From positions 8,080 through 72,079 of the IMG/VR virus record IMGVR_UViG_3300025154_000076: a stretch of 64,000 nt of DNA. The stretch is one strand, 5' to 3'. Under the pieces are notes generated by a model. That model did not search any database. It was not told where the DNA came from and worked only from the letters and a program-made list of their open reading frames with translations. Source of the stretch: a virus. The translations under genes were made by a program, and so were the position numbers. Of the stretch, positions 1 through 64,000 are shown in pieces (position 1 is the stretch's first letter; each line of letters starts with the position of its first letter).

Positions 1-366
1 CCAAGCACTACTATAAATAGTTTTGATTTCTTTTCCGTTTTTAACATAATACATCAACTCAAAATCATCTGTAATCTTATGACCCAATATTCTGCCACTA
101 CTTATTTTTTCTGTAACATACAAACGTTGTGATCTTGCTTCTCCTATTGATCTTAATGTAATTAACGGTTTTTTCTCCGCATTTACAAAGGTTCCTTCCA
201 TTAAGATAGTTCCTAATAAATGATTTTTAATAAAAAACTTAAAATTATTATTAGTTTCTTTTAAAATATTAAACCGAGAACCTAAATCTTGTATGTATTC
301 GTTTAAATTTACAACTTCTCTTTCAAGTTTTTCTATACTAACTCTTAGTTTTCTTTTTGTTTCCAT
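1..366 (-). CDS. hypothetical protein (runs off the window edge)
   Basis: ATG at 366 opens a frame (METKRKLRVSIEKLERE...) that continues to base 1; not in the ORF track. Confidence 0.6.
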   Translation of the reverse strand, partial: METKRKLRVSIEKLEREVVNLNEYIQDLGSRFNILKETNNNFKFFIKNHLLGTILMEGTFVNAEKKPLITLRSIGEARSQRLYVTEKISSGRILGHKITDDFELMYYVKNGKEIKTIYSSAW

Positions 367-409
367 GATTATTGTTTTTAAATTATTATTTTATTGAACC
401 CCTTATTCC

Positions 410-1282
410 TTAAAATGGCAAATCATCTGATTCTTCCGGCATATTAGGTCTTTCTTTTTTTTGTTCAGCAGATGGCTTTTTATCAAACTCACCTGAACTC
501 AATGATTCAGCATATAAAGGATTATTCTTTTCAAAATCTTTCACCTTTTCATCCACCTCATTTTGTTTTTCATTGATAATTTGTTCTTCTGTAACCCCTG
601 TATTGTTCATATAGTTTTTCCATGCCAAGAACATATCAATGTATTCTTCCACCTTAAATTGCTCTACCACCTGATCAGTAATTTCTTTTCCTGCATCAAT
701 ATAAGCATAGGCAAGAGGTGATCTGGCTATTTTTAATGCCTTATGAACCCTGTCTGAAAACCTGTTGTCGGTTTTATCATAAACCTCTGGATTAATAAGA
801 ATCATTTTATCCAACCAAACTTCATCTTTTATCCTTTTTGACTGATCTATGTCAGTTGCAAGAATTGTGGTAATTGACATTAACCCGGCTTTTGTTGCTA
901 CCCACAACACCCTTTTCATAGATGGTTTTTTATCAATTTCCTGTACCATATGAGCAACCACCTGATCGCAATCTCCAAGAATCTCTATTTTACCTGAAGG
1001 GCTAAACATAGCTATCTTGTTCTGCTTATTAAGAAATTGAGTGGAATAATATGACCCACCATTTGTTCCATGATTATTGTCAAAGCATGTTAATTGCAAT
1101 GTTCTCCCGATAAGAACACCTTCAATTGTCTTTTGAAAGTTTACCGTTTTTTCTCCATCGTAATATGTGAATATTGCAACATTGTCTTTGTATTTTACAT
1201 CCACACGATAATCAGGGGTTAATTTTGGATAATTTTCACCACCATGTTGACTATCTTTTAATTTTTCTTTCCATGTACTCAT
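410..1282 (-). CDS. putative ssDNA-binding/recombination protein
   Basis: 290 aa with acidic SSB-like C-terminal tail ESDDLPF; next to resolvase. Confidence 0.45.
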   Translation of the reverse strand: MSTWKEKLKDSQHGGENYPKLTPDYRVDVKYKDNVAIFTYYDGEKTVNFQKTIEGVLIGRTLQLTCFDNNHGTNGGSYYSTQFLNKQNKIAMFSPSGKIEILGDCDQVVAHMVQEIDKKPSMKRVLWVATKAGLMSITTILATDIDQSKRIKDEVWLDKMILINPEVYDKTDNRFSDRVHKALKIARSPLAYAYIDAGKEITDQVVEQFKVEEYIDMFLAWKNYMNNTGVTEEQIINEKQNEVDEKVKDFEKNNPLYAESLSSGEFDKKPSAEQKKERPNMPEESDDLPF

Positions 1283-1339
1283 TATTTTTAAGTTTTAAAT
1301 TGTTTATATAATTGAAAATTTATTTTGTAACCCTTTATT

Positions 1340-1924
1340 CTAATATATTGTTAATACTAATCCTCTTGATTTTTTATCTATTGACCATCCGTCTGGAATG
1401 GGTTCAATAAAATTAGTGTTATCATCTTTAAGCCATCCATATTTTACCATTAAGTCCATAGGAAATTGTTGCATATTAGGGTAGTCAAAGGTTTGTTTGC
1501 TTAACCGGATGAAATGAAACCCTATTCTTAATGGAAATTCCTTACCCTCTCTTAATTGATCAAATAGTTTCTTTTGATATTTCCACCATTTGAATGATAA
1601 TGCCTCATATTCCATACATGCCCTTGATTTAATTAGCATCCTTTTATTGCCATTGGTAATTATCCTTTTAGAATTCTTACTACTGGTTACTGAATAAGGA
1701 ATGTATATTTTACCCTGCTGCTTGTATTCATTTATTTTGTACATGATGAAGGTTTCTTCCATTTGCATTGGTATCCTTCTTTTTACCCTTTTACCTTCTA
1801 CCATCTTTTCAAATTCAGGAAGTTGTTTCTGTGTTTTAAACCCCTTACCGTCAAATGCTATTTTCCCTGTCTTTAGTGCTTCCCTAAATTCCTCCACACT
1901 ATAACTTGTTTTTCCGTTGCTCAT
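1340..1924 (-). CDS. RusA-like Holliday junction resolvase
   Basis: SSKNS motif and FDYPN...DLMVKYGWLKDDN pattern resemble RusA-family acidic catalytic residues. Confidence 0.6.
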   Translation of the reverse strand: MSNGKTSYSVEEFREALKTGKIAFDGKGFKTQKQLPEFEKMVEGKRVKRRIPMQMEETFIMYKINEYKQQGKIYIPYSVTSSKNSKRIITNGNKRMLIKSRACMEYEALSFKWWKYQKKLFDQLREGKEFPLRIGFHFIRLSKQTFDYPNMQQFPMDLMVKYGWLKDDNTNFIEPIPDGWSIDKKSRGLVLTIY

Positions 1925-1941
1925 TAAATTTATCTTGTTTA

Positions 1942-2193
1942 TTATACATTAAATGTTCGTTTAACAAATCTCACTAAATTATCGTATTTACCTCTTTTAT
2001 CGAGGTTAAAATCATAGTATCTTTTCTTTTCAGGGAATACATCCACCTGGTAATCATTCTTTGTCAACCTGAAATGCCATGCTTTAATAAAATTAAGGGA
2101 TATATTACCCTTTTCACAAATCTTCAACAAATCGAATTTATCTCTTTGCTGCTTTTCTTTTTTTTTCTTTAACTTATCGGAATCGGGAATCAT
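1942..2193 (-). CDS. hypothetical protein
   Basis: 83-aa ORF in co-oriented run. Confidence 0.6.
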   Translation of the reverse strand: MIPDSDKLKKKKEKQQRDKFDLLKICEKGNISLNFIKAWHFRLTKNDYQVDVFPEKKRYYDFNLDKRGKYDNLVRFVKRTFNV

Positions 2194-2344
2194 AATTAAT
2201 TCATATGTATGGTAAAAACATTATACTTATAATCCAATATTATAACCTGAACCACTGCCTTTACTCTGCCAACATATATAACATCATCAATCACCATCAC
2301 TAATGTGGCAACCTCATTATATTTTATTGGCTTTGTAAATGTTG

Positions 2345-2701
2345 TCATAATTCAAATTGGCTTAAATCATTTAATTGTAAATAGTCTACAATATCAATCT
2401 GTACATCTTTAATTTCAAATTGGTATATCTGTTTTGTACTTGCATCTACACATATCACTGTTGGTACTTCTAAAATATCCCTTTTTAATCCTTCTGAACC
2501 CATTATTTCCCTTGTTTGCTTTCCCCAACGAAGGAAATATGCAGGTTTATAGACAGGCTCGGTGGCTTCTAAGGCATTAATTTCTCTTGCCATTCGATCA
2601 TGTTTTTCATAATTGGGTTCCCTTAATAAGGCCTCTCTCATTTTATCCAAACGAACCTCTTTCTCATTATAATAAATCATATTTATCTTGCCTATACTCA
2701 T
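2345..2701 (-). CDS. hypothetical protein
   Basis: 118-aa ORF overlapping upstream gene by 4 nt. Confidence 0.65.
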   Translation of the reverse strand: MSIGKINMIYYNEKEVRLDKMREALLREPNYEKHDRMAREINALEATEPVYKPAYFLRWGKQTREIMGSEGLKRDILEVPTVICVDASTKQIYQFEIKDVQIDIVDYLQLNDLSQFEL

Positions 2702-3114
2702 AGCTTATACCCTGCTTTGTTTTTCAATAAAGTTAAAGTTTTTTCTGTGAAATGAACAAATTTATGCCCTTGTCTTTTTCCTGATATGGAAATAAAGGGT
2801 TGCACAAAATCAATTTTATCTGCAAACTGATTAACACTTGCCAATGATTTCCATCCCATAAGGTCTGTAAATTGTCCTAATTCACATATATTATATGACA
2901 TAAGGGATGCCACCTCTTTATTGGTTAGCTTCAGTTCTCCCCTGTCAATCTTTTGTATTGATGTGAGAAGTTTCTTTGGCCGTTTAACTTTTGTTATTTC
3001 AAATACATCAGCATCCACCAATTCTCCCTGGTCAACCTCTTTTTTAGGTTTTAACCCCTTATCCGGCTTTTCCTTTTTCTTCCCTTCCCAAAAGGTGTCT
3101 ATTATATTATTCAT
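2698..3114 (-). CDS. hypothetical protein
   Basis: 138-aa ORF, translationally coupled. Confidence 0.65.
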   Translation of the reverse strand: MNNIIDTFWEGKKKEKPDKGLKPKKEVDQGELVDADVFEITKVKRPKKLLTSIQKIDRGELKLTNKEVASLMSYNICELGQFTDLMGWKSLASVNQFADKIDFVQPFISISGKRQGHKFVHFTEKTLTLLKNKAGYKL

Positions 3115-3712
3115 CTGGTAAATAGTTGTTTTTAAATTTATTATCTAAATATTCAATATACATTCTAAACTCCCTGTTCGTTTCTATTAAATTATTCACT
3201 GTTTTACAGGCATGTAACACTGTGGCATGGTCTTTATCTCCATATTGCTGTCCTACCTTCTCCAATGATGTCCTTTTTATTAATTTCATGGCAAAATACA
3301 TAGCTATCTGCCTGCACTGAACCACCTCTCTCTTTCTTGTCTTTATTAATATACTGTCCTCTTTAAGCTTAAAATATGATTCCACCTCTAATTTAATAAT
3401 GTTGTAATTTATCTTCTCTATCCGGTCTGTTTTAGTAAAGAGTAAAACATTATCCCCTTCTTTTATACCCATTATTTTGTCAAATAACTCGGCTTTGTCC
3501 AATAATGATAAGGCTTTTATTTCTGATTTATTATAGATAATCTTTTGCTTACCATGAAAAACTACAAATAAGGGGTTCGATGTCCATGCCTCCTTCATGC
3601 TGTTTAGAACACCCTTATAAACCCCACCATTGTCCTCCGCTATTATCTTGTATTCCCTATTGAACCCTTGTACTCCCTTACTTTTACTTATTAAGCTTAG
3701 TATGTTCATCAC
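3107..3712 (-). CDS. protein with DnaA C-terminal (domain IV) HTH
   Basis: RKREVVQCRQIAMYF...SLEKVGQQYGDKDHATVLHACKTV is the Bac_DnaA_C signature; no AAA+ domain. Confidence 0.85.
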   Translation of the reverse strand: MMNILSLISKSKGVQGFNREYKIIAEDNGGVYKGVLNSMKEAWTSNPLFVVFHGKQKIIYNKSEIKALSLLDKAELFDKIMGIKEGDNVLLFTKTDRIEKINYNIIKLEVESYFKLKEDSILIKTRKREVVQCRQIAMYFAMKLIKRTSLEKVGQQYGDKDHATVLHACKTVNNLIETNREFRMYIEYLDNKFKNNYLPDE

Positions 3713-3729
3713 TCTTATGTATTAGATAA

Positions 3730-4143
3730 TTAAAAAACAAGACACCAATATATCCCATGAACCATAATAATTTCTTTTACCCCTACATTTTTTCTTAAAA
3801 ATGAATTTATGTTTTCATCTAATTTTAGATTAGCAACTAAATCTGTTTCAATAACCACACCTTGTTTAGTGTAATTTTCTGGACACCTTAGTATTATCCA
3901 ATTATGGGTTAGGTTGCATTTAAGATATAGTTTAAGGTGTTCGGCATAATTAGATTCTATAAATTCTAAAACCTCTTTTCCTGACACTGGCTTAATTTCT
4001 TTTGTAGGTAAAACTTCTGTTATTGCTTTATTAATTGCTTTATAAAAATGTTTAAAATCCATAGTTGTTAGCCATCCATCTCTATTAACTGCATATTCAA
4101 ACCATAGATTATCCGCTAATACCCTTATTTCTTCTTCTTTCAT
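3730..4143 (-). CDS. hypothetical protein
   Basis: 137-aa ORF. Confidence 0.6.
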   Translation of the reverse strand: MKEEEIRVLADNLWFEYAVNRDGWLTTMDFKHFYKAINKAITEVLPTKEIKPVSGKEVLEFIESNYAEHLKLYLKCNLTHNWIILRCPENYTKQGVVIETDLVANLKLDENINSFLRKNVGVKEIIMVHGIYWCLVF

Positions 4144-4163
4144 GTTATTATTTTTTTAACCCA

Positions 4164-4364
4164 TTATCTAATACACCAACCATCAAATATTTGCCTTTCA
4201 AAATCATCTTTGGCAACTATTAATCCTTCTTTTCTTTTTAAACAACGCATCCAATGATATGATACTGATGCAATACCTCTTTCAACCCTTTCTCCACAAT
4301 GATTACATATAAGATAATCACCAAACACCTTATCTTTTTCAAAAATTGTTTTAAAATCTTCCAT
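4164..4364 (-). CDS. small Zn-finger-like hypothetical protein
   Basis: CNHC...HWMRC. Confidence 0.5.
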   Translation of the reverse strand: MEDFKTIFEKDKVFGDYLICNHCGERVERGIASVSYHWMRCLKRKEGLIVAKDDFERQIFDGWCIR

Positions 4365-4387
4365 TTCATCGTTATTTAATAAATAAT

Positions 4388-4597
4388 TTAATCATCAATC
4401 CATTCTTCATACTCCCATAATTCAGAATTATAGTTATCATTACGATTAAAAGAAAATACAGATTCCTCATATCTTAAAAACCGTTTTTTATATTTAACCC
4501 TTTCTAACCATCGTGTTTCATCATCAATAGTTAATGGAAACCATAAAAATTTAGAAATAATCTTTTCATCTCCATAATTATGTCTTTTTATTCTCAT
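4388..4597 (-). CDS. hypothetical phage protein
   Basis: 69-aa ORF, KFLWFPLTIDDETRWLE. Confidence 0.6.
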   Translation of the reverse strand: MRIKRHNYGDEKIISKFLWFPLTIDDETRWLERVKYKKRFLRYEESVFSFNRNDNYNSELWEYEEWIDD

Positions 4598-4605
4598 GTT
4601 GCTTA

Positions 4606-4680
4606 AAATAAAAAGGCAAGAAACAGGATTATTTTCCCCAGGTTATAGCTCGGTCGGCTATATGTATCCTGCTTCTTGCC
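4606..4680 (-). terminator. long leader hairpin with U-tract (terminator/attenuator)
   Basis: GGCAAGAAACAGGAT (4615-4629) pairs with ATCCTGCTTCTTGCC (4666-4680); inner TATAGC/GCTATA stem; T-run follows on minus strand. Confidence 0.55.
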
Positions 4681-4811
4681 ATAGTTGAATAACATTTTTA
4701 CTATTATTAGAGAGTGCTAAGATATGAATAAATATTTATTTACAAAACTTTTTAGTCAAAAAAAATCCCCTCCATTAAATGAAAGGGATTCTTAACTAAC
4801 ATGGAAACAAA

Positions 4812-5486
4812 TTAACGAACTAATAAACCTACTATAAATCCGGTTAACCCCCAAAAAGAATTGCGTTCATAAACCTTCTTTGGTGGAGGTAAAATATATA
4901 AACTTTGTGCTGATGTCATACTTGCATTTGGATCCGCTAAGGTAAAATCAACTACTAATGTTTTTGGCTTCATCAACCCCTGACGTTTCCAATATTGGTC
5001 TGAGGTAAAGGCTACCTGATAAGAATGGGTAAAACTAAGTGTGTTTTTATGAATAATTCCATTCATAGTTAAAAATGAATCATCATAATTAAATACCCTT
5101 GATTTAAGTGTATCACCACTTGATGTTATTGTTATAGTGTCATATAGAGTTACTGTATCACTTTTTATAACTGATAACTGTCCTTCTAAATGTGAAACAA
5201 GGTTTTTGTAACCCCTTATTTTCTTTTCGAGTTCCTTATTGTTTTCAAAAAGGTTATCTGCCTGGTCTTTTGCCTGTGATGCTGTAAGGGCATAAGAATC
5301 TCTTTCTGCTATTATTCGGCCCCTTTCGTCTGTTTGGTTTCTTATTACTTTGTTACTTACCTCTATAACGTTGTTTAAACCCCTTATTTCGCTCTTTAGC
5401 TTTGAACGGTAGTTTATACCAACGAGGATAAGAAACATTGCCAGTGCTAAAAAAAACCATATCCTGATGTTTATTTTTACGTTCAT
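4812..5486 (-). CDS. putative spanin-like lysis protein
   Basis: N-terminal TM, coiled coil, C-terminal hydrophobic tail; directly downstream of endolysin. Confidence 0.5.
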   Translation of the reverse strand: MNVKINIRIWFFLALAMFLILVGINYRSKLKSEIRGLNNVIEVSNKVIRNQTDERGRIIAERDSYALTASQAKDQADNLFENNKELEKKIRGYKNLVSHLEGQLSVIKSDTVTLYDTITITSSGDTLKSRVFNYDDSFLTMNGIIHKNTLSFTHSYQVAFTSDQYWKRQGLMKPKTLVVDFTLADPNASMTSAQSLYILPPPKKVYERNSFWGLTGFIVGLLVR

Positions 5487-5489
5487 GAT

Positions 5490-5930
5490 CTATTCTTTAT
5501 TTTTTCCAAACTCATAATTTAACCCATCAATAAAAGATTGTGATAATCCTGCACAAAAAGACTTATTTACAGGGTCTAAGTCAGAATGCTGTTTTACATC
5601 TAATACACCAAACTTAGTGTATAAGATAAGCAATAACTGTTTTACCTTATTTAACTGAACATCTGTAAATTTTCCTGAATTCCCAATAAGACAAACCCCT
5701 ATACTTCCTTCATTAAACCCCTTTACATGTGCGCCATCTTCCAAAATATGCCTCCCTGTTTCTATTAATCCATCGTAAAACGAATCATAGGGATTAGTAT
5801 CTATCTTCCCATTAAGAACAACAAAATGATAACCTAATTCATTCCACCCCTTTGCTCTATGCCATGAACCTAATAATTCAGCATTGCCATAAGAACTATC
5901 CGAACAATGTAAAACAACTAATTTTTCCAT
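5490..5930 (-). CDS. endolysin, N-acetylmuramoyl-L-alanine amidase (Amidase_2, T7 lysozyme-like)
   Basis: VVLHCS, GWNELGYHFVV, GAHVKGFN, SIGVCLIG, H...K.C motifs. Confidence 0.9.
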   Translation of the reverse strand: MEKLVVLHCSDSSYGNAELLGSWHRAKGWNELGYHFVVLNGKIDTNPYDSFYDGLIETGRHILEDGAHVKGFNEGSIGVCLIGNSGKFTDVQLNKVKQLLLILYTKFGVLDVKQHSDLDPVNKSFCAGLSQSFIDGLNYEFGKNKE

Positions 5931-5954
5931 AATATGTGTGTGTTAGTTAATAAT

Positions 5955-6185
5955 TCATGTTTTGGTTGTACCTCCAATAGTGGCAAGAAGGGTTATAAGT
6001 CCTGATAAAACACCACAAATAGCCACTATCCCTGTTACATCATAGTTTTTGTCATGTAACTGTCCATAGATATATACTAAACCCATTATTGTGGAAAGAA
6101 TAATAACAACAATTGCTGTCAATAATGAGATAGTCCTTTTGGAAGATGTATTTCCTTCTCTGTCTTGTAATAATTCACTTCCCAC
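5955..6185 (-). CDS. putative holin
   Basis: 76 aa, two TM helices, SSKR motif, adjacent to endolysin. Confidence 0.6.
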   Translation of the reverse strand: MGSELLQDREGNTSSKRTISLLTAIVVIILSTIMGLVYIYGQLHDKNYDVTGIVAICGVLSGLITLLATIGGTTKT

Positions 6186-6591
6186 TTCGTTGTGATATGT
6201 TAATTAAGTTTATAATAGTATCATTTAACCGATCTATTTTACCTGACACCTCTATCCTTACATCTTCAATCTTACTACTTAGAGTATCTATACTTGAACT
6301 AACCCTTGATATTTGGGATTCAACAGCTTTAAACTGAATATCATTCTTCTCATTATGGTCTTTAAGCCTCATTTTTTCAGCATCCATAAGTTCTTTATTT
6401 TGTTTTAACATCAATTCGTGCATCTTGAATTGTTCATCAACAAAAGATTTATCCGCTTTTTTATTAAACAATTCAGAAATATCTTTTTTCCTGTCTTTGT
6501 TCATAATGTAAAGATACGATAAAATAGATACAGCCATTAATATTGCTGATATAGCTACTGTTGCAGTAGGAAGGAATGGAATATTAAGCAT
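6175..6591 (-). CDS. membrane-anchored coiled-coil protein (holin/antiholin-like)
   Basis: one N-terminal TM plus coiled coil, within lysis cassette. Confidence 0.5.
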   Translation of the reverse strand: MLNIPFLPTATVAISAILMAVSILSYLYIMNKDRKKDISELFNKKADKSFVDEQFKMHELMLKQNKELMDAEKMRLKDHNEKNDIQFKAVESQISRVSSSIDTLSSKIEDVRIEVSGKIDRLNDTIINLINISQRSGK

Positions 6592-6612
6592 AGTTTATTA
6601 TTATTTTAGAAT

Positions 6613-6873
6613 TTACCCGGTATAGTATGCATCCAGGAACACCTTTATTGCAGCAGCTAAAGCAGCAGCGGAGGCAGTAGAAGGGGTTGATACATCTGTA
6701 TAATCAAAATCAATAATTTCAGGTGCTTTTATGTTATTACCTGTAGGACAAACAAGGTAAACCCTTGTACCCTTGTATCTTAATCTTAACCCTTCCTTTG
6801 GAATTATGTCCACATCTCCTGTAGCATGGGTTATGGTTAAGAAATTTGTTGAATCTGTTATTGTTTTTGCCAT
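6613..6873 (-). CDS. hypothetical (probably structural) protein
   Basis: 86-aa ORF in late operon. Confidence 0.55.
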   Translation of the reverse strand: MAKTITDSTNFLTITHATGDVDIIPKEGLRLRYKGTRVYLVCPTGNNIKAPEIIDFDYTDVSTPSTASAAALAAAIKVFLDAYYTG

Positions 6874-6909
6874 AGTCTTTTTTATTTAAAAGTAATCAAA
6901 ATTTTTAAA

Positions 6910-9900
6910 TTAAGGTATATAAATACTACTTGACTTTGTTTCAGGCTTATCATAATATAATTTATTATGATATTCCATCAAGTCCTTATCTTTCCATAGT
7001 TTTTTTAATTTATCAGCATAGTCATCTATTGCTTTTTTTATTTCTTCTTTTTTACCTTCATCTGTTTCATTTCTATAAGCAACCAATAATGCATTTAATT
7101 CCTTGTAATCATCATCTTTACCTAATTTATATTTTTTAGCATTATCTACAACCCATTTAACATCCTTATTACCATAAGGAGAATCATAGGATTCTTTAGC
7201 TAAACCAGTTAATTCCCATCCTATTTTGTCTTTTGCAGTTTCACTTCCTATATTGCTCAATCTTATTCCAAAATCTCCAAAATAAGAAAATGTACCTTTA
7301 ATAAAATAATCAACTTGTCTTGGATCAAAACTATCTTTTGATAATTTTTGTCCTAATTTACCTAACCTACTTGACTGTTCTGTTTTCCTTAATCTAACAT
7401 CAATATCTTTTTCATATTCTGGAATAATATTTTGACCTCTAAATGCATCATAATTGCTTGTTAAGGATTTAACCGACCCACTATTTGTAGTTATTCCTGT
7501 CATATCAATAGGAGATAGTCCTTTGGTAATAAACTTAACATAATCAGAATCAAATTGATCTTCTAATTTATCATCCAATACCGCTGCATCAACAAACCTA
7601 CCAATTAACGAAGCCATAAGACCTACCTCAAAAGGTTTGGGAATGGTAAGCCAGTGAATCCTTTTCATTCCTAATTTATGAATTGGAATATTATAAAATA
7701 AATCCCTCCTATAATTTGGTAAATTTTTATATTCTTCAATAATATCATCATCCTGATTTCTTATTAATAATGTATTAGCTATTTGTGGTAACATGGCGTA
7801 AATTAAAAATTTAGCTGTAAACTGACCTGGATGCTTATGCATTGTTTTAACCAACTTACTGAAACCCCTTATTTTAGCATTAGTGAATGGTAACATATCA
7901 TTTAGAGCAACCACATAACCCCCTATAACCTTAAAATCTAATAAATCTCTTGCCTCAAACGCTGCTTTTAACTTAGCGTCATAATCACTATATCCCTTTT
8001 TTTTATAATGATCATAAACATTATAAAATTCTTCTATTCTTGTTTTCTTTTCTGAATTACCAAGTAACTTATCATACATTTTAGCTAAATCTGATGGCTT
8101 AACAAATATTGTATTTTCAGTTTTAGCCTCTTTCATTGTTTTTTGAATCATGTCATAATAAGAACCTTTATTTCTTAAATGATAACCAAATTGTCCTCCA
8201 CCAAAAAGTTCATAATCATTATATCCTTTTGTTTTATTTCTAAAATTACTAAACTTAGGAAATAAACTACTTATTACTAACCTATTTTGAAAATCTCTAA
8301 TTCTGTTTCGTACTTGAAATGTGGGAAATTTAGTAACAGAAGGTCTTAATATTTTAGCATACGCTGTAAATATTAAAGGTAAATCATGCGATATATCGTG
8401 TATCCCTATTAATGATTCATATATATCAGGACTAAACCTCCAATATTCTTTTTCCCCTTTAACATATATAGGAATAGTATAAGAATCTTTACTTTTTACC
8501 CTAAATCCTATTTCAGCTAAATCCATCACATCACCTTCCCTCATACCTCTTTGAATTGTAAGCATATCCCTAAAGGCCACCATTGCCTCATTTCTTTTTG
8601 CATCCTTCATTATTTCATAGGTAGAGTTAATTAAAGCAACATAAGGATCCACCATATCTCTCGAACTCCCCTTTAATCTATGAATAACTTCCTTAACATT
8701 ACCAATAGAACTCGTTCCATCTGAAAAAAATGCATTTTCAAAAATATCACCACCTATTTCTGTTTGTTTTATTCTTGCAAAAGCAATGTATTCAGCATTT
8801 AATTCTTTAATTAAATCATATTGTTCTTTTGAAATACGCCCTTTTTCAACTGCAAATAAAAGATTATCATTAGCAAAATCCTGATACCTTCTTTTTAATT
8901 CATCATATATTTCTTTTTTATCGGGATTATTTTTAATTATTTGATCATATTCTTTTATAATATCCTTAGCAACTAAATAATCATTTCTTTTTTTACCCTT
9001 TACTCCTAAACTTATTCCTGATACATCTAAATGAGTAAAATCATATAACTTTTTATCTTCAGGTTTAATATCATTGAATTTCATTTCTTCAATTAACTCA
9101 CGTACAGTCATATTCCCATCTACATCTGTTCGAAGTATTTTTGTTTCTTTTTTTAATAATTCAGGAAAATTCTTTAATACTTCTTCAGGAGGTAATTTAC
9201 CTTGTTCAATATCTTCTAATATTTTTCTTTTTGTTAATCTATCAACAAATTCAATAGTTCTATCTGCTATCATTCTATTAGTATTAATAGCAATATCCTT
9301 TTCAAATTCTTTTCCTTTTGCTGGTTCAAATAACCATGTCCTTGTCTTTGGCATTCCAGTTTTTTCATCTATCTTTCTTTTCATCTCACCATTTACCATC
9401 CCTTTCTCCATAACATTAAAAAAAACATCATCATGCCCCAATGTTAACCTTGATAATATTTCAAAATCTTTATGTGGTAAAACAGATTCAACCCCCTTCA
9501 CTTTCATTGCTTTTCTAAACCCATCTTCTCCATGAAAATACTGATTATCAACACGTGTTAGAAATGATGCTTTACTTTTAAAAGGTTCTATTAAAAATTT
9601 TGGAAATATTTTTCTTGCTAACGACCTTTTTTCTGGATTAGATGAATGAATAATAGAACTAACAGATGATATTTTAGTTGCACTTAATAAGCCCCTCATT
9701 TGATTACTAAAATTACCAATAACATCTTTTGTTGACTTATCAACCTTACTATTATATAAATCATATATTAACGCACTTTCTTTTGCTGCTTCTGGGTTTA
9801 AAACAAATACACGCAACCATTCTGCAAATCCTTCTTGCTGTTTATATTTTAATTTTTCTGCTTTACTAACTCCCCTTGGAGGTCTTGACCCTCCTGCCCA

Positions 9901-12900
9901 AAATTTTGATAATTCTTTATTAAGGTTATTATCTACATTATCTAATAATTTATATACATCATCTAAATAATGACCTACTTCATGTGATATAACTTCAATA
10001 TTATTAGCCTTTTTAATAGCTATTAATGAACTTGAAGGACTATAATATCCTGCTACATTACGCTTCATAACAGAATATCGTATTTTCTTTTTCAATCCAT
10101 TGGCTAAATCAGTTAATATATTTCTAAGTTTCGGAACTTCTTGAAAATCTACATTATCTATCGGAGATGGTTCTGCCTCGTATTTTTTACCAGAAGATTC
10201 AACATCTGACAATAAGTCCCCTTTATTCCTCTCCTTCTTCAGCTTATTCAACTCCCCCCTTAATTTTTCAAGTTCAACAGGGTTGTTCTCATTATTTACC
10301 CTTTCTTGTAAATCATCTATTCTTTCTTCTGTAGTGAGTTCCTTCTTTTCTTTTGAACCCTTTACCTCCTCTTTTTTCTCTGTAATGGGTTCCTGCTTAA
10401 CTTCCGGTACATTAGCATTCTCAGGAAATAAATCATTCCCTTCTTTTAACCCTTGTCTTGTCTTAATTCTTCCCTCTACTGCTTTTACAAAATCTTTTCC
10501 TTTTTCTGTTATTATATAATCACCATATATTCCTGTTATATCATATTCTATGAACCCATTCTTTTCAAGTTTATCCTGCATGGTTTTACTTAATCCTTCT
10601 TCAAATGCATCAACAGGTTCTCCTTTACCATATTTATTATAAAGAAAACCGGCTTCCATTTCCTTCATACCCCTATTCTTTGACACCTCTTTTATAGCAG
10701 TTGTTTTGCTTACACTTACCTTTTTGTTAGGTGATAATTCCTTACCCTTAATAATGGGTTTCTCTATCTTTTTTGAACCCTTTACTTCCCCTTCTTTTCC
10801 TTGTATAACAGGCTTTTCTATTTTTTCCTTATCTAATTCCTTATCTTTCTCTATCTTATTTTGACCCTCTATTTCCTTTTCCTGTGTAATGGGTTCAATA
10901 GTTTCTTTACCATATTCTTTATTCCATTTTTCTACTATTTCTTTTGACCCCTTACTTTCCATTGCTTTATCAGAAAATTCTTGTAGTGTTCCATCTTTTT
11001 TTACAAGATTAACTTTACCATCTATTACAGTATAATCTGATTCACCTGCCTTTATAGTTTTTAATTCTGAACCCTCTATTTCCTCTTTTTTCTCTGTAAT
11101 GGGTTCAGCCTCTTTAATTTCTTCTTTGGGTTCTGTCTTAACTTCTTCTACCTTTTCTGATTCTTTGGGTTTAATATCTTTTCCCTCTCCTCTTTCGGTA
11201 ATCTGGCTAACTTCAACCTCGTTTGCAAGTTTAACCTTTTCTGTGGAGAATTCTCCTCTTTCTGCTTGTTCATTGATTCTATTATTTAAGTTAGTAATTT
11301 CTTCACCTAATATTTTTTGCATTGATTCTATCTGTTCTGTTGTATATTCTCGCTTAGTAGCATCTTTCATTGCTTCTAATTTTTTATATTCATTATATAA
11401 TAAATCAGATGCTTCTTTTAATCTTTCATTTACAACAGGTTCATTATTAGATATTTTATCTAATGTTTCCTCCACTGATTCAGATATATTAAGATCAGGT
11501 TCTTTCTCTAATTTCAATCTTTCCTGTACCTCTTTTATTTTTTCATCATATTCTAATCTTTCTTTCTGAACTTGCTCTTTAAATTCTTTTTTAACTTCTT
11601 CTCTAACTATTGGTTTTAATTCTTCTGGTTTATTTATTTTTTCACCTAATTCTACCTCTAACTCTTTTATTGACTTAATAATGGGTTCAACCTTTGCTTT
11701 TACTGTTTCCTCACCTAATGTTTCTTTTTGACTTTCAATATAATCTCTTTTTTCTTTTAGAATATTAATATCATCCTGTATTGCCCTTGTTTTTAGTAAC
11801 CCCTTATCTGTATTATTTACAGTGTTGTTAATTTTGTTTTTCCAATTAGCCTTTTCTTTGTCGCTTAACCATCCACTTTCATCAATAGCTTTAATAAATT
11901 GTTCGGGATTTTTTGTTACCTCTTTAGCCATTGCATTTATCAAAATGGTATTGTCAATAACATTCTTAGCTAATACCATTTCATTTTTTACTTCTGCATC
12001 CTTTTCTGTTGCTATTTTCTCCCCTAAATCTATTGATTGTTTCCTTAATTTTTTAGGGTCAATATCCATTTGAGAAATAGCCTCCACCGCCTTATCTGAT
12101 GATGTTAAAAAGGCTGTATATGCTTTTTTATTCATAGACCTATTCATCACATCAATAGACCCACTAAGCATATCTTTTGCCCCAAATGCAACACCCATAC
12201 CTGCTGCACTCAATACATTTTGAGATGTTATTTGTCCTGTTTCCTGATATTCTGTAATAGCTGCATCTGCACCAAATAAGACACCTGATGCAATAGAAGA
12301 AGTTGTTGGAGTTAATATAGGAGCAGCCTTTAATCCTTTAAATAAATCCCCTACCTGTCTTCCTGTCAAACCAAGTGCCTCATATTTTAATCCTTCCATA
12401 TATCCCTTACCAAAACCCATTGCTTTTTCAGGAATTGTTTCACCATGAACTGATTCCTTCATCCCTAATAACACCGGAAATTTAGGAATATGATTAATAC
12501 CATATTTAGCTAATTGTGCAATTTTCATTTCAGGCATAATTGGTAATGCCATTAAGTCTGGTAATATATGCCCAACACCTCCTGCAAATGACCCAAAAGC
12601 ATCATCAGGAGCATCCCAATCACCACCTATATTTTCAACCATATCAGCAGCCTTGCCTAATGTTGTTTTCTCATCCCCTTCATGTATATGATCCCATATT
12701 TCCCTTACTGATTTTAACCCTGCCTGAACATCTTCATCATATTTTTTGTTTTTAGCCTTTTTTATTGCACCAGGTACAGAATAATCATCAACCGTTCTCA
12801 TAAGTCCGGCAATACCACTCTGCACATTCTTAGCAAATGTCATTAAATATGAATTAGGAACACCACTACCAATCCCTTTTTCATATTTAATAGCTTCTTT

Positions 12901-13497
12901 TAATCTTTCATCCAATATTTCCCTTTCACCATCTCTTAATTTTCTTTCAATATTATCATTATCGCTAAATCCTATTACAGAACCCCTTATTCCCTTATAA
13001 TTCAAATAATCTTTAATAGTGTTTATTTCAGGTTCTAATTCAGGCATAACAATATCATTCTGAACCCTTGTACTTGATTGAGGTTGAATTGATTCTTGTT
13101 CTAATTCAGGTAATTTTTGAATAAATTCATCTCTTGCAGTTTGGTATTCACCAACTTTAGGAAAATCCATTTTTTGAAATGGATTAATAGGTAGTTTACT
13201 TGCTGATTGTGATTGTGATTGTTCCCCTTCCAATCCTTCTAATGAAGCTTGCGAAATGGGTTCTGAAACTTCTTCCTGAACACCAAGACCTGATCTTGCC
13301 ATACCTCCATGACCAAATGGAGATACTTGAGAGGGTTGTTCGATTTGTTCTTTTTTTTTTAACCCTTGTTCGTATTGTGGATATTTTTTTAAAATAGCTT
13401 CTACAAGTTTATTATCATCAATATCTTTATATACAGGATATTTTTCTTTTATTGCCTTTGCAAACTGTTCAACCGTATATTTATTGTCGTTATCCAT
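6910..13497 (-). CDS. large polyvalent / ejected virion protein (HExxH zincin-like motif, C-terminal LPD38-like domain)
   Basis: 2195 aa; ISHEVGH...EGFAE metallopeptidase-like motif; LPFTNAKIRG...IPKPFEVG...YFIKGTFSYFG resembles LPD38; lies after tail genes. Confidence 0.7.
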   Translation of the reverse strand: MDNDNKYTVEQFAKAIKEKYPVYKDIDDNKLVEAILKKYPQYEQGLKKKEQIEQPSQVSPFGHGGMARSGLGVQEEVSEPISQASLEGLEGEQSQSQSASKLPINPFQKMDFPKVGEYQTARDEFIQKLPELEQESIQPQSSTRVQNDIVMPELEPEINTIKDYLNYKGIRGSVIGFSDNDNIERKLRDGEREILDERLKEAIKYEKGIGSGVPNSYLMTFAKNVQSGIAGLMRTVDDYSVPGAIKKAKNKKYDEDVQAGLKSVREIWDHIHEGDEKTTLGKAADMVENIGGDWDAPDDAFGSFAGGVGHILPDLMALPIMPEMKIAQLAKYGINHIPKFPVLLGMKESVHGETIPEKAMGFGKGYMEGLKYEALGLTGRQVGDLFKGLKAAPILTPTTSSIASGVLFGADAAITEYQETGQITSQNVLSAAGMGVAFGAKDMLSGSIDVMNRSMNKKAYTAFLTSSDKAVEAISQMDIDPKKLRKQSIDLGEKIATEKDAEVKNEMVLAKNVIDNTILINAMAKEVTKNPEQFIKAIDESGWLSDKEKANWKNKINNTVNNTDKGLLKTRAIQDDINILKEKRDYIESQKETLGEETVKAKVEPIIKSIKELEVELGEKINKPEELKPIVREEVKKEFKEQVQKERLEYDEKIKEVQERLKLEKEPDLNISESVEETLDKISNNEPVVNERLKEASDLLYNEYKKLEAMKDATKREYTTEQIESMQKILGEEITNLNNRINEQAERGEFSTEKVKLANEVEVSQITERGEGKDIKPKESEKVEEVKTEPKEEIKEAEPITEKKEEIEGSELKTIKAGESDYTVIDGKVNLVKKDGTLQEFSDKAMESKGSKEIVEKWNKEYGKETIEPITQEKEIEGQNKIEKDKELDKEKIEKPVIQGKEGEVKGSKKIEKPIIKGKELSPNKKVSVSKTTAIKEVSKNRGMKEMEAGFLYNKYGKGEPVDAFEEGLSKTMQDKLEKNGFIEYDITGIYGDYIITEKGKDFVKAVEGRIKTRQGLKEGNDLFPENANVPEVKQEPITEKKEEVKGSKEKKELTTEERIDDLQERVNNENNPVELEKLRGELNKLKKERNKGDLLSDVESSGKKYEAEPSPIDNVDFQEVPKLRNILTDLANGLKKKIRYSVMKRNVAGYYSPSSSLIAIKKANNIEVISHEVGHYLDDVYKLLDNVDNNLNKELSKFWAGGSRPPRGVSKAEKLKYKQQEGFAEWLRVFVLNPEAAKESALIYDLYNSKVDKSTKDVIGNFSNQMRGLLSATKISSVSSIIHSSNPEKRSLARKIFPKFLIEPFKSKASFLTRVDNQYFHGEDGFRKAMKVKGVESVLPHKDFEILSRLTLGHDDVFFNVMEKGMVNGEMKRKIDEKTGMPKTRTWLFEPAKGKEFEKDIAINTNRMIADRTIEFVDRLTKRKILEDIEQGKLPPEEVLKNFPELLKKETKILRTDVDGNMTVRELIEEMKFNDIKPEDKKLYDFTHLDVSGISLGVKGKKRNDYLVAKDIIKEYDQIIKNNPDKKEIYDELKRRYQDFANDNLLFAVEKGRISKEQYDLIKELNAEYIAFARIKQTEIGGDIFENAFFSDGTSSIGNVKEVIHRLKGSSRDMVDPYVALINSTYEIMKDAKRNEAMVAFRDMLTIQRGMREGDVMDLAEIGFRVKSKDSYTIPIYVKGEKEYWRFSPDIYESLIGIHDISHDLPLIFTAYAKILRPSVTKFPTFQVRNRIRDFQNRLVISSLFPKFSNFRNKTKGYNDYELFGGGQFGYHLRNKGSYYDMIQKTMKEAKTENTIFVKPSDLAKMYDKLLGNSEKKTRIEEFYNVYDHYKKKGYSDYDAKLKAAFEARDLLDFKVIGGYVVALNDMLPFTNAKIRGFSKLVKTMHKHPGQFTAKFLIYAMLPQIANTLLIRNQDDDIIEEYKNLPNYRRDLFYNIPIHKLGMKRIHWLTIPKPFEVGLMASLIGRFVDAAVLDDKLEDQFDSDYVKFITKGLSPIDMTGITTNSGSVKSLTSNYDAFRGQNIIPEYEKDIDVRLRKTEQSSRLGKLGQKLSKDSFDPRQVDYFIKGTFSYFGDFGIRLSNIGSETAKDKIGWELTGLAKESYDSPYGNKDVKWVVDNAKKYKLGKDDDYKELNALLVAYRNETDEGKKEEIKKAIDDYADKLKKLWKDKDLMEYHNKLYYDKPETKSSSIYIP

Positions 13498-13503
13498 TAT
13501 TGA

Positions 13504-15099
13504 TTATTTAATTAAATCTAAAACACCCATTGGATCTTCAGTATCTTCTTCACTTTCTTGCTGTTTAGTTTCCTTCTTTTTTTCATCCTCCCAGTAATAC
13601 CCCTGATCAGGATTAGAATCAGGTGCAGTAATTTGTTTTAATTCAGATGCATTATTTTGATTATAAGGTATTAATACAGTTCTTGTTTTTTTCTTTGTTT
13701 CACCATCTACCTTAACTTCTACTTCTGTTGTACCCATTATCCATTTGTTAGGCTTAGTTTTTGACTGATAAAATGTTTTTGGATTAGTAACCCCATCTTT
13801 TGTAGAATATTTACCATATACCATATCAAATATTCTATTTAATTCCTTTTCTTCAATTTCAACAACGCCATCAACTTCTATTTTCTTTAAATTTTCAACA
13901 TCAATTTTTTCATCAGAACCGAGTGCGGATAACATAATCATACCATCATAATCTGCATGATTAATATCCATATACTTACCACCCTTTTTAAGTTTATCTT
14001 GTTTTTTTGCCCTTATCTTACCTAATGAAGCATTTTCTCCAATGGATATATCAACATCATTAGTACTTAAAACACTTACTTCTTTTGAATATGTACCCCT
14101 TCCCTGCTTTGATTGATAGTCAATATCACTTTCATCAATATTTTGTGTACTCTTTTTATATACCGATCTTTCAAACATTCCCTTTTTATCCTGAAACACC
14201 TTATCAACCATTTCCTGTTCAAATGTGTCTTTAATATCAGGATGCTGAACAACCTCTGATAAGTCTATTTCGTTTCGTAACCATGCATCTTTTAAACCCT
14301 TGTATTTTGGGTCATTATCTATCAGATGCCTTGCTACAGCATAATGCATATTCGGATTAGCATTTAGTTGTGATTTAATGAATTTTTTAACCTCTACATC
14401 ATTTAATGTTCCATCAAGCTTAGTAAACACCAAATCTGATTTTACAGATTTAGTTACCTCTTGTCCATTTTCCTCTGTTTCAACCTCTATCATTCGCTCT
14501 CCTTGTGTAAATGCATCAATAGATTTGGAAAGAAGGGGTTCATAATCAACAGGTTTAGGAACGATCAAGCCTTTTGGACTTTGCCATCCTTCTATAATAT
14601 TTTCTTCTAAGGCTTCAAGTCTTGCTTTTGAAGCATCTACATCTATATTTTTATTTTTTGAGTTATCAAGAACTACATTAAATGCCTCACCCAATTCTTT
14701 TTCTTGTGCTTGTTTTTCTTTATCCCATGCTTCAAACCCTGCTATTTGATTTTCTAAATCCAATCTATCCTTATATGTTAATACTCCAAATTTATCCTTC
14801 AATCTTTTTTTAGCATCAGAATCAATAGCCTTCATTCTTTTTTCTGCTTCTTCGGTTATCTTATCACTCTTATACGTTTTACCATAAGGAATTTTCTTAA
14901 ATAACTCTTGTTTATTTTTTTGGTTTTGTTCAATAATACCTGACACAGAATCCATTACACCCTGTATATTCTGTCCTGTTCTGTAACCCTTTTCTCTTTC
15001 TGTTTCAATAGGGTCAAATGAAGAAGGGGTAAAAGTAAATATAGGGTTATCCCCTGTATATCTTCTAAATGGTGTATTTTGTTGAAATCTTCTTGCCAT
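13504..15099 (-). CDS. putative internal virion/ejection protein
   Basis: 531 aa, charged and helical; podovirus ejection-protein position. Confidence 0.5.
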   Translation of the reverse strand: MARRFQQNTPFRRYTGDNPIFTFTPSSFDPIETEREKGYRTGQNIQGVMDSVSGIIEQNQKNKQELFKKIPYGKTYKSDKITEEAEKRMKAIDSDAKKRLKDKFGVLTYKDRLDLENQIAGFEAWDKEKQAQEKELGEAFNVVLDNSKNKNIDVDASKARLEALEENIIEGWQSPKGLIVPKPVDYEPLLSKSIDAFTQGERMIEVETEENGQEVTKSVKSDLVFTKLDGTLNDVEVKKFIKSQLNANPNMHYAVARHLIDNDPKYKGLKDAWLRNEIDLSEVVQHPDIKDTFEQEMVDKVFQDKKGMFERSVYKKSTQNIDESDIDYQSKQGRGTYSKEVSVLSTNDVDISIGENASLGKIRAKKQDKLKKGGKYMDINHADYDGMIMLSALGSDEKIDVENLKKIEVDGVVEIEEKELNRIFDMVYGKYSTKDGVTNPKTFYQSKTKPNKWIMGTTEVEVKVDGETKKKTRTVLIPYNQNNASELKQITAPDSNPDQGYYWEDEKKKETKQQESEEDTEDPMGVLDLIK

Positions 15100-15113
15100 T
15101 ATCTTTGTTTTAA

Positions 15114-15956
15114 TTATTTTACACCAGTAACTGCACTTGCGCCACCAGTAATTGCATTACCAACTAAATTAGTTCCAAAACCAATTAATTGAAACAACCT
15201 ATCTTGTGCATTCATGGCTCTTTGATTTGCCACCCCTGCCTGATTGCCTCTTGATGTCCAATAATTAGCATCTCCCGAAAATTCTAAATTATCCGCCCTG
15301 TTCATTTTTTGTTCCCAAGGAGCAAGTTGATTTAGGTTCCATGCCTGATCTTCATATCCTGCCATTTCTCCATAAGCCCCTGCTAATACCATTTGGTTTT
15401 GTCTTTCTATTTGCGATCGTTGCATTTCATTGTCCTGTGCTATTCTTGCTGATTCAATAGATATATCCTGCATCCGGTTTCTGTTTTCAACACCCATATC
15501 TGCCAATGCACCTATATCAGCTCCTCCACCTCCACCCATTTCTTTTATGGCCCCTAACCTTGCTGCTGTATCTGAAGCAAGTCTTTGTTCATATTGTGCT
15601 TTGCCGGGCATCTCTCTTACAGTGGGGATGTTTCCTAATGATTGCATGATAGATAACACCTGGTTCATTGATTCAGGTATTTCATATTTAGGCATTTCAC
15701 CTGCTTCTGTTCTTAATGCTTCACCCTCAGCTCTCTGTTCTTGTGCATAAGCCATCATATCTTCAAGATATTTATCCATAGAACTCCTTGCATCTCGCAT
15801 TGGATCACCAATGTATTTATCATATTGTCGACCTGCAAATCGTCCTAATGGGCCACCTAAAATAGCTCCCCATGATTCACCCGGATTTTCATCAAAAGCA
15901 TTATTCCATTTATCTCGCCTTTCTTGCCTTCGTTCTATTCTATCTGCTTTGCTCAT
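15114..15956 (-). CDS. putative ejection (DNA pilot-like) protein
   Basis: Gly/Ala/Gln/Met-rich with hydrophobic Gly-rich termini. Confidence 0.55.
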   Translation of the reverse strand: MSKADRIERRQERRDKWNNAFDENPGESWGAILGGPLGRFAGRQYDKYIGDPMRDARSSMDKYLEDMMAYAQEQRAEGEALRTEAGEMPKYEIPESMNQVLSIMQSLGNIPTVREMPGKAQYEQRLASDTAARLGAIKEMGGGGGADIGALADMGVENRNRMQDISIESARIAQDNEMQRSQIERQNQMVLAGAYGEMAGYEDQAWNLNQLAPWEQKMNRADNLEFSGDANYWTSRGNQAGVANQRAMNAQDRLFQLIGFGTNLVGNAITGGASAVTGVK

Positions 15957-16063
15957 ATCGTTAGTTTTAAAATTATATCATAAAAACAAGTTCTGCATAC
16001 TTACAAATATACAGAACTTGCGACACACACACAAGACATACTTTATACGTAACTTAACTTCTA

Positions 16064-19000
16064 TCATAGGCTATTCTTTTCAGAAAAATTACAATCAACA
16101 ACTACTGAAAAAAGGTTCACCTCCTCCGTATTGGTATGTTGCATAGTTATCTCCATAACTTTTCCTCTTAATAACCTTCCATTTATTATTGCATCCTTAC
16201 CTGTCTTACCGGGTGTGTTTGAATCTCTTAAAAAAGCAGCATGTATAACCCCTTCTTTGAATGTCATTACTTTGGGTTTTAATACCGATGACATGCCACT
16301 TGGGTACATCTTTGAAGATGGTATTGAAATACTGGTTATATCCCAATTGGTTGTATCATCTGTTTTATTATACACATTATTATCTGTATGCATTGAAATA
16401 TTCATAAACAATTTATTCCTTAATGCCTCTGCATTTACCACATACTTTACACTCACATCTCTTTGTTCACCGAATAAATGATTATAGGTATCGTTTATTT
16501 CATGCCTCCATAATGTTCCTTCCATAAAGGAAAACATGGTTTGACCCATTGCTGCAATATGTTCTACCAGGGTATTATCTTCCTTGCTTAAATTCAAATA
16601 ATGGGTACAACCATTTTTATCTTCATTAAAAACAACAGCATTTACCGTTGTTCCATCGATCATTACTAAAACATATTCATTAAAATCATCTATAAAGGTT
16701 GCAAATACACTTACTGTATTGGTTGATTCTCTTAATGTTTTACACTTCTCTTTAAACCATGTGTCCATGAAATAAGCTGATACAACCTGTTGCCCATTAG
16801 GAGAAGAACGGATTACTGACCCCTTATTTCGATCTAAGTAATACAAATGCCTGTTATGTTTAACTACAGACCTATAATCCTGACATCCATAGTCATCTTC
16901 AAGAGCATAAATGGTTCCTAATACAGCATTGGATGAAACAACAAAATCACCTGAAGTAACGCTTGCTTCTGTCAACACCTTTCTGCCTATGTATGCTGAA
17001 TTCTCTTTGTGTTCCTGTAATATTTTTAACACATCACCAACCTCTATCATGGCTGTAACTGCTCCAAATTTCTCTCCCAACACTACATAATCATCATAAT
17101 CGAATGAATGTAAATAATTAAGTTCTGTATTATCAATATATCTGCCTCCGAACCTTACATGGCCATAGTATCTTTTTTGCCTTGCACTCGAATTAAAAGA
17201 GTTTAATCTGCCATAATCATAGTTTTCTGAACTATAAAAATCATTCATGTTATTCCTTGCTACAGGAAAGGCTAAATGACTATCATTTCTGTACCCAAAA
17301 TAAGAATCACCACTATTCATTGTTCCACTTGCAGGAGTGGTTAAGTCAGATGATTGATTTGTTTCCCCTGAACCTGCCTTGTGATAAGCATTTGCTGTTC
17401 CTGCATTTGTTATCTCATAAGTTTTACCAATTGAGTTATAAACTTTTTCGTCTAAGTTACCAACAGGTGTATATATTTCTGCAATAAAATAATTTGCAGA
17501 ATCATAGTCAAAAATCTTATTTATACCCTCTATAATAATTTCATAATACCCATTATCGTCATCTTCCCCTCCCGATATACCGCCTTCTAATAATTCAGCC
17601 AATGGAACCCAGTTTCCTGTTCCTGTTTTACTTCCTATGATTCTTATTTTATCCCCTGTATTTGCTGCATATTCTGATAATACAGAATTGTAATTGTTCT
17701 CATTAAACAATTGTACAAACTCATTTATCCTAATCCTTACATTGCCATTACTGTCAATTCTATAACTATCAAACTTATACCATTCAAAATCAGGTACATT
17801 ATCATAAATTTTCCACCTCCAATAATAAGCCCAAATAGGGGGTCTATGAGAAATAGTCCAATTAACTTTAATGTAATTATATAATGTACTTACCCCTAAT
17901 TCAGAATAAGAAGGAATAACCACTACACTATCTTTTGATATGTTAACATTGCCAAATCTACCTTGCTTGTCAGCATATTCAATTCCAAAATATTTTGTTC
18001 CGGTATGATAATGTTTATATACAGGCATATTACGTACTGTGTATAGCCTTAAACTAATTCCTGATGTGGTTAACGTATAGGTACTTCCCCCTTGCGATCT
18101 GCTATACGCTAATATAGAAACAAATAGATATTCATTAGATCCACTACCTTCTGTTAATACAATTGTAAACCTTGTTTCTTCTTGTTCAAAATAATCATTT
18201 AATACATCGCTTATTCTTTTAAATAACTTTCTTGGATAAAAATTATATATAAAAGTTGTGCCTGTAGCTGTACCTATGGCTATATTATTGACCAGAATAG
18301 TGGTAGAAGAATATATACTTGTAATATATGTACCTGATGGAAAATTAGCATTAGTAATAGTCATTCCTGAACTTAAAATTGATGTATCCGCTATTCCTCC
18401 TATTAAAGATGCTCCAGTTAGAACATTACCTGTAAAAGTGTCTGTTGCTAAATCATCAGCCAATACATCAAAAGAATAAGAATAAGTTTCATCAACCCAT
18501 TCTCTTTCCCCAGAATCAGGGGTTCCATTTTTTAATACTAATTCAAATACTACCTTTTCCCCTTCACTTACTTCATTTGACCCATTCTTCTGTATTTTAT
18601 AAAGAAAAAAACTTGATACAGCAGAAACATATGAAGAAGCAAAATCTATTGTAGCCTGTAATGAAGATAATGCACTTATACTTTGTGCTGCATAAGATAA
18701 ACTAACATCAATATCTACATTATCGAACCCTTGTACATAGTTTGCAAAAGCTATCCTTGTATTGGCAAATGCTTCTTGTGAATCAGCCAATAATGGTACA
18801 TAATCAAAGGGCCTTGCTACATCACTTTGATCTAATGCTGTTCCTGCCTTATCGTTATAAAATGGATATAATGAATTTAAGTCTGAATAAGCTAATAAAT
18901 CAAAGGTAGTTCCGCTTGCTGTAGCTGCTGCATTACATACAATTATAGACCCGGAAAGAGTAGTACCAACTGTTACTGGTGTTGAAAAATTATCCCCACC

Positions 19001-20092
19001 AATATACATTCCTGCATCAATTAACCCTATTATAGTTGAATCCACCCCTGTAATATTTACAGATCCTTCCGTTACCGTACCTGAAAATGTTCCTACTACC
19101 TTGTATTCACCATCAGAATCATATTTCTCAATAGTATCATATAATAACCAATCTCCATTATTCCCTTCCCTAACCAATATATCAACCTTATGAACCAATG
19201 CATGACCCATACTTAGTTTTAGCACGATCATATTATTAACCAGATAATCCTCGTTAAACTGATTATTCACATAAATTTCATTCTCAGGGATAACTATTTT
19301 AGAGTATTCTGATAACACTGTCTTAGCATAATCATCATAAATATACCGGTACGCAAACTGAAACTGTTTTTTCCTTAGTAAATTGGATTTAAAGGTAGTA
19401 TCTGATATATAATCGTATGTGGGTTCAAAATAAGGCGGATACTTAATAAAAGACAACAATTGTGCATCTATACTACTATAAGCATCTATTGTTCTTTCGT
19501 TTTCCCAATAGGTAGTTTCTGTATCAGGAGTTTTATTTGTTCCTGCCTGAATGCATTTATACCTTACACTTGAATAACTTACAAAATCCCCTATTTCATA
19601 TGCAACAGAATTACTATAAGCTGTAAGACTATAATCTGATGCTTTTTTTATGTTTATACTTCGTATAGGATTATTATTATCTGTCCACACTAATTCATCA
19701 CCTATTACATTTGCTCTTTTTATAGGATAAGTTAAACTAAATGCAAGCAAGGCATCTTTTAAAATCAATTCAATAGTATTTGTATCAACCCATACTCTGT
19801 ATATTGCATTACTGGAAGCAGTGGAATTGTATAAAAAATAAATAATAGCATTGTTTTCTATATCATCACATGAATTCATGACAATAGAATTGGCTGCAAT
19901 AGTAGGGTTTGCTTCGTGGTATATATCTGAATTAGCATCAGTGGTGGATAGGTTGCCTTTTAGATTAACTGCATTACCATACTTATTCCTTGCATTAAAT
20001 AAAGACCTGTAATTTGATTTATCAATAACCTCATTAGCTGAATCATTATCCATTACTCCATTAAAGAATTGTATGTGTTTTACTTGACCCAT
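16064..20092 (-). CDS. tail nozzle/stabilization protein (tail tubular protein B-like)
   Basis: 1342 aa, beta-rich; follows three ring-protein-like genes as in crAss-like phages; CBM5/12-like insert AYSNSVAYEIGDFVSY...YW. Confidence 0.7.
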   Translation of the reverse strand: MGQVKHIQFFNGVMDNDSANEVIDKSNYRSLFNARNKYGNAVNLKGNLSTTDANSDIYHEANPTIAANSIVMNSCDDIENNAIIYFLYNSTASSNAIYRVWVDTNTIELILKDALLAFSLTYPIKRANVIGDELVWTDNNNPIRSINIKKASDYSLTAYSNSVAYEIGDFVSYSSVRYKCIQAGTNKTPDTETTYWENERTIDAYSSIDAQLLSFIKYPPYFEPTYDYISDTTFKSNLLRKKQFQFAYRYIYDDYAKTVLSEYSKIVIPENEIYVNNQFNEDYLVNNMIVLKLSMGHALVHKVDILVREGNNGDWLLYDTIEKYDSDGEYKVVGTFSGTVTEGSVNITGVDSTIIGLIDAGMYIGGDNFSTPVTVGTTLSGSIIVCNAAATASGTTFDLLAYSDLNSLYPFYNDKAGTALDQSDVARPFDYVPLLADSQEAFANTRIAFANYVQGFDNVDIDVSLSYAAQSISALSSLQATIDFASSYVSAVSSFFLYKIQKNGSNEVSEGEKVVFELVLKNGTPDSGEREWVDETYSYSFDVLADDLATDTFTGNVLTGASLIGGIADTSILSSGMTITNANFPSGTYITSIYSSTTILVNNIAIGTATGTTFIYNFYPRKLFKRISDVLNDYFEQEETRFTIVLTEGSGSNEYLFVSILAYSRSQGGSTYTLTTSGISLRLYTVRNMPVYKHYHTGTKYFGIEYADKQGRFGNVNISKDSVVVIPSYSELGVSTLYNYIKVNWTISHRPPIWAYYWRWKIYDNVPDFEWYKFDSYRIDSNGNVRIRINEFVQLFNENNYNSVLSEYAANTGDKIRIIGSKTGTGNWVPLAELLEGGISGGEDDDNGYYEIIIEGINKIFDYDSANYFIAEIYTPVGNLDEKVYNSIGKTYEITNAGTANAYHKAGSGETNQSSDLTTPASGTMNSGDSYFGYRNDSHLAFPVARNNMNDFYSSENYDYGRLNSFNSSARQKRYYGHVRFGGRYIDNTELNYLHSFDYDDYVVLGEKFGAVTAMIEVGDVLKILQEHKENSAYIGRKVLTEASVTSGDFVVSSNAVLGTIYALEDDYGCQDYRSVVKHNRHLYYLDRNKGSVIRSSPNGQQVVSAYFMDTWFKEKCKTLRESTNTVSVFATFIDDFNEYVLVMIDGTTVNAVVFNEDKNGCTHYLNLSKEDNTLVEHIAAMGQTMFSFMEGTLWRHEINDTYNHLFGEQRDVSVKYVVNAEALRNKLFMNISMHTDNNVYNKTDDTTNWDITSISIPSSKMYPSGMSSVLKPKVMTFKEGVIHAAFLRDSNTPGKTGKDAIINGRLLRGKVMEITMQHTNTEEVNLFSVVVDCNFSEKNSL

Positions 20093-20148
20093 TATTTATT
20101 TTATTAACATTTTTTAATGTATTATGAACAATGTTTTTATTTTTTACA

Positions 20149-20850
20149 TTACCCTCTCTTTACCCCTCTAAATGAGGTTTTCCACATCATATCATAAAAT
20201 TCTTCTTCCGAAAATGCGTTTTCAAAATCCCTTAAATCTTTTGCAGATATAGCATACGTCTGATAATCAGATTGTTTCCTTGTAACTCGCCATACAACGA
20301 AATCTTTTATTGCTCTAACCCCTTGTATTGGAATAACGGATTCAGCCGACATATTAACTCCTGAGCTAATGTATTGTACTAATACCTCGCTTACATCATC
20401 TCCATTAATTACAAATCTTCGATTAGCTTCATCAACAGTAAAATAATTTGTATTAACCCCTCCTCTTGTGCCTAAATTAGCAGATATATCTTTTTCTATG
20501 GTTGTATTCTCCCCCCTGGTTGTACTTAATGTATCCTGACCCTCTATTGTTCCTTCAGGTATGATAATCTTATTGTCCCTTGTGAAAGTCCATAATCTGC
20601 CATTAGAATTGATTCCTATGGCTAACCATTTAACTAAATCTGTTGGCCATGCAACCGTACCTAATGAATCAGATACATCAATCCATTCTTGCTTGAATTT
20701 ATTGAAGTGGTATAAATTAAGTTCTCTCAACCCTCCTACAGCAATTTGTAGATACTTGTTTCTGAATTTCTTATGCTGTGCTGCACCCAATTCATTTATT
20801 AAATCGTTTACGACATAACTAAGATTAACGTATGCTGTGCTGTCTGCCAT
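20149..20850 (-). CDS. tail ring / head-tail adaptor protein
   Basis: 233 aa, position and size of crAss-like ring proteins. Confidence 0.55.
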   Translation of the reverse strand: MADSTAYVNLSYVVNDLINELGAAQHKKFRNKYLQIAVGGLRELNLYHFNKFKQEWIDVSDSLGTVAWPTDLVKWLAIGINSNGRLWTFTRDNKIIIPEGTIEGQDTLSTTRGENTTIEKDISANLGTRGGVNTNYFTVDEANRRFVINGDDVSEVLVQYISSGVNMSAESVIPIQGVRAIKDFVVWRVTRKQSDYQTYAISAKDLRDFENAFSEEEFYDMMWKTSFRGVKRG

Positions 20851-20852
20851 GA

Positions 20853-21449
20853 TTATGTTTGATTATCCTGATTATTGTCAATTAAAATGTCCTGTGGTTT
20901 ACCTTCGAGAAATTCACCTACCAATTGAATTAATGTTTGATCCATACCTCCCGGAATATATATTTCATCCGTATCATCATACTCATCAAAAGATACCACC
21001 ATTACAAGTATTATCCCTGCTGCCTTATGAGCTGCGCTTAACTCCTCTAATTCTATTTTGGAACCCTTTATTATGTATGTAGTTCCTCTTTCTGTAATAC
21101 TATCAAAATCAAGTCCGTTCAATACAGACCGTTCTGATATAGATACCCTATGATATACATTTTCTGTATCCTGCTTTGGTCTTACATCTCTTATGTGTTC
21201 GTTATAAGGGAGCAACACCGAACTTGCCGGAAGTAAGAAGTAAACTATGCTTGTATTTGTATCTGTAAGCAAATCGCCTGTTTCAATGAAATATTCTTTA
21301 GCACAAGCATCTAATTCATCAGGATTATCCCTATATGTTTGTTTCAATATTTGATTCCATGCTCTTGAAATATTGGCAGAGATAAGTTCAGGATGATGTT
21401 TATTGCCAAACCTTCTGTTTAATAGTTCTATTAAAACTTCTTTTGTCAT
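20853..21449 (-). CDS. tail ring / adaptor protein
   Basis: 198 aa, coupled with neighbours. Confidence 0.55.
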   Translation of the reverse strand: MTKEVLIELLNRRFGNKHHPELISANISRAWNQILKQTYRDNPDELDACAKEYFIETGDLLTDTNTSIVYFLLPASSVLLPYNEHIRDVRPKQDTENVYHRVSISERSVLNGLDFDSITERGTTYIIKGSKIELEELSAAHKAAGIILVMVVSFDEYDDTDEIYIPGGMDQTLIQLVGEFLEGKPQDILIDNNQDNQT

Positions 21450-22315
21450 GATTCTTGCAATTTTTGGTTATAGTATGCCAATAATTCTTCTTTGGTAAGG
21501 TTAATACCCATCATCCTTAAAATCTTATCTGCAATAATTAATTTGTCATCATCTCTCCAACCCATTTCTACCGTTGTTGAATCAACTACAGTTCCAGCAC
21601 TTTCACCCAATGAACCTTCTTCTCCTGTAGTTAATAAATGAGAATAACTCTCGTTATATTCCCAATCATCATTAATAGAAGGTGGTGTGGTGATATTGCC
21701 ATCTGTTTTTGCTGTGTAATAATGGGTTCCATATTTTACAACATCTCCGGTATTATATGTTGTGCCGGAAGCCCATGTATCAATATCAGATGGATCGCTA
21801 AAATATATCTCCCTGTAATTTGCATCAATATAATAATCAAGATTAGGAGTTGTATGAGATTTTACATAGCTAAACTTTGCACTACCAATAGTCTTTGGTT
21901 CAAAATAAAAATAATCACCAACTAATTTAACAATAGGATGTTTTACAGTAGGTTTCTCTATAACAGAAGCCATTCTTCTATTAAACTCTTTGTCTGTTAC
22001 TAAATAAATTTCTCTATGATAATTTACAGAACTTACTGTTTGTGTATAATACACTTGTCCACCATAAACATAATCAGCAGGAATATCAGCAATACCTGTA
22101 CCTGATGCTATTGCTAATGCAGTATCAAATACTTTAAGATGTTTAATACTGTTTGTTACTTCAAGGTTAGCTTCGTATTTTTCTCTTAAATCTCTGTAAA
22201 ATTCAAGATTACCTACCTGTAACATAGTATTAAAATCTTCAATAGGTAGAGTAGCACCTGATTGATCTTTGTTACTTATGAACTCAATGTATTTTTTTAC
22301 TTCTTCGTTAGTCAT
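21446..22315 (-). CDS. tail ring / tubular protein A-like with CBM5/12-like insert
   Basis: NKDQSG, IPADY...YFEP...SYVK ring-protein pattern; TWASGTTYNTGDVVKYGTHYYTAK...PP...W insert. Confidence 0.6.
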   Translation of the reverse strand: MTNEEVKKYIEFISNKDQSGATLPIEDFNTMLQVGNLEFYRDLREKYEANLEVTNSIKHLKVFDTALAIASGTGIADIPADYVYGGQVYYTQTVSSVNYHREIYLVTDKEFNRRMASVIEKPTVKHPIVKLVGDYFYFEPKTIGSAKFSYVKSHTTPNLDYYIDANYREIYFSDPSDIDTWASGTTYNTGDVVKYGTHYYTAKTDGNITTPPSINDDWEYNESYSHLLTTGEEGSLGESAGTVVDSTTVEMGWRDDDKLIIADKILRMMGINLTKEELLAYYNQKLQES

Positions 22316-22330
22316 TATTTTTTGAACCCC

Positions 22331-22747
22331 TTATTTTTTGTCAAAAATGATTATTGGTCTTAATAACTTAATTAACATTGGTGAAAAATTCAAAGTTACA
22401 TCCGATGGGTGTTTTAAATTGTTTAACTCGGAATACTTAATCTTATCTGATTCCTTAATTTCAACCCCCGAAGGACTTTCTCCAAAACTTTCAAACCTTT
22501 TTACTCTTTCATCCATTTTTTCACCCTCTATCTTTTCTTTGGCAAGTTTTGTGTGTGCCTTGATAACAGGCTCAATAGCATCAGAAATACGCATTAGCTT
22601 TAAGGTAATGCTGCCATCCTTTGACTGGTCAAAATACTGCATTAGTCCGGTTAATGATACCCCACCATCACCTCTTGGTTGTGTTCCTAAAAATCCTGTG
22701 TTAAGTTCAAAGATTTCATTGTTTGTTAATGTTTCTTTTTCTTTCAT
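22331..22747 (-). CDS. hypothetical protein (possible fibre chaperone)
   Basis: 138-aa ORF. Confidence 0.5.
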   Translation of the reverse strand: MKEKETLTNNEIFELNTGFLGTQPRGDGGVSLTGLMQYFDQSKDGSITLKLMRISDAIEPVIKAHTKLAKEKIEGEKMDERVKRFESFGESPSGVEIKESDKIKYSELNNLKHPSDVTLNFSPMLIKLLRPIIIFDKK

Positions 22748-22859
22748 TGTTTGTTTGTGTTTTATGTGTGTTATTTAATAAGTTAAAGATAGTGAATTTT
22801 CAACTATTTTTTGCTTAACTCTATTTTCAACCCTTGTACTTCCTTTTCTAATTATAGTA

Positions 22860-23783
22860 TTAATTAATTTTTATAACGTAGTAATTAATAGTAGCCCCTT
22901 CGTCAACAGACACATAAAAGTCAGAATCAAATTCTCCAATACCATTAAACATATAATCCGAATTTGCATAATATTCTTCAAAACCGGTTGCTGTTACTTT
23001 CATAACTTTATTAGGATTTGAAGGATTACTATATGTATTATCATATAGCATAATAAATAAATCAGACCCAAAAAATAACATATCTGAAATATCAAATCTT
23101 TGATCTGTGCCTGTAGCGTAAGTAACCCATGAACTACCAGATGTCCATCTATATACTACAGGATAATCTGAATCAGCAAATGAATGTCCGTAATAAATAT
23201 ACGTACCATCACTTGCCACTTGCCTTGAATTATTACCATCATTAACTATTTGAGTTGTATATGAATCAACACCGTTCCACTTAAATAATCCTCCATCATG
23301 TACACAATATAAGTATCCGTCATGTACTACCAATTTAGCAATACTTCCGCTTCCTATGCTTGAAGATACTGATGTTAAGGTATCTACGCCATTCCACTGA
23401 TAGAGAGTACCATCTTTTAAACAAGTATAAAGACTTCCATCAAATAAAACTAAGCATTGTCCAGGGCCTGATGCTATAGTCCCCACCGTTTCCCATGCGT
23501 TAACATCATTCCATTTACATAAACATGTAGCTGAATTAGATGATATTATTGCATATAATCCCCCAAAAGCTGGTAATAACCCATTATTAAGTACCCTATA
23601 TGTAGTTCCTATACTGGAAGTTTTAGCTACCCAACTATTTCCATTTAATTCATATAATATTCCATTATCTCCTGAACAATAAAACTTACTATTATATTCT
23701 GCAAATGATGTAATATATCTATCTATTGATTCCGATATCCAATATGATTTTTGTCCATAATATGTATATAAATATCCAAGCAT
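22860..23783 (-). CDS. beta-propeller-like tail/receptor-binding protein
   Basis: repeated blades (FDGSLY...LYQWNG, HDGYLY...LFKWNG). Confidence 0.55.
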   Translation of the reverse strand: MLGYLYTYYGQKSYWISESIDRYITSFAEYNSKFYCSGDNGILYELNGNSWVAKTSSIGTTYRVLNNGLLPAFGGLYAIISSNSATCLCKWNDVNAWETVGTIASGPGQCLVLFDGSLYTCLKDGTLYQWNGVDTLTSVSSSIGSGSIAKLVVHDGYLYCVHDGGLFKWNGVDSYTTQIVNDGNNSRQVASDGTYIYYGHSFADSDYPVVYRWTSGSSWVTYATGTDQRFDISDMLFFGSDLFIMLYDNTYSNPSNPNKVMKVTATGFEEYYANSDYMFNGIGEFDSDFYVSVDEGATINYYVIKIN

Positions 23784-23786
23784 AAT

Positions 23787-26700
23787 CTAAGAATGTGAGC
23801 CTAAAGCACAATGTAATTTACCATCATACATAATACCTGTTACAATATTAATAGAATTATATGATGTTAAAATTGTTTCATTAGAACCGTTAATAAAATT
23901 AAATTCATCTGCACTAAAAATAACTGTATAAGAAGCTGCTGCTGCCTGTTTAATTATAATAGTACAAGCTGTTCCATTTTGCACATTGGTAAATACCCAA
24001 TCAGTTATATTTTCTGTTAATTGTAAAAACTGAACTTGTCCATTGTTCCAGTTTACTGAAACTATACCTGATGAACTACCAATACTTGAACTATATGGTG
24101 TAATTATTTGACCTCCTGTTACGGTAAGATTTCCTGTAAAGGTATCTGTGGCATTGAGAAGATAAACCCCTGAATGTGTATGGTCGCCATAAGCTGCTGT
24201 GGTGTGGTCTGTACCAAAACCCGGGAAACCATCTTTATCAGAATTGGCTTCAATAGCTGCTATATGTGCTGCTGTGGCATATCCTGTTTGAGCATTTGTA
24301 GCTGCCCTGAAACTTATCTCTTGTGTACTTAAGCTTAAACCCCCTGTTGTGGCACTTGCATTAAGGGTTACTGCATTATGTATAGCTGCATAGGCTGCAT
24401 TCCATTGGGTAGATGTTCCTGATGTGGCTGTTATAACTCCGTTGACATCTAAAGATGTTACTGTTAAAGTAGAATCTACTGTTAAATTAGTAAATTGTCC
24501 ATTACTCCAAGTTAACGCAGCACTACCTACTACTCCTGTATTATCTGTTGTTGGATACAAATTATTAACTGTTAGATTATTCAATACTTTTACTGCTCCT
24601 GTAAAATAACTGTCAGCAGTTGAAGCGGAATATATCGCATAAGAGTTAGTAGTACCATAATCGAATCCAGTATCTATGTAAATACCATATAAATTAGTTA
24701 CTGGTCCAGTTCCATCATTATTAATCCTTAATCCATAAGCGGTAGTTATCGTAGCAACATTATTAGTTTGTACCAGTGCATTTATAGCAGCCATTTCATT
24801 AATAGTCTGAGAAGCATTTGTACCTGTATGGCTTACACTAAAATCTCCTCCATACATAAGTACACTAACAGAATTAGTTCCTGACCCTTCTAAATTACAA
24901 TACCCACCTATTCCGAAAACAGAAGCAACATCTCCAGAAGAACCATCTAAAGTAATATAACCGTATATATTTCTTGCTTGAGAAGTTTGGTGTGATATAT
25001 TTAAGTCTGAACGTAATCCAGTATGCACATATGCACCAGCAATACTTGTATTTAGACTAAGATACATTAAATCATTACCTGTACCTGATGCTAGGTCTTT
25101 TACATAAAGAGTACTATTACTGTAATAAAATTCAGAGGTGGCGGTTAAAAGATTGATATCCCCCCACAAAGCTACTCTAGTACTAGCACCACTACCAGTA
25201 GTATAAACCCCTGAATGTGTATGGTCGCCATAAGCTGCCGTGGTGTGGTCTGTACCAAAACCCGGGAAACCATCTTTATCAGAATTGGCTTCAATAGCTG
25301 CTATATGTGCTGCTGTGGCATATCCTGTTTGAGCATTTGTAGCTGCCCTGAAACTTATCTCTTGTGTACTTAAGCTTAAACCCCCTGTTGTGGCACTTGC
25401 ATTAAGGGTTACTGCATTATGTATAGCTGCATAGGCTGCATTCCATTCAGTTTGTTTAGCTGTTGTAGGGATTGCATACCCTGCTGTAAATGTAACCGCT
25501 AAAGTACCTGATGAAGTAATAGGGTTTCCCGCTACCGTTAAACCAGTAGGTACACTCATATCAACACTTGTTACCGTACCTAAAGTTGTTGAATAGCCAT
25601 AACTTACTATTTGGTTATCAATGGCTGCCGAAGTCATTAATGAAGTGTCGTCATCAACAAAAGTTGTATTTACTGATAATATGCCCGAACTACCAGTTAT
25701 AATTGAATATGTTCCTGCACCATCGGTTTTCATCAATCCTGCTGTTGCAAAATCACCATCCACCAATACATCAGCATGAGAAGTTTCATAGGTGTCAACC
25801 CCTGATTCAAAGTCTGAAACATCAGCATGAGTTATGGCTGCCCAAGCAGGGTTATTGCTTGTACCTGAATTTTTTAGATAATAGTTTGTTCCTGTTGACT
25901 TTGCTAACCTTGTAGGTGTATTTGCTGCACTCGCATAAATTATATCTCCCTGAGTAGTTAAAACACTTTGTAAACTTGCTCCCCAACCTAGTGCTGTAGC
26001 TACACTATTCATAATTAACCCTTGATATGATGTACCTTTAGCAAGCCTTGTAGGTGTATTTGCTGCACTCGCATAAATTATATCTCCCTGAGTAGTTAAA
26101 ACACTTTGTAAACTTGCTCCCCAACCTAGTGCTGTAGCTACACTATTCATAATTAACCCTTGATATGATGTACCTTTAGCAAGCCTTGTAGGTGTATTTG
26201 CTGCACTCGCATAAATTATATCTCCCTGAGTAGTTAAAACACTTTGTAAACTTGCTCCCCAACCTAGTGCTGTAGCTACACTATTCATAATTAACCCTTG
26301 ATATGATGTACCTTTAGCAAGCCTTGTAGGTGTATTTGCTGCACTCGCATAAATTATATCTCCCTGAGTAGTTAAAACACTTTGTAAACTTGCTCCCCAA
26401 CCTAGTGCTGTAGCTACACTATTCATAATTAACCCTTGATATCCTGTACCTTTAGCAAGCCTTGTCCATGTATCTGTACCATTGGCATAAATAATATCTC
26501 CTGCTACTCCTGATATGGCTGCAAGCGAAGTTAAGGTTGCGTCTAAGGGTTGAGCATAATCAACTATTGCTCCCGAAGTAGAGATATTAGTATCGGAATC
26601 CGTTACACTTGTTTCTATGTTATTTACCGTTGCCCCTGATGCTAAACTTATTCCTCCATCAATATTTACATTTGTTCCATCCCAAAGTAATTTAGCACTT

Positions 26701-27629
26701 GTTTCTGCTCTTACATCAGTAGAATCCCAGAAAAGTAATGCTGTATTAACAGGTGTATCTTCTCTTGTGGCTACCAATTGTAAATTAGCTATTGAAGGTG
26801 ATGTTTCATCTGTTGCTTGTCCAATAGCGAACCCATCTCTTACCTCATCAAATACAAATAAATAATCATCTGATGTACCTCTGTCAACCCTTATACCTGC
26901 TGTTCCTGCTGTTACCCCTGCTCCTGTTTCGCCATAATTCAACATCATGACATTATCTTCTACTAATACAGTTTCTACATTTTGAGTTACGGTAGTGCCA
27001 TTAATAGTTAAATCACCACCAATAACTACATTTTGCACCCATGTAAGGGTATCTTCTGCCTCATTTAACTCCCAATAGTTTACATTTCCTAAATTTATAC
27101 CCATTAATACTGATGTACCTCCATTCCATCCTGATATTGGGTCATCTTCTGTGTAATAAAGGGTTTCATCAAATGTTATTCTTGTAATATTATTTAATAG
27201 GTTTGCATCATTATCAAGTAGTGAAACCCCTCTATTTGTCCATTGTACATATTTTTCAGCACTATTTACATTATCCCTTGCCTTTTCACTTAGCCTGTAT
27301 AAATATACAGGGGAAATAATGGGTGCATCATCATAGGATTCATATACATACGCTATTCTATCTTCATAAGGTGCTGTTGATATTGTATGTTCATGTATAT
27401 CATAAACCCTTACTTCATTTGTTGTTGCATTTATTATTTCTTTTATCTCATAAATATTTCCTACATAATCAACAATATATCCACCAACAGATAATGTATC
27501 AACCCCCATATTTTCAGGTTCACCAAGTTCTTTTGGCATAACCTTACAAACATAATTATATGCTGTTGCATGAGTAGCAACATCCCTGATTATTGTAGTC
27601 CATGAAACGGAAGGTCTATAACTTGACAT
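23787..27629 (-). CDS. tail fibre protein with internal repeats
   Basis: 1280 aa, Thr/Ala/Gly/Ser-rich; GDIIYA...TRLAKG fibre repeats; GDLTINGTTVT...VEDN motif. Confidence 0.85.
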   Translation of the reverse strand: MSSYRPSVSWTTIIRDVATHATAYNYVCKVMPKELGEPENMGVDTLSVGGYIVDYVGNIYEIKEIINATTNEVRVYDIHEHTISTAPYEDRIAYVYESYDDAPIISPVYLYRLSEKARDNVNSAEKYVQWTNRGVSLLDNDANLLNNITRITFDETLYYTEDDPISGWNGGTSVLMGINLGNVNYWELNEAEDTLTWVQNVVIGGDLTINGTTVTQNVETVLVEDNVMMLNYGETGAGVTAGTAGIRVDRGTSDDYLFVFDEVRDGFAIGQATDETSPSIANLQLVATREDTPVNTALLFWDSTDVRAETSAKLLWDGTNVNIDGGISLASGATVNNIETSVTDSDTNISTSGAIVDYAQPLDATLTSLAAISGVAGDIIYANGTDTWTRLAKGTGYQGLIMNSVATALGWGASLQSVLTTQGDIIYASAANTPTRLAKGTSYQGLIMNSVATALGWGASLQSVLTTQGDIIYASAANTPTRLAKGTSYQGLIMNSVATALGWGASLQSVLTTQGDIIYASAANTPTRLAKGTSYQGLIMNSVATALGWGASLQSVLTTQGDIIYASAANTPTRLAKSTGTNYYLKNSGTSNNPAWAAITHADVSDFESGVDTYETSHADVLVDGDFATAGLMKTDGAGTYSIITGSSGILSVNTTFVDDDTSLMTSAAIDNQIVSYGYSTTLGTVTSVDMSVPTGLTVAGNPITSSGTLAVTFTAGYAIPTTAKQTEWNAAYAAIHNAVTLNASATTGGLSLSTQEISFRAATNAQTGYATAAHIAAIEANSDKDGFPGFGTDHTTAAYGDHTHSGVYTTGSGASTRVALWGDINLLTATSEFYYSNSTLYVKDLASGTGNDLMYLSLNTSIAGAYVHTGLRSDLNISHQTSQARNIYGYITLDGSSGDVASVFGIGGYCNLEGSGTNSVSVLMYGGDFSVSHTGTNASQTINEMAAINALVQTNNVATITTAYGLRINNDGTGPVTNLYGIYIDTGFDYGTTNSYAIYSASTADSYFTGAVKVLNNLTVNNLYPTTDNTGVVGSAALTWSNGQFTNLTVDSTLTVTSLDVNGVITATSGTSTQWNAAYAAIHNAVTLNASATTGGLSLSTQEISFRAATNAQTGYATAAHIAAIEANSDKDGFPGFGTDHTTAAYGDHTHSGVYLLNATDTFTGNLTVTGGQIITPYSSSIGSSSGIVSVNWNNGQVQFLQLTENITDWVFTNVQNGTACTIIIKQAAAASYTVIFSADEFNFINGSNETILTSYNSINIVTGIMYDGKLHCALGSHS
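24162..24406. repeat. 245-bp direct repeat, copy 1
   Basis: matches 25203-25447 with one mismatch seen; offset 1041 bp (in frame). Confidence 0.9.
25203..25447. repeat. 245-bp direct repeat, copy 2
   Basis: encodes the duplicated WNAAYAAIHNAV...DHTHSGVY segment. Confidence 0.9.
25908..26465. repeat. 138-bp tandem repeat x4 (46-aa unit)
   Basis: units start at 25908, 26046, 26184, 26322; nearly identical DNA. Confidence 0.95.
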
Positions 27630-27641
27630 ATCTTATAAAAT

Positions 27642-29978
27642 TTACGCTGATGTTGTTGTTGTTGTCGTTGTACTTGTAGTGGTGGTTGTAGTAGTGGTTG
27701 TAGTTACCTCGGTATAAAGGCCTGAAAATGTCATTACTATTTCCAAGGCATACACATCTGTACATAATGCTGTTAATTCAATAGCATTCAAATCACTTGA
27801 ATCATACCATGTAGAATATGCTTGTGTACCTTTTAATGCCTGATACACATTTCCATTACCAAAATTACCATAAGCCTTAACTACCACACTTGCACAATGC
27901 TTTCCTAAATCATGCTGAATAGTTAAATCTGTGGCATTGGAACCCAATCCAAAGCCATAATTAATGGTTGCTGAATCATCTACTGTCCAACCATATTCCT
28001 GTGTAAATGATCGGGTAACAACAGAACCACTTCCGGCTGTTGCCGAAACAACATAAACAGTTGAATTTGCACCTATGGAGCTACTTATCTTACTTGCACT
28101 CCATAATTCCGTTGCACTTGTTCCACTATCATTAATAATTCTGTGTTGCGCAACGCTATAATTATCTAAACTGTCATGGTCTATTTCAGCCTCAACTACA
28201 GATACTACGCTTGTAGTTATATCAATCCCATTACCTTCTGTTAAAGCATCTAATTTAGCATCAAAGGTTTGAAAATCAGTAGAGGTTAAATATCCTGATT
28301 GGGTTGCTGATGCTTCTTGTGTAACAATAGTATGTTGTGCTGCTGTTAAATGATAATATTCACTTGTAGTTCCACCCTGCAAATTATCTAAATTTCCATG
28401 TACTATATCAGCCTCTATCTGTGCTGTTAACACAATATTTGCTATACTTTCAATCCCTGTTGCTGTGAACCTGGCAATCTCTCCTGATGTTCCACCACTT
28501 GCATCATTTACCAATAGAGCATTTGTATTGGCAATACCAAAAGTCAATGAATCTTGTTTGCCATCCAATTGATCTTGTATAAGAGAAGTAACTCCATCAC
28601 AATAATTCAATTCAGCATAAGAAGCTGTTAGATTATTTATAAAAGTATATGCTGTATTCCAATTTGTTTCCTCTGTAGTAGTGGGTATAACATATCCTGA
28701 TGTTAAACTAAATTCTCCTGTTCCATCATTATAAGTAAGTCCTAATGCTGTTGATTCCAGACTTATCAGTTTAATATAATCAGTTAATGCTGTTGCCACA
28801 TAAGAAACAACATAGGCCTTATCTACTAAACTTCTGTCGGTATATGTTCCAGACAAATCACTTCCATAATTTACAATTGCACTAAATGTTCCCCCTAATG
28901 CAGCAGAAACATAATCAGAAAGACTTCCTACAACACTCAATACCCCTGAATTATTTTCAATAGTAGTACCATCAACCAAATCAGCTAAATAGCTTGCTGT
29001 GCCGGCTGATGTCATTTTTACCTTTTCGTCTGTATTGGTGAAAGAAAATTGATTTTCAAATGGCACAATTTCCTCCACCTCAGGATCATCTCCTTCTAAT
29101 ATGGCATAAACTCTTAATGCTGAATCATAAGCATCTGCTAATTCCTGATAGTCCAGACTTAATATGTAATGAATTAATGATGTGCTTAGTTTCATTATGT
29201 TTTCTTCCAGTTCTAACACATTATACCCACTAACCCCTTTTTGTGTATAATATGTAGTTGTATAGGCATACAATAAATCCCTGAGAGCATCCATGTCTAT
29301 ATTATATGCTGTATCGGTGTCTGTTAATGTTTCAACAGAATATATTTGCAACCCATCTGCCATAGTATATAATATGGTGGAGGTAAGTTCTGCTTCGTAT
29401 TCACCGGAATAAATATTAGCTGCATAAGATACAGTAGGGTTTGAACCCATACTTGTTACTGTATTGCTCCCTTCTGCCATTCCTGACCCTGTAGGTGGTG
29501 TTATAGTTAGAACCCTTGATATTGTGGTTGCATAAGCAGATGAAGCATAAGTAGTACTTTCAATACATGAAAAAGTGGAATTATATCCATCAATGGTAAA
29601 CGTTACCGCAAGAGTGGGTTCAGTAAAACTATAAGTATAAGAAACTGATTTTGTATATGTCTGAATAGCATTTACTCCATCTATTACTTGTACTGTATAT
29701 TCAAAGGTATATGTTCCTGCTACTACATAAACTCCATCCAAGGGTAAAACAAAGTCTTTATACATTGTTCCACTTGACCCTACTATATCTGATGAAGCTC
29801 CATAACTTGTATTATTATACATCACCACACTGTTTGCAGCAGTAAGTTTTATATTGCCATATACATAACTTACATTTATCCCTTCACCTGAATAATCTGT
29901 GTTATCCGTAAATCTTACATATTTTGCTGCTACATTAAGATAAAATCTTGGTGTAAAGCTTAAATCAGAATTTTCCAT
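27642..29978 (-). CDS. structural/fibre protein with C-terminal poly-Thr tail
   Basis: 778 aa, Thr/Ser/Tyr-rich, HGNLDNLQGG..EYYHLT fibre motif; ends TTTTTTTTTTSTTTTTTTSA. Confidence 0.7.
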   Translation of the reverse strand: MENSDLSFTPRFYLNVAAKYVRFTDNTDYSGEGINVSYVYGNIKLTAANSVVMYNNTSYGASSDIVGSSGTMYKDFVLPLDGVYVVAGTYTFEYTVQVIDGVNAIQTYTKSVSYTYSFTEPTLAVTFTIDGYNSTFSCIESTTYASSAYATTISRVLTITPPTGSGMAEGSNTVTSMGSNPTVSYAANIYSGEYEAELTSTILYTMADGLQIYSVETLTDTDTAYNIDMDALRDLLYAYTTTYYTQKGVSGYNVLELEENIMKLSTSLIHYILSLDYQELADAYDSALRVYAILEGDDPEVEEIVPFENQFSFTNTDEKVKMTSAGTASYLADLVDGTTIENNSGVLSVVGSLSDYVSAALGGTFSAIVNYGSDLSGTYTDRSLVDKAYVVSYVATALTDYIKLISLESTALGLTYNDGTGEFSLTSGYVIPTTTEETNWNTAYTFINNLTASYAELNYCDGVTSLIQDQLDGKQDSLTFGIANTNALLVNDASGGTSGEIARFTATGIESIANIVLTAQIEADIVHGNLDNLQGGTTSEYYHLTAAQHTIVTQEASATQSGYLTSTDFQTFDAKLDALTEGNGIDITTSVVSVVEAEIDHDSLDNYSVAQHRIINDSGTSATELWSASKISSSIGANSTVYVVSATAGSGSVVTRSFTQEYGWTVDDSATINYGFGLGSNATDLTIQHDLGKHCASVVVKAYGNFGNGNVYQALKGTQAYSTWYDSSDLNAIELTALCTDVYALEIVMTFSGLYTEVTTTTTTTTTTSTTTTTTTSA

Positions 29979-29998
29979 TTGTTTTTATTTCAAATTTA
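29979..29998 (-). promoter_or_regulatory. Bacteroidota-type -7 promoter box plus leader
   Basis: minus-strand TAAATTTG (TAnnTTTG) at 29991-29998; leader GTTAAATTTGAAATAAAAACA is identical to the one before the portal gene. Confidence 0.55.
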
Positions 29999-30011
29999 AC
30001 GAAAATAAATG

Positions 30012-30043
30012 AAAAAAGGCTATGCTCGTAAGCACAGCCTTTC
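30012..30043 (-). terminator. intrinsic terminator
   Basis: AAAGGCTATGCT...AGCACAGCCTTT hairpin with minus-strand T-run after the gene ending at 30069. Confidence 0.6.
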
Positions 30044-30068
30044 CAGAGTGGATGAATAGAAAAAAGGG

Positions 30069-31016
30069 TTATTTTTGTAATACTTTTTCTCTTTCGACAA
30101 CTTTTTCAGCCATTAAATCTAATATATCCCTGTGATCTGCAAGAAAATCCCTTAATTCAGGGTATTTATCTTCAGAATTAATCACAATACATATATCATT
30201 TCCAAATTTCCCTTCCTCCGGCATCCATCTCCATTTATTCTTTTCTGCATCAAAAGCAATTACCATTTCTGATTCAGCAATATTTATAGCTGCCAATATT
30301 TGAATATCTTCACCCATTTCTACCCGGTCAAGAAACTCATTATATCCTTCTCCCTTACCACCTGATTTCTTCTCGGCAGTTACTACCTTTTTCTTTAATT
30401 CTCTCCTTATGATAGATAAATCAAGGTTTTTAACCCCTCTCACTCCATAACTTGCAGCAATCTGACGAACATCTTTTTCTTTCAAATATTGATTGGTAAA
30501 AATAACCTGCATTACATTGGTTTCAAGCAAGTCATATTCAACTTCTTTCTTAGCTTCTAATATTTCGCTTCGTACAATGAATTCATCATTATATCTGTCT
30601 GCCATGATGAATATCAGGAAAAACAATAAATCCAATTGACTTTCATTAACATAAGCATCTTTGCCTAATACATAATGCGATGGATTGGGATTCATATTCT
30701 TTTCTTTATCCCTTTTTATTGCATTAGCAGAATAAATCCAATCACCACTTAAACTTTGATTTTTAGAAGTAATTGTTTTTACACAACGATACCTTTTTGG
30801 AGCTGGCCATTCGGCTACTTTAGAATAAGCGTTTACACTTCTGAATTTCGGATGAAACTGAAAATGTATGGGCCATTTAACTTTTTTAGGATCCGCACTG
30901 CCATTAGAAATTTCTTTATAAAAATCTTCAATAACACCAAAAGCCTCTTTTTCTAAGGCACTCATAGAAACTTTCTTTTTGTTGAGGTCTACTCTTTCTT
31001 CGTTTAAGTATAACAT
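30069..31016 (-). CDS. conserved head-module protein downstream of MCP
   Basis: 315 aa, position typical of crAss-like head module. Confidence 0.55.
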   Translation of the reverse strand: MLYLNEERVDLNKKKVSMSALEKEAFGVIEDFYKEISNGSADPKKVKWPIHFQFHPKFRSVNAYSKVAEWPAPKRYRCVKTITSKNQSLSGDWIYSANAIKRDKEKNMNPNPSHYVLGKDAYVNESQLDLLFFLIFIMADRYNDEFIVRSEILEAKKEVEYDLLETNVMQVIFTNQYLKEKDVRQIAASYGVRGVKNLDLSIIRRELKKKVVTAEKKSGGKGEGYNEFLDRVEMGEDIQILAAINIAESEMVIAFDAEKNKWRWMPEEGKFGNDICIVINSEDKYPELRDFLADHRDILDLMAEKVVEREKVLQK

Positions 31017-31030
31017 AGTTTGTGTGTGTT

Positions 31031-31072
31031 AAAAAAGATAAAGGGTTCCATATTCAGAAACCCCTTATCTTT
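31031..31072 (-). terminator. intrinsic terminator after MCP
   Basis: AAAAGATAAAGGGTT...AACCCCTTATCTTTT inverted repeat. Confidence 0.65.
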
Positions 31073-31079
31073 TGGTTAA

Positions 31080-32534
31080 TTATGCATTTTTTATGATATA
31101 TGATTGATTCATTTTTAATGCTTGTAGTCCTACATGATCTCTCCAATAGGTTCTTGTAACATCATGTTCACCAGTATAAGGCATATGATTTCCGGCTGCC
31201 CCTACTGTCCATAATTCTCTCTTACGAGAATAACCATTCATGGCTCGGTATCTCATGGAAATATTTGGTAACGAAATTTTCTTTCCGTTCACATCTTTTG
31301 CCTGAACAGTAGAAACAGGAAAACCAAATCCCCATTTATTGATTGAATAACCGGCTGCGCCATAAGTCTGTGGATTACTGAATGAATCTACATTTTGGAA
31401 TACATGCTTAAAGCCTGAACGCTCAATACATGAAAAACCAAGTTGCAGACCCAATTCTTTTGTTCCTTTTTGACCCAAATAATCATAGATAAGTTTATCT
31501 CCTGCGCTTGCAGCAGTAACAACATCTAATCCTAAATTGTCAATTTGACGTTTGAATTTATGTCCACCCATCCATAAGATTGTAGTGGAATTAATTCCCT
31601 GAGAACGGAAATGATCTTCTGCCTGATCTAAATCATCAAGGATAAAGTTTTCATCAGCATAAGTACCAGAACCACCAAGACTTGAATTCCATGAATACAA
31701 CCCCTGTGAGTTCTTAATGTGGTTTCCAACACCTTCGCTATCGGTAGTTCCATTTGTATTGGTTGTGGTAACAATCAATGCAGCCGGAGCAACTTCACCA
31801 AACATAATCAAACCTTCCTGATAAATATCAAGTCGTCTTTCTGCTCTTGCTAATTCCGGGCTATAAAGATTAAGAATTTTTCCACCATTTTCATACTTCT
31901 TAAACCAAGCCTCGTTAACCAATTGAGTTCCCTCTGCTTTGGTTGATTCAGCTAAAATTTGAGCACAAAAAGTTCTTTTTTCATAACCCTGAGAAACAGC
32001 TTTAGGTTGCCCTGTTCCTGCTCCTTTAGAATGGGTGATTATTGACATTTCAACACCACTCGCAATTTGGTGAGGTGTAGATACATCAACAGCTATTGTT
32101 GAATTTAATGGATAAGCATACAATGTAATTGTAGACCCACTTTCGGTAATCTTATTAATACGAGCATTATAAACATTGCTGCCTTCAGGTACTAATAAGT
32201 GAAAACCTACTCTTGGGTAATAATTGTCATTACTATCCAAATCATCGGCATCAAGAACAAATTTCCAACACTTCAATGATCCATCATCAGTACCATAACT
32301 CGATGCCTCGGCAAGAGTAACAGTTCGGTGAAACATACCTTCTTCAAATACAGACCATTCATCCTGTGATACAGGAAGGAAGCGATCCATTGCTTTCAAA
32401 ATATCAACAGCCATAATACCTTCGTTAAATTTTTGGATAAGCTCCAATGCATTTTGTGGCTGTAAAAAATCAAATGTGCTAAGATAGTTAACTTCGGTTA
32501 ACCCATCCTGCCTCGGTAAATAATTATTTGACAT
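31080..32534 (-). CDS. major capsid protein
   Basis: 484 aa, after portal and scaffold; HK97-like features (EEG..., QILAES..GT, YQEGLIMFG, SQGL); followed by terminator. Confidence 0.8.
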   Translation of the reverse strand: MSNNYLPRQDGLTEVNYLSTFDFLQPQNALELIQKFNEGIMAVDILKAMDRFLPVSQDEWSVFEEGMFHRTVTLAEASSYGTDDGSLKCWKFVLDADDLDSNDNYYPRVGFHLLVPEGSNVYNARINKITESGSTITLYAYPLNSTIAVDVSTPHQIASGVEMSIITHSKGAGTGQPKAVSQGYEKRTFCAQILAESTKAEGTQLVNEAWFKKYENGGKILNLYSPELARAERRLDIYQEGLIMFGEVAPAALIVTTTNTNGTTDSEGVGNHIKNSQGLYSWNSSLGGSGTYADENFILDDLDQAEDHFRSQGINSTTILWMGGHKFKRQIDNLGLDVVTAASAGDKLIYDYLGQKGTKELGLQLGFSCIERSGFKHVFQNVDSFSNPQTYGAAGYSINKWGFGFPVSTVQAKDVNGKKISLPNISMRYRAMNGYSRKRELWTVGAAGNHMPYTGEHDVTRTYWRDHVGLQALKMNQSYIIKNA

Positions 32535-32606
32535 AACAATTTCGTTTTTAAGTTATTTAATGTGATTAATCCCTTTCTATTCATCACATTAAAAAAACAA
32601 GACTAC

Positions 32607-34034
32607 TTAACGCCTTATCCCATGATAAGCCATCACTTTCTTTTCTTCTTCCTCATTCTGTTTTTTGTAGTCCGGCATCAACCCCTTATCTTCCGAAACA
32701 ATATTTTTCTTAGTTAACTTTGTCCCAGTCCTTTGGGCATACTCATCATCAACTTTTCTTTTTGTTTCTTCAATAAGGTGTTTCCTTATCTCTTTTTTGT
32801 AAAGATGTTCAAAACTTCGATAAATAAAGTCATCAATAAACTTCAAATGTTCATCATTAGTGGGGTCAATCTTGTATTTACGAACATAATCCTTAATGTT
32901 CTTTTCTATTTCGCTTCGTTGCGAATTAGATACTTCCATTTCAACCAATGGTTCAGATTCACCTTCTTCTGCATCAACATACTTAGTGAAATTAGTGATT
33001 TTACCCTTTATTTTATCATCCCATGTACTCAATCTTGTAGCCTCCGCTATCCTCGCTTGACTATCCGATTGCTCACGTTCCTTTTGAAAATCAGGTAAAT
33101 TTGTTTTGTCTTTCATCTCCTTAAACTTTTTAATTATAGGAGATACTTCACGCTTTAATTCAAGCTTATTCATTTCAATTTCATCCGCTATCTCTGCCTG
33201 TATTCCCTGACTATTAAAATCTTCATCATCCATGTCCTTATATTTACTATCAGAACGAAAATGAGAAGGTGTTAATTTGTGTTTTTTCTCGAAGTATCTG
33301 CGAACTAACCTTGGGTCATCCTTGGGATTTTCCGCTAAATGATCTTCTACAAGCAAATTTAATGGATTTACATTTTCAGGGTCAAAATTCTTAATTCGTA
33401 AAAATTCATCAAGACCCTTTCCTGTCTGCTTTCTGAAATGATAAGCACGTACAAATTCTTCATCTTCAAGAAAAGGATTGCTGTTTTCATTGGCTTTTTT
33501 AATTAATGCCTGGTTATCCTTTTCTAAACTTTGTACTTTTTGAGTTAATCCCTTTAATTCCTGAGTAGCTTGATCAAGGCTATCATAGTTAGTACCAAAC
33601 ACCCTGTTTAGTATGCCTAACTCTTTTTCAGGTTCTAACTCAACTTTTCCAGATGGAGAATCTGTATGTTTTAATAATTCTGTATATTCTTTCTGAGCAT
33701 CTTCATCTGTAGTTGAAATTTCAGGAACATCTTTTTTACCCTTATATTTTTCAACTTCTTTTAAAAACTCATCTTTTGATGTAAATTTTTGTTCACCTAT
33801 TTTGTATTCTGGAACCCCTTCTTTTGATGCTTCACTTTCATCCGGCTTTTTAATTTCTAATCCTTCAAATGCTGATCTTTCAGCAGTAGGGTCTGTAAAT
33901 TCATGCCTTTCATCTACCCTATCATGCTTTGCAGGATCATAATCTTCATCTGCCCTTAACATGCCTGGCTCGTTCATCATTATTCCTCCAACGTTTATTG
34001 GAGCATCTGTATTTCTAAAAATAGGTCTTTCCAT
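32607..34034 (-). CDS. putative scaffolding protein
   Basis: acidic coiled-coil protein between portal and MCP. Confidence 0.6.
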   Translation of the reverse strand: MERPIFRNTDAPINVGGIMMNEPGMLRADEDYDPAKHDRVDERHEFTDPTAERSAFEGLEIKKPDESEASKEGVPEYKIGEQKFTSKDEFLKEVEKYKGKKDVPEISTTDEDAQKEYTELLKHTDSPSGKVELEPEKELGILNRVFGTNYDSLDQATQELKGLTQKVQSLEKDNQALIKKANENSNPFLEDEEFVRAYHFRKQTGKGLDEFLRIKNFDPENVNPLNLLVEDHLAENPKDDPRLVRRYFEKKHKLTPSHFRSDSKYKDMDDEDFNSQGIQAEIADEIEMNKLELKREVSPIIKKFKEMKDKTNLPDFQKEREQSDSQARIAEATRLSTWDDKIKGKITNFTKYVDAEEGESEPLVEMEVSNSQRSEIEKNIKDYVRKYKIDPTNDEHLKFIDDFIYRSFEHLYKKEIRKHLIEETKRKVDDEYAQRTGTKLTKKNIVSEDKGLMPDYKKQNEEEEKKVMAYHGIRR

Positions 34035-34064
34035 AATTAAAATTTTTTGTGTGTGTATGTACTA

Positions 34065-34072
34065 CAAATATA
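34065..34072 (-). promoter_or_regulatory. Bacteroidota-type -7 box
   Basis: minus-strand TATATTTG about 30 nt upstream of scaffold start. Confidence 0.45.
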
Positions 34073-34078
34073 TAAAAA

Positions 34079-36481
34079 TTAATTTACATTAGATGTTTCT
34101 CTTTGCAGCCTCGATTCAAGGGCAATCCTTTCTCCTTGTTCTGCACGTAATAACAATGATTCTACCGTTGCTATCCTTTTTTCAAATTCACTCTCGGCTG
34201 GCATAGTAATAGTGGCTTCAAACATTTTTTCTGCTCTTATTTCCTGAATCTTATTCTTAGATTTATTATTATCTATCTCAATAGCCAACATTGCTTCATT
34301 TTGCTTTATCTGTTTAGATATTTCAAATGCTTGTATATCACTCTTTCTTTTTTCTTCTCCCTGTGCTTGAACCCTTTCTATTTCCATTTGGTGATTCAAT
34401 TGCCTTTCCTTGTTTTCAAGGAATGAAATCATAACCCTTACACTCTTTAAAGGAACATTACTTGCTGTCATTTCTTTAAGTAACAAGCCATGTGATGCCC
34501 GAATAAGGGGTACACCATTCTTTCCTGACTGCATGGCAACAGTAATATAGTTATCTAACTCTGCCTTTTGTTTTTCTGTAGGAGCAGCCTCTACCTTAAT
34601 TGCATAATTAGTCCTTACAATCTTTTCACTTATCTGTAATGTTTTTAAGGTATGTTTACCCAATACAGGATAATATGCTTCATAAGCTTCCGGAAAATTC
34701 TTTAATAGTATTTGAGAACGAATACATCCACTTAATGCTATTAACTCTTTTAAATTCATATATGCCTTATATAAAGGTCTTATTGCATTATTAGTGGCAT
34801 GTAAGGCTAATTCTGAACCCCTTACGGAGGCATTAGGATCTGGGGTGCTTGCATCTGCAACCTGATTTATTCCTGTTATATCACGAAGCATTTCTATTCT
34901 AAACTTAATATCATTAAGTAGTTCAACCCCTAATTCTCCCAAACCACCTCTTAATTCTTCCATTGGCTTACCTAAGTTATTTCCAAAACCGGATAATCCC
35001 ATAGGTGTTACCTTAAATAATAAATCTCCTTTAGTCCTTCGTATTTCTAAAATTGTCATAGGACTTAATTTATTACCCCCTATTTTCAGGTTTGAAATAG
35101 AATCAATATTTATAGCAAGACCCGGAGGTGCTGCATTGGCTTTAGCATTCTGTAATTTCAACATATCAAGCTGTATCTCATTCAATATTGGGATACAACT
35201 TTGAACCATTGATTGACCCGGCATTTTAACCATCTTTAATGACAATCGAACTTCACCATTTTCTCTTGGTTGCCCGGATTTAATACCATACTCAAAACAA
35301 TGTTCTGTACCTATAATCAAATGGCCATAATAAACATTATTTATTTGTGTTTTTCTTGTTTTTCTTTTTTCTGAATCCTTTTCTTTACCCCATTCTTTAC
35401 CTTTTTGGGCATAAACCCTTTCTTGCCCATAACTACTTTTTACCAATGTATCATAGAATGTATCTGTGGATATGGTTTCAAAAACAAGAACTTTAATTTT
35501 GTGATTATCATAAGGTGTTGGGTTATCCGAAGATAGTCTATTTACTGATGTAGTATAGTTTTTTGACCCTGTATATCCGTTTTCTGTTGCCATTGCATAC
35601 AAATCATCTTCCTCAAATCCTTTCTGTCTTAATTCAGCAATTGAATAATTCTCAATGTATCCCCAAAATTCTGCGTTTTTATATAATGGACTACTATCTC
35701 TTTGTATAATTACACTTGCAGGGTCAACATATTTTATTCTTGTTTTGTTTATTTGGGTATCTAATTCATCCCTTACAGCAGCATAATTTATTTTAATTAA
35801 ATCACCATATATTAAATCCTTTATTTCCTTATCCCAATCCGATATATCAAAATTATGCTGAATCATAAATTCCATTGCTAATTCCTGATTGAGTTTAAAA
35901 CCTCCCATGCTTTCAAATAAATTCAATTCCTGCGTATCTTCTGGAACATAGGATTGTTTATCGTATGCCATGCCCCTTCTCTCATATGCTCTTTGCTTAA
36001 ATGCCTGGGTATAATTCTCTTTGTATAATTCCCATTTTGCATCTTCCTTTTCCATAGAACTTATCTTATCTAAAGCTGTTGCTCCAATAACGTGTTCCAT
36101 AGTGCTAAAAACACCCAATAATATTCTTACATATTTAGGCATAATAGGTACAATAGACCAGTCAATATTCATTAACCCCTGACGCTTCTCTTCTTTTGTA
36201 AACCCTGAATCATATTGTGTGGATTGAGTAGTGGTTTCATTATTGATATTTACATCAAAATGAGGTTTATATTGATCGGAATCTTGCATACCATCGCCAT
36301 AAGCCCTTTGAATAGCAAATATATCTCGCATAGCATAAGGAGTATCTGCATTTTTCTCTCCATAGTCCATAATATATTTACCATAGCTGACAAACCAATC
36401 CTTATCATTCCTTTTTACATCAGGATTTATGTCATCAGAAGGTCTTTCTATATCTTTAAAATCTGTATTTTTTAGTTCCAT
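34079..36481 (-). CDS. portal protein
   Basis: 800 aa after TerL; NIDWSIVPIMPKYV, IKYVDP, IRDITGINQV-like crAss-type portal motifs. Confidence 0.85.
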   Translation of the reverse strand: MELKNTDFKDIERPSDDINPDVKRNDKDWFVSYGKYIMDYGEKNADTPYAMRDIFAIQRAYGDGMQDSDQYKPHFDVNINNETTTQSTQYDSGFTKEEKRQGLMNIDWSIVPIMPKYVRILLGVFSTMEHVIGATALDKISSMEKEDAKWELYKENYTQAFKQRAYERRGMAYDKQSYVPEDTQELNLFESMGGFKLNQELAMEFMIQHNFDISDWDKEIKDLIYGDLIKINYAAVRDELDTQINKTRIKYVDPASVIIQRDSSPLYKNAEFWGYIENYSIAELRQKGFEEDDLYAMATENGYTGSKNYTTSVNRLSSDNPTPYDNHKIKVLVFETISTDTFYDTLVKSSYGQERVYAQKGKEWGKEKDSEKRKTRKTQINNVYYGHLIIGTEHCFEYGIKSGQPRENGEVRLSLKMVKMPGQSMVQSCIPILNEIQLDMLKLQNAKANAAPPGLAINIDSISNLKIGGNKLSPMTILEIRRTKGDLLFKVTPMGLSGFGNNLGKPMEELRGGLGELGVELLNDIKFRIEMLRDITGINQVADASTPDPNASVRGSELALHATNNAIRPLYKAYMNLKELIALSGCIRSQILLKNFPEAYEAYYPVLGKHTLKTLQISEKIVRTNYAIKVEAAPTEKQKAELDNYITVAMQSGKNGVPLIRASHGLLLKEMTASNVPLKSVRVMISFLENKERQLNHQMEIERVQAQGEEKRKSDIQAFEISKQIKQNEAMLAIEIDNNKSKNKIQEIRAEKMFEATITMPAESEFEKRIATVESLLLRAEQGERIALESRLQRETSNVN

Positions 36482-36500
36482 TGTTTTTATTTCAAATTTA
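36482..36500 (-). promoter_or_regulatory. Bacteroidota-type -7 box plus leader
   Basis: TAAATTTG at 36493-36500, same leader as at 29979-29998. Confidence 0.55.
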
Positions 36501-36509
36501 ACTAAAATT

Positions 36510-38777
36510 TTAATATTTATACACCTTCACGAATTCACTTAAATCCACCTCGTCATTATTGGCATGTTGGAGTATTTCCTTATACTTTGATTTAGAACCT
36601 TCTAATGCTAATGCTACTGCTGTAAAACGGTCATAATGGGTTAAGTCAAATAAACCCCTTATCTGCAAGCAATCATCAATAAATTCAATATGATTTAATG
36701 TTGTTCCCCTTTGCTGAATGTAATCTCTCACATTCCTAAACAACTTTTGTTTTGATTCATCTGATTTTGTATCATAGCCATAAAAAGGTGTCAACTCCTC
36801 AAACCCTGATTTATTTATCTTTATCTGCCTCATTAGATAACCATGATAATTCCATTGTCGGAACCATTCCTCTATTACCGGAACGTTTCTTTCAGGATTC
36901 ATTATGCCTCCCCAATAGATAGATGCTTTAAGAGCTTCCTCTGCAAAATCTTTTGTTTCAGGTGGTCTTTTTTGATAGGTGGCAACAAGTTTAAATGTAT
37001 CCCATTCTTTTATGTCTTTCTTATCATCAAGAGAAGGGTCATAATCCCTTACTACAGACAATCCTCCATCAGAACCTTTTTTATTTGATTTAGTCCGACT
37101 AAAAGTAAAAGCATCACCACCTAATGTATATTGCGGATCAGCAGGATAATAAACCCCTTCATTTCTGTATCTCTTATTACGAACCCTTTCTAATGGTTTT
37201 TCTGATATTATCCAATCAGCATCACTTCTTTCAGCACAAGAAACAAAAACTACATCATTTCCGAAAATCCCATTCTGCCATTCTAAAAAACCAAAAATAC
37301 AAGGGTCATAATCAAATTCAAGTTCACCCCTTCTAACTTCAAGTATCTCTCGATTGAAATTTATTTCATCAGCGGAAGGGGTAAAACATTCCCTATATGT
37401 TAATGGTAATTTCCTTACATATCCTGCAAGTCCATCAAAATCTTTAGCCTTTCTGTATTTTGCCCTGTTAGCCATTATGTCATCCAGTGAACCCTCTGTT
37501 ATCATTTTCCCATCTACTCCCTTTATAGGTTTTTCTGGTGTATGCATTACAGATGCTCCATATTCATCAATAAAACCACCCCTTCCATCAGCAGCACTCA
37601 TAAACACATTAACTAAACCCGATAAGGTTGACCCATTCTTTCGATCTCCCCAATGTGATTGTTCACATAGTTTAGTATATTGTTTCATTGCTTCAGCAGT
37701 AGTTTCTTCAACTGTTGTAGTGTAAATCATCCATCCATTAATATTACCTCCATCATTTAAACATTCCTTCAATGTCTGATGCCTGGCATGAACATCTTCT
37801 AATTTTGTTTTACCCGATTCATCCACATTCAATATGTTTATCCTTCTCTTATCATAGTAACTCTTTCCGGCAGTAGTGGCAAAATCTGATACTGAATTAA
37901 GTCCTAACCTATCATCCATAAATGTTCCCTTTCCTCCGATATGTATTGCACCAGGCTTTAATGTTAGCCTTGTTTTTACATCAGTGGATCCTTCATGCAT
38001 GGGTTTAAAAAAAAATGGTAGATTATTAAACGGATATACAAGGTGTTTAGTAAACATTTCTTCTCCGTTATTTGAATCCATTCCTTGTATTCCACCTTCC
38101 CAATTCATGTGAGAAGTAATTAGGTTACAATGTATAGATAATGCCCTTGATGACTTACCTGCTCTACGAGCATCCATATTATTAGTACCATGTAGAACCC
38201 TTTTACCCCGATCAATCCCTAATTCATCTTCAGTAAGGTTAAATAGATATTCCTGAACAACAAACCACCTTCTATCTCTATCCCTATAATCAGGTAGTTT
38301 ACCTGTAAGCAATAAATAATAATTCAGGTAATACCAATGCCACCCACAAATAAATGTAGGCTTGCCTTTTATAAAAAACCATTTACCATTAAACCTATGA
38401 TACCATTGTGTTTTTATCCAATTAATTTCATCCTTAAATTCTGCTTTGTTTGCTTCAAGATATGCCCATATTTCCTCCACAGTCATAAATACCTCCATCG
38501 GTTTTGTTGTCTTTCTTCGCTTTTCACGAAGTAACATATCCGGGAGTTTTTTTAGCTTATCAGGTATTTGTTCGTATTGGAATTTCTGATCTTTAGGTTT
38601 TTGGTTAAACCCTTCTATCAGGTGTATATCTGGGCAAGAAGGAAGTTTAACCCTTATCTCTTGTAAATCCCTGTCATTACTATTTACAACAACCCATGTA
38701 TCTTCCGGTTCATAGCTTTTAAGAATATTAACATGAACTGTGGGATATTTCTTTTTTAGTTGTTGTAGATTCAGCAT
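36510..38777 (-). CDS. terL: terminase large subunit
   Basis: Walker A-like ARRAGKS, Walker B NVDESGK, nuclease GGDAF...SDGG and HYD; crAss-like ICGWHWYYLNY motif. Confidence 0.9.
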   Translation of the reverse strand: MLNLQQLKKKYPTVHVNILKSYEPEDTWVVVNSNDRDLQEIRVKLPSCPDIHLIEGFNQKPKDQKFQYEQIPDKLKKLPDMLLREKRRKTTKPMEVFMTVEEIWAYLEANKAEFKDEINWIKTQWYHRFNGKWFFIKGKPTFICGWHWYYLNYYLLLTGKLPDYRDRDRRWFVVQEYLFNLTEDELGIDRGKRVLHGTNNMDARRAGKSSRALSIHCNLITSHMNWEGGIQGMDSNNGEEMFTKHLVYPFNNLPFFFKPMHEGSTDVKTRLTLKPGAIHIGGKGTFMDDRLGLNSVSDFATTAGKSYYDKRRINILNVDESGKTKLEDVHARHQTLKECLNDGGNINGWMIYTTTVEETTAEAMKQYTKLCEQSHWGDRKNGSTLSGLVNVFMSAADGRGGFIDEYGASVMHTPEKPIKGVDGKMITEGSLDDIMANRAKYRKAKDFDGLAGYVRKLPLTYRECFTPSADEINFNREILEVRRGELEFDYDPCIFGFLEWQNGIFGNDVVFVSCAERSDADWIISEKPLERVRNKRYRNEGVYYPADPQYTLGGDAFTFSRTKSNKKGSDGGLSVVRDYDPSLDDKKDIKEWDTFKLVATYQKRPPETKDFAEEALKASIYWGGIMNPERNVPVIEEWFRQWNYHGYLMRQIKINKSGFEELTPFYGYDTKSDESKQKLFRNVRDYIQQRGTTLNHIEFIDDCLQIRGLFDLTHYDRFTAVALALEGSKSKYKEILQHANNDEVDLSEFVKVYKY

Positions 38778-39451
38778 TAAATATAGTTTCTTAGTTTATA
38801 CGGATTTATATCAACAGAGTTCTTTCCTTCCATAATCCTTAATGCTACCAATTCGGGTGTGAGTTCAAGCCTTTCCTCGTCAATGAGTAAATATATTGTT
38901 CTGCTAAGTTCTTGTGTGTCATCTGCTGTAAATATTTCCTTAACTAATGTAGACATCTTTTTTTCAAGCGAATCAATTGCGTTTATCTGTTTTGAATCAT
39001 AATCGCCACCTAAAAAACTAACCATCATGTTTTCATAAGCCTCTGATAACCCTACTAATTTTGTGTATTTAATGGAATTAAACAACATACAAAAACGAAT
39101 GATCATTCGGTTAACCTGTTCGTTTTTACCCTTTATCATAAACATTATTTTAGGATCAACCTCTTTTCTTTCGTTTACACTAAACCCGGATAACTTAACT
39201 GCATATGCCTTTCTTTCAAGTAGGTTAATTTCCAATAAAGGAGAGTTTATATCGTACATATAGCATATGTATCTTATTGTCTGGTCTTTCTCTATATCAG
39301 TGAACCCATCTATTTTGTCTTTGAATTCATTATAGTCCTTAAGCCTTCTGAACCCCTTATCGTCAAGACAAAAGTTTCTTTCGCTAATAGTATGTACAGG
39401 GAACATCATATTAGCAAAATCGGTATCCTTAAAGTTATAATCCGAAATCAT
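38777..39451 (-). CDS. hypothetical protein (terminase small subunit position)
   Basis: coupled upstream of terL; YICYMYDINSP motif. Confidence 0.45.
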   Translation of the reverse strand: MISDYNFKDTDFANMMFPVHTISERNFCLDDKGFRRLKDYNEFKDKIDGFTDIEKDQTIRYICYMYDINSPLLEINLLERKAYAVKLSGFSVNERKEVDPKIMFMIKGKNEQVNRMIIRFCMLFNSIKYTKLVGLSEAYENMMVSFLGGDYDSKQINAIDSLEKKMSTLVKEIFTADDTQELSRTIYLLIDEERLELTPELVALRIMEGKNSVDINPYKLRNYI

Positions 39452-40163
39452 ACACGTAAATTATATCCGCACGTTGAACAAAATAATATTTCTTATCCCC
39501 ATCAAATTGACTGTGAAATGAGTTTTCAAGCAAATAAGGGGTTCGCTTTTTACTAACACATATTCTTTGCCCTACAAATAGTTCATCCTCAAAATCCTGT
39601 TTAACCCCATATTTATAATTTTTGTTTCGGGATCCTACTGCTTTTACTGTCCATGATTCTATTTCTGCATTTTCCCTATTTATTTCAGGTATAAACACAT
39701 TATCGTATTGATTAAAATCATCCCTGTTTGGCTCTACAAGAATATATCCGTTTAAACAGATTATTTCATCTCCTCTTTTTGCCACTACAAATTCTTCATA
39801 CCGCAGCACATAATAAATCTCCCCCTCACAATTTATTTCAATTAAGTCTGTATGTTCATTACCTATAACCGCCAATGACTTAACCCAAACAATATCACCT
39901 GGTTTAATTTCAAGTGTGGTTTCCCATGATGTAGATACCTTGGAATTAACGTTTTCAGAATAGATTAACTTTCTTGGTGTTTTTATTATTTCAACTACCC
40001 TTCTTGAATGGGTATCTTCATCCCATGATACATCAATATCAATAGTGATATTAGTATTTGCCAACCTTTTTTTTGATGTGTCAATAATGGGTTTCACAAT
40101 AACCATGTTATTTACCAATACTATTTCATCAAATTGTTCCCTTGTTAATTTTATTTTTTCCAT
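39435..40163 (-). CDS. tandem GroES-like co-chaperonin
   Basis: two GroES-like halves (NNMVIVKP...IKPGDIV...YYVLRYEE; NGYILVEP...VKAVG...VGQRI...YYFVQRADI). Confidence 0.65.
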   Translation of the reverse strand: MEKIKLTREQFDEIVLVNNMVIVKPIIDTSKKRLANTNITIDIDVSWDEDTHSRRVVEIIKTPRKLIYSENVNSKVSTSWETTLEIKPGDIVWVKSLAVIGNEHTDLIEINCEGEIYYVLRYEEFVVAKRGDEIICLNGYILVEPNRDDFNQYDNVFIPEINRENAEIESWTVKAVGSRNKNYKYGVKQDFEDELFVGQRICVSKKRTPYLLENSFHSQFDGDKKYYFVQRADIIYVYDFGL

Positions 40164-40174
40164 GTCTGTTTATT

Positions 40175-41104
40175 TTAAAATAAGTATTTACTTAAATTTT
40201 TCTCTGTGTCCTTTAGTTCCTGATAATATAAATATGAAGCACTTTCTTCTGATACCATCATTTGTTTAAAGAATGGTGATACCTGAAATGCAGGTTTACA
40301 AAAGGCCTTATTATCTACTTTATTAACCCCTGTATTGTGAAGTATTTTAACCTGTGATAATCTCTCACTATTATCAGTGGCCATACAAAAGTCAAGTTCC
40401 TTATCCACTTTCATTTTGAACCCATATTTCCAAGGAACCCATAACATTGCCCACATTTCTGCTGTCCATGCCTGTATTGGATATTCCTGATCTTTTGGAT
40501 GATATTTATCTTTAGTGTTTATCATGTGAACATATAACTGAGTTGAAACCCTTTCTATTTCATCCCATAGTTCATAAGTGCCATTTTTAACTATCCATTG
40601 CGCCCCACCTGCTGCATCATCATTAGCCTCAACCAATAATGGGTCAATACCTACTATTTCACACATCTCAATAAATAGTTGTTCCCCTTTACTTTTAATG
40701 TATTTAGAGTTTAGGTATGACCTTGCATCTGACAAATACCATACATTATCCTTATCAAATTGATTGAGGTTTATTTTCTCTTTAAATATCACATCCGGGT
40801 CTGTATAGAAAAAGGTATCTGACCCAATATCCGAGTTGTTCTTAATAAATTCTTTCACAAGAAAGGGTTTCAAACTAACATGGTAACGGTTATCTATCCT
40901 TGTATCTCTTATTACATGGAATTTACATTTAAAATCATCTTTATGTTCTAATAACTTAAGAATGTATTCACTAACCTTATCAACTCTTTGTCCGATCAAA
41001 TAATGGGTTTCTGCTTCATAACCCATTCTTCTGAAATTATTTATTTGTACAAGTGTTTGCCATGCATAAAAAGCATTATCCGGTAATGTAATTAGAAATT
41101 TCAT
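40175..41104 (-). CDS. GT-A glycosyltransferase, possibly protein O-glycosyltransferase
   Basis: YTDPDVIF DxD motif, GGAQW, WTAEMWA, ILHNTG; reminiscent of peptidyl-Ser/Hyp O-glycosyltransferase folds. Confidence 0.6.
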   Translation of the reverse strand: MKFLITLPDNAFYAWQTLVQINNFRRMGYEAETHYLIGQRVDKVSEYILKLLEHKDDFKCKFHVIRDTRIDNRYHVSLKPFLVKEFIKNNSDIGSDTFFYTDPDVIFKEKINLNQFDKDNVWYLSDARSYLNSKYIKSKGEQLFIEMCEIVGIDPLLVEANDDAAGGAQWIVKNGTYELWDEIERVSTQLYVHMINTKDKYHPKDQEYPIQAWTAEMWAMLWVPWKYGFKMKVDKELDFCMATDNSERLSQVKILHNTGVNKVDNKAFCKPAFQVSPFFKQMMVSEESASYLYYQELKDTEKNLSKYLF

Positions 41105-42234
41105 ATCACTCTTTTTAATATTGTTAACCCATTATTGTTTGTAAAAATCTTATCAACAACCCAATGTTTATTTTCTTCCATAAATTCATCTATTGCCTTT
41201 TTTAACCCAAATCCACCACCACCTGAATTATGCCATCCATAGGTTTGTGTGTCATGCATGATAATATATTTTCTTGCCTTGTTACCATGAAGTGTAAGTT
41301 CGGCTTTCAACTGCCTGTACACATGCCATGTATCAATAAACAAAAGGTCTGTTTCCTCTATTTCAATGTCCAGTGTACTTGCCTGAATAAACTTAAAATC
41401 AATAATGGGTTTCACAATATCATACACCTGGTTAATATTACTGCCATATTCTTTAGGGTCTGTTTTATCTATTGAAATCATTTTTTTAGGATACCCTGCT
41501 AATAATCCCCATGTTGAATTTATTTTCCATACTCCTAATTCTGTTATATGGTTACATTCTAAGGCATATTGTCTAAGTGTATAAATATGTTCGTTAATAT
41601 CTCCTTTTGTATTACAGCGATTGACATATTTTTCCTCAATCTCTTTTTTGGGAATAATATATTTGTGGTCAATATTTTTTAAATACCCTCGCTGAATATC
41701 TATCTGGTGTTTGTAATTAATATTTTCTTTAACAATATCTGTTTTAGTATCAACCCCTGTATATTTACCTATTAATGAATCAAAACAAAAGAATACCAAT
41801 TTAGAGCAACCCATGTATCCTGCCAATTTAATACATGATAATGCAGAAAAATCAGTGGGTTTCAATCCTAATTCAATATTATCAAACACATATCTTGGTT
41901 TGTAGGTGTCAAAACATTTTTCTGATTCATGTTTATGTACCAATAATGTTGCAGGATAAGGGTTCACTGTTCTTAGGTTGCAATTATTACAATCGGGATA
42001 AACACAATCAACCTCTATTAATTGATTAGCAACAATTGATTTATGATACCCATCCTTTTGCATAGAATAAACATCATTATCCAAATTCAATTCGTTTACC
42101 TTATTTATTGCATAGTTAATGGCTATTACAACCCCTTCTTTAAAATGTTCTTTTTTAAGTTCTCTTATGCTTTCTCCCCTGCCTACTATATAGCAAGTTT
42201 GACCCTTGTATTTGTTTTTTAAATCTTTCATCAA
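41101..42234 (-). CDS. fusion: Maf/DUF115-like transferase plus class I SAM methyltransferase
   Basis: YKGQTCYIVGRGES...IAIN...MGCSKLVFFCFD at the N-terminus; ITELGV...LLFIDTWHVY...IIMHDT at the C-terminus. Confidence 0.7.
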   Translation of the reverse strand: MMKDLKNKYKGQTCYIVGRGESIRELKKEHFKEGVVIAINYAINKVNELNLDNDVYSMQKDGYHKSIVANQLIEVDCVYPDCNNCNLRTVNPYPATLLVHKHESEKCFDTYKPRYVFDNIELGLKPTDFSALSCIKLAGYMGCSKLVFFCFDSLIGKYTGVDTKTDIVKENINYKHQIDIQRGYLKNIDHKYIIPKKEIEEKYVNRCNTKGDINEHIYTLRQYALECNHITELGVWKINSTWGLLAGYPKKMISIDKTDPKEYGSNINQVYDIVKPIIDFKFIQASTLDIEIEETDLLFIDTWHVYRQLKAELTLHGNKARKYIIMHDTQTYGWHNSGGGGFGLKKAIDEFMEENKHWVVDKIFTNNNGLTILKRVI

Positions 42235-42803
42235 TTATGTACGAATAAACAATGATTTATTTTAAGTTGTTGTTCTTCCGGGAATGTTTTCTTAAATGCT
42301 TCTATAAAATATCCATCGGCTGCATATTTTGTCCCTAATGGAATTTGTTTAGCTAAGTCTATTCTTGTGGCAAATGAACCCATGTCTATTCTGCCAATAC
42401 AAGGTACACTATCAAAAAAACAATACCCTCCATGAGAATGAACCATTTTCCAATAAATTAATCCAGGGTTATTATTGTTCTTTGCATGTGTTATAATCCA
42501 GTCCACACATACAGGAACATAATAATTGTCATCTCCGGTCATTATCACATAATCAGCATCACTCATTTGTTTTCCGTATTCTCTTGGTGTATGCCCCCAA
42601 TCATTATATTGCTTTCCCATGTATGAGAAATAAATACGATAATCATTAAATGATTTTACTATTTGTTCTGCCTTATTTTCATTTACATCATCAATAACCA
42701 CATGAGCTTTCCAATTAGGATTGTTTTGGTTTATCAATGAATATAACATGGTGAATAATGGGTTCACCCTATTGAATGTAGGAATAATAAATTCTATTGT
42801 CAT
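42231..42803 (-). CDS. glycosyltransferase family 2
   Basis: FIIPTFNR, VVID, MTGDDNYY. Confidence 0.85.
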   Translation of the reverse strand: MTIEFIIPTFNRVNPLFTMLYSLINQNNPNWKAHVVIDDVNENKAEQIVKSFNDYRIYFSYMGKQYNDWGHTPREYGKQMSDADYVIMTGDDNYYVPVCVDWIITHAKNNNNPGLIYWKMVHSHGGYCFFDSVPCIGRIDMGSFATRIDLAKQIPLGTKYAADGYFIEAFKKTFPEEQQLKINHCLFVHN

Positions 42804-43552
42804 TTTTTTGCAATATAATCTTTAAGCATCTTTTCATAGTTATAATTCCAATGAGGTAATAACCCTATATCTCCAGTAGGGATTTTACCCTGTAACCTAA
42901 GATGTTCAATATGTCTTTTATGACGTTCCACAACCTGATCCTGTTCTGGTCTACCTTGATCTGATCCTAATCCTGACATGTGATACGATACACCCCAATT
43001 ATAAAAATAACTAACATCTTTATTTTCAGGTGATGCTTTTGCTACCTTACCACCTGCTGCATGTATTTTTGAAATAAATCTTGAATCATATCCTGCATTA
43101 TAGTGGTCGTGTTTACCCACTTTCTCCCAAATTTCTTTTGTATAAACTATTCCTGCATTGCCAATAGAATGTATGGCTTTAATTTCTTTACTAACCATAG
43201 CGACAGAATTTTGCCAATGCAAAAGGTCATATCCGGGAAAATATTTATTAATGTTATCGGAATGATTTGGAAGGAAAATATCATCGTCATCTGCGATCGC
43301 TATTGTGTTATATTTACAATTCTCTACTGTAAAATTTTCTTTTTGGCCAATAGTCTTAAATGTTTCTTTCAGATTTATAATGCGAATTTTAGGATGATCG
43401 AAATATAATGTCTGTTTTTCATAATCATTGACAATAAGCATTTCACTTTCTCCTTCATATTCTTGCCTAAGAAATGATTCTATTGCTTCTTCTAATAAGT
43501 TAACTCTACCATAGGTAATAGTTTTATAAGAAATTGATATTGGATTTTCCAT
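42800..43552 (-). CDS. glycosyltransferase family 2
   Basis: ITYGRVNLLEEAIESFLRQEY, IVND, IADDDDIFLP, GYD. Confidence 0.85.
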   Translation of the reverse strand: MENPISISYKTITYGRVNLLEEAIESFLRQEYEGESEMLIVNDYEKQTLYFDHPKIRIINLKETFKTIGQKENFTVENCKYNTIAIADDDDIFLPNHSDNINKYFPGYDLLHWQNSVAMVSKEIKAIHSIGNAGIVYTKEIWEKVGKHDHYNAGYDSRFISKIHAAGGKVAKASPENKDVSYFYNWGVSYHMSGLGSDQGRPEQDQVVERHKRHIEHLRLQGKIPTGDIGLLPHWNYNYEKMLKDYIAKK

Positions 43553-43565
43553 TATTGTGTGTGTC

Positions 43566-43615
43566 TAAAAAAATAAAATAAAAGAATAAGGGGTTCTGTG
43601 TGAAACCCCTTATCC
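43566..43615 (-). terminator. intrinsic terminator
   Basis: GAATAAGGGGTT...AACCCCTTATCC hairpin, T-rich tail on minus strand. Confidence 0.6.
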
Positions 43616-43625
43616 GAGTTGTTTA

Positions 43626-44156
43626 CTAAGCACCTGCCGTTGTTGTTGTGGTGGTGGTTGAAGTTGTTGTTGTTGTAGTGGTGGTTGTAGATGTAGTAGT
43701 TACATCACCAGACAATACCGTTAACTCTAACAACGAATGATTAACCTTATACCTTCTTTTCACTGACTTAATACCAGGTCTTTCGTCATATTCAACATAT
43801 GATTTCAGTGCATTGTCAGGGTCAGCCCAGGCAATGATAAAATTATCCTGTTGAACAACCAATGTTTTCACATAAGCTTTACCCTTTCTTTCCAAAAGGT
43901 TCATTGACATAACCTCTCCTTTGTCGGTATTTGACATATATCCGCTTGCCCCTGCTACCGCAGCATAGGTATCATCGAGCAGATAACTATCTACATGGTT
44001 TAAATCCCTATACCAGATAAGGCAGTCGGCCCCTGATGCTTGGGTTTCACATGAGATGATCCTTCCTGAATTTAAAACCCTTGTTTCCGAACCATCGCCA
44101 AAGGTCTTTCCATTCTTTTCTTTAACTGTTGCTTGAAATAAATTTTGTGCAGCCAT
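43626..44156 (-). CDS. putative virion decoration protein with poly-Thr tail
   Basis: first gene of late region, own -7 box and terminator; ends VTTTSTTTTTTTTTSTTTTTTTAGA. Confidence 0.55.
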   Translation of the reverse strand: MAAQNLFQATVKEKNGKTFGDGSETRVLNSGRIISCETQASGADCLIWYRDLNHVDSYLLDDTYAAVAGASGYMSNTDKGEVMSMNLLERKGKAYVKTLVVQQDNFIIAWADPDNALKSYVEYDERPGIKSVKRRYKVNHSLLELTVLSGDVTTTSTTTTTTTTTSTTTTTTTAGA

Positions 44157-44183
44157 CTTTAATTACTTTAAATTAATACTATT

Positions 44184-44191
44184 CAAATATA
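44184..44191 (-). promoter_or_regulatory. Bacteroidota-type -7 box (late region)
   Basis: minus-strand TATATTTG upstream of 44156. Confidence 0.5.
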
Positions 44192-44313
44192 ACATTAATT
44201 TTTCAATGTTTGAAACCCCTTATTTTCCCATTCTTTTTTGTATATTGCACCTGAATTTCTCGACTAATTTTTTTATGTTAAATCCCTGCCATAAACTTTT
44301 GGTGGGGATTTTT

Positions 44314-44344
44314 TTTGTTATTTGTTTTTTTTGACTTATTTTTG
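44314..44344 (+). promoter_or_regulatory. Bacteroidota sigma promoter
   Basis: TTTG-N19-TATTTTTG. Confidence 0.5.
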
Positions 44345-44441
44345 AAGCAAATAATTATTTGAGCAATGCATAAATCACAAAACATAAATCACACATTAAA
44401 GACACGTTCTTTGTCATTTGCTCAAATAATTAAAGAACTAC

Positions 44442-44485
44442 AACCCCTTGAACATACAACTAATGTTCAGGGGTTTTTTGTTTTC
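44442..44485 (+). terminator. intrinsic terminator/attenuator in leader
   Basis: AACCCCTTGAACAT...ATGTTCAGGGGTT followed by T-run. Confidence 0.6.
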
Positions 44486-44493
44486 ACAAATAG

Positions 44494-45306
44494 TTGTCTA
44501 TGAAAGAGATACCAAACATAGCAACATTAAGAATAGATGTTAAAGAATTTAACAGGCATGATAGCACCAAAAGAAATGCTATAATCTACTACTACTACCT
44601 AATGTCCTTATATCGGAAATCAATAATCTACAACTGGTCATACAAAAGGCTTTCCGAAATAACAGGTTTACACCGGACAACCATAAGCGGATACATAAAA
44701 TTTTTAAAACGATATAATTTTATAGAACAACAAGGCAATCATCTTGTGCTTAAAATAAGGCGAGATGAATATGCTAAAACTAAAGTAAAGAAAGGATTAT
44801 CATGGAAGGAATTTAAAGAACTATTTAGTATTAAGCTGTTAAAGATTAATATACAACAGCAAGAGTTTATTATTAGAATGAAAAGAATTTATCAAAAGAA
44901 AAATTCATTTGTAAGTCGAAAAGAATACAAAGCATTCTTGAAATTTTACAAAAAAAATAAAAAGAAAATTAAATTAGAAGATAAATCGAATTCTGTAATA
45001 ACTCATTCAACACGATCATTAGCAAAATTGTTTAAACTCTCCGCTTCAACAGTAGGTGTATTATTAAAACAATGGAAAAAAGCAAAAAAAATAGATTATA
45101 AAGAAGAATTATCATTAATTAAAGAAAATTGTTCTTATGATGAATATAGATTAATGTTAAGTTCATTTAATAAGAATCAACTTTCTTTCTTTCCTGTATA
45201 TAATGATTATTCTATATTCTTACATAAGGGTATATCTATTTCCTTGCTTAACACATATGGAGAGAATATAAGTATGTACAAAAAACCGACACGACATGTA
45301 AAATGA
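44494..45306 (+). CDS. basic protein with two winged-HTH motifs
   Basis: SYKRLSEITGLHRTTISGYIKFL and STRSLAKLFKLSASTVGVLLKQW. Confidence 0.6.
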   Translation: MSMKEIPNIATLRIDVKEFNRHDSTKRNAIIYYYYLMSLYRKSIIYNWSYKRLSEITGLHRTTISGYIKFLKRYNFIEQQGNHLVLKIRRDEYAKTKVKKGLSWKEFKELFSIKLLKINIQQQEFIIRMKRIYQKKNSFVSRKEYKAFLKFYKKNKKKIKLEDKSNSVITHSTRSLAKLFKLSASTVGVLLKQWKKAKKIDYKEELSLIKENCSYDEYRLMLSSFNKNQLSFFPVYNDYSIFLHKGISISLLNTYGENISMYKKPTRHVK

Positions 45307-45848
45307 ACAATCAGGATAATTTTTTAAGAATTTTCACTGACGGATCTTGTTTAACAAATCCGGGCAGAGGAGGATGGGCATTTGTTGTTCTGACAAAAGA
45401 CTATGATCTCCTGGATAATGGGTCAGGAAATGTTTATTACACTACCAATAACCGTATGGAATTAACAGCAGTGATTAAGGGTATTCAATTTTGTATCCAC
45501 AATTATCCTGAATACAAAAGATATATTATTTATTCCGACAGCACCTACGTTGTGGATGGCATTGAGGGGTGGATGAAAGGATGGGCTGAGAAAAAATGGA
45601 ATGGTGTTAAAAACACAGATTTGTGGAAACAGGTACACAGGCTCAAATTTGTGGATAACCTAAACATCAGGGCAAAACATGTAAGAGGGCATAGTGGTAA
45701 TATACACAATGAGATGGCTGATGAATTAGCCGGAATAGCAGCAAGAAGGGAAATGCCTAATCTTCCAAGACTAACCCCTTTAGAGGAGAGAATGGCAATG
45801 GATGAAAGTAGGAATTTGGATATGGAATTCATGAGAAGATTGTTATGA
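45303..45848 (+). CDS. rnhA: ribonuclease HI
   Basis: IFTDGSC.NPG.GGW, TTNNRMEL, YSDSTYV, VKNTDLW, HVRGHSG..HNEMADELA. Confidence 0.95.
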   Translation: MNNQDNFLRIFTDGSCLTNPGRGGWAFVVLTKDYDLLDNGSGNVYYTTNNRMELTAVIKGIQFCIHNYPEYKRYIIYSDSTYVVDGIEGWMKGWAEKKWNGVKNTDLWKQVHRLKFVDNLNIRAKHVRGHSGNIHNEMADELAGIAARREMPNLPRLTPLEERMAMDESRNLDMEFMRRLL

Positions 45849-45877
45849 TTTAACCCTTTCTTTTCGTATTTTTAAAG

Positions 45878-46129
45878 ATGAATAACCTTAATCTTTTTAC
45901 TATGTTTATCACTAATAATTGGATTGAAGAACACTATCCACTAATCGAGGAATCCCTCCTTACAGCACTCAAACAAAACCCTGACATTCCCACAGACAAG
46001 ATTTCTTTTCGCAAAAACGTAAAGACAGCTCGATTTGTCTATAATGAGGGGGTTGAACATGAGGATGAAAAGACCCTTTTAATTTTTAGTCTTGACAAAT
46101 ATCCTGTAAGGCTTGTGGATTCTAATTGA
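45878..46129 (+). CDS. hypothetical protein
   Basis: 83-aa ORF. Confidence 0.55.
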   Translation: MNNLNLFTMFITNNWIEEHYPLIEESLLTALKQNPDIPTDKISFRKNVKTARFVYNEGVEHEDEKTLLIFSLDKYPVRLVDSN

Positions 46130-46140
46130 CACAGCTATAA

Positions 46141-46240
46141 AGCGGAATGTTGAAAATGTAGTTTTTCATAGCATTGGTTAATAACAATGTGATTTTTGTT
46201 AATAAATAGATTTTCACCTCAACATTCCGTTTTTTTTTTT
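46141..46240 (+). terminator. long hairpin with T-run
   Basis: GCGGAATGTTGA...TCAACATTCCGT followed by a long T-run. Confidence 0.55.
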
Positions 46241-46322
46241 AACTTTTTTGATAAAACATTTGGAAATTAATAATTTTTACCATTACTTAGCATCTTTAAA
46301 TATTAATTAATCAATTTAAACT

Positions 46323-46508
46323 ATGGCAAAAAAGAAAGATAAGTTAGCAGAGGGCAGGTCAACATCATTTGATCCAGACCTGTTAATAAAGATTGAGCAA
46401 CAGGCTAAAGAAGAAGGAAGGACATTTAGTGGGATGGTAAACTTTATGGCATTAAAATATTTGAAAGATATATTTTCGGAAAAACAAAATCAAAATAAAG
46501 GGATGTAA
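46323..46508 (+). CDS. ribbon-helix-helix DNA-binding protein
   Basis: [27 protein letters not shown] (Arc/CopG-like). Confidence 0.7.
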
Positions 46509-46534
46509 AAATTAAGGATAAAACGAAAAATAAA

Positions 46535-46963
46535 ATGGAAACAGGAATTGAACAACTTTTAGGCAAGACATTAACTGCCGTAGTAAAAAACAAAGACAAT
46601 GATGAAATCATTTTCACTGTTGATGATGGAACTGAATACAAAATGTATCATAGCCAAGATTGTTGCGAAAGTGTATTAATAGATGATATCAATGGTGACT
46701 TAAATGATTTAGTGGGTAGCCCTATTTTGGTTGCAGAAGAAAATAGTTCAAGTGAACATACGCCTGAACAATTAGCTGAAAAGGAAAAAGAAAAGCAAGA
46801 GAAAGGCGATGACTATGATAATTATGAAGAAAGTTTCACTTGGACATTCTACAAATTAGCAACCATAAAAGGATACGTTGACATTCGTTGGTACGGTTCA
46901 TCAAACGGCTATTATTCGGAGGGTGTAGATTTCATAAAAATTGGTTCGGAGAACGATTGGTAG
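46535..46963 (+). CDS. conserved phage hypothetical protein
   Basis: [11 protein letters not shown]...[25 protein letters not shown], a pattern I recognise from many phage proteins. Confidence 0.75.
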
Positions 46964-47066
46964 CTATTGACTGTAACTATGTTATAATGTCAGGTCAAAA
47001 AATTGCACCAAAAATTAATTCAAAATAAAGGGTTATAACCCATTATTCACATTAAAAACACATACC

Positions 47067-47273
47067 ATGAAAAACAAAATGAAAACAAAACAAGAACTTG
47101 GAAAAATATCATATTTTCTAAGAGGTGTAAGAAAACAAAGTGGTGGCCAGTCAGGAACAAGAAAATCCATAAGAAGGGTTTCCGGTATTCAGAGTTCACT
47201 TCCTTCATCCACTAAAATTGGTGGAGGTGATGCATACAGAATAAGAAATATCAGAATGACACAAAATAAATAA
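47067..47273 (+). CDS. small basic hypothetical protein
   Basis: 68-aa ORF. Confidence 0.45.
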   Translation: MKNKMKTKQELGKISYFLRGVRKQSGGQSGTRKSIRRVSGIQSSLPSSTKIGGGDAYRIRNIRMTQNK

Positions 47274-47275
47274 CA

Positions 47276-47370
47276 ACAAGTGTGGGCATGACTACAAATA
47301 AACAAAAGCTGGTTGGTTCCAAATTTCGGAGCAATTCGGAGGTCTTGGTTCGATTCTCGCCCACACTTGT
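47276..47370 (+). ncRNA. tRNA-like structured RNA (atypical)
   Basis: 12-bp closing stem ACAAGTGTGGGC/GCCCACACTTGT, GCAA-tetraloop hairpin, T-loop-like GGTTCGATTC; no clear D or anticodon arm. Confidence 0.35.
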
Positions 47371-47413
47371 ATCTTCTCAAAATAAAGGGTTCGATTTATT
47401 AACAATTAAATAT

Positions 47414-47944
47414 ATGAAAACTATGAAACTATTAGCAGACATCCTTGATGAACTAACACCTAATGAATTTTTTATCCTTGTCTTTGTGGCAAGAGAAGCA
47501 ACAAATGGTATAACCTATTTTTCAATGAGTGAAGCACAGAAAGTTTCAAAAATTGATGATGTAGAAGAAATAAAAAGATGTATTGATAGGCTTATTGAAC
47601 TTGAGTTTGTTGAATTCAGAGATGTGGAGGGTCAATACATTAAAATTAAAGTGATCAATAAAAAAATTAAACCTTCCAATTTAAGGCATAAACCCTTTAT
47701 TCCCCCAACGTTTGAGGAGATAAAAGCATACCTTGAAATGGTTAAGGTGAGAAATGGGTATGATATTCCACCGGAAAGGGTTTATGAATACTATGGTGAT
47801 AGTAATTGGATAGACAGCCAGGGTAATCCTGTAAAAAATTGGAAAGCCAAAATATTGAACAATTGGCTTAAGCCACAGTATAAGGTTAATACCAAAAATA
47901 ATAATGCTAAAGATAACACCTACAAACAGTGGGGCAAAGCCTAA
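47414..47944 (+). CDS. replication initiator/replisome organizer-like protein
   Basis: N-terminal wHTH and C-terminal FIPPTFEEIKAY...YEYY..SNW....PVKNWKA; upstream of DnaB; start reassigned from 47282 to ATG 47414. Confidence 0.65.
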   Translation: MKTMKLLADILDELTPNEFFILVFVAREATNGITYFSMSEAQKVSKIDDVEEIKRCIDRLIELEFVEFRDVEGQYIKIKVINKKIKPSNLRHKPFIPPTFEEIKAYLEMVKVRNGYDIPPERVYEYYGDSNWIDSQGNPVKNWKAKILNNWLKPQYKVNTKNNNAKDNTYKQWGKA

Positions 47945-48095
47945 ATAAAGGGTTCAAACTAAAATTTTACAACCATGTTTAAATTAGCTAAAATACTTAA
48001 TTACATATCCGAAAACAGGGATTGTGTTTACATTTTAATATTTGCCTTATTGGCTGTAATAGCTATTATTGCTGTTGTTTTTTATTCTATAAGTT

Positions 48096-48425
48096 ATGGT
48101 ACAAACCCCTTATAAATGGAATAAATACATAGCCAATAAGGGCAAATGTGATTTCTGTGGGGTAAAGAGGGATTATTATAACTGCCGGATAACAACAGAT
48201 GGGTTTCTTGCTTGTCGCACCTGTTATAATAATAAAGGGTCAAAAACAGTGGAGGAGTTCAGGGAATATATAAGGGGTTGCATCCGCAAACTTAAAAACA
48301 GGAGGATGCCACCGGAATACAGGATAGCCTCACGCTATGGAGCTGCAACACATAACCATTATTTTCTATTCTCTTTTGAAAGAAAACTAAAAAAAGCAAA
48401 AGAAAAACTCAGGAACAAAAAATGA
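48096..48425 (+). CDS. HNH-like Zn-finger protein (possibly degenerate)
   Basis: CDFCG...ACRTCYNNKGSKTVEEFR; lacks the usual DH motif. Confidence 0.55.
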   Translation: MVQTPYKWNKYIANKGKCDFCGVKRDYYNCRITTDGFLACRTCYNNKGSKTVEEFREYIRGCIRKLKNRRMPPEYRIASRYGAATHNHYFLFSFERKLKKAKEKLRNKK

Positions 48426-49888
48426 AACAGGATTTACTCTCTATATTGGATTATGACAAGATACCTCCACAGGATATTGCAATGGAAGAAGCAGTGATTG
48501 GTGGGATATTAATAGAATCATTAGCATTTGATTTAGTGGTAGATATTTTAACCCCTGATTCATTTTATAAAGAAACCCATAAATTCATATATCAGACTAT
48601 ATTCAACCTCAACAAAAAAAACAAAGAGATTGATATTCTAACGGTAAAAGATGAACTTCAAAATAATGGGTTATTAGAAAAGATTGGTGGGGCATACTAC
48701 CTAACTACCTTAACACAAAGAACATCATCTATTGCCTCCATACAGGAATGGGCATTAAGGATAAAAGAAAAATACATACGAAGATTATTAATACAAAAAT
48801 CAACAGAAACAAGAGATTCAGCCTATGACGAAAGCAAGGACTTAGAACACACACTTGACATGCTTAATATTACGATTGATACTGTTAATAAAGAAACAAC
48901 AATCGGAACAGGATTAACCCATATATCCAGCATAGCTGTTAAAGCAAGCGAAGATTTAAACCATAAGATTGAAAAAGCCAATAGAGGAGAGGTTCTTGGT
49001 GTACCTACCGGACTTACAAAGCTTGATAGTATGACATTAGGGTGGTTGCCAGGGCTTCTTATTATCATTGCAGCCAGGCCTTCATTGGGTAAAACAGCCT
49101 TTATGATTAAATTCGCTAAGATAGCAGCTAAAAATGGGTATAAAGTGTTAATCTTCTCTATTGAGATGAATGAAATAAGTTTGGTTCATAGGCTGATTCT
49201 TTCTGAAACCACTGTTGACCATGAAAAATACAGATCAGGAAAAGGCATAACTGAAGATGAAATGATGCAAATAAAGGGTTCATCAAAAATCATTGCGGAT
49301 CTGCCTATTTACATTGATGATAATCCCTATGCCACAGTATCATATATGCGAAGCCATGCAAGAATAAGAAAGAAAGCAGGGGAATGTGATATGATCATGG
49401 TTGACTATTTACAAATTGTAACCCCACAAAAAGAAAAAGGCAGATCAAGGGATGAAGAAGTGGGAACCATTACCTCAGGGTTAAAAGCCATTGCCAAAGA
49501 ACTTAAAGTTCCGGTTATTGCCCTTGCTCAATTAGGAAGAAAAGTGGAGGACATGAAAGACAATAGACCCAAGCTTTCCACATTAAGAGAATCAGGAAAC
49601 ATAGAGGCTGATGCTGATATGGTATTGGGAATACACCGACCAAATTATTATGGTGATTTATTTATTGATGAATATGTAGGAGGTAGATCAATAAGTGTAT
49701 CTGCAATAAATAGGGGACATCTTATTGTACTTAAACATAGGGATGGGCCTGTGGGATATATCCCATTTTATTATTCCGATAATTTAGCAGTGATAGAAGA
49801 TGCGGATTATAAAGAAAGGGTTGCAGTAGATTATGACCCTGATACATATATTAAACCAGTGGGAGATGATGAAGATCTTCCTTTTTAA
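48422..49888 (+). CDS. dnaB: replicative DNA helicase
   Basis: PPQDIAMEEAVIG, AARPSLGKT, FSIEM, MVDYLQ, LAQLGR, LRESGNIEADAD, KHRDG. Confidence 0.97.
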   Translation: MKQDLLSILDYDKIPPQDIAMEEAVIGGILIESLAFDLVVDILTPDSFYKETHKFIYQTIFNLNKKNKEIDILTVKDELQNNGLLEKIGGAYYLTTLTQRTSSIASIQEWALRIKEKYIRRLLIQKSTETRDSAYDESKDLEHTLDMLNITIDTVNKETTIGTGLTHISSIAVKASEDLNHKIEKANRGEVLGVPTGLTKLDSMTLGWLPGLLIIIAARPSLGKTAFMIKFAKIAAKNGYKVLIFSIEMNEISLVHRLILSETTVDHEKYRSGKGITEDEMMQIKGSSKIIADLPIYIDDNPYATVSYMRSHARIRKKAGECDMIMVDYLQIVTPQKEKGRSRDEEVGTITSGLKAIAKELKVPVIALAQLGRKVEDMKDNRPKLSTLRESGNIEADADMVLGIHRPNYYGDLFIDEYVGGRSISVSAINRGHLIVLKHRDGPVGYIPFYYSDNLAVIEDADYKERVAVDYDPDTYIKPVGDDEDLPF

Positions 49889-49903
49889 ACCCATTATTCA
49901 AAC

Positions 49904-50278
49904 ATGATAAATTTTTTACTACATAAAGAAAACGCTAAATTCCTAAAGTTCCTGTATGATTGTCCAAAGGATAAATGGTTAACAATAAATAAGGGGTCAT
50001 ACAAACAATGGGATGAAATAATTGTTAAGATAATGAATAATGGGTTCTTTAGATTTGAGTGGATTTTTAATTTATCCCCGGAGCAGATGGTGATGATTGC
50101 AAAATTCTTCGAGATACCCCTTCCTGAATGGCATAAGGCAATACATAATGGGAAAATACATAAAGACAAGATGTTTGATGATGACAAAAAAAGACACCTG
50201 TATTTAACTATCAAAAAATTCATCTTTAAATTTTCTAAGGATAATACACAATTTATAAAAGAATCAGTTAAATTTTAA
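49904..50278 (+). CDS. hypothetical protein
   Basis: 124-aa ORF in co-oriented run. Confidence 0.6.
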   Translation: MINFLLHKENAKFLKFLYDCPKDKWLTINKGSYKQWDEIIVKIMNNGFFRFEWIFNLSPEQMVMIAKFFEIPLPEWHKAIHNGKIHKDKMFDDDKKRHLYLTIKKFIFKFSKDNTQFIKESVKF

Positions 50279-50282
50279 AAAC

Positions 50283-50861
50283 ATGGAACAAAAAATCAAA
50301 CCTGAAGAATTTTTTCTTTACAAAGGAAAGACCTATGTAGCCAGGATGGTTACAGACACAAAGGTGGTGGGTGTATTAAGACGATCATCAGAAACAAAAA
50401 CAGGGTTTATGGAATGTGATATTTCAGAAATAGAACGCCCTGTGCAGGTGATATGCAAAATGCTTGCGGTACCTTCAAAGCCAAAGAAAGGAGATATAAT
50501 CAGGGTATGGGCTAAAGGTTCTGATATACCCACTATCTCCCGAATGGTAATGCCAATAGAGAATAAGGGGTTTCTCGAAAATCATAAGGTAGAGAGATTG
50601 TTGCCTTTCTTTTTCGGATTGGAACACCGGGAAATACTCGAAGGAAGTTATTTTAGCTTATCACAATTTGCATTATCAGAATCAATGCACAAATGGCTAC
50701 TTGGAAAACCAACACCTGAAGGAGCAAAACATCTTAAAGATAATTACATAGTAGAGGTAGAATTTACTAAAGGAATGGTAGTGGTGCATAATGTGGAAGG
50801 GGAATCCATTCCTGTGATTAAAACTAATATCACCGACGGGGAAAATGAATGGTATGTGTAA
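50283..50861 (+). CDS. hypothetical protein
   Basis: 192-aa ORF. Confidence 0.65.
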   Translation: MEQKIKPEEFFLYKGKTYVARMVTDTKVVGVLRRSSETKTGFMECDISEIERPVQVICKMLAVPSKPKKGDIIRVWAKGSDIPTISRMVMPIENKGFLENHKVERLLPFFFGLEHREILEGSYFSLSQFALSESMHKWLLGKPTPEGAKHLKDNYIVEVEFTKGMVVVHNVEGESIPVIKTNITDGENEWYV

Positions 50862-51052
50862 CGTTTAGTATATGAAAAAAATTTATTTAACAACAAGGGC
50901 ATATCTCATTCAGTAGAATGGTTGAAATGCTAAATGAGGAGGCAAAACGTGAAATAACAGCAGAAGAAGCTGGATTATTTTCAAGACCTGAATGTGTTTG
51001 TGAACTACCCACACACTAAAAAGATGTGTGGGCTTCCTGCACAACGCATAGC

Positions 51053-52171
51053 CTAATGGCTTACGTTAGCGTACAAAGGGTTGTCCCTAACCCCAAAATT
51101 CTTTATATTATATGCAGCATTCAAATCCCTATCTATTGAATTATTACACTTATCACAATTGTAAGTTCTATCTGAAAGTTTTAAATCTTTCTTGTGATTT
51201 CCACAATTAGAACATACTTTACTGCTTGGTTCAAATCTGCCAATTACAACAAGATTTTTACCTTGCCATTCAGTTTTATATTCAAGCATTGTTCTTAATT
51301 GTCGCCAACCCATTTCAGATATGGCTTTAGCTAAATTATGGTTCTTAACCATATTACTAACTGCTAAATCTTCTAATACAATTGTGTTATACGTGTTTAC
51401 TAATTCAGTAGATATTTTATGCAAGTAATCAGTCCTTTGGTTACGGATTTTTTCTTGCAATAATGCTACTTTTAATTTTTGTTTTTCTCTATTTATTGAA
51501 CCTTTCTGTTTTCTTGCAAAGCTTCTCTGTTCAACTCTTAATCTTCTTTGTTGCGATTTGAAAAAGTTTTTATTTTCATACACCACACCATCAGAAGTAA
51601 TTGCTAAATCTTTAATCCCAAAATCAATACCAACAGATGTTTCGGATTTAATTGGTTTTTGCTTTGGTTTTTCTATTTGTGTATCAACCAATATTGATAC
51701 AAAGTATTTACCAGTAACAGTTTTGCTTAATGTAACTCTTTTTGGTAATCCTTTGAACAATCTATGATAATCAATAGCAACCTCTTTTAATTTAGGTAAT
51801 TTTAAAATGTTGTTATCAAAATCAACCTCAAAACCTTGTGGAAATGTAACTGACTGCTTAGAGTATCTATTCTTGTATTTAGGAAACTGACCTTTGCCTT
51901 TAAAAAAGTTTTGATATGCTGTATCTAAATTGATAATACTATGTTGTAGTATTTGACTTGGACATTCTTTAATGTAATCAAATTCCTTTCTTAATTCTGG
52001 AAGTTGTTTAATTAAATCATATTTAGATATTGATGTTTTATTTGAAGCATACGCAACAGTCTTGGTCTCTAAACCAAGATTATATACCAATCTATTTACA
52101 CCAAAATACCTTTGTAATTGGTTTTTTTGGTCATCCGTTGGGAATATTCTGTATTTGTATCCTTTAAGCAT
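51053..52171 (-). CDS. tnpB: TnpB RNA-guided endonuclease
   Basis: GYKYRIFPT HTH; RuvC GIDFG / VLEDL / DRDLNAA; CSNC...CDKC Zn finger. Confidence 0.95.
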   Translation of the reverse strand: MLKGYKYRIFPTDDQKNQLQRYFGVNRLVYNLGLETKTVAYASNKTSISKYDLIKQLPELRKEFDYIKECPSQILQHSIINLDTAYQNFFKGKGQFPKYKNRYSKQSVTFPQGFEVDFDNNILKLPKLKEVAIDYHRLFKGLPKRVTLSKTVTGKYFVSILVDTQIEKPKQKPIKSETSVGIDFGIKDLAITSDGVVYENKNFFKSQQRRLRVEQRSFARKQKGSINREKQKLKVALLQEKIRNQRTDYLHKISTELVNTYNTIVLEDLAVSNMVKNHNLAKAISEMGWRQLRTMLEYKTEWQGKNLVVIGRFEPSSKVCSNCGNHKKDLKLSDRTYNCDKCNNSIDRDLNAAYNIKNFGVRDNPLYANVSH

Positions 52172-52317
52172 ATATTATTAAATAGTCTAAACTTTTGTAA
52201 AAGTACAACATTTTTATCTAAATTACAAGTTTTGGTTAAATTTATTTTATTTGATACCGTATTTTGTTTAAATCATTCCGTCTTTGGTTGTAAATAATTT
52301 AAACAAAATACTACATT

Positions 52318-52722
52318 ATGCAATCAAATTACATTTCTACAAATCATTCAAAACACTATTTAAAATGTCATCTAATTCTCGTTACTAAGTATCGTAAAAA
52401 TATGTTAGTTGGTCAATTAAATGATGATTTAAAAGATATATTCAGTTCCATAGCAGATAACTCAGATTTTGAAATAGAAGTTATGGAGTCTGATGTAAAC
52501 CATATTCATTTCTTAATTAGGTACATACCTCGCCTATCTATATCCCAAATGGTTCGTAGGCTTAAACAAGAATCTACTCGTCAGTTATGGTTATTGCATC
52601 ATACTACTTTACGTCAGTATTATTGGTATCGTAAAATACTTTGGAGTGATGGGTTCTTCGTTTGTTCAATAGGTGAAGCAAGTCCAGATACTATCCGTCA
52701 ATATATTTTAAGCCAAGGTTAA
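52318..52722 (+). CDS. tnpA: IS200-type Y1 HUH transposase
   Basis: HLILVTKYR, HIH, LKQES, LWSDGFF, IRQYILSQ. Confidence 0.95.
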   Translation: MQSNYISTNHSKHYLKCHLILVTKYRKNMLVGQLNDDLKDIFSSIADNSDFEIEVMESDVNHIHFLIRYIPRLSISQMVRRLKQESTRQLWLLHHTTLRQYYWYRKILWSDGFFVCSIGEASPDTIRQYILSQG

Positions 52723-52788
52723 TCATACCTTTGTCGCTTACATCCCATCCACGCTAAAAAGCGATGAATGGGTTTTACGCTCCTTTTT

Positions 52789-52947
52789 ATCAATAGGTAT
52801 GATAATAACAGCAGCAGGAACTAAGCATCCCAGAGAAAGCCTGCTTCCATTTTCATTATAGTGTTCACAATCCATACATTCAACATCTTTTGTCATTGTA
52901 GCTGTATTCAAATGATCACACTCCGCATTAATATAATCACATCTCAT
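52789..52947 (-). pseudogene. small Cys-rich gene interrupted by the IS
   Basis: ORF 52738..52947 reads into the IS left end right after ATT GAT. Confidence 0.45.
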
Positions 52948-52995
52948 AATTTATTATTTTAAGATTTAATAACTTCATTTCATCAGAATAATGGG

Positions 52996-53286
52996 TTACA
53001 GATAAAAGCTTTCAAACATTATTACTACAAATGACCTTACATATTCAAATAATTCTTTTTTTCCTTCCGGCATTTCCTTTCCTGGTTCACAACTCATAAA
53101 ATATATCAGGGCTGCATCGGTGTGCAGGGCAGAGGCTATATCTGTTAATGTAGTATATGTAGGATTAAATCTACCATTTTCTATTTGGTTCATAGATGTT
53201 GTACTCAATCCACACATCTTGGCCAGTTCTTTTTGTGATAACCCTTTATTCTTTCTTAGTTTTGTTATTGTAGCTCCTATATTCAT
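52996..53286 (-). CDS. XRE-family HTH regulator
   Basis: LRKNKGLSQKELAKMCGLSTTSMNQIENGRFNP. Confidence 0.9.
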   Translation of the reverse strand: MNIGATITKLRKNKGLSQKELAKMCGLSTTSMNQIENGRFNPTYTTLTDIASALHTDAALIYFMSCEPGKEMPEGKKELFEYVRSFVVIMFESFYL

Positions 53287-53331
53287 AACTTTATAATTTA
53301 AAAATTTAAGACAAACTTAATAAAAATTACA

Positions 53332-53865
53332 TTAATTCCCGATCGGCGCATACATTTTGTATCTTATCGTGTAACCATTAATCATATTTCCTTTTTTTAT
53401 GGCCCGATATACCTTCATCCTACTTACCCCAAAGTGCTTCAATAGGTCATTTATACTACTAAAATAAAGGGTTTCAGAAGAATTAAAGGCTTCCATCTTT
53501 CGCATTGTACCCTTATCATTAACCAAAGCAGCTATATCTTCAGGCATCTTCAGATCATAAAAGGTTTTTTCATCAATAGTGTTGAATTTACAAAATGTCT
53601 TTTTTACATATTCAAGGTTTTCAACGCAATTATTCATCCTATTGCAATCTATATGACTTATAGCATACCCATCAGGCATTGGTTCCAGAAAGTGAGAAGA
53701 AACCAAAACATGGGCATAATAATGGGTTCCTTCTATAAAATACCTAACATAACTATACCTCCCCACAATAATGGGTTTCAAATATCTCTTTAATACATAA
53801 GAATAAACCAACCCCATATCTGTTATTCCATATCTATTACCCATTCCTATCATATACACTATCAT
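53332..53865 (-). CDS. HNH (HNH_3/NUMOD4-like) homing endonuclease-like protein
   Basis: YGITDMGLV, HVLVSSHFL, ISHIDCNRMNNCVENLEY; NUMOD1-like C-terminus. Confidence 0.75.
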   Translation of the reverse strand: MIVYMIGMGNRYGITDMGLVYSYVLKRYLKPIIVGRYSYVRYFIEGTHYYAHVLVSSHFLEPMPDGYAISHIDCNRMNNCVENLEYVKKTFCKFNTIDEKTFYDLKMPEDIAALVNDKGTMRKMEAFNSSETLYFSSINDLLKHFGVSRMKVYRAIKKGNMINGYTIRYKMYAPIGN

Positions 53866-53992
53866 AACTACATCTATTTAATTAAAACCTATTAATACAC
53901 TCAATACAAATCCATCCTCTGTTATTCGATATTTTCCATCTGTCCCTCTTATTATTATTCCTTTATTCATAATTAATCACATTTTAATTATA

Positions 53993-54024
53993 CAAATATA
54001 TGCAATTAATACAATATATCCAAA
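53993..54024 (-). promoter_or_regulatory. Bacteroidota sigma promoter (leftward)
   Basis: minus-strand TTTG-N20-TATATTTG. Confidence 0.55.
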
Positions 54025-54574
54025 CTTATTTATGTTTCACTTATATTATACCCATATTATTAGATGTACAAAAATAAAATATAAAATAAAAATGGGATTT
54101 TGTGGATGTAGTCGATATATATAGGGTACACACCAGATGTGGCGCAAAATGCGGATTTGCGGGGGTGTGGGGGTGTTTTCGGAATCGCATAAAACAAACG
54201 AAATGCAGTGCTAATAATATATATATGATCTTGCCTATTGCGTGGAAAGCATATATTGTTATATATTGTATGAATCATAATCTTAATTATTGGGCTTATT
54301 CCGTTTCCCTAACTGCCTGATAATCACTCGTGCAAGACAAATGAGAGTATAAGAATGCAGAAAGCGAATGTAAATAGGGCAATTGTGGACAGGTTGGCAG
54401 GTGTTCAGGTTGTGTCCTGATGGTTGTGTAATTAGTAGAAAAATTGGCATCCAGGGCGCAAGATAGGACACAAAAAAAGTAATAATTACCCTTAATTCAT
54501 TGAATTTACGTATATTTATTAAATTTGAATCACAATTTTAAATTGAAAAAAATTAAATAAGCAATAAAACAACA

Positions 54575-54916
54575 ATGTCAACAAGAAAACATAAGCAGCA
54601 TAGCTATATAATAGATACAATACTAAGGAGCTATAATATAAGTAATACAATAGGTCTTAAGTATAATGAGATAATACTCTTAGTTTCATTATTTTATAGA
54701 ACCCTTTATTTTGATTGTACTTTTAAAAGTACAGTTGAAAACATAACTATAATAACAAACATAAGATATAATACTGTCAGTATGCTATTAAATGACTTAA
54801 TCAAATCTAAATATGTAATTAAAATCGGATTAATATATAATATTAGCGATAAAGGTAAACATCTCATAAAAAACTATCTGGCTGTAGTAGAATCTACTAA
54901 CTTATATTTAAAATAA
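54575..54916 (+). CDS. winged-HTH-like protein
   Basis: VSMLLNDLIKSKYV...YNISDKGK MarR-like pattern. Confidence 0.5.
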   Translation: MSTRKHKQHSYIIDTILRSYNISNTIGLKYNEIILLVSLFYRTLYFDCTFKSTVENITIITNIRYNTVSMLLNDLIKSKYVIKIGLIYNISDKGKHLIKNYLAVVESTNLYLK

Positions 54917-55141
54917 TCCGAAACCCCTTATTTCCATATTTTCCTCATCCTTCGCAAAAATCCGACAAGTCGCACAACCGGGTCAATATAAAAGCTGATC
55001 TATATCATGCTGTTGTATGTTCTATAACAGGTATTAAGTTGATGGAACCCATTATTTTGATTTTTCATGAATTTTTATTCATTTGTAATTATTTGAATAT
55101 CAATAGATAAAGTATTTTTTAACAAAATAAATGTTAAAATA

Positions 55142-55173
55142 TTTGCAGAATGATTGTAATGGGTATAGATTTA
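55142..55173 (+). promoter_or_regulatory. putative early promoter
   Basis: TTTG-N20-TAGATTTA upstream of the early gene block. Confidence 0.45.
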
Positions 55174-55205
55174 CATAACAAATTCATTCACTAAAAAAAT
55201 TAGCA

Positions 55206-55982
55206 ATGAAAAAAATAGAAATTATGAACTTATTCGCTGAAAATGAGGTGAAAAGTACAAATGTAAAGAGTTTTATTAATAAAAATAAAGCTTTAAAATT
55301 GAATTACGAAATATGTCTTAAATGGCTAAAAATAAAAGAAAGCAAGGAAAGTGAATTTTTATCAAAAAAACAACAAACAAGACAAGCAAAACAATTCGGG
55401 TTTTCAGTTAAGAAATATATTGTATTAAAAGAAAAATCAGAGCGTTTATTAAATGATTTTTTCACAGGGCATTCAATGGGATGTTATAGAACCCTTTCCC
55501 TAATAGGAAATAGAACACCTTTTGCAACAAATAATATTCTTAGTATTTATTCTAAGAGTTACAAATTTAAGCCGAGTTATGGTGAAATAAATATAATTTT
55601 AACTAAAAAAGAACTTGAAAATATTGAAAACATTGCCGGAGTTTGGACAATAAAAGGTAAACATCATGCTGCTAAATGGTTGGAATCACGTGGGAATAAA
55701 CAAAGTTATAGTGTTAATTTTGTTTCCGGTTATTTATTTGCAGATATTCATGGGAAAACGTTAAAAGAAGCAAAGGACTTATTTGGCAAAAGATTAGTAC
55801 AATTAAAAAGAGAAAAATTATCAAATGCGAAATTTGTAGGGTATAAACATTTAAAAGAAGCTGGGGCATGTGATCCAGGAATTAATTCATTTATTGAAAA
55901 ACATAAACTAAATAAAGAGTATGGTTATAATTTGGGGTATTTAAAAAGCCTTGAATATAATTCATTTTTAGATAAATTATAA
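55206..55982 (+). CDS. hypothetical early protein
   Basis: 258 aa; LKEAGACDPGINSF motif. Confidence 0.7.
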   Translation: MKKIEIMNLFAENEVKSTNVKSFINKNKALKLNYEICLKWLKIKESKESEFLSKKQQTRQAKQFGFSVKKYIVLKEKSERLLNDFFTGHSMGCYRTLSLIGNRTPFATNNILSIYSKSYKFKPSYGEINIILTKKELENIENIAGVWTIKGKHHAAKWLESRGNKQSYSVNFVSGYLFADIHGKTLKEAKDLFGKRLVQLKREKLSNAKFVGYKHLKEAGACDPGINSFIEKHKLNKEYGYNLGYLKSLEYNSFLDKL

Positions 55983-56019
55983 TCCTGCCAGTTTCGCTAA
56001 TTCTGACAGGATTAGCAGG

Positions 56020-56047
56020 CCCCGGACTGAAACAAATCCGGGGTTTT
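56020..56047 (+). terminator. intrinsic terminator
   Basis: CCCCGGA...TCCGGGG followed by TTTT. Confidence 0.55.
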
Positions 56048-56085
56048 GGTAGTGAAAAATGTTTATTAATTAAAAAAAAATAGCC

Positions 56086-56541
56086 ATGAAAACCTACAAG
56101 TCTTATATTAAAGAATATAATCTAAAAGTTGAAGAGCGAAACACAACCTTTGAAAAGGTAAAGATCACAACTGTCATTGATGCAGCTAACTATATAAGAA
56201 AGCATTTATATAGTGACGATTTAATTATTTACGAATTATTCTTTATGTTATTGCTAAACCGGGGAAATAATGTAATCGGATTTGTAAAAATAAGTCAGGG
56301 AGGCTTAAGTGGAACGGTAACAGATGTACGAATGATTTGTAAATATGCTATTGATACACTGGCAACAGCTGTAATTATAGCACACAACCACCCATCCGGG
56401 AATGAACAACCAAGCACCCATGACATATCAATGACTACTAAAATACAACAGGCATTAAAATTATTTGATGTGACATTATTAGATCATGTCATTATTACTG
56501 AAAATAATCACTATTCACTTTCTGACAATGGTATTTTTTAA
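56086..56541 (+). CDS. RadC-like JAB/MPN domain protein
   Basis: ELFFMLLLNRGN, ISQGGLSGT, IAHNHPSG..PS.HD, LLDHVII. Confidence 0.92.
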   Translation: MKTYKSYIKEYNLKVEERNTTFEKVKITTVIDAANYIRKHLYSDDLIIYELFFMLLLNRGNNVIGFVKISQGGLSGTVTDVRMICKYAIDTLATAVIIAHNHPSGNEQPSTHDISMTTKIQQALKLFDVTLLDHVIITENNHYSLSDNGIF

Positions 56542-56570
56542 CCCATTATTTTAACTTAACAATTAATATC

Positions 56571-56780
56571 ATGAAAATAAATAACACAATAACCGAAGTA
56601 AGAAAATCAGGGAATAGATTATTAAAAAAAAGTAATAGCAGAATATCTGTAATAGTTTTAACACCTTATTCCACAACAAATGCAAATTATGGGATCCAAT
56701 TTTGGACAACTGAAATGATTAAAATTGGTACTTCAATAAATACAGACAACACAATCAGCACATTTATAGAAAAATTATAA
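56571..56780 (+). CDS. hypothetical protein
   Basis: 69-aa ORF. Confidence 0.55.
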   Translation: MKINNTITEVRKSGNRLLKKSNSRISVIVLTPYSTTNANYGIQFWTTEMIKIGTSINTDNTISTFIEKL

Positions 56781-56791
56781 AAACATAAAAC

Positions 56792-57106
56792 ATGAACTCA
56801 AAAAACTTATCTAAAATAATTAAAGGCACAAATGCAGCCTTTGTTAATAAACTTTCTGATGCTGAATGTGAAAAACTTGCAAAAGAAATATTACAAACAA
56901 ATAAAGTAATAAGTAAAGAACCGGAACCCATTATTTTCTTCTGTGAAAATTGTGGAAGTAAAAACATAGAGCAAAAGATATGGGTAAATGCTAATACAAA
57001 TGAAAAATTTGGTACTATTAGCGCAATGGATGATCGCTGGTGTTGTGATTGCGAAGAACATGTAAATTTTGTAACAGATCCGAAATTAATTGAACTACCA
57101 TTTTAA
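56792..57106 (+). CDS. Zn-ribbon hypothetical protein
   Basis: CENCGS...WVNAN...WCCDC. Confidence 0.65.
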   Translation: MNSKNLSKIIKGTNAAFVNKLSDAECEKLAKEILQTNKVISKEPEPIIFFCENCGSKNIEQKIWVNANTNEKFGTISAMDDRWCCDCEEHVNFVTDPKLIELPF

Positions 57107-57117
57107 AACTAAATACT

Positions 57118-57387
57118 ATGAAAACAAAAGCAGAATTAACCGGTAGAAAAAAAATTGTAAAATTGGTAACTGGATTGAATTATTATTCAACTAAACAAAC
57201 AATACCGGTATTAGGGAAACTCCCTTCTAAAAAAATAAATAAAGGTTCTGATCATTCAGATTGGGGAATAGATTTAGGACTTAGAAAAGCAACAATAACT
57301 GAAATAACAGTTGATAAATTTGATCCACAAAATTATTGTTCAATTATAGTTGATGGAGCTGTTTTACTAAAAGAAATTGATTATTAA
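57118..57387 (+). CDS. hypothetical protein
   Basis: 89-aa ORF. Confidence 0.6.
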   Translation: MKTKAELTGRKKIVKLVTGLNYYSTKQTIPVLGKLPSKKINKGSDHSDWGIDLGLRKATITEITVDKFDPQNYCSIIVDGAVLLKEIDY

Positions 57388-57410
57388 TTACCATTTTTAA
57401 ACCCCTTATT

Positions 57411-57695
57411 ATGAAAACAAACGAATTGTTATATAGAGCAGAAAATAGAGGATGCTTTTTGGAATGTACCTGTGTTAATATAAATCAAAATACATGGGAT
57501 GAATTAATGAAAAATAATACAAAAGCAAATCAAAAACAAGCTGTAAAAATTGCTTTATTAGCTGGTGTTATTGATGAACATGAAGCAAAAAAAGAAATAA
57601 AAAACCCCTGGTATAATCCATATAATCATTATAAAACTAAAACACATTTAATTTATGTTCATTCATGTATAGAACATTTTATAAAAATTAATTAG
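57411..57695 (+). CDS. hypothetical protein
   Basis: 94-aa ORF, NPY..YKTKTHLIYVHSCIEHF. Confidence 0.65.
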   Translation: MKTNELLYRAENRGCFLECTCVNINQNTWDELMKNNTKANQKQAVKIALLAGVIDEHEAKKEIKNPWYNPYNHYKTKTHLIYVHSCIEHFIKIN

Positions 57696-58122
57696 AAACC
57701 CCTTATTTTTCACTTAATAAATATAGATATGAAAACAAAGAAAATTAAAAAAAGATTAGAATATTTAAGGCAGGAGATAAAAGGTGAGTGCATAAGTTAT
57801 GGAGAGTTAATGGAATTAAAAGCATTAGCAAAATATATCAATATTTGCAACCGGGAAAATAACTACAATTGAAATAAGGGAAAGTATAATGGGTCAAAAT
57901 GGAAAAACTATTTCAATTGCATTTAAAGGAATGGATCCGGCAAAAGTGAAAGAACTAATTCTTAAAAATTTATAAGCCATGACATACCAAATAATCTTTA
58001 TTCAGGATACGCAGAAACCCATTATTGAGATAGTAAATAATGATACAATTCAGGATGCTATAAATAGTCTTATTGCCTTATATGGTAAAATTAAAATAAT
58101 CAGAATTAAAATAATTTAATAC

Positions 58123-58512
58123 TTGGAAAACATGAAAGCAATTAATGAACATATTCAGGTATATGCGATATGGGTAAATGGAAGGGATATTGAAGATATT
58201 AATCAATCTTTTCCTGTCAATACTAATATTGATACTAATATATGGCATAGTGATTTTAAAAAAGCGGTAAAAGATTATTTTAATGCTAAAGTAAAAGATT
58301 CTGAAGGTGAGTATGGATGTTACTCAGAAATATATAAGGACTATCATGTTGGATTATTTTCAATTGATATTAATATTAAAGAATTTGAAAATAAATTTGA
58401 TTTGGATTTTGATATTAATAATGAAGATGTACAAGATATAATTCCTAATTATGTAAATTATGATTTTAATGTTGTTGCCGAAAGAATAGGAAAATTTATT
58501 AAATCAAAATAA
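58123..58512 (+). CDS. hypothetical protein
   Basis: acidic ORF, likely start ATG 58132. Confidence 0.6.
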   Translation: MENMKAINEHIQVYAIWVNGRDIEDINQSFPVNTNIDTNIWHSDFKKAVKDYFNAKVKDSEGEYGCYSEIYKDYHVGLFSIDINIKEFENKFDLDFDINNEDVQDIIPNYVNYDFNVVAERIGKFIKSK

Positions 58513-58698
58513 AGGGTTATAACCCCTTATCTTAAAAACCTAAAAACGATTTTAACATGGAAATAACAAAGGAAATAAAACAGACAAACGATTTACTAAG
58601 GATGATAGTTAAAAATGAAAATTTGACCCCTCTATGCCTTAGATTAATCGAAATTAGAATTAAACTTAATGAACTAACAATTAAAAAACAGTAATATT

Positions 58699-59337
58699 AT
58701 GAAAAAAGTAAAAGGTTATAAAGCTTATAATAAAGGCTTAGTTTGTAAAGATTTTCAATTTGAAGAAAATAAAACATTTACAATTGAAGGAGAACCCATT
58801 ATTTGTCAGAAAGGGTTCCATTTTTACGAAAATCCTCTTGATACACTTAATTATTATGATTTGTGCGAAAGTGAATTTACCACCGTAGAAGCAATAGGAA
58901 ATGTAACTCATAATGAAGATACCAAAATAGCAACAAATAAAATTAAAATAGGTAAAAAGCTAAGTTTACATGAATTTATAAATGCAAGTATAGCTTATTT
59001 AATAGAACAAAATAAAATTGAAGCTGCATCGGGAAATTATAGTAAACTGGCTGCATCGGGAGATTATAGTAAACTGGCTGCATCGGGAGATTATAGTCAA
59101 CTGGCTGCATCGGGAGATTTTAGTAAACTTGAATTAAACGGTAACAAATCGGTAGGTGCAAACATTGGAATAAATGGAACAATAAAGGGAGTTAAGGGTT
59201 CATGGATAACCTTAGCAGAATATAATTCTAATTACGAATGTATATGTATAAAATCTGCAATTATTGATGGTATAGAATTAAAAGAAAATACCTGGTATAA
59301 ATTAAAAAAAGGATTATTCACTGAAACAAACAATTAA
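58699..59337 (+). CDS. conserved phage protein with 9-aa AASGDYSKL repeats
   Basis: GYKAYNKGLVC.DFQF...C..GFHF.ENPLD N-terminus; LKENTWY C-terminus. Confidence 0.8.
   Translation: MKKVKGYKAYNKGLVCKDFQFEENKTFTIEGEPIICQKGFHFYENPLDTLNYYDLCESEFTTVEAIGNVTHNEDTKIATNKIKIGKKLSLHEFINASIAYLIEQNKIEAASGNYSKLAASGDYSKLAASGDYSQLAASGDFSKLELNGNKSVGANIGINGTIKGVKGSWITLAEYNSNYECICIKSAIIDGIELKENTWYKLKKGLFTETNN
59023..59129. repeat. 27-bp tandem repeat x4
   Basis: GCTGCATCGGGAGATTATAGTAAACTG units. Confidence 0.9.
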
Positions 59338-59350
59338 ATATATAGAAAAT

Positions 59351-59698
59351 ATGGAAACAACTAAATTAATTGCCTTTCTAAAGAAAGCAAAACAGGTGAA
59401 GAACAAAACAGATATTCCTATTTGTGATTATATTCTGATTAAAGATCAGGAAATGAATGTTACCAATTTGGATATATTTTACAAAATGTATTTTAGCGAA
59501 CTCGATATGAAATGTATTTGCCTTATCCCTTTTGATTATTTGTACAAAATCGCAACAAAGGTAAATAAGGGGAAAATAAACCTGAACATATCGGGTGAAA
59601 TAATCACAGAAAAGGGAACATTTAAATATGATATATCAGACATGAATGTTGCTAATGCCAATGATGGTAAACTAAAAAGGGAATACATGGGTTCGTAA
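59351..59698 (+). CDS. sliding-clamp (beta) N-terminal-like protein, probably truncated
   Basis: KTDIPICDYILI...VTNLDI resembles beta-clamp domain I; only 115 aa. Confidence 0.4.
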   Translation: METTKLIAFLKKAKQVKNKTDIPICDYILIKDQEMNVTNLDIFYKMYFSELDMKCICLIPFDYLYKIATKVNKGKINLNISGEIITEKGTFKYDISDMNVANANDGKLKREYMGS

Positions 59699-59731
59699 TT
59701 ATGAAAAAAACACTAACTTTAATAAAAAAAA

Positions 59732-59917
59732 GTGGAAACAGTAAATAGTACAACAAAGAAAATAGATAAAAAAAATGCTAAGATATTTGTTTTGTTAATT
59801 TTTATTTTTGGTTTAGTTGCTTTCTTTAGCTATTTGATTGAAAATTATGAACCCATTATTTCGGATAAACCCGAACCCATTCTTGAAGGATGGGAGGAAA
59901 TAAAAATTGTTGACTAA
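59732..59917 (+). CDS. small membrane protein
   Basis: TM segment; stop codon overlaps site S1 core. Confidence 0.45.
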   Translation: METVNSTTKKIDKKNAKIFVLLIFIFGLVAFFSYLIENYEPIISDKPEPILEGWEEIKIVD

Positions 59918-60040
59918 CGGTGGTGGTATGGTTAGTTGCCGATTGCGGACGACACACTATCCATCGACACAGAATTACAAGCGGGTGGTAACGCTTAAAA
60001 TTAGTACTAATACGGCAATTAACTATACCACGGGTTAGCT
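59912..60040 (+). repeat. attC-like hairpin site S1
   Basis: GACTAAC...GTGGTATGGTTAGTTGCCG / CGGCAATTAACTATACCAC...GTTAGCT. Confidence 0.8.
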
Positions 60041-60062
60041 GCTGGGCTTTATTAAAATCAAA

Positions 60063-60308
60063 ATGAACTTATACGAAATAGAAGGAAAACTAAGAGACAA
60101 AGCAGACAAATGGGAATTGCATAATGTCCAAAATGAAAATCGGGAATTGAAAAGCAAAATACACGAACTGGAAAGGAGGATAGGCAATTTAGAAGGAGTA
60201 AATAGCAATAAGAATTATTTGCTTGAAAGGCTTTTAAACTTGCTTGCAGAAAACGTTTCCCTAAATGAAATATCAAATGAACTTTACGAGCTTCGGGGCA
60301 GTCTTTAG
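60063..60308 (+). CDS. coiled-coil hypothetical protein (cassette)
   Basis: 81 aa between S1 and S2. Confidence 0.7.
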   Translation: MNLYEIEGKLRDKADKWELHNVQNENRELKSKIHELERRIGNLEGVNSNKNYLLERLLNLLAENVSLNEISNELYELRGSL

Positions 60309-60314
60309 CCTTGC

Positions 60315-60521
60315 AGCTAACGACTACGGCTATGCACATGTAATTTTAACGACTTAAAAACGAGGAATAATGACACAAGAAGAATTTAACAAAGCACCGT
60401 TATTAAACCAAATACTGTACGATGAAACAGGTATGTTGGTAGAGAACCACCCAAGTATTGCCGAAGCTATGGAGAAATACCACCAAGCTAAGTTAAAATT
60501 ATTGGGTATAGCCGATGTATC
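60315..60521 (+). repeat. attC-like site S2 (degenerate right core)
   Basis: AGCTAAC-GACTA-CGGCTATGC ... GTATAGCCG-AT-GTATC. Confidence 0.55.
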
Positions 60522-60702
60522 TGTAAAAATTACGGATATGATACACATAATTAACTTTGTAGTAAAATCATTGGCAACAGTAATATTATTTTTTCCAATT
60601 GGTGGATGTTTGACATTACTATCAATAGTATTTTGGGATGCAAAGTATCTCGAAGTTGGGAATGATATATTGGAAAAAATGATATGGAAGAAAAGGCAGT
60701 AA
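60370..60702 (+). CDS. hypothetical membrane protein starting inside the S2 loop
   Basis: LGIADVS is encoded by the S2 right arm; TM segment. Confidence 0.6.
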   Translation: MTQEEFNKAPLLNQILYDETGMLVENHPSIAEAMEKYHQAKLKLLGIADVSVKITDMIHIINFVVKSLATVILFFPIGGCLTLLSIVFWDAKYLEVGNDILEKMIWKKRQ

Positions 60703-60712
60703 TTTTCACTGT

Positions 60713-61091
60713 GCCTAACGTGACGCAAGTATGAGTAGTGCGACTTTGGAACACGAAACTTTGAATTAATAAAAGAACTAATAACAAATATTTTATGGCT
60801 TGGAAAACCGACAAACTTCCTTTAGAATACCTACAGCAAAGAGTAAGGTATTATGAAAAGGCAATCAAGAAAACAAAAAAATTAAAAGAAACGGGTTTGA
60901 TTGTTGGCGATATAGAATACACAGACGAAGATTTTGAGAGGTCTATAAAAAATTGTGAATACCTTTTGAATGAATTTAAAAAAGCAAGCTATCTAATTGC
61001 TGAAAATATGGAATAAAATATTTGTTATGGCATTTGGAACACTAAACTCGATTTTAAGCACAGCAGTAAGCATTACTTATACTTGTTAGTT
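60713..61091 (+). repeat. attC-like site S3 with an ORF inside its loop
   Basis: GCCTAAC...CAAGTATGAGTAGTGC / GCATTACTTATACTTG-TTAGTT. Confidence 0.75.
60795..61016 (+). CDS. hypothetical protein nested in the S3 loop
   Basis: 73-aa ORF with AT-rich leader. Confidence 0.6.
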   Translation: MAWKTDKLPLEYLQQRVRYYEKAIKKTKKLKETGLIVGDIEYTDEDFERSIKNCEYLLNEFKKASYLIAENME

Positions 61092-61113
61092 GCAGTACTT
61101 TATTTAAAATTAA

Positions 61114-61845
61114 TTGATTATGAAATATATGGGAAGCAAGGCGAGATTTACAAAAGAGATTTTGCCGATTATTTTAAAAGATAGAACAAACGAGCAGTGG
61201 TACATTGAGCCGTTTGCTGGAGGTATGAACGCAATTTGTGAGGTTGGGGGCAAACGAATAGCAAACGATATTCATTACCATTTAATTCAAATGTGGAAAG
61301 AACTTGTTAGCGGTTGGATTCCAAAAAAGATTACCAAAGAAGAATATTTAGAAGTAAGAACAGACCAGAGCAAATACCCTGCATATTTTGTTGGGTGGGT
61401 TGGTTTTAACTGCTCTTATTCGGGCAAATGGTTTGGTGGATTTGCTGACGACTACCCTGAAAGTAGAAGAAATAAAAATGGAATTTTACCAAATTACCAA
61501 ATGGAAGCAATAAACAACGTCCCTAAACAGGTTGAAAAAATGAAAGGTGTAATATTTCAAAATAAACCATACTATAAATTGGATTTGCCACCAAACAGTA
61601 TTATTTATTGTGACCCACCATATAAAGGCACAACTAAATATGCTAATAACTTTAACCATATCATTTTTTGGAATTGGGTAAGAAATATAAGCAAACAAGG
61701 ACACACTGTATTTGTGAGTGAATACAATGCACCTTCCGATTTTAAATGTGTTTGGGAAAAAGAAACAAATAGTCAACTATCAGCAAACGGCAAAATTGGA
61801 GGCAACAAAGTATCAACGGAGCGTCTTTTCTTGTATTGCAACTAA
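61114..61845 (+). CDS. DNA adenine methyltransferase (Dam/D12 class)
   Basis: MKYMGSK, YIEPFAGG, IYCDPPY, FVSEY. Confidence 0.92.
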   Translation: MIMKYMGSKARFTKEILPIILKDRTNEQWYIEPFAGGMNAICEVGGKRIANDIHYHLIQMWKELVSGWIPKKITKEEYLEVRTDQSKYPAYFVGWVGFNCSYSGKWFGGFADDYPESRRNKNGILPNYQMEAINNVPKQVEKMKGVIFQNKPYYKLDLPPNSIIYCDPPYKGTTKYANNFNHIIFWNWVRNISKQGHTVFVSEYNAPSDFKCVWEKETNSQLSANGKIGGNKVSTERLFLYCN

Positions 61846-61893
61846 CGGACGGGTATAAACCATCGTTTTAATGTGGTTTATACCTTGTCAGCA
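61840..61893 (+). repeat. attC-like site S4
   Basis: AACTAAC-GGAC-GGGTATAAACCA / TGGTTTATACCT-T-GTCAGCA. Confidence 0.75.
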
Positions 61894-61932
61894 ACTGGCA
61901 CGGTTAAATTAGTAAAAACTTAAATTAAAGTT

Positions 61933-62583
61933 ATGAATTTATTAGAATTATTTGCAGGATCGAGAAGCGTGGGAAAAGCAGGTGAACAATTAGGAATGAA
62001 TGTTTTTTCAGTCGATTGGGAACAATACGAAAATATAAACCTTTCAATTGATATTGGAGAATTAACAAAAGAAAATGTACCTTTTATTCCCGATGTAGTT
62101 TGGGCTTCACCTGATTGCACTACTTACACAATTGCTGCAATAAGCACACACAGAAATAAAACAGAACCAAAAAGCGATTATGCTAAAAAATGCGATACCG
62201 TAAACCAACACTTTATTGGATTAATTAAAGAATGGTTGGTTATAAATCCAAATATGGTATTTTTTATTGAAAATCCAAGAGGTATGATGAGGCATATGGA
62301 ATGGATGCAAGAATTTAAACGACATACTGTTTGGTATTGCCAATATGGAGATGATAAGGCAAAGCCAACAGATATTTGGACTAATTCAAAAACTTGGATA
62401 CCACGACCAGAATGCCACAATTACAAGTATGATAAACAAGGTAATGTAATTAATAAACATTGCCACCACGAAAGTGCAAGGCGTGGAGCAAAAACAGGAA
62501 CACAAGGCAGAAACGGACATTATGAACGATCAAAGATTCCACACGAACTTTGCAATGAGGTACTTCGTAGTGCTTGTTGCTAA
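61933..62583 (+). CDS. short C5-cytosine DNA methyltransferase-like protein
   Basis: LLELFAGS (motif I), WASPDC (IV), IENP (VI), YCQYG..KPTDIW. Confidence 0.8.
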   Translation: MNLLELFAGSRSVGKAGEQLGMNVFSVDWEQYENINLSIDIGELTKENVPFIPDVVWASPDCTTYTIAAISTHRNKTEPKSDYAKKCDTVNQHFIGLIKEWLVINPNMVFFIENPRGMMRHMEWMQEFKRHTVWYCQYGDDKAKPTDIWTNSKTWIPRPECHNYKYDKQGNVINKHCHHESARRGAKTGTQGRNGHYERSKIPHELCNEVLRSACC

Positions 62584-62706
62584 CGTTGAAGCTATGACCA
62601 GTAAAGGATTACGGAGCGATGAATTATCAAAATACACCGAACTGGATGTGAGCTACAACGTTGGATTACCCACTAAAACCTTTATTGGTTATAGCTTGTG
62701 TTAGCA
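62578..62706 (+). repeat. attC-like site S5
   Basis: TGCTAAC...AAGCTATGACCAGTAAAGG / CCTTTATTGGTTATAGCTT...GTTAGCA. Confidence 0.8.
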
Positions 62707-62746
62707 AATCGGCTTTTATTATTAATTAATTTAAAATCAAATAAAT

Positions 62747-63130
62747 ATGAGAGAATTAAATTTTAAAGCATGGGATAAGTCTCAAAGATATATGGCTTAT
62801 CAAGGAAATCCAGATTTAGAAACACTATCGAGTTTTATGTTTCATTTTGGGGATGACATTGTAATGCAATCAACTGGGTTTAAAGACAAAAATGACCGTG
62901 AAATTTTTGAAGGTGATATATTGAGCGATTGGAATGATGTTGATGGAAAACAAGTTCAGTCTTTTATACAAGTTTTTTGGTGCAATCAGTCGGGAGCATG
63001 GAAATTAGACAACTCATTTAAAAATGATATGTCAAGTGGCGATTTGTTAAGTGATGAATTGTCTGATTTTGCTTATGAAATCACTGGCAACATATATGAA
63101 TCGCCTGAATTGTTGCAGCGGTCTGTTTAA
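62747..63130 (+). CDS. YopX-family protein
   Basis: MRELNFKAWD...MQSTGFKDKNDREIFEGDI...EITGNIYESPELL. Confidence 0.9.
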   Translation: MRELNFKAWDKSQRYMAYQGNPDLETLSSFMFHFGDDIVMQSTGFKDKNDREIFEGDILSDWNDVDGKQVQSFIQVFWCNQSGAWKLDNSFKNDMSSGDLLSDELSDFAYEITGNIYESPELLQRSV

Positions 63131-63136
63131 GCTGTT

Positions 63137-63207
63137 TGCTAACGAACGGTGGTATGGTGCGGCTTGTGTTGCGCCTTCGGCAAGCTGCATTATACCACAT
63201 GTTAGGC
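63137..63207 (+). repeat. attC-like site S6
   Basis: TGCTAAC...GTGGTATGGTGCGGCTTG / CAAGCTGCATTATACCAC...GTTAGGC. Confidence 0.8.
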
Positions 63208-63243
63208 ACAGCACTTATTTTTTAATCTAAAATTAATCGAAAT

Positions 63244-63864
63244 ATGAGAATATTATTAGCGTGTGAAGAAAGCCAAACCGTAACAATTGAAATGCGAAAA
63301 CTAGGACACGAAGCATTTAGTTGTGATTTATTAGAGTGCTCAGGTGGACACCCCGAATGGCACTTACAACAAGATGTAACAGAACTATTAAAACAGCACT
63401 GGGATTTAATTATTGCTTTTCTACCTTGTACATTTTTAACAGTTACCGGGAATAGATGGTTTAATATTGAAAGATATGGTGAAAAAGCAATCCAACGCCA
63501 CAAAGACCGTGAATTTGCAATTAAGTTTTTCAAAATGTTTGCTGAGTCTAATTGCGAAAGAGTTGCAATTGAAAATCCAGTAGGCATAATGAGTAGTGAA
63601 TGGCGAAAACCCGACCAAATTATCAATCCTTTTCAGTTCGGTGATGCGTTTGAAAAAAAGACTTGTTTATGGCTAAAAGGTCTTCCGAAATTAGAACCTA
63701 CAAACATAGTTGAGCCACCTAAACGAACGGAGTTTGCAAGTGGTAAAAGTATGCCAACTTGGTACGCAGATGCTTGGAGACTTCCAAAAGAGGAAAGAGC
63801 AAAATTAAGGTCAAAAACATTTGAGGGGATTGCGAAGGCTATGGCGATGCAGTGGGCTTCCTAG
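63244..63864 (+). CDS. short C5-cytosine DNA methyltransferase-like protein
   Basis: LLACEES, IAFLPCT, IENP, PFQFGD..KKTCLWL, RSKTFEGIAKAMAMQW. Confidence 0.8.
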   Translation: MRILLACEESQTVTIEMRKLGHEAFSCDLLECSGGHPEWHLQQDVTELLKQHWDLIIAFLPCTFLTVTGNRWFNIERYGEKAIQRHKDREFAIKFFKMFAESNCERVAIENPVGIMSSEWRKPDQIINPFQFGDAFEKKTCLWLKGLPKLEPTNIVEPPKRTEFASGKSMPTWYADAWRLPKEERAKLRSKTFEGIAKAMAMQWAS

Positions 63865-63870
63865 TATTGT

Positions 63871-63966
63871 GCCTAACGTTTTGCGTATAAGAGATGTGGC
63901 ACTTATACGAATGTTTAAATCAAGGCACAAAGCCCAATGTGCCATATCTTTTATACGCTGTTATGT
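63871..63966 (+). repeat. attC-like site S7
   Basis: GCCTAAC...GCGTATAAGAGATGTGGCAC / GTGCCATATCTTTTATACGC-T-GTTATGT. Confidence 0.8.
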
Positions 63967-64000
63967 GCTGGGCGGTTTATCAGCACTAAATTTAATTTAA

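Follow-up and report, generated by a model that had tools for sequence, protein, structure and literature searches.

Single genes at the right-hand end of the window (the whole 64,000-nt stretch of phage DNA analysed, part of a complete 72-kb genome assembled as the circular contig C1) are separated by hairpin-forming sites, which raised the questions of whether each gene is a mobile unit and which enzyme would move it. The seven sites originally proposed (S1-S7) were all present and all on the + strand (Table 1). A pattern search of the window for CTAACG-N5-12-TAT returned seven matches, every one on the + strand and at 59914-63888; shuffled sequences gave 2.04 +/- 1.32 matches and reached seven in 0/100 cases. 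Across the 72-kb contig, eight of the ten + strand occurrences of CTAACG fell inside the array. As had been guessed, the array continued beyond 64000, crossing the contig junction with three more sites in C1:1-1975 and ending with CTAAC at C1:1971-1975. Each unit consisted of G, a spacer of 2-5 nt, the hairpin, a spacer of 0-3 nt, GTTxx plus about 10 nt, the gene, and then about 10 nt plus xxAAC. In the consensus first put forward, TAT and ATA were frequent but not universal, and its spacers are amended to these lengths. S2 was degenerate as described, and the TAA of the core indeed supplied the stop codon at 59917, 61845 and 62583.

Table 1. Sites and cassettes of the array. Positions are those of the window, or of the circular contig where prefixed C1; scores are those of the covariance model.
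Feature	Position	Strand	Description	Score (bits)
S1	59914..60048	+	core CTAAC 59914-59918, G 59919; stem 59923-59941 / 60013-60031, 19 bp, 2 G.T; right core GTTAG 60034-60038 plus flank	24.4
S2 (degenerate)	60317..60521	+	CTAACG core intact; stem just 9 bp, 60326-60334 / 60505-60514; no right core	
S3	60715..61099	+	core 60715-60719; stem 60726-60741 / 61070-61085, closing a 328-nt loop that contains a 73-aa ORF (60795-61016); right core GTTAG 61085-61089	
S4 (minimal form)	61842..61901	+	stem 61852-61862 / 61874-61884; 11-nt loop; right core GTCAG 61887-61891	33.0
S5	62580..62714	+	stem 62589-62607 / 62679-62697; right core GTTAG 62700-62704	24.4
S6	63139..63215	+	stem 63149-63166 / 63181-63198, 4 G.T; right core GTTAG 63201-63205	41.2
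S7	63873..63975	+	stem 63883-63902 / 63939-63958	77.6
Cassette 1	59919..60321	+	S1 hairpin; 81-aa gene (60063-60308), no match in Pfam or PHROG; 3' end ...CTTGCAGCTAAC	
Cassette 2	60322..60719	+	110-aa gene (60370-60702), start within S2 loop	
Cassette 3	60720..61846	+	S3 hairpin with its loop ORF; D12-class N6-adenine DNA methyltransferase (61120-61845; PF02086, E 1.2e-15)	
Cassette 4	61847..62584	+	S4 hairpin; 216-aa DNA methyltransferase (61933-62583; phrog_757, E 2.2e-26)	
Cassette 5	62585..63143	+	S5 hairpin; YopX-family gene (62747-63130; PF09643, E 2.7e-17)	
Cassette 6	63144..63877	+	S6 hairpin; 206-aa DNA methyltransferase (63244-63864; phrog_757, E 4.6e-66), 297 IMG/VR relatives	
S7 cassette	63878..64000, on to C1:1328-1686	+	S7 hairpin; 71-aa gene	
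Long-form cassette	C1:120-1328 (1209 nt)		S8; C5-cytosine methyltransferase, between CCTAACG and TTTTGCG	
Last cassette	C1:1687-1975		74-aa gene, start within S9 loop	

The claim that flanks pair across each gene held against controls. When the 10 variable bases outside the core were compared, cognate flanks paired at 7.75/10 (n=8) and non-cognate flanks at 3.78/10 (n=56), and the observed pairing sum was reached in 6/100000 permutations. The two flanks of one site, set against each other, scored 1.5-5.5. Cassettes 1 and 3 each reached 8.5/10, the flanks of cassette 2 were unpaired, and pairing in the S5-S6 and S9-end cassettes needed a 1-nt slip.

Among 75 unique sites, all four Watson-Crick pair types occurred at every stem position, and RNAalifold analysis of 37 sites gave 16 pairs with compensatory changes in 14. 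The S4 hairpin was likewise preserved through compensatory changes in another viral locus, L087. One G.T mismatch was conserved in 36 of these 37 sites, another in 25 of them. Wobbles were strongly strand-biased (G.T plus T.G 152 vs C.A plus A.C 16 in the 75 unique sites), and matches of the site scanner lay on the gene-sense strand in 89 cases and on the other strand in 19, eight of the latter from phage P12002L, in which the minus strand carries the genes. The scanner scores G.T as a pair and thereby favours one strand; we argue that the bias is real from the match counts on the two strands and from the Infernal model. Consistent with this, folding as single-stranded DNA favoured the + strand in 5/5 sites (S1, -21.9 vs -17.1 kcal/mol; S6, -20.0 vs -15.0 kcal/mol). 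A covariance model, as had been proposed, was trained on 37 sites, of which other phages supplied 34. Run on the present genome, it recovered seven array sites, all on the + strand: S7, S8 (75.5 bits), S6 and S4, the last absent from the training set, and more weakly S1, S5 and S9 (17.2 bits). It missed S2 and S3, and its only other matches were two weak, unrelated ones (E>0.5).

Comparison of cassette content, both within this genome and across phages as the original prediction had suggested, revealed gain, loss and re-sorting of single genes at the cores and supported their being mobile units. At the contig ends, C1:1-119 equalled C1:71839-71957 and C1:1324-1450 equalled C1:71953-72079. Two forms of the array, found at these ends and in independent unitigs, differed by the one 1209-nt methyltransferase cassette, cut at TAACG, with the short-form junction supported by assemblies of possibly one single sample. 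The junction after 63877/63878 was polymorphic, with unitigs ending at 63878 and starting at 63874 (runs X1 and X2). A 761-nt cassette recurred in 10 loci of other viral contigs, representing eight independent contexts, with both borders at xxAAC and an identity of 90.5-100% inside vs a median of 25-28% in the flanks. The cassette of the 216-aa methyltransferase had different neighbours in L087, breaking at both CTAAC, and a further locus, L007, matched cassette 6 as far as the core and then stopped. The S5 hairpin was shared, with 10 differences, with a 47-kb contig from a different phage of higher abundance (run X2), in which both flanks differed from those of this array. None of the loci fetched held two adjacent cassettes of this array together, and the assembled contigs compared contained neither a circle junction nor an excision product. 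The crossover lies at the 5' core, TAAC before G, rather than in the 3' GTTA, so that a hairpin moves together with its downstream gene. The circle joint of the D12 unit, originally placed at 61846-61085, is accordingly predicted at 61846-60720. These comparisons demonstrated gain and loss, re-sorting and exact borders, together with the covariation and strand bias of the sites, and the cassettes would pass through a circular intermediate.

No tyrosine recombinase was found in the complete 72-kb genome. The original prediction was thus right that the window lacks one; of the two sources it offered, a gene elsewhere in the phage falls away, which leaves supply from outside, by the host or another phage, as the likely reading. 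The genome does encode an IS200-type Y1 transposase, TnpA (window 52318-52722; PF01797, E 2.9e-33). Enzymes of the IS200/IS605 type act on hairpins in a single strand, and insertion takes place 3' of a short target that is not duplicated; the cassettes resemble their substrates in having strand-specific hairpins and inserting beside a short target without duplication. That TnpA moves the cassettes in this manner, as single-stranded hairpin-ended units, is nevertheless most improbable. TnpA is paired head to head with a 372-aa TnpB-like gene (51053-52171) in what is an ordinary IS605-type insertion, separate from and unlinked to the array, and the hairpin at its end (~52745-52775) is dissimilar to the cassette sites. 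Moreover, each cassette carries one hairpin rather than one per end, and PF01797 exceeded its cut-off in just one of 25 array-bearing records.

The proposed search for a site-linked tyrosine recombinase succeeded in other phages, where a 267-aa Xer-like enzyme had the site family directly upstream. A PF00589 gene was present in just 3 of the 25 array-bearing viral records found via the methyltransferase cassette, most of these records being fragments. The recombinase of locus L019 had 227 IMG/VR relatives, of which 80 were fetched. Around these loci the scanner found 136 sites upstream on the + strand vs 7 downstream and 10 on the - strand, and of the 52 loci in which 1.5 kb or more of sequence lay upstream of the recombinase, 45 carried a site. 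The covariance model gave 183 matches there, all co-oriented on the + strand and 180 upstream as read from the match table, 24 of the 183 belonging to the 37 training sequences. Among the 45 loci listed, 19 had the end of the last cassette 52-53 nt before the recombinase ATG, followed by a conserved motif, T-A/C-C/T-TATATGTAAA. The best family of the recombinase was XerA and its best solved relative XerA 5hxy; its alignment to IntI4 2a3v covered residues 12-175 only, and the L019-type enzyme scored 132.7 bits against TIGR02249 (cut-off 265), in two segments that leave out the middle of the model. Judged by its sequence, the linked recombinase is not an IntI.

This assignment bears on the possibility that the array is an ordinary integrase-less attC cluster (CALIN), whose canonical attC sites are served by a host IntI and which trades cassettes with host integrons. 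CALINs in virulent phages have been published; of six phage attC sites tested there, two of them from P12002L, IntI1 recombined five (Qi et al. 2023, PMC9892861). P12002L, listed in that work, carries eight sites of the present family. As in integrons and CALINs, single-gene cassettes lie between folded sites whose cores (xxAAC...GTTxx, here xxTAAC...GTTAxx) resemble R''/R', cassette ends pair mutually, and cassettes are gained and lost precisely at the core; the lack of an integrase in this array and the methyltransferase cargo are further likenesses to CALINs. Against this, the array-linked recombinase, where present, is of Xer-like type without the IntI insert, TIGR02249 exceeded its cut-off in just one genome among 401 sampled from the class holding the nearest MAG matches, and IntI was found in none of the five MAGs with the closest cassette copies. 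Gene polarity is opposite to that of integron cassettes, with 263 ORFs on the site strand vs 8 opposite in 32 phage loci; unlike in classical integrons, the site lies 5' of its own gene and the sense strand folds. Integron attC sites have extrahelical bases, whereas the present sites conserve G.T mismatches, have paired flanks of ~15 nt rather than 7, and may hold ORFs or start codons within their loops. We therefore regard service by a host IntI as very unlikely.

The model scan, proposed for Bacteroidota and carried out on Bacteroidia, matched 73 of 151 genomes, a count that includes the unpublished genome G123, and the site family builds large arrays in Bacteroidia chromosomes. A homologue of the recombinase (34-47% identity) stood at the array end in 4/4 chromosomal arrays examined, adjacent in three and ~9 kb off in G136. 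The present array thus shares its site family with Xer-type arrays, which elsewhere have the recombinase family at the same array end, and differs in that the recombinase is missing. In the chromosomes, genes and recombinase lie opposite the site strand (139 ORFs opposite vs 23 on it in the four arrays), whereas those of phages share the strand of the sites. A literature search found no published account of Xer-type integron-like arrays in Bacteroidia or Bacteroidota phages.

The chromosomal orientation also bears on a reading of the hairpins as RNA elements of a polycistronic early transcript, acting in processing, stability or translation control, with re-sorting a by-product of recombination at short shared sequences. 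Sense-strand folding with G.U-compatible wobbles, the position of the sites just 5' of start codons, the starts within the loops of S2, S9 and the L009-type cassette, and the sequence that the 34-nt loops have in common all fit such a role. Because the family is antisense to genes in all four Bacteroidia chromosomal arrays examined, however, sense-RNA folding cannot be its conserved function. In addition, identity between contexts ends within the core of 4-5 nt and the flanks are non-homologous, unlike in homologous recombination, and the sites cluster beside a tyrosine recombinase. An Rfam search gave nothing at the gathering score and two chance-level matches only (E 0.5-0.7), and a terminator search did not call the sites as intrinsic terminators, with five terminator-like matches found vs 2.7 expected and none of them in the S1-S6 stems. 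An RNA function as the explanation is thus unlikely.

Two other phage systems offer partial parallels. The PeSLs of T4-type phages are promoter plus stem-loop repeats that work through homologous recombination; they, too, bound small accessory genes shuffled among relatives in a plastic phage region, but here the stem sequences differ, a 4-nt core marks the borders, and there is a linked tyrosine recombinase. The CTX phage of Vibrio integrates its whole genome into dif as folded single-stranded DNA in a Xer-dependent manner. In both cases a Xer-type tyrosine recombinase would use a single-stranded hairpin mimicking a duplex site whose central region is imperfect, but here single genes move within an array.

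These data support the original interpretation, corrected as to crossover and recombinase: with a probability of about 80%, the stretch is a cassette array that belongs to a site-specific, integron-like recombination system common to Bacteroidota phages and Bacteroidia chromosomes, and that is served by a Xer-like enzyme in trans. The hairpin would fold on the + (sense) strand as single-stranded DNA, the presumed substrate. In a circularised unit both ends would pair as well, making a single long stem that is imperfect, opens into an asymmetric internal loop at the crossover and contains the conserved G.T mismatches, in the geometry of a folded attC site. Strand exchange would take place in or immediately after the TAAC on the 5' side of the site, so that units are gained or lost precisely between successive cores. 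The enzyme would most likely be a small Xer-like tyrosine recombinase without the integron-integrase insert, which this phage has lost or never had; because the genome lacks it, the array would have to be served from outside, by the host or a co-infecting phage. DNA methyltransferases make up four of about nine cassettes, and the cargo may mainly represent an anti-restriction kit.

The core pattern CTAACG-N5-12-TAT occurs seven times in the window, on the + strand only and between 59914 and 63888 only, compared with 2.04 ± 1.32 occurrences in shuffled sequences, which bears out the seven sites (S1–S7) claimed between single genes. Six of the seven have a long stem; S2 is decayed and had already been called degenerate. 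Reading of the sequence also confirmed that in three genes the stop codon is the TAA of the core. The array had been expected to continue past 64000, and indeed it runs on over the contig junction through S8, a second copy of S7, S9 and a final core. It thus spans about 5.8 kb and comprises ten cores with nine cassettes. DNA methyltransferases are the products of four of the nine cassettes and a YopX protein that of another; the others are without family match. The whole contig (C1, 72,079 bases, of which the window is 8080-72079) was rated 100% complete by CheckV, and its ends overlap (C1:1-119 is identical to C1:71839-71957), so that it closes on itself. A CALIN is a cluster of two or more attC sites, spaced by no more than a few kb, that lacks a neighbouring integrase; with ten cores in the array and no integrase in the genome, the phage array is a candidate for one. 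A 77-aa gene follows the final core, at the place where relatives have an Xer-like recombinase.

Features of the array past the contig junction, in positions of the whole contig C1
Feature	Position	Family match
Site S8 and C5-cytosine methyltransferase cassette	C1:114-207 or so (S8)	PF00145, E 6e-48
Second copy of S7 and 71-aa gene	C1:1323-1421 (S7 copy)	
Site S9, loop containing the start of a 74-aa gene	C1:1682-1810	
Final core of the array	C1:1971-1975	

The 73-aa ORF within the loop of S3 has copies of a roughly 19-nt direct repeat (TTTGGAACAC.AAACT...) on either side, at 60740-60760 and 61030-61050, an arrangement that looks as if the ORF had been inserted there by a separate event. Elsewhere in the genome, the complement of the 10-mer ATAA[AGT]GGGTT has copies at intergenic places within C1:3340-8480.

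The original prediction held that the outer flanks pair across each gene. Scoring of the ten variable bases that follow a right core against the ten that precede the next left core gave a pairing of 7.75 of 10 for cognate flanks and of 3.78 of 10 for non-cognate flanks, with 6 of 100000 permutations reaching the observed sum, in agreement with that claim. Both flanks of one same site scored only 1.5-5.5 of 10. In many relatives, complementarity of cassette start and end is near-perfect (13.5 of 14).

Site structure was analysed in a set of 75 unique sites from the fetched viral loci (L numbers), in which identical-arm duplicates were collapsed and which was supplemented manually with eight sites of the phage itself. 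Rows judged false were left out: minus-strand hits in L006, L009, L012, L020, L030, L049, L052, L058, L064 and L070, all hits in L083, L093 and L029, and those in L012 beyond 6000, in L042 at 1490, in L087 at 5472 and in L052 at 4461 and 5954. Cores read [CA]TAAC ... GTTA[GT] in the window and xxAAC / GTT[AG]x across the 75 sites; compared with the inverse core and core of the imperfectly palindromic integron sites (RYYYAAC ... GTTRRRY), the outer two positions of the phage cores often violate R/Y. The 5′ spacer is mostly 5-6 nt with G as its first base in 68 of the 75, and the 3′ spacer is 0-3 nt. Cassettes end in the consensus A-T(72/75)-T-G-NNN-[CA][TC]AAC and start with GTT[AG][TG]-N5-G(52/75), and these two together therefore give a conserved T.G in the outer stem. 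All four Watson-Crick pairs are used at every stem position, and mismatches are dominated by G.T with G in the 5′ arm (133), followed by T.G (19), C.A (15) and A.C (1). RNAalifold of 37 sites yielded 16 pairs, 14 of them with double changes, including one G.U in 36 of the 37 and another in 25.

Folding with DNA parameters favored the + strand over the - strand in 5 of 5 window sites. Consistent orientation was also seen with a simple scanner, which over 938 kb of loci called 89 sites on the gene-sense strand versus 19 on the other; eight of these 19 are in Polaribacter phage P12002L, whose genes are on the minus strand. The covariance model R1, built from 37 sites mostly of recombinase-linked arrays, matched only array sites in the phage genome (seven distinct, + strand only), with S4, S1, S5 and S9 outside its training set.

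By length, the loops form three groups, of about 9-12, 33-36 and 65-76 nt. Many loops from unrelated phages are similar in sequence, about TTGTA..CAC.TTTCAAATTTAGCACAAA in an alignment of loops of 33-36 nt, as exemplified by C1:140-175 and window 63903-63938. The 65-76-nt class often contains an AT-rich leader and a start codon, so that the 3′ arm and core are translated. The sites were also considered as intrinsic terminators, recognized as a short GC-rich stem-loop followed by a T run, and rejected: the stems of S1–S6 were uncalled and one small hairpin was called within the loop of S7. A sigma-70 scan for a promoter at the array was at chance level. No Rfam family reached its gathering score over the whole window, and at E<=5 there were two chance-level matches, both within the S3 loop.

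Cassette gain or loss was observed inside the assembly itself. The final 127 bases of the contig equal C1:1324-1450, and after ...GTGCCTAACG the contig end passes into TTTTGCG (S7) and the contig start into GTGGGC (S8 and the C5 methyltransferase), the latter form reaching ...ATATAACG TTTTGCG only after that cassette. The two junction forms, CCTAACG/TTTTGCG and CCTAACG/GTGGGC, differ by a stretch of 1209 nt that is bounded by the 5-nt repeat TAACG. Among Logan unitigs of the metagenome runs X1 and X2, a 1205-nt unitig stops at 63878 and a 30,947-nt unitig begins at 63874, exactly at the polymorphic junction and as expected for a branch point that is entered by two paths and left by two. Since X1 and X2 may themselves derive from the source sample, the unitigs represent a second assembly and not a second population. 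No contig bridging 63878/63879 was present among the listed contigs of four runs, a circle junction was neither seen in them nor could have been, and cover in runs X5 and X6 was patchy at a depth of 2-4, which makes uncovered cassettes there uninformative. Four contig joints (57522>62264, 59778>60867, 63275>63355 and 58530>57000) had short sides of 20-33 letters, mostly below or barely at the trusted level, and nothing was drawn from them. Run X2 also held a 47-kb contig at about 5x the depth of the phage, with a 91%-identical S5 hairpin (window 62591-62699) between different cassette flanks, and therefore a second phage with a similar array in the same water sample.

The position of the break could be read from these forms. 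S7 stays with its downstream gene, and S8 is present or absent together with the C5 methyltransferase, which puts the break at the 5′ core. Other viral loci gave the same borders. A 761-nt unit (hairpin, methyltransferase, ...GCCGATAAC) was found in 10 fetched loci at 90.5-100% identity, in eight independent contexts on each side, and the 60 bases beyond either border were unrelated (median 25-28% identity) except in three loci of one phage. In L087 the 216-aa methyltransferase unit has different neighbours, with both breaks at CTAAC and the S4 hairpin retained via compensatory changes; in L007, similarity to the 206-aa unit ends at the last base of the core. Two adjacent cassettes in common with the array were found in none of the loci searched (L006-L098). 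From these comparisons the crossover lies at the 5′ core, at one of the bonds within T-A-A-C(-G), and the hairpin goes with the downstream gene. A conserved array-adjacent gene, sought by ORF clustering over 35 array-bearing loci and the phage genome, was rejected: the query methyltransferase alone recurred (30 loci), and the next clusters held at most 7.

Thus the indel, the unitigs and the other loci show cassettes gained, lost and re-sorted as whole units, as in integrons. Each gene had been predicted to be a mobile unit inserted via a circular intermediate; the unit is upheld by the indel and the re-sorting, and for the movement we infer the circle, as well as the single-stranded substrate and the acting enzyme.

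The window had been described as without a tyrosine recombinase, which stands, and the enzyme placed either elsewhere in the phage or in the host. The first of these alternatives fails, as the complete genome is also without one. PF00589 gave no match at E<=1 in the complete phage genome, and tblastn of seven array-linked recombinases against it gave a best E of 0.36, that is, no similarity. The Y1 TnpA (52318-52722) was considered as the cassette enzyme and rejected, as it belongs to a separate tnpA/tnpB insertion whose end hairpin is of another kind. IS200/IS605 elements have subterminal hairpins at both ends and a linked Y1 TnpA, whereas the phage cassettes have one hairpin per unit, and of 25 other records with such arrays a single one had a PF01797 match above cut-off. 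The IS605-type insertion spans window 50880-52800, with a TnpB-like gene (51053-52171, - strand, 372 aa, zinc-ribbon motifs) head to head with the IS200-type TnpA gene (+ strand, 134 aa) and an imperfect hairpin at about 52745-52775 that reaches into the end of a small - strand ORF (52738-52947).

In other phages the site family is linked to an Xer-like recombinase. The viral contig L019 encodes a 267-aa tyrosine recombinase directly past its array. Its best family is XerA, at 186 bits (below the cut-off of 220), and against the integron-integrase model TIGR02249 it reached 132.7 versus 265 bits, in two stretches that skip the middle of the model. XerA proteins are likewise its best relatives among solved structures, and IntI4 aligns over residues 12-175 only. 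IMG/VR holds 227 relatives of this recombinase, 80 of which were fetched. In these 80 loci, scanner calls on the strand of the recombinase numbered 136 ahead of the gene (4.18 per 10 kb) and 7 past it (0.15 per 10 kb), and the opposite strand had 10. Upstream sequence of 1.5 kb or more was available for 52 loci, 45 of which have a site. Infernal at E<=0.01 gave 183 hits, 24 of them among the 37 training sequences of R1; all were on the recombinase's strand and, by reading of the hit table, 3 were downstream, all in L251.

The distance from the last cassette to the recombinase ATG is 52-53 nt in 19 of the 45 listed loci, and a conserved motif, T-A/C-C/T-TATATGTAAA, follows the last TAAC before the recombinase gene. 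In integrons the insertion end has an attI site and a promoter; the motif is a putative attI-like place, and the predicted recombination target can be written TAAC|TACTATATGTAAA. The end of the phage's own array (C1:1976-2009; TAAC then TCGTTTATAATGTCAA...) bears a loose resemblance to it. A sequence of about 37 nt (TAAC, T, 3-4 nt, TTATAATGTCA..TCAAAAAATTG.ACC) is present in two copies, at window 46965-47010 and C1:1966-2010, each after the end of a gene stopping at ...TAAC and each loosely like the attI-like motif of other phages. The copy at 46965 is a candidate marker of a second platform that is almost empty. Among the papers listed in literature searches, none dealt with an Xer-type recombinase associated with arrays of this kind, either in phages or in Bacteroidota.

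The host was approached through the cassette genes. Cellulophaga phages are the nearest cultured relatives of one of them (80% amino-acid identity), and the bacterial bins with the nearest copies are Lutibacter, Saprospiraceae and Flavobacteriales MAGs; on these similarities a Bacteroidota host is likely. The runs holding phage DNA are groundwater metagenomes. Probing for close phage relatives with the backbone gene at 58699-59337 returned one locus only, at 44% identity over 69 residues.

The same sites are present in bacterial chromosomes. R1 matched in 73 of 151 sampled genomes of the Lutibacter MAG's class, with rough E-values and with the unpublished G123 counted. Four chromosomal clusters were fetched, for which the scanner counted 43 sites in 66 kb, on one strand only (G157), 16 (G038), 7 (G145) and 14 (G136). 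All four have a homologue of the phage recombinase (34-47% identical, with E from 1e-34 to 1e-66) at the array end that is 3′ with respect to the site strand, adjoining the array in G157, G145 and G038 and about 9 kb off in G136. In the chromosomal arrays genes and recombinase run opposite to the site strand (139 ORFs versus 23), whereas in 32 phage loci the ORFs mostly share the strand of the sites (263 versus 8), so that phage cassettes have the reverse gene-to-site orientation. A search for true IntI yielded 1 positive among 401 genomes of the class and 0 among the 5 MAGs that carry the closest cassette copies, and in G309, the sole Bacteroidia genome with one, no hairpin array was visible within 8 kb of it. 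The 66-kb array of G157 also contains two more copies of a tyrosine recombinase gene (local 2628-3416 and 36734-37522), which share about 31% identity with the recombinases of phages and run in the direction of the sites.

Phage CALINs have been described previously. Qi et al. 2023 (PMC9892861) report 17 CALINs from a screen of 10,705 phage genomes, partly in virulent phages such as P12002L and with methyltransferase cargo, and recombination of five of six phage attC sites by IntI1 in E. coli. One P12002L site in the region of the present family was called attC there by HattCI+Infernal, and our scanner called eight sites of the window's family in that phage. The phage arrays resemble integrons in that the cassette start is complementary to its own end, giving hybrid sites. 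They differ in three respects. Integrons have IntI, with its specific insert, beside the array, whereas the phage has none and the enzyme linked in relatives is below the TIGR02249 cut-off. The integron crossover (G|TTRRRY, as quoted in PMC9892861) is at the gene-distal 3′ end, in contrast to breaks at the 5′ core in the phage arrays. Finally, in integrons the bottom (antisense) strand folds and the site is downstream of the gene; in the phage arrays the sense strand folds better and the site is upstream.

The array at 59912-64000 and beyond is thus a cassette array of an integron-like system, as essentially predicted, and a variant of the known kind in enzyme, site details and gene polarity. 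Special to this phage is the turnover of cassettes although no recombinase is encoded. A tentative explanation, to which we assign a probability of roughly one in three, is that anti-restriction cassettes of a recombinase-less lytic phage are re-sorted in trans by the Xer-like recombinase of the host's chromosomal array or of a co-infecting phage; the phage cassettes would form a separate pool with the site flipped relative to the gene, and the hairpin, lying in the mRNA leader or the coding start, would double as an expression signal. If so, phage and host would have one recombination machine in common and separate gene pools.

Integrons are the textbook gene-capture device and are thought to depend on a special integrase. 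A similar logic operates here in phages of a phylum almost without that integrase (1 of 401 genomes searched), with a plain Xer-like recombinase as the linked enzyme and with genes flipped relative to the sites. The window adds an array whose cassettes turn over in a natural population though the phage is without a recombinase, and a clean natural marker of the crossover position. The system bears on the origin of integrons from Xer recombination, and, if the host is the supplier of the enzyme, borrowed host machinery lets phages remodel the set of methyltransferases with which they withstand restriction.

What the first reader, a model, noticed from the sequence alone, without database searches (positions are those of the whole stretch)
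59912..63966. Cassette sites fold on the sense strand: polarity inverted relative to canonical attC
Seen: all 13 stem mismatches I counted across S1-S7 (2,1,2,1,2,3,2) are G-T pairs on the top (coding) strand and would be A-C on the bottom strand. The unpaired spacer is longer on the left arm, and I see no conserved extrahelical bases. Established: IntI recombines the folded bottom strand of attC, cutting at AA^C, with the site downstream of its gene. Inference: here the folded substrate is the sense strand and the cut would fall in the left core (TAA^C). Each hairpin would then travel upstream of its gene and insert behind a TAA stop, suggesting a distinct recombinase class. An alternative is that the hairpins act as RNA (processing or an RNA intermediate).
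Basis: partly seen in the sequence, partly recalled or inferred. Interest (0 to 1): 0.8.

Follow-up and report, generated by a model that had tools for sequence, protein, structure and literature searches.

The report
Flipped integron-like gene cassettes in phage
A phage genome carries a row of small accessory genes, several of them DNA methyltransferases, each preceded by an integron-type DNA hairpin that is swapped together with the gene behind it, the reverse of the bacterial integron arrangement.

Summary
Window 59915-63963 has seven attC-like sites: five complete hairpins, one half-site (S2), and one (S3) whose arms lie 0.35 kb apart. In the complete hairpins every stem mismatch is G.T on the gene-sense strand. 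In 379 related sites the count is 615 G.T to 126 A.C, and the sense strand folds better in 360 of 379.

The 72-kb contig holds an empty and a filled allele of a 1,209-nt unit (hairpin plus a C5-methyltransferase gene), and the crossover lies inside the left core TAACG. An independent assembly of two public runs shows both alleles at similar depth. Two related contigs give four more breakpoints at left cores. Each hairpin therefore moves with the gene downstream of it.

The array is integron-like. The 4 nt after GTTA of one site complement the 4 nt before TAAC of the next site in 245 of 323 pairs.

This phage encodes no tyrosine recombinase. In 80 other viral contigs, a short Xer/IntI-like recombinase sits at the end of such arrays, behind a conserved TAAC|TATNATATATA site.

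The nearest published report is of phage "CALINs" (Qi 2023). It does not mention the flipped polarity or this recombinase. That the sense strand folds as DNA and is the strand cut is inferred, not shown.

The parts
59732..59917 (+). Backbone ORF (61 aa). Its TAA stop lies inside the first left core (CTAACG). The array starts here.
   Evidence: no further ATTG-N4-TAAC cores upstream as far as 50001 except one inside a coding region
59915..60037 (+). S1: complete hairpin site. TAAC, 4-nt left spacer, 19-bp stem with 2 G.T, about 80-nt terminal structure, 2-nt right spacer, GTTA.
60063..60308 (+). Cassette 1 gene (81 aa, no family). The cassette ends in GCAGCTAAC, which complements S1's right extension.
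   Evidence: sequence
60318..60345 (+). S2: half-site, with left core and left arm only.
   Evidence: no partner arm within 1.2 kb
60370..60702 (+). Cassette 2 gene (110 aa, no family).
60716..61088 (+). S3: hairpin site with arms 60727-60741 and 61070-61084 (15 pairs, 2 G.T) and right core GTTA at 61085. The 0.33-kb terminal part holds a 73-aa ORF (60795-61016) between TTTGGAACAC repeats.
   Evidence: (D10)
61120..61845 (+). Cassette 3 gene: D12-class N6-adenine DNA methyltransferase. Its TAA stop lies in the S4 core.
   Evidence: PF02086, 1.2e-15; phrog_56, 1.3e-40
61843..61890 (+). S4: short complete hairpin. The right core is GTCA instead of GTTA.
   Evidence: 84% identical copy in LR745206.1
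61933..62583 (+). Cassette 4 gene: DNA methyltransferase family (phrog_757). Its TAA stop lies in the S5 core.
   Evidence: 2.2e-26
62581..62703 (+). S5: complete hairpin site with 2 G.T.
62747..63130 (+). Cassette 5 gene: YopX-family protein.
   Evidence: PF09643, 2.7e-17
63140..63204 (+). S6: complete hairpin site with 3-4 G.T.
63244..63864 (+). Cassette 6 gene X: DNA methyltransferase family (phrog_757).
   Evidence: 4.6e-66
63874..63878 (+). TAACG: the mapped crossover of the empty/filled polymorphism. In the filled allele, a 1,209-nt cassette (S8 hairpin plus a 329-aa C5 DNA methyltransferase, contig 120-1328) lies between this core and the S7 body.
63874..63963 (+). S7: complete hairpin site with 2 G.T. 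From just after TAACG to the next start codon it belongs to a sequence family found in 10 other viral contigs and in LR745206.1.

Best explanation
Window 59915-63963 is the larger part of an integron-like array of about nine gene cassettes in a roughly 72-kb phage. The array continues over the contig ends and lacks its own integrase, so it is 'CALIN'-like.

Site form. Each recombination site is a long imperfect hairpin: ATTG-N4-TAAC-G, a 4-6-nt spacer, a stem of about 19 bp, a variable tip, the returning stem, a 1-2-nt spacer, then T-GTTA-N4.

Mobile unit. The unit is the hairpin body, the right core, a promoter-like AT-rich leader, the gene, and N4-TAAC. The strand exchange lies inside TAAC at the left core, directly behind the preceding gene. 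The hairpin therefore belongs to the gene downstream of it, which is the reverse of canonical cassettes.

Shown: the cassette boundaries, the pairing logic of a circular cassette, a live polymorphism in the population, and the strand bias of the hairpins.

Inferred: the gene-sense strand folds as single-stranded DNA and is cut at TAA|C by a short Xer/IntI-like tyrosine recombinase. In other, mostly large, phage contigs that enzyme is encoded at the downstream end of such arrays behind an attI-like site, TAAC|TATNATATATA. Here it would have to act in trans, from a co-infecting phage or the host. One strand would be exchanged and the junction resolved by replication, as in integrons.

Seen from the recombinase, the platform has the usual integron order (integrase, attI, array). 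The cassette genes, however, lie on the recombined strand and are read towards the integrase. The cargo is largely anti-restriction: 4 of 10 cassette ORFs are DNA methyltransferases.
For: (1) Crossover in the left core.
- Contig 1-119 equals 71839-71957 and diverges right after TAACG. The 122-nt contig tail equals 1329-1450.
- Logan contigs of runs X1 and X2 show a bubble. The filled path has depth 25.3 and 23.6. The empty path is a joint 114->1324 that skips 1,209 nt, with 5 letters fitting both sides, at depth 27 and 17.2. The flanks are at 45-51.
- L006 and L012 have flanks 99.8-100% identical. They show one cassette replacement and one insertion, with all four breakpoints at TAAC.
- Shared blocks of 250 nt or more between contigs: 22 of 68 starts and 18 of 60 ends lie within 25 nt of a left core, against 4 and 4 at right cores.

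(2) Cassette logic. The 4 nt after GTTA of site i are fully complementary to the 4 nt before TAAC of site i+1 in 245 of 323 pairs. The figure for the site's own left flank is 14, and 12.7 when shuffled.

(3) Selected structure. At stem position 2, 360 of 379 sites are Watson-Crick paired although the left base is G/C/A/T in 114/131/105/29 sites.

(4) Strand bias.
- G.T 615 against A.C 126, with G on the 5' arm in 533.
- The sense strand is more stable in 360 of 379 sites, by 2.84 kcal/mol on average.
- GC skew is positive in 298 of 379 sites.
- In canonical attC the recombined strand shows the same three biases (PMC5027507, passages read).

(5) Recombinase link.
- Among 80 viral loci with a homologue, 419 sites lie upstream on the recombinase strand in 517 kb. 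The other three classes hold 17, 25 and 14 sites. Scanner background is 6.6 hits per shuffled 72-kb genome.
- 68 of 80 loci have at least one such upstream site. The 12 without hold under 1.3 kb of upstream sequence.
- The attI-like motif occurs in 45 of 53 unique upstream sequences.
- S7-type sites occur inside recombinase-linked arrays of G003 and G004.

(6) Gene orientation. A sense ORF fills at least 60% of 199 of 289 inter-site segments. An antisense ORF does so in 4.
Against: - No tyrosine or serine recombinase is found in this genome. Two complete relatives with arrays, G001 and G002, also lack a tyrosine recombinase. Action in trans is therefore assumed.
- No attI-like site is present here (best score 16.7 against a training minimum of 28.2).
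- On the strand that carries the crossover, the extra unpaired bases lie on the same arm as AAC. For IntI substrates the extrahelical bases lie on the opposite arm (PMC5027507).
- Sites with the same hairpin body carry different right extensions as well. Both sides vary in 25 of 38 body clusters. Among 608 same-body pairs, the right extension is the same in 105 and the left in 28.
- The S7 module is conserved up to the start codon in front of unrelated genes. Left-core exchange alone does not explain either of these last two points.
- No joint that goes back (which a circle junction would give) was reported among the laid contigs. Contigs cannot show absence.
- The G.T bias fits an RNA hairpin equally well.
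- IntI1 recombines a Polaribacter-phage site, probably of this type, at G|TT on what its authors call the bottom strand (PMC9892861). I could not see which strand that is.
Confidence: 0.66

Rival explanations
1. This is an ordinary CALIN. The sites are canonical attC sites, recombined on the strand antisense to the genes by a host integron integrase, with the crossover at G|TT of the right core.
For: The sites have the AAC/GTT cores and the R/L stem layout. Qi 2023 called sites in Polaribacter phage P12002L attC and showed IntI1 recombination of one of them at G|TTRRRY. That phage has two sites of this type. By spacer geometry the antisense strand resembles an IntI substrate.
Against: All six mapped natural breakpoints lie at the left core. 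Gene-bearing blocks start and end at left cores. The G.T and folding-energy biases favour the sense strand. The linked recombinase lacks the IntI-specific segment.
Confidence: 0.1
2. The hairpins work mainly as RNA, for example as processing sites, stabilisers or insulating terminators between independently transcribed genes. On this view cassette shuffling is a by-product of their conserved ends.
For: The hairpins lie on the sense strand between co-oriented genes. G.U pairs sit at fixed stem positions. Folding under RNA parameters favours the sense strand by up to 21.6 kcal/mol. An AT-rich leader follows each site.
Against: RNA function does not explain three observations: the complementarity between the right flank of one site and the left flank of the next (245 of 323), the exact TAAC breakpoints, or the link to a tyrosine recombinase and an attI-like site. 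The scan did not call a terminator at the main stem of any site (its only hit inside a site is a 6-bp inner hairpin in the S7 tip), and no Rfam family matched.
Confidence: 0.1
3. The phage's own IS200/IS605 Y1 (HUH) transposase moves the units as single-stranded DNA. It would cut after TAAC the way IS608 cuts after TTAC.
For: TnpA (window 52318-52722, PF01797 4.9e-32) and TnpB (51053-52171) lie about 7 kb from the array. This family acts on one folded strand and inserts 3' of a short target. That last point is my recalled knowledge.
Against: PF01797 is absent from 6 of 6 other array-bearing records. The hairpin stems are not conserved in sequence between sites. The two-box stem and circle logic are those of tyrosine-recombinase sites. 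The arrays co-localise with a tyrosine recombinase.
Confidence: 0.04
4. The units are shuffled by homologous or microhomology-mediated recombination between repeated intergenic modules, as proposed for PeSL elements of T4-type phages.
For: Hairpin families such as S7 are about 95% identical across contigs. Most short shared blocks between contigs are the hairpins themselves.
Against: The S7 and S8 bodies that flank the polymorphic unit are unrelated. Only 5 nt (TAACG) are shared at the joint. Breakpoints fall at one fixed position, not along the repeats.
Confidence: 0.04

Closest known systems
Integron cassette arrays with attC sites, recombined by IntI (class 1 integrons, Vibrio chromosomal integrons)
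   Same: Folded imperfect hairpins with conserved AAC/GTT triplets. An R stem, an unpaired spacer, an L stem and a variable tip. Structure conserved while sequence varies. Half-cores at the two ends of each cassette complement each other. The favoured strand shows an excess of G:T pairs and of guanine. Seen from the recombinase, the platform order is integrase, attI-like site, array.
   Different: The crossover is at the core behind the preceding gene, so the hairpin belongs to the downstream gene. The genes lie on the favoured (recombined) strand. There are no extrahelical bases in the L stem. The spacer is 4-6 nt on the AAC arm against 1-2 nt on the other. G.T pairs sit at fixed stem positions. 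The linked recombinase is 265-266 aa in the two examined, without the IntI-specific segment. The leader sequences look promoter-like, whereas canonical cassettes are promoterless. The host replicon is a virulent-type phage.
CALINs in virulent phages (Qi et al. 2023, PMC9892861), in particular Polaribacter phage P12002L
   Same: P12002L has two sites of exactly this form, in gene-sense orientation upstream of a methyltransferase gene and a Mom-like gene, followed by a terminal TGGGTAAC core. It also has methyltransferase cargo and no integrase in the phage.
   Different: In the parts I read, the paper treats these as ordinary attC sites, notes only 'divergent directions', and tests them with IntI1. 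It does not report cassette polarity, left-core crossovers, the fixed G.T pairs, or a dedicated recombinase with an attI-like site.
Integration of folded single-stranded CTX-type phage DNA by XerCD (recalled, not checked in a paper here)
   Same: A Xer-family tyrosine recombinase acts on a hairpin folded from one specific strand, exchanges a single strand, and the junction is resolved by replication.
   Different: That reaction integrates a whole phage genome at the chromosomal dif site. It does not shuffle gene cassettes within an array.
PeSL mobile regulatory cassettes of T4-type phages (recalled; only a review title was seen in the listing)
   Same: Intergenic promoter plus stem-loop modules upstream of small accessory genes in a plastic region of a phage genome.
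   Different: As recalled, PeSL modules recombine through sequence homology. Here the bodies differ between sites and the exchange is at a fixed 4-nt core.
IS200/IS605 single-strand transposition (Y1 HUH transposase)
   Same: It is strand-specific, recognises hairpins and inserts 3' of a short motif. One such IS lies in this window.
   Different: The transposase does not co-occur with the arrays (0 of 6 other records). The hairpin sequences are not conserved between sites. The two-box circle logic is absent from IS ends.

Membership tests
Integron attC site (IntI substrate) | Inverted cores with conserved 5'-AAC-3' and 5'-GTT-3', forming an R stem | tested here: met
   TAAC/GTTA cores at S1, S3, S5, S6 and S7; GTCA at S4. 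In 379 sites the flanks give ATTG-N4-TAAC-G (G in 94%) and T-GTTA (T in 97%). TAAC and GTTA themselves were required by the scan.
Integron attC site (IntI substrate) | Second (L) stem separated from the R stem by an unpaired central spacer of about 5-6 nt on each arm | tested here: inconclusive
   A spacer is present but asymmetric. Left: 5 nt in 254 sites, 4 in 74, 6 in 37. Right: 1 nt in 178, 2 in 177. The reference value is from PMC5027507.
Integron attC site (IntI substrate) | Extrahelical bases near the L box, on the arm opposite AAC in the recombined strand | tested here: not met
   There are no bulged bases in the L stems of the six sites traced. The surplus unpaired bases lie on the AAC arm of the strand that carries the crossover.
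Integron attC site (IntI substrate) | The site lies 3' of its cassette ORF, with the crossover at G|TT of the distal (R') core | tested here: not met
   All six mapped breakpoints lie in the TAAC core next to the upstream gene. Gene-bearing blocks begin and end there.
Integron attC site (IntI substrate) | The core halves at the two ends of a cassette complement each other (circular cassette form) | tested here: met
   245 of 323 consecutive pairs are 4/4 complementary, against 12.7 when shuffled. In the own array this holds for S1->S2, S3->S4, S4->S5, S5->S6, S6->X, S8->MTase end and S7->S9, read from the sequences.
Integron attC site (IntI substrate) | One strand folds better and carries more G:T pairs (a mark of the recombined strand) | tested here: met
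   1.62 against 0.33 G.T per site. The difference is 2.84 kcal/mol and holds in 360 of 379 sites, but in favour of the gene-sense strand. Canonical values are 1.24 against 0.39 and 2.12 kcal/mol for the antisense strand.
Integron (complete platform) | An IntI integrase with the IntI-specific additional domain, next to attI | tested here: not met
   No PF00589 hit in the own genome. The recombinase linked to related arrays scores below the cut-off of TIGR02249 (169.7 against 265) and of every other NCBIfam model. It aligns to VchIntIA in two pieces, leaving 37 residues opposite 85.
CALIN (cluster of attC sites lacking an integrase) | At least two attC sites called by IntegronFinder or HattCI, with no integrase nearby | not testable with these tools
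   Neither program is available here. Operationally, the replicon has seven or more sites and no integrase.
IS200/IS605 ends or derived miniature elements | Conserved subterminal hairpins, dependent on a Y1 transposase | tested here: not met
   PF01797 is present here but absent from 6 of 6 other array-bearing records. Stem sequences differ between sites.
Intrinsic transcription terminator | A GC-rich stem followed at once by a T run | tested here: not met
   No main stem was called. The scan's only hit inside a site is an inner 6-bp hairpin in the S7 tip. The scan allows loops of 3-8 nt only.

The most novel reading that the evidence does not exclude
These sites belong to a separate, phage-borne family of integrons that has not been described as such. 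Its parts would be a short Xer/IntI-like integrase without the IntI domain, an attI-like site TAAC|TATNATATATA, and hairpin sites that fold on the gene-sense strand, with fixed G.T pairs taking the place of extrahelical bases. Arrays of about 20 self-expressed cassettes occur in two large contigs examined (G003, G004). Integrase-less arrays in smaller phages, such as this one, would be fed in trans. Phages would use this system to trade anti-defence genes.
Probability: 0.5. Interest if true: 0.88.

Novelty: new variant of a known kind. Interest (0 to 1): 0.8.

Why it matters
Integrons are known as bacterial gene-capture devices in which promoterless genes are followed by their attC site. Here the same hairpin logic runs the other way round in viruses. 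The hairpin precedes its gene, the genes lie on the strand that appears to be recombined, and the linked enzyme lacks the domain that reads the extrahelical bases of attC.

If this holds, it would show three things:
- Phages have their own cassette-exchange system for anti-restriction and other accessory genes.
- There is a natural second solution to strand selection at folded DNA sites.
- Many 'CALINs' reported in phage genomes would have an explanation.

It also bears on an open question, how one hairpin type becomes attached to many unrelated genes. The S7 module, found in front of different genes in 12 contexts, makes that question testable. The sites could also serve as structure-specific recombination tools with a small recombinase.

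Tried and rejected
- IS605 TnpA as the driver: rejected because it does not co-occur with the arrays.
- Serine recombinase: none found.
- Terminator reading and known RNA families: no main stem was called and no Rfam family matched.
- attI-like site in the own genome: none found.
- First breakpoint histogram, with blocks of 80 nt or more: uninformative, because most short blocks are just homologous hairpins. It was replaced by the analysis of gene-bearing blocks.
- Body-versus-flank clustering: only weakly discriminating. Left varies with right constant in 11 clusters, the reverse in 1, and both vary in 25.
- Partner arm for S2: none found.
- Scanner hit at window 57296: a false positive inside coding sequence.
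- Cellulophaga phages phi46:3 and phi18:1: they carry homologous methyltransferase genes in tightly packed gene contexts. The first, looser scan found no such array there, only one hit in L001 and one palindromic hit in L003.
- Bacterial genomes: the best recombinase match is 72% identical, on a 2-kb MAG contig. The rest are 53% or lower. Scanner hits (71 in 812 kb, both strands) are at background level apart from a few loci.
- Joints in the laid contigs: besides the 1,209-nt skip, the only other joint reported was an 86-nt skip in X7. No joint that goes back (a circle junction would be one) was listed. Contigs cannot show absence.
- Runs X5 and X7 cover only small parts of the stretch, so nothing is concluded from them.
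- Literature: searches found no description of sense-strand or flipped attC-like sites, or of a phage recombinase tied to such arrays, other than Qi 2023. This covers the held library only. The supplements of Qi 2023, which hold the oligonucleotides that define their 'bottom strand', were closed.

Full report
**Setting.** The window is bases 8080-72079 of a single 72,079-nt virus contig with 28-38% G+C. Large genes fill the minus strand up to about 44 kb. Small plus-strand genes follow. The nearest named relatives of the cassette genes are in phages of Cellulophaga, Polaribacter and other marine bacteria.

**The observation.** CTAACG occurs seven times on the plus strand between 59914 and 63873.
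- Five sites are complete hairpins: S1 59915-60037, S4 61843-61890, S5 62581-62703, S6 63140-63204, S7 63874-63963.
- They share one plan: TAAC, a 4-5-nt spacer beginning with G, a long stem, a variable tip, the returning stem, 1-2 nt, then GTTA (GTCA in S4).
- Inside the continuous stems the only mismatches are G.T on the plus strand, 2 to 4 per site. They sit at stem positions 8 and 13, with G on the 5' arm. No base is bulged.
- S3 is also a hairpin, but its right arm lies 0.35 kb downstream. Bases 60727-60741 pair 15 of 15 with 61070-61084, with two G.T pairs five base pairs apart, and the loop holds a 73-aa ORF. S2 is a half-site.
- The plus strand folds better at all six sites tested with DNA parameters and with RNA parameters.

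**The decisive test came from the contig itself.** Its first 119 bases repeat 71839-71957, the 3' end of gene X up to ...TGTGCCTAACG. The two copies diverge immediately afterwards. The last 122 bases of the contig (the S7 hairpin) recur at 1329-1450.

The assembly therefore holds two alleles:
- Empty: gene X, then TAACG, then the S7 body.
- Filled: gene X, then TAACG, then the S8 hairpin and a 329-aa C5 methyltransferase gene ending ...TATAACG, then the S7 body.

The 1,209-nt unit is bounded by TAACG on both sides. The S7 and S8 bodies are unrelated, so the exchange lies inside the left core.

Logan's independent contigs of two runs (possibly the source samples) show the same bubble:
- The filled path is a 1,264-nt contig at depth 25.3 and 23.6.
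- The empty path is a 55-nt contig joining 114 to 1324, with five letters fitting both sides, at depth 27 and 17.2.
- The common flanks are at depth 45-51.

**More breakpoints.** A 20-nt piece of the S7 stem occurs in 10 IMG/VR contigs, and an S7 copy had already been found in LR745206.1. In 13 contexts, similarity starts just after TAACG. The 50 nt upstream are 32% identical on average, against 83% for the body.

Contigs L006 and L012 have flanks 99.8-100% identical. They differ by one cassette replacement (389 against 925 nt) and one cassette insertion. All four breakpoints lie at TAAC.

Across 91 loci I looked at shared blocks of 250 nt or more, which include genes. Of their starts, 22 of 68 lie within 25 nt of a left core and 4 near a right core. 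Of their ends, 18 of 60 lie near a left core and 4 near a right core. The remaining ends lie elsewhere.

**Integron logic.** In 323 non-redundant pairs of consecutive sites, the four variable bases after GTTA of a site are perfectly complementary to the four bases before TAAC of the next site in 245 pairs. They match the site's own left flank in 14, and 12.7 are expected after shuffling. This is the relation expected if each unit can close into a circle with a complete hairpin site. It holds through the window's array.

Pairing in the stems is kept while the sequence changes. At position 2, for example, 360 of 379 sites are Watson-Crick paired with all four bases in use.

**Which strand.** In the 379 sites, stems hold 615 G.T pairs (533 with G on the 5' arm) and 126 A.C pairs. 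The sense strand is the more stable in 360 sites, by 2.84 kcal/mol on average. It is G-rich in 298 sites.

For 263 canonical attC sites, Nivina et al. report the same three marks on the recombined bottom strand: 1.24 against 0.39 G:T pairs, 2.12 kcal/mol, and purine enrichment (PMC5027507, passages read). By that yardstick the favoured strand here is the gene-sense strand.

One feature does not fit the IntI model. The surplus unpaired bases lie on the AAC arm of that strand. In IntI substrates the extrahelical bases lie on the opposite arm.

**The enzyme.** The phage encodes no tyrosine or serine recombinase. It does carry an IS605-type pair, TnpB and a Y1 TnpA. That family is absent from 6 of 6 other records with arrays.

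Two of five such records encode recombinases of 265 and 266 aa. They score below every curated cut-off and are nearest to XerA, IntI and XerC/D models. The G003 enzyme aligns to VchIntIA in two pieces, with 37 residues where IntI has 85.

I used it to fetch 80 viral loci, many from contigs of 100-360 kb. My scanner found 419 sites upstream of the recombinase on its own strand in 517 kb. It found 17 sites downstream on that strand, and 25 and 14 on the other strand. Background is 6.6 hits per shuffled 72-kb genome, both strands. The 12 loci without an upstream site have under 1.3 kb of upstream sequence.

Between 49 and 97 nt before the gene, in 45 of 53 unique sequences, the array ends in ATTG-N4-TAAC followed by TAT(N)ATATATA instead of a hairpin. 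This is an attI-like position. Its function is inferred.

S7-type sites lie inside such arrays in G003 and G004. Cassette genes are on the site's strand in 199 of 289 segments and on the opposite strand in 4.

Read from the recombinase, the order is therefore integrase, attI-like site, array, as in integrons. The genes, however, point towards the integrase.

**Cargo.** Four of the ten cassette ORFs are DNA methyltransferases and one is YopX-like.

**What is known.** Qi et al. 2023 (PMC9892861) reported CALINs in virulent phages, including Polaribacter phage P12002L with two methyltransferases. They showed IntI1 recombination of one of its sites. I read the abstract, section 3.4 and retrieved passages. 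I find two sites of the present type there, in gene-sense orientation, plus a terminal core.

In the parts I read, that paper does not mention polarity, left-core exchange or a linked recombinase. Seven searches of the held library found nothing closer.

**What remains open.**
- The same hairpin body occurs with different right flanks.
- The S7 module is conserved up to the start codon of unrelated genes. Some further process therefore couples hairpins to genes.
- The source of the recombinase for this phage is unknown.
- Folding as DNA rather than RNA, and the exact cut, are inferred.

**Verdict.** This is a new variant of the integron kind, with interest 0.8.

Noticed in passing
window 51053-52722: An IS605-type element. 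TnpB (372 aa, minus strand; OrfB_IS605 and Cas12f1-like TNB domains) lies divergent from a Y1 TnpA (134 aa; IS200 equivalog, 4.1e-35). A CTAACG lies at the 3' end of tnpB on its sense strand (window 51069).
   Followed up: partly
window 60745-61042: The terminal part of the S3 hairpin holds a roughly 290-nt segment with a 73-aa ORF (60795-61016), bounded by the direct repeat TTTGGAACAC (60745-60754 and 61033-61042). It looks like an insertion into the hairpin tip.
   Followed up: partly
window 63964-64000 and contig 1410-1457; loci L002, L005-L014: The S7 module stays about 95% conserved past the right core. The conserved part includes a second small hairpin (GTGCTGGGCGGTTTATCAGCAC) and an AT-rich stretch, up to the start codon. 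The genes that follow differ in nearly every contig. How one module becomes attached to many genes is unexplained.
   Followed up: partly
window 58996-59129: Four tandem copies of a 27-nt unit lie inside the DUF7666 gene (58699-59337).
   Followed up: no
L103 and L112 (Nitrospirae MAG contigs): Bacterial relatives of the short recombinase (47-49% identical) are followed by arrays of 57-nt hairpins of the same spacer geometry. There the sites lie on the strand opposite to the genes, which is the canonical polarity. This suggests the flip is specific to the phage arrays.
   Followed up: partly
L041, L050, L056 just upstream of the recombinase: The unit next to the attI-like site can be a gene-less mini-cassette, with a right core and the next left core only about 25-50 nt apart.
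   Followed up: no
window 53332-53865 and 56086-56541: An HNH endonuclease gene (minus strand) and a RadC-like JAB-domain gene lie in the region just before the array.
   Followed up: no
L107 (Bacteroidales MAG contig, 109 kb): This locus has a phage-like arrangement, with six sense-oriented sites upstream of a 53%-identical recombinase. It may be a prophage or a mis-binned phage contig.
   Followed up: no
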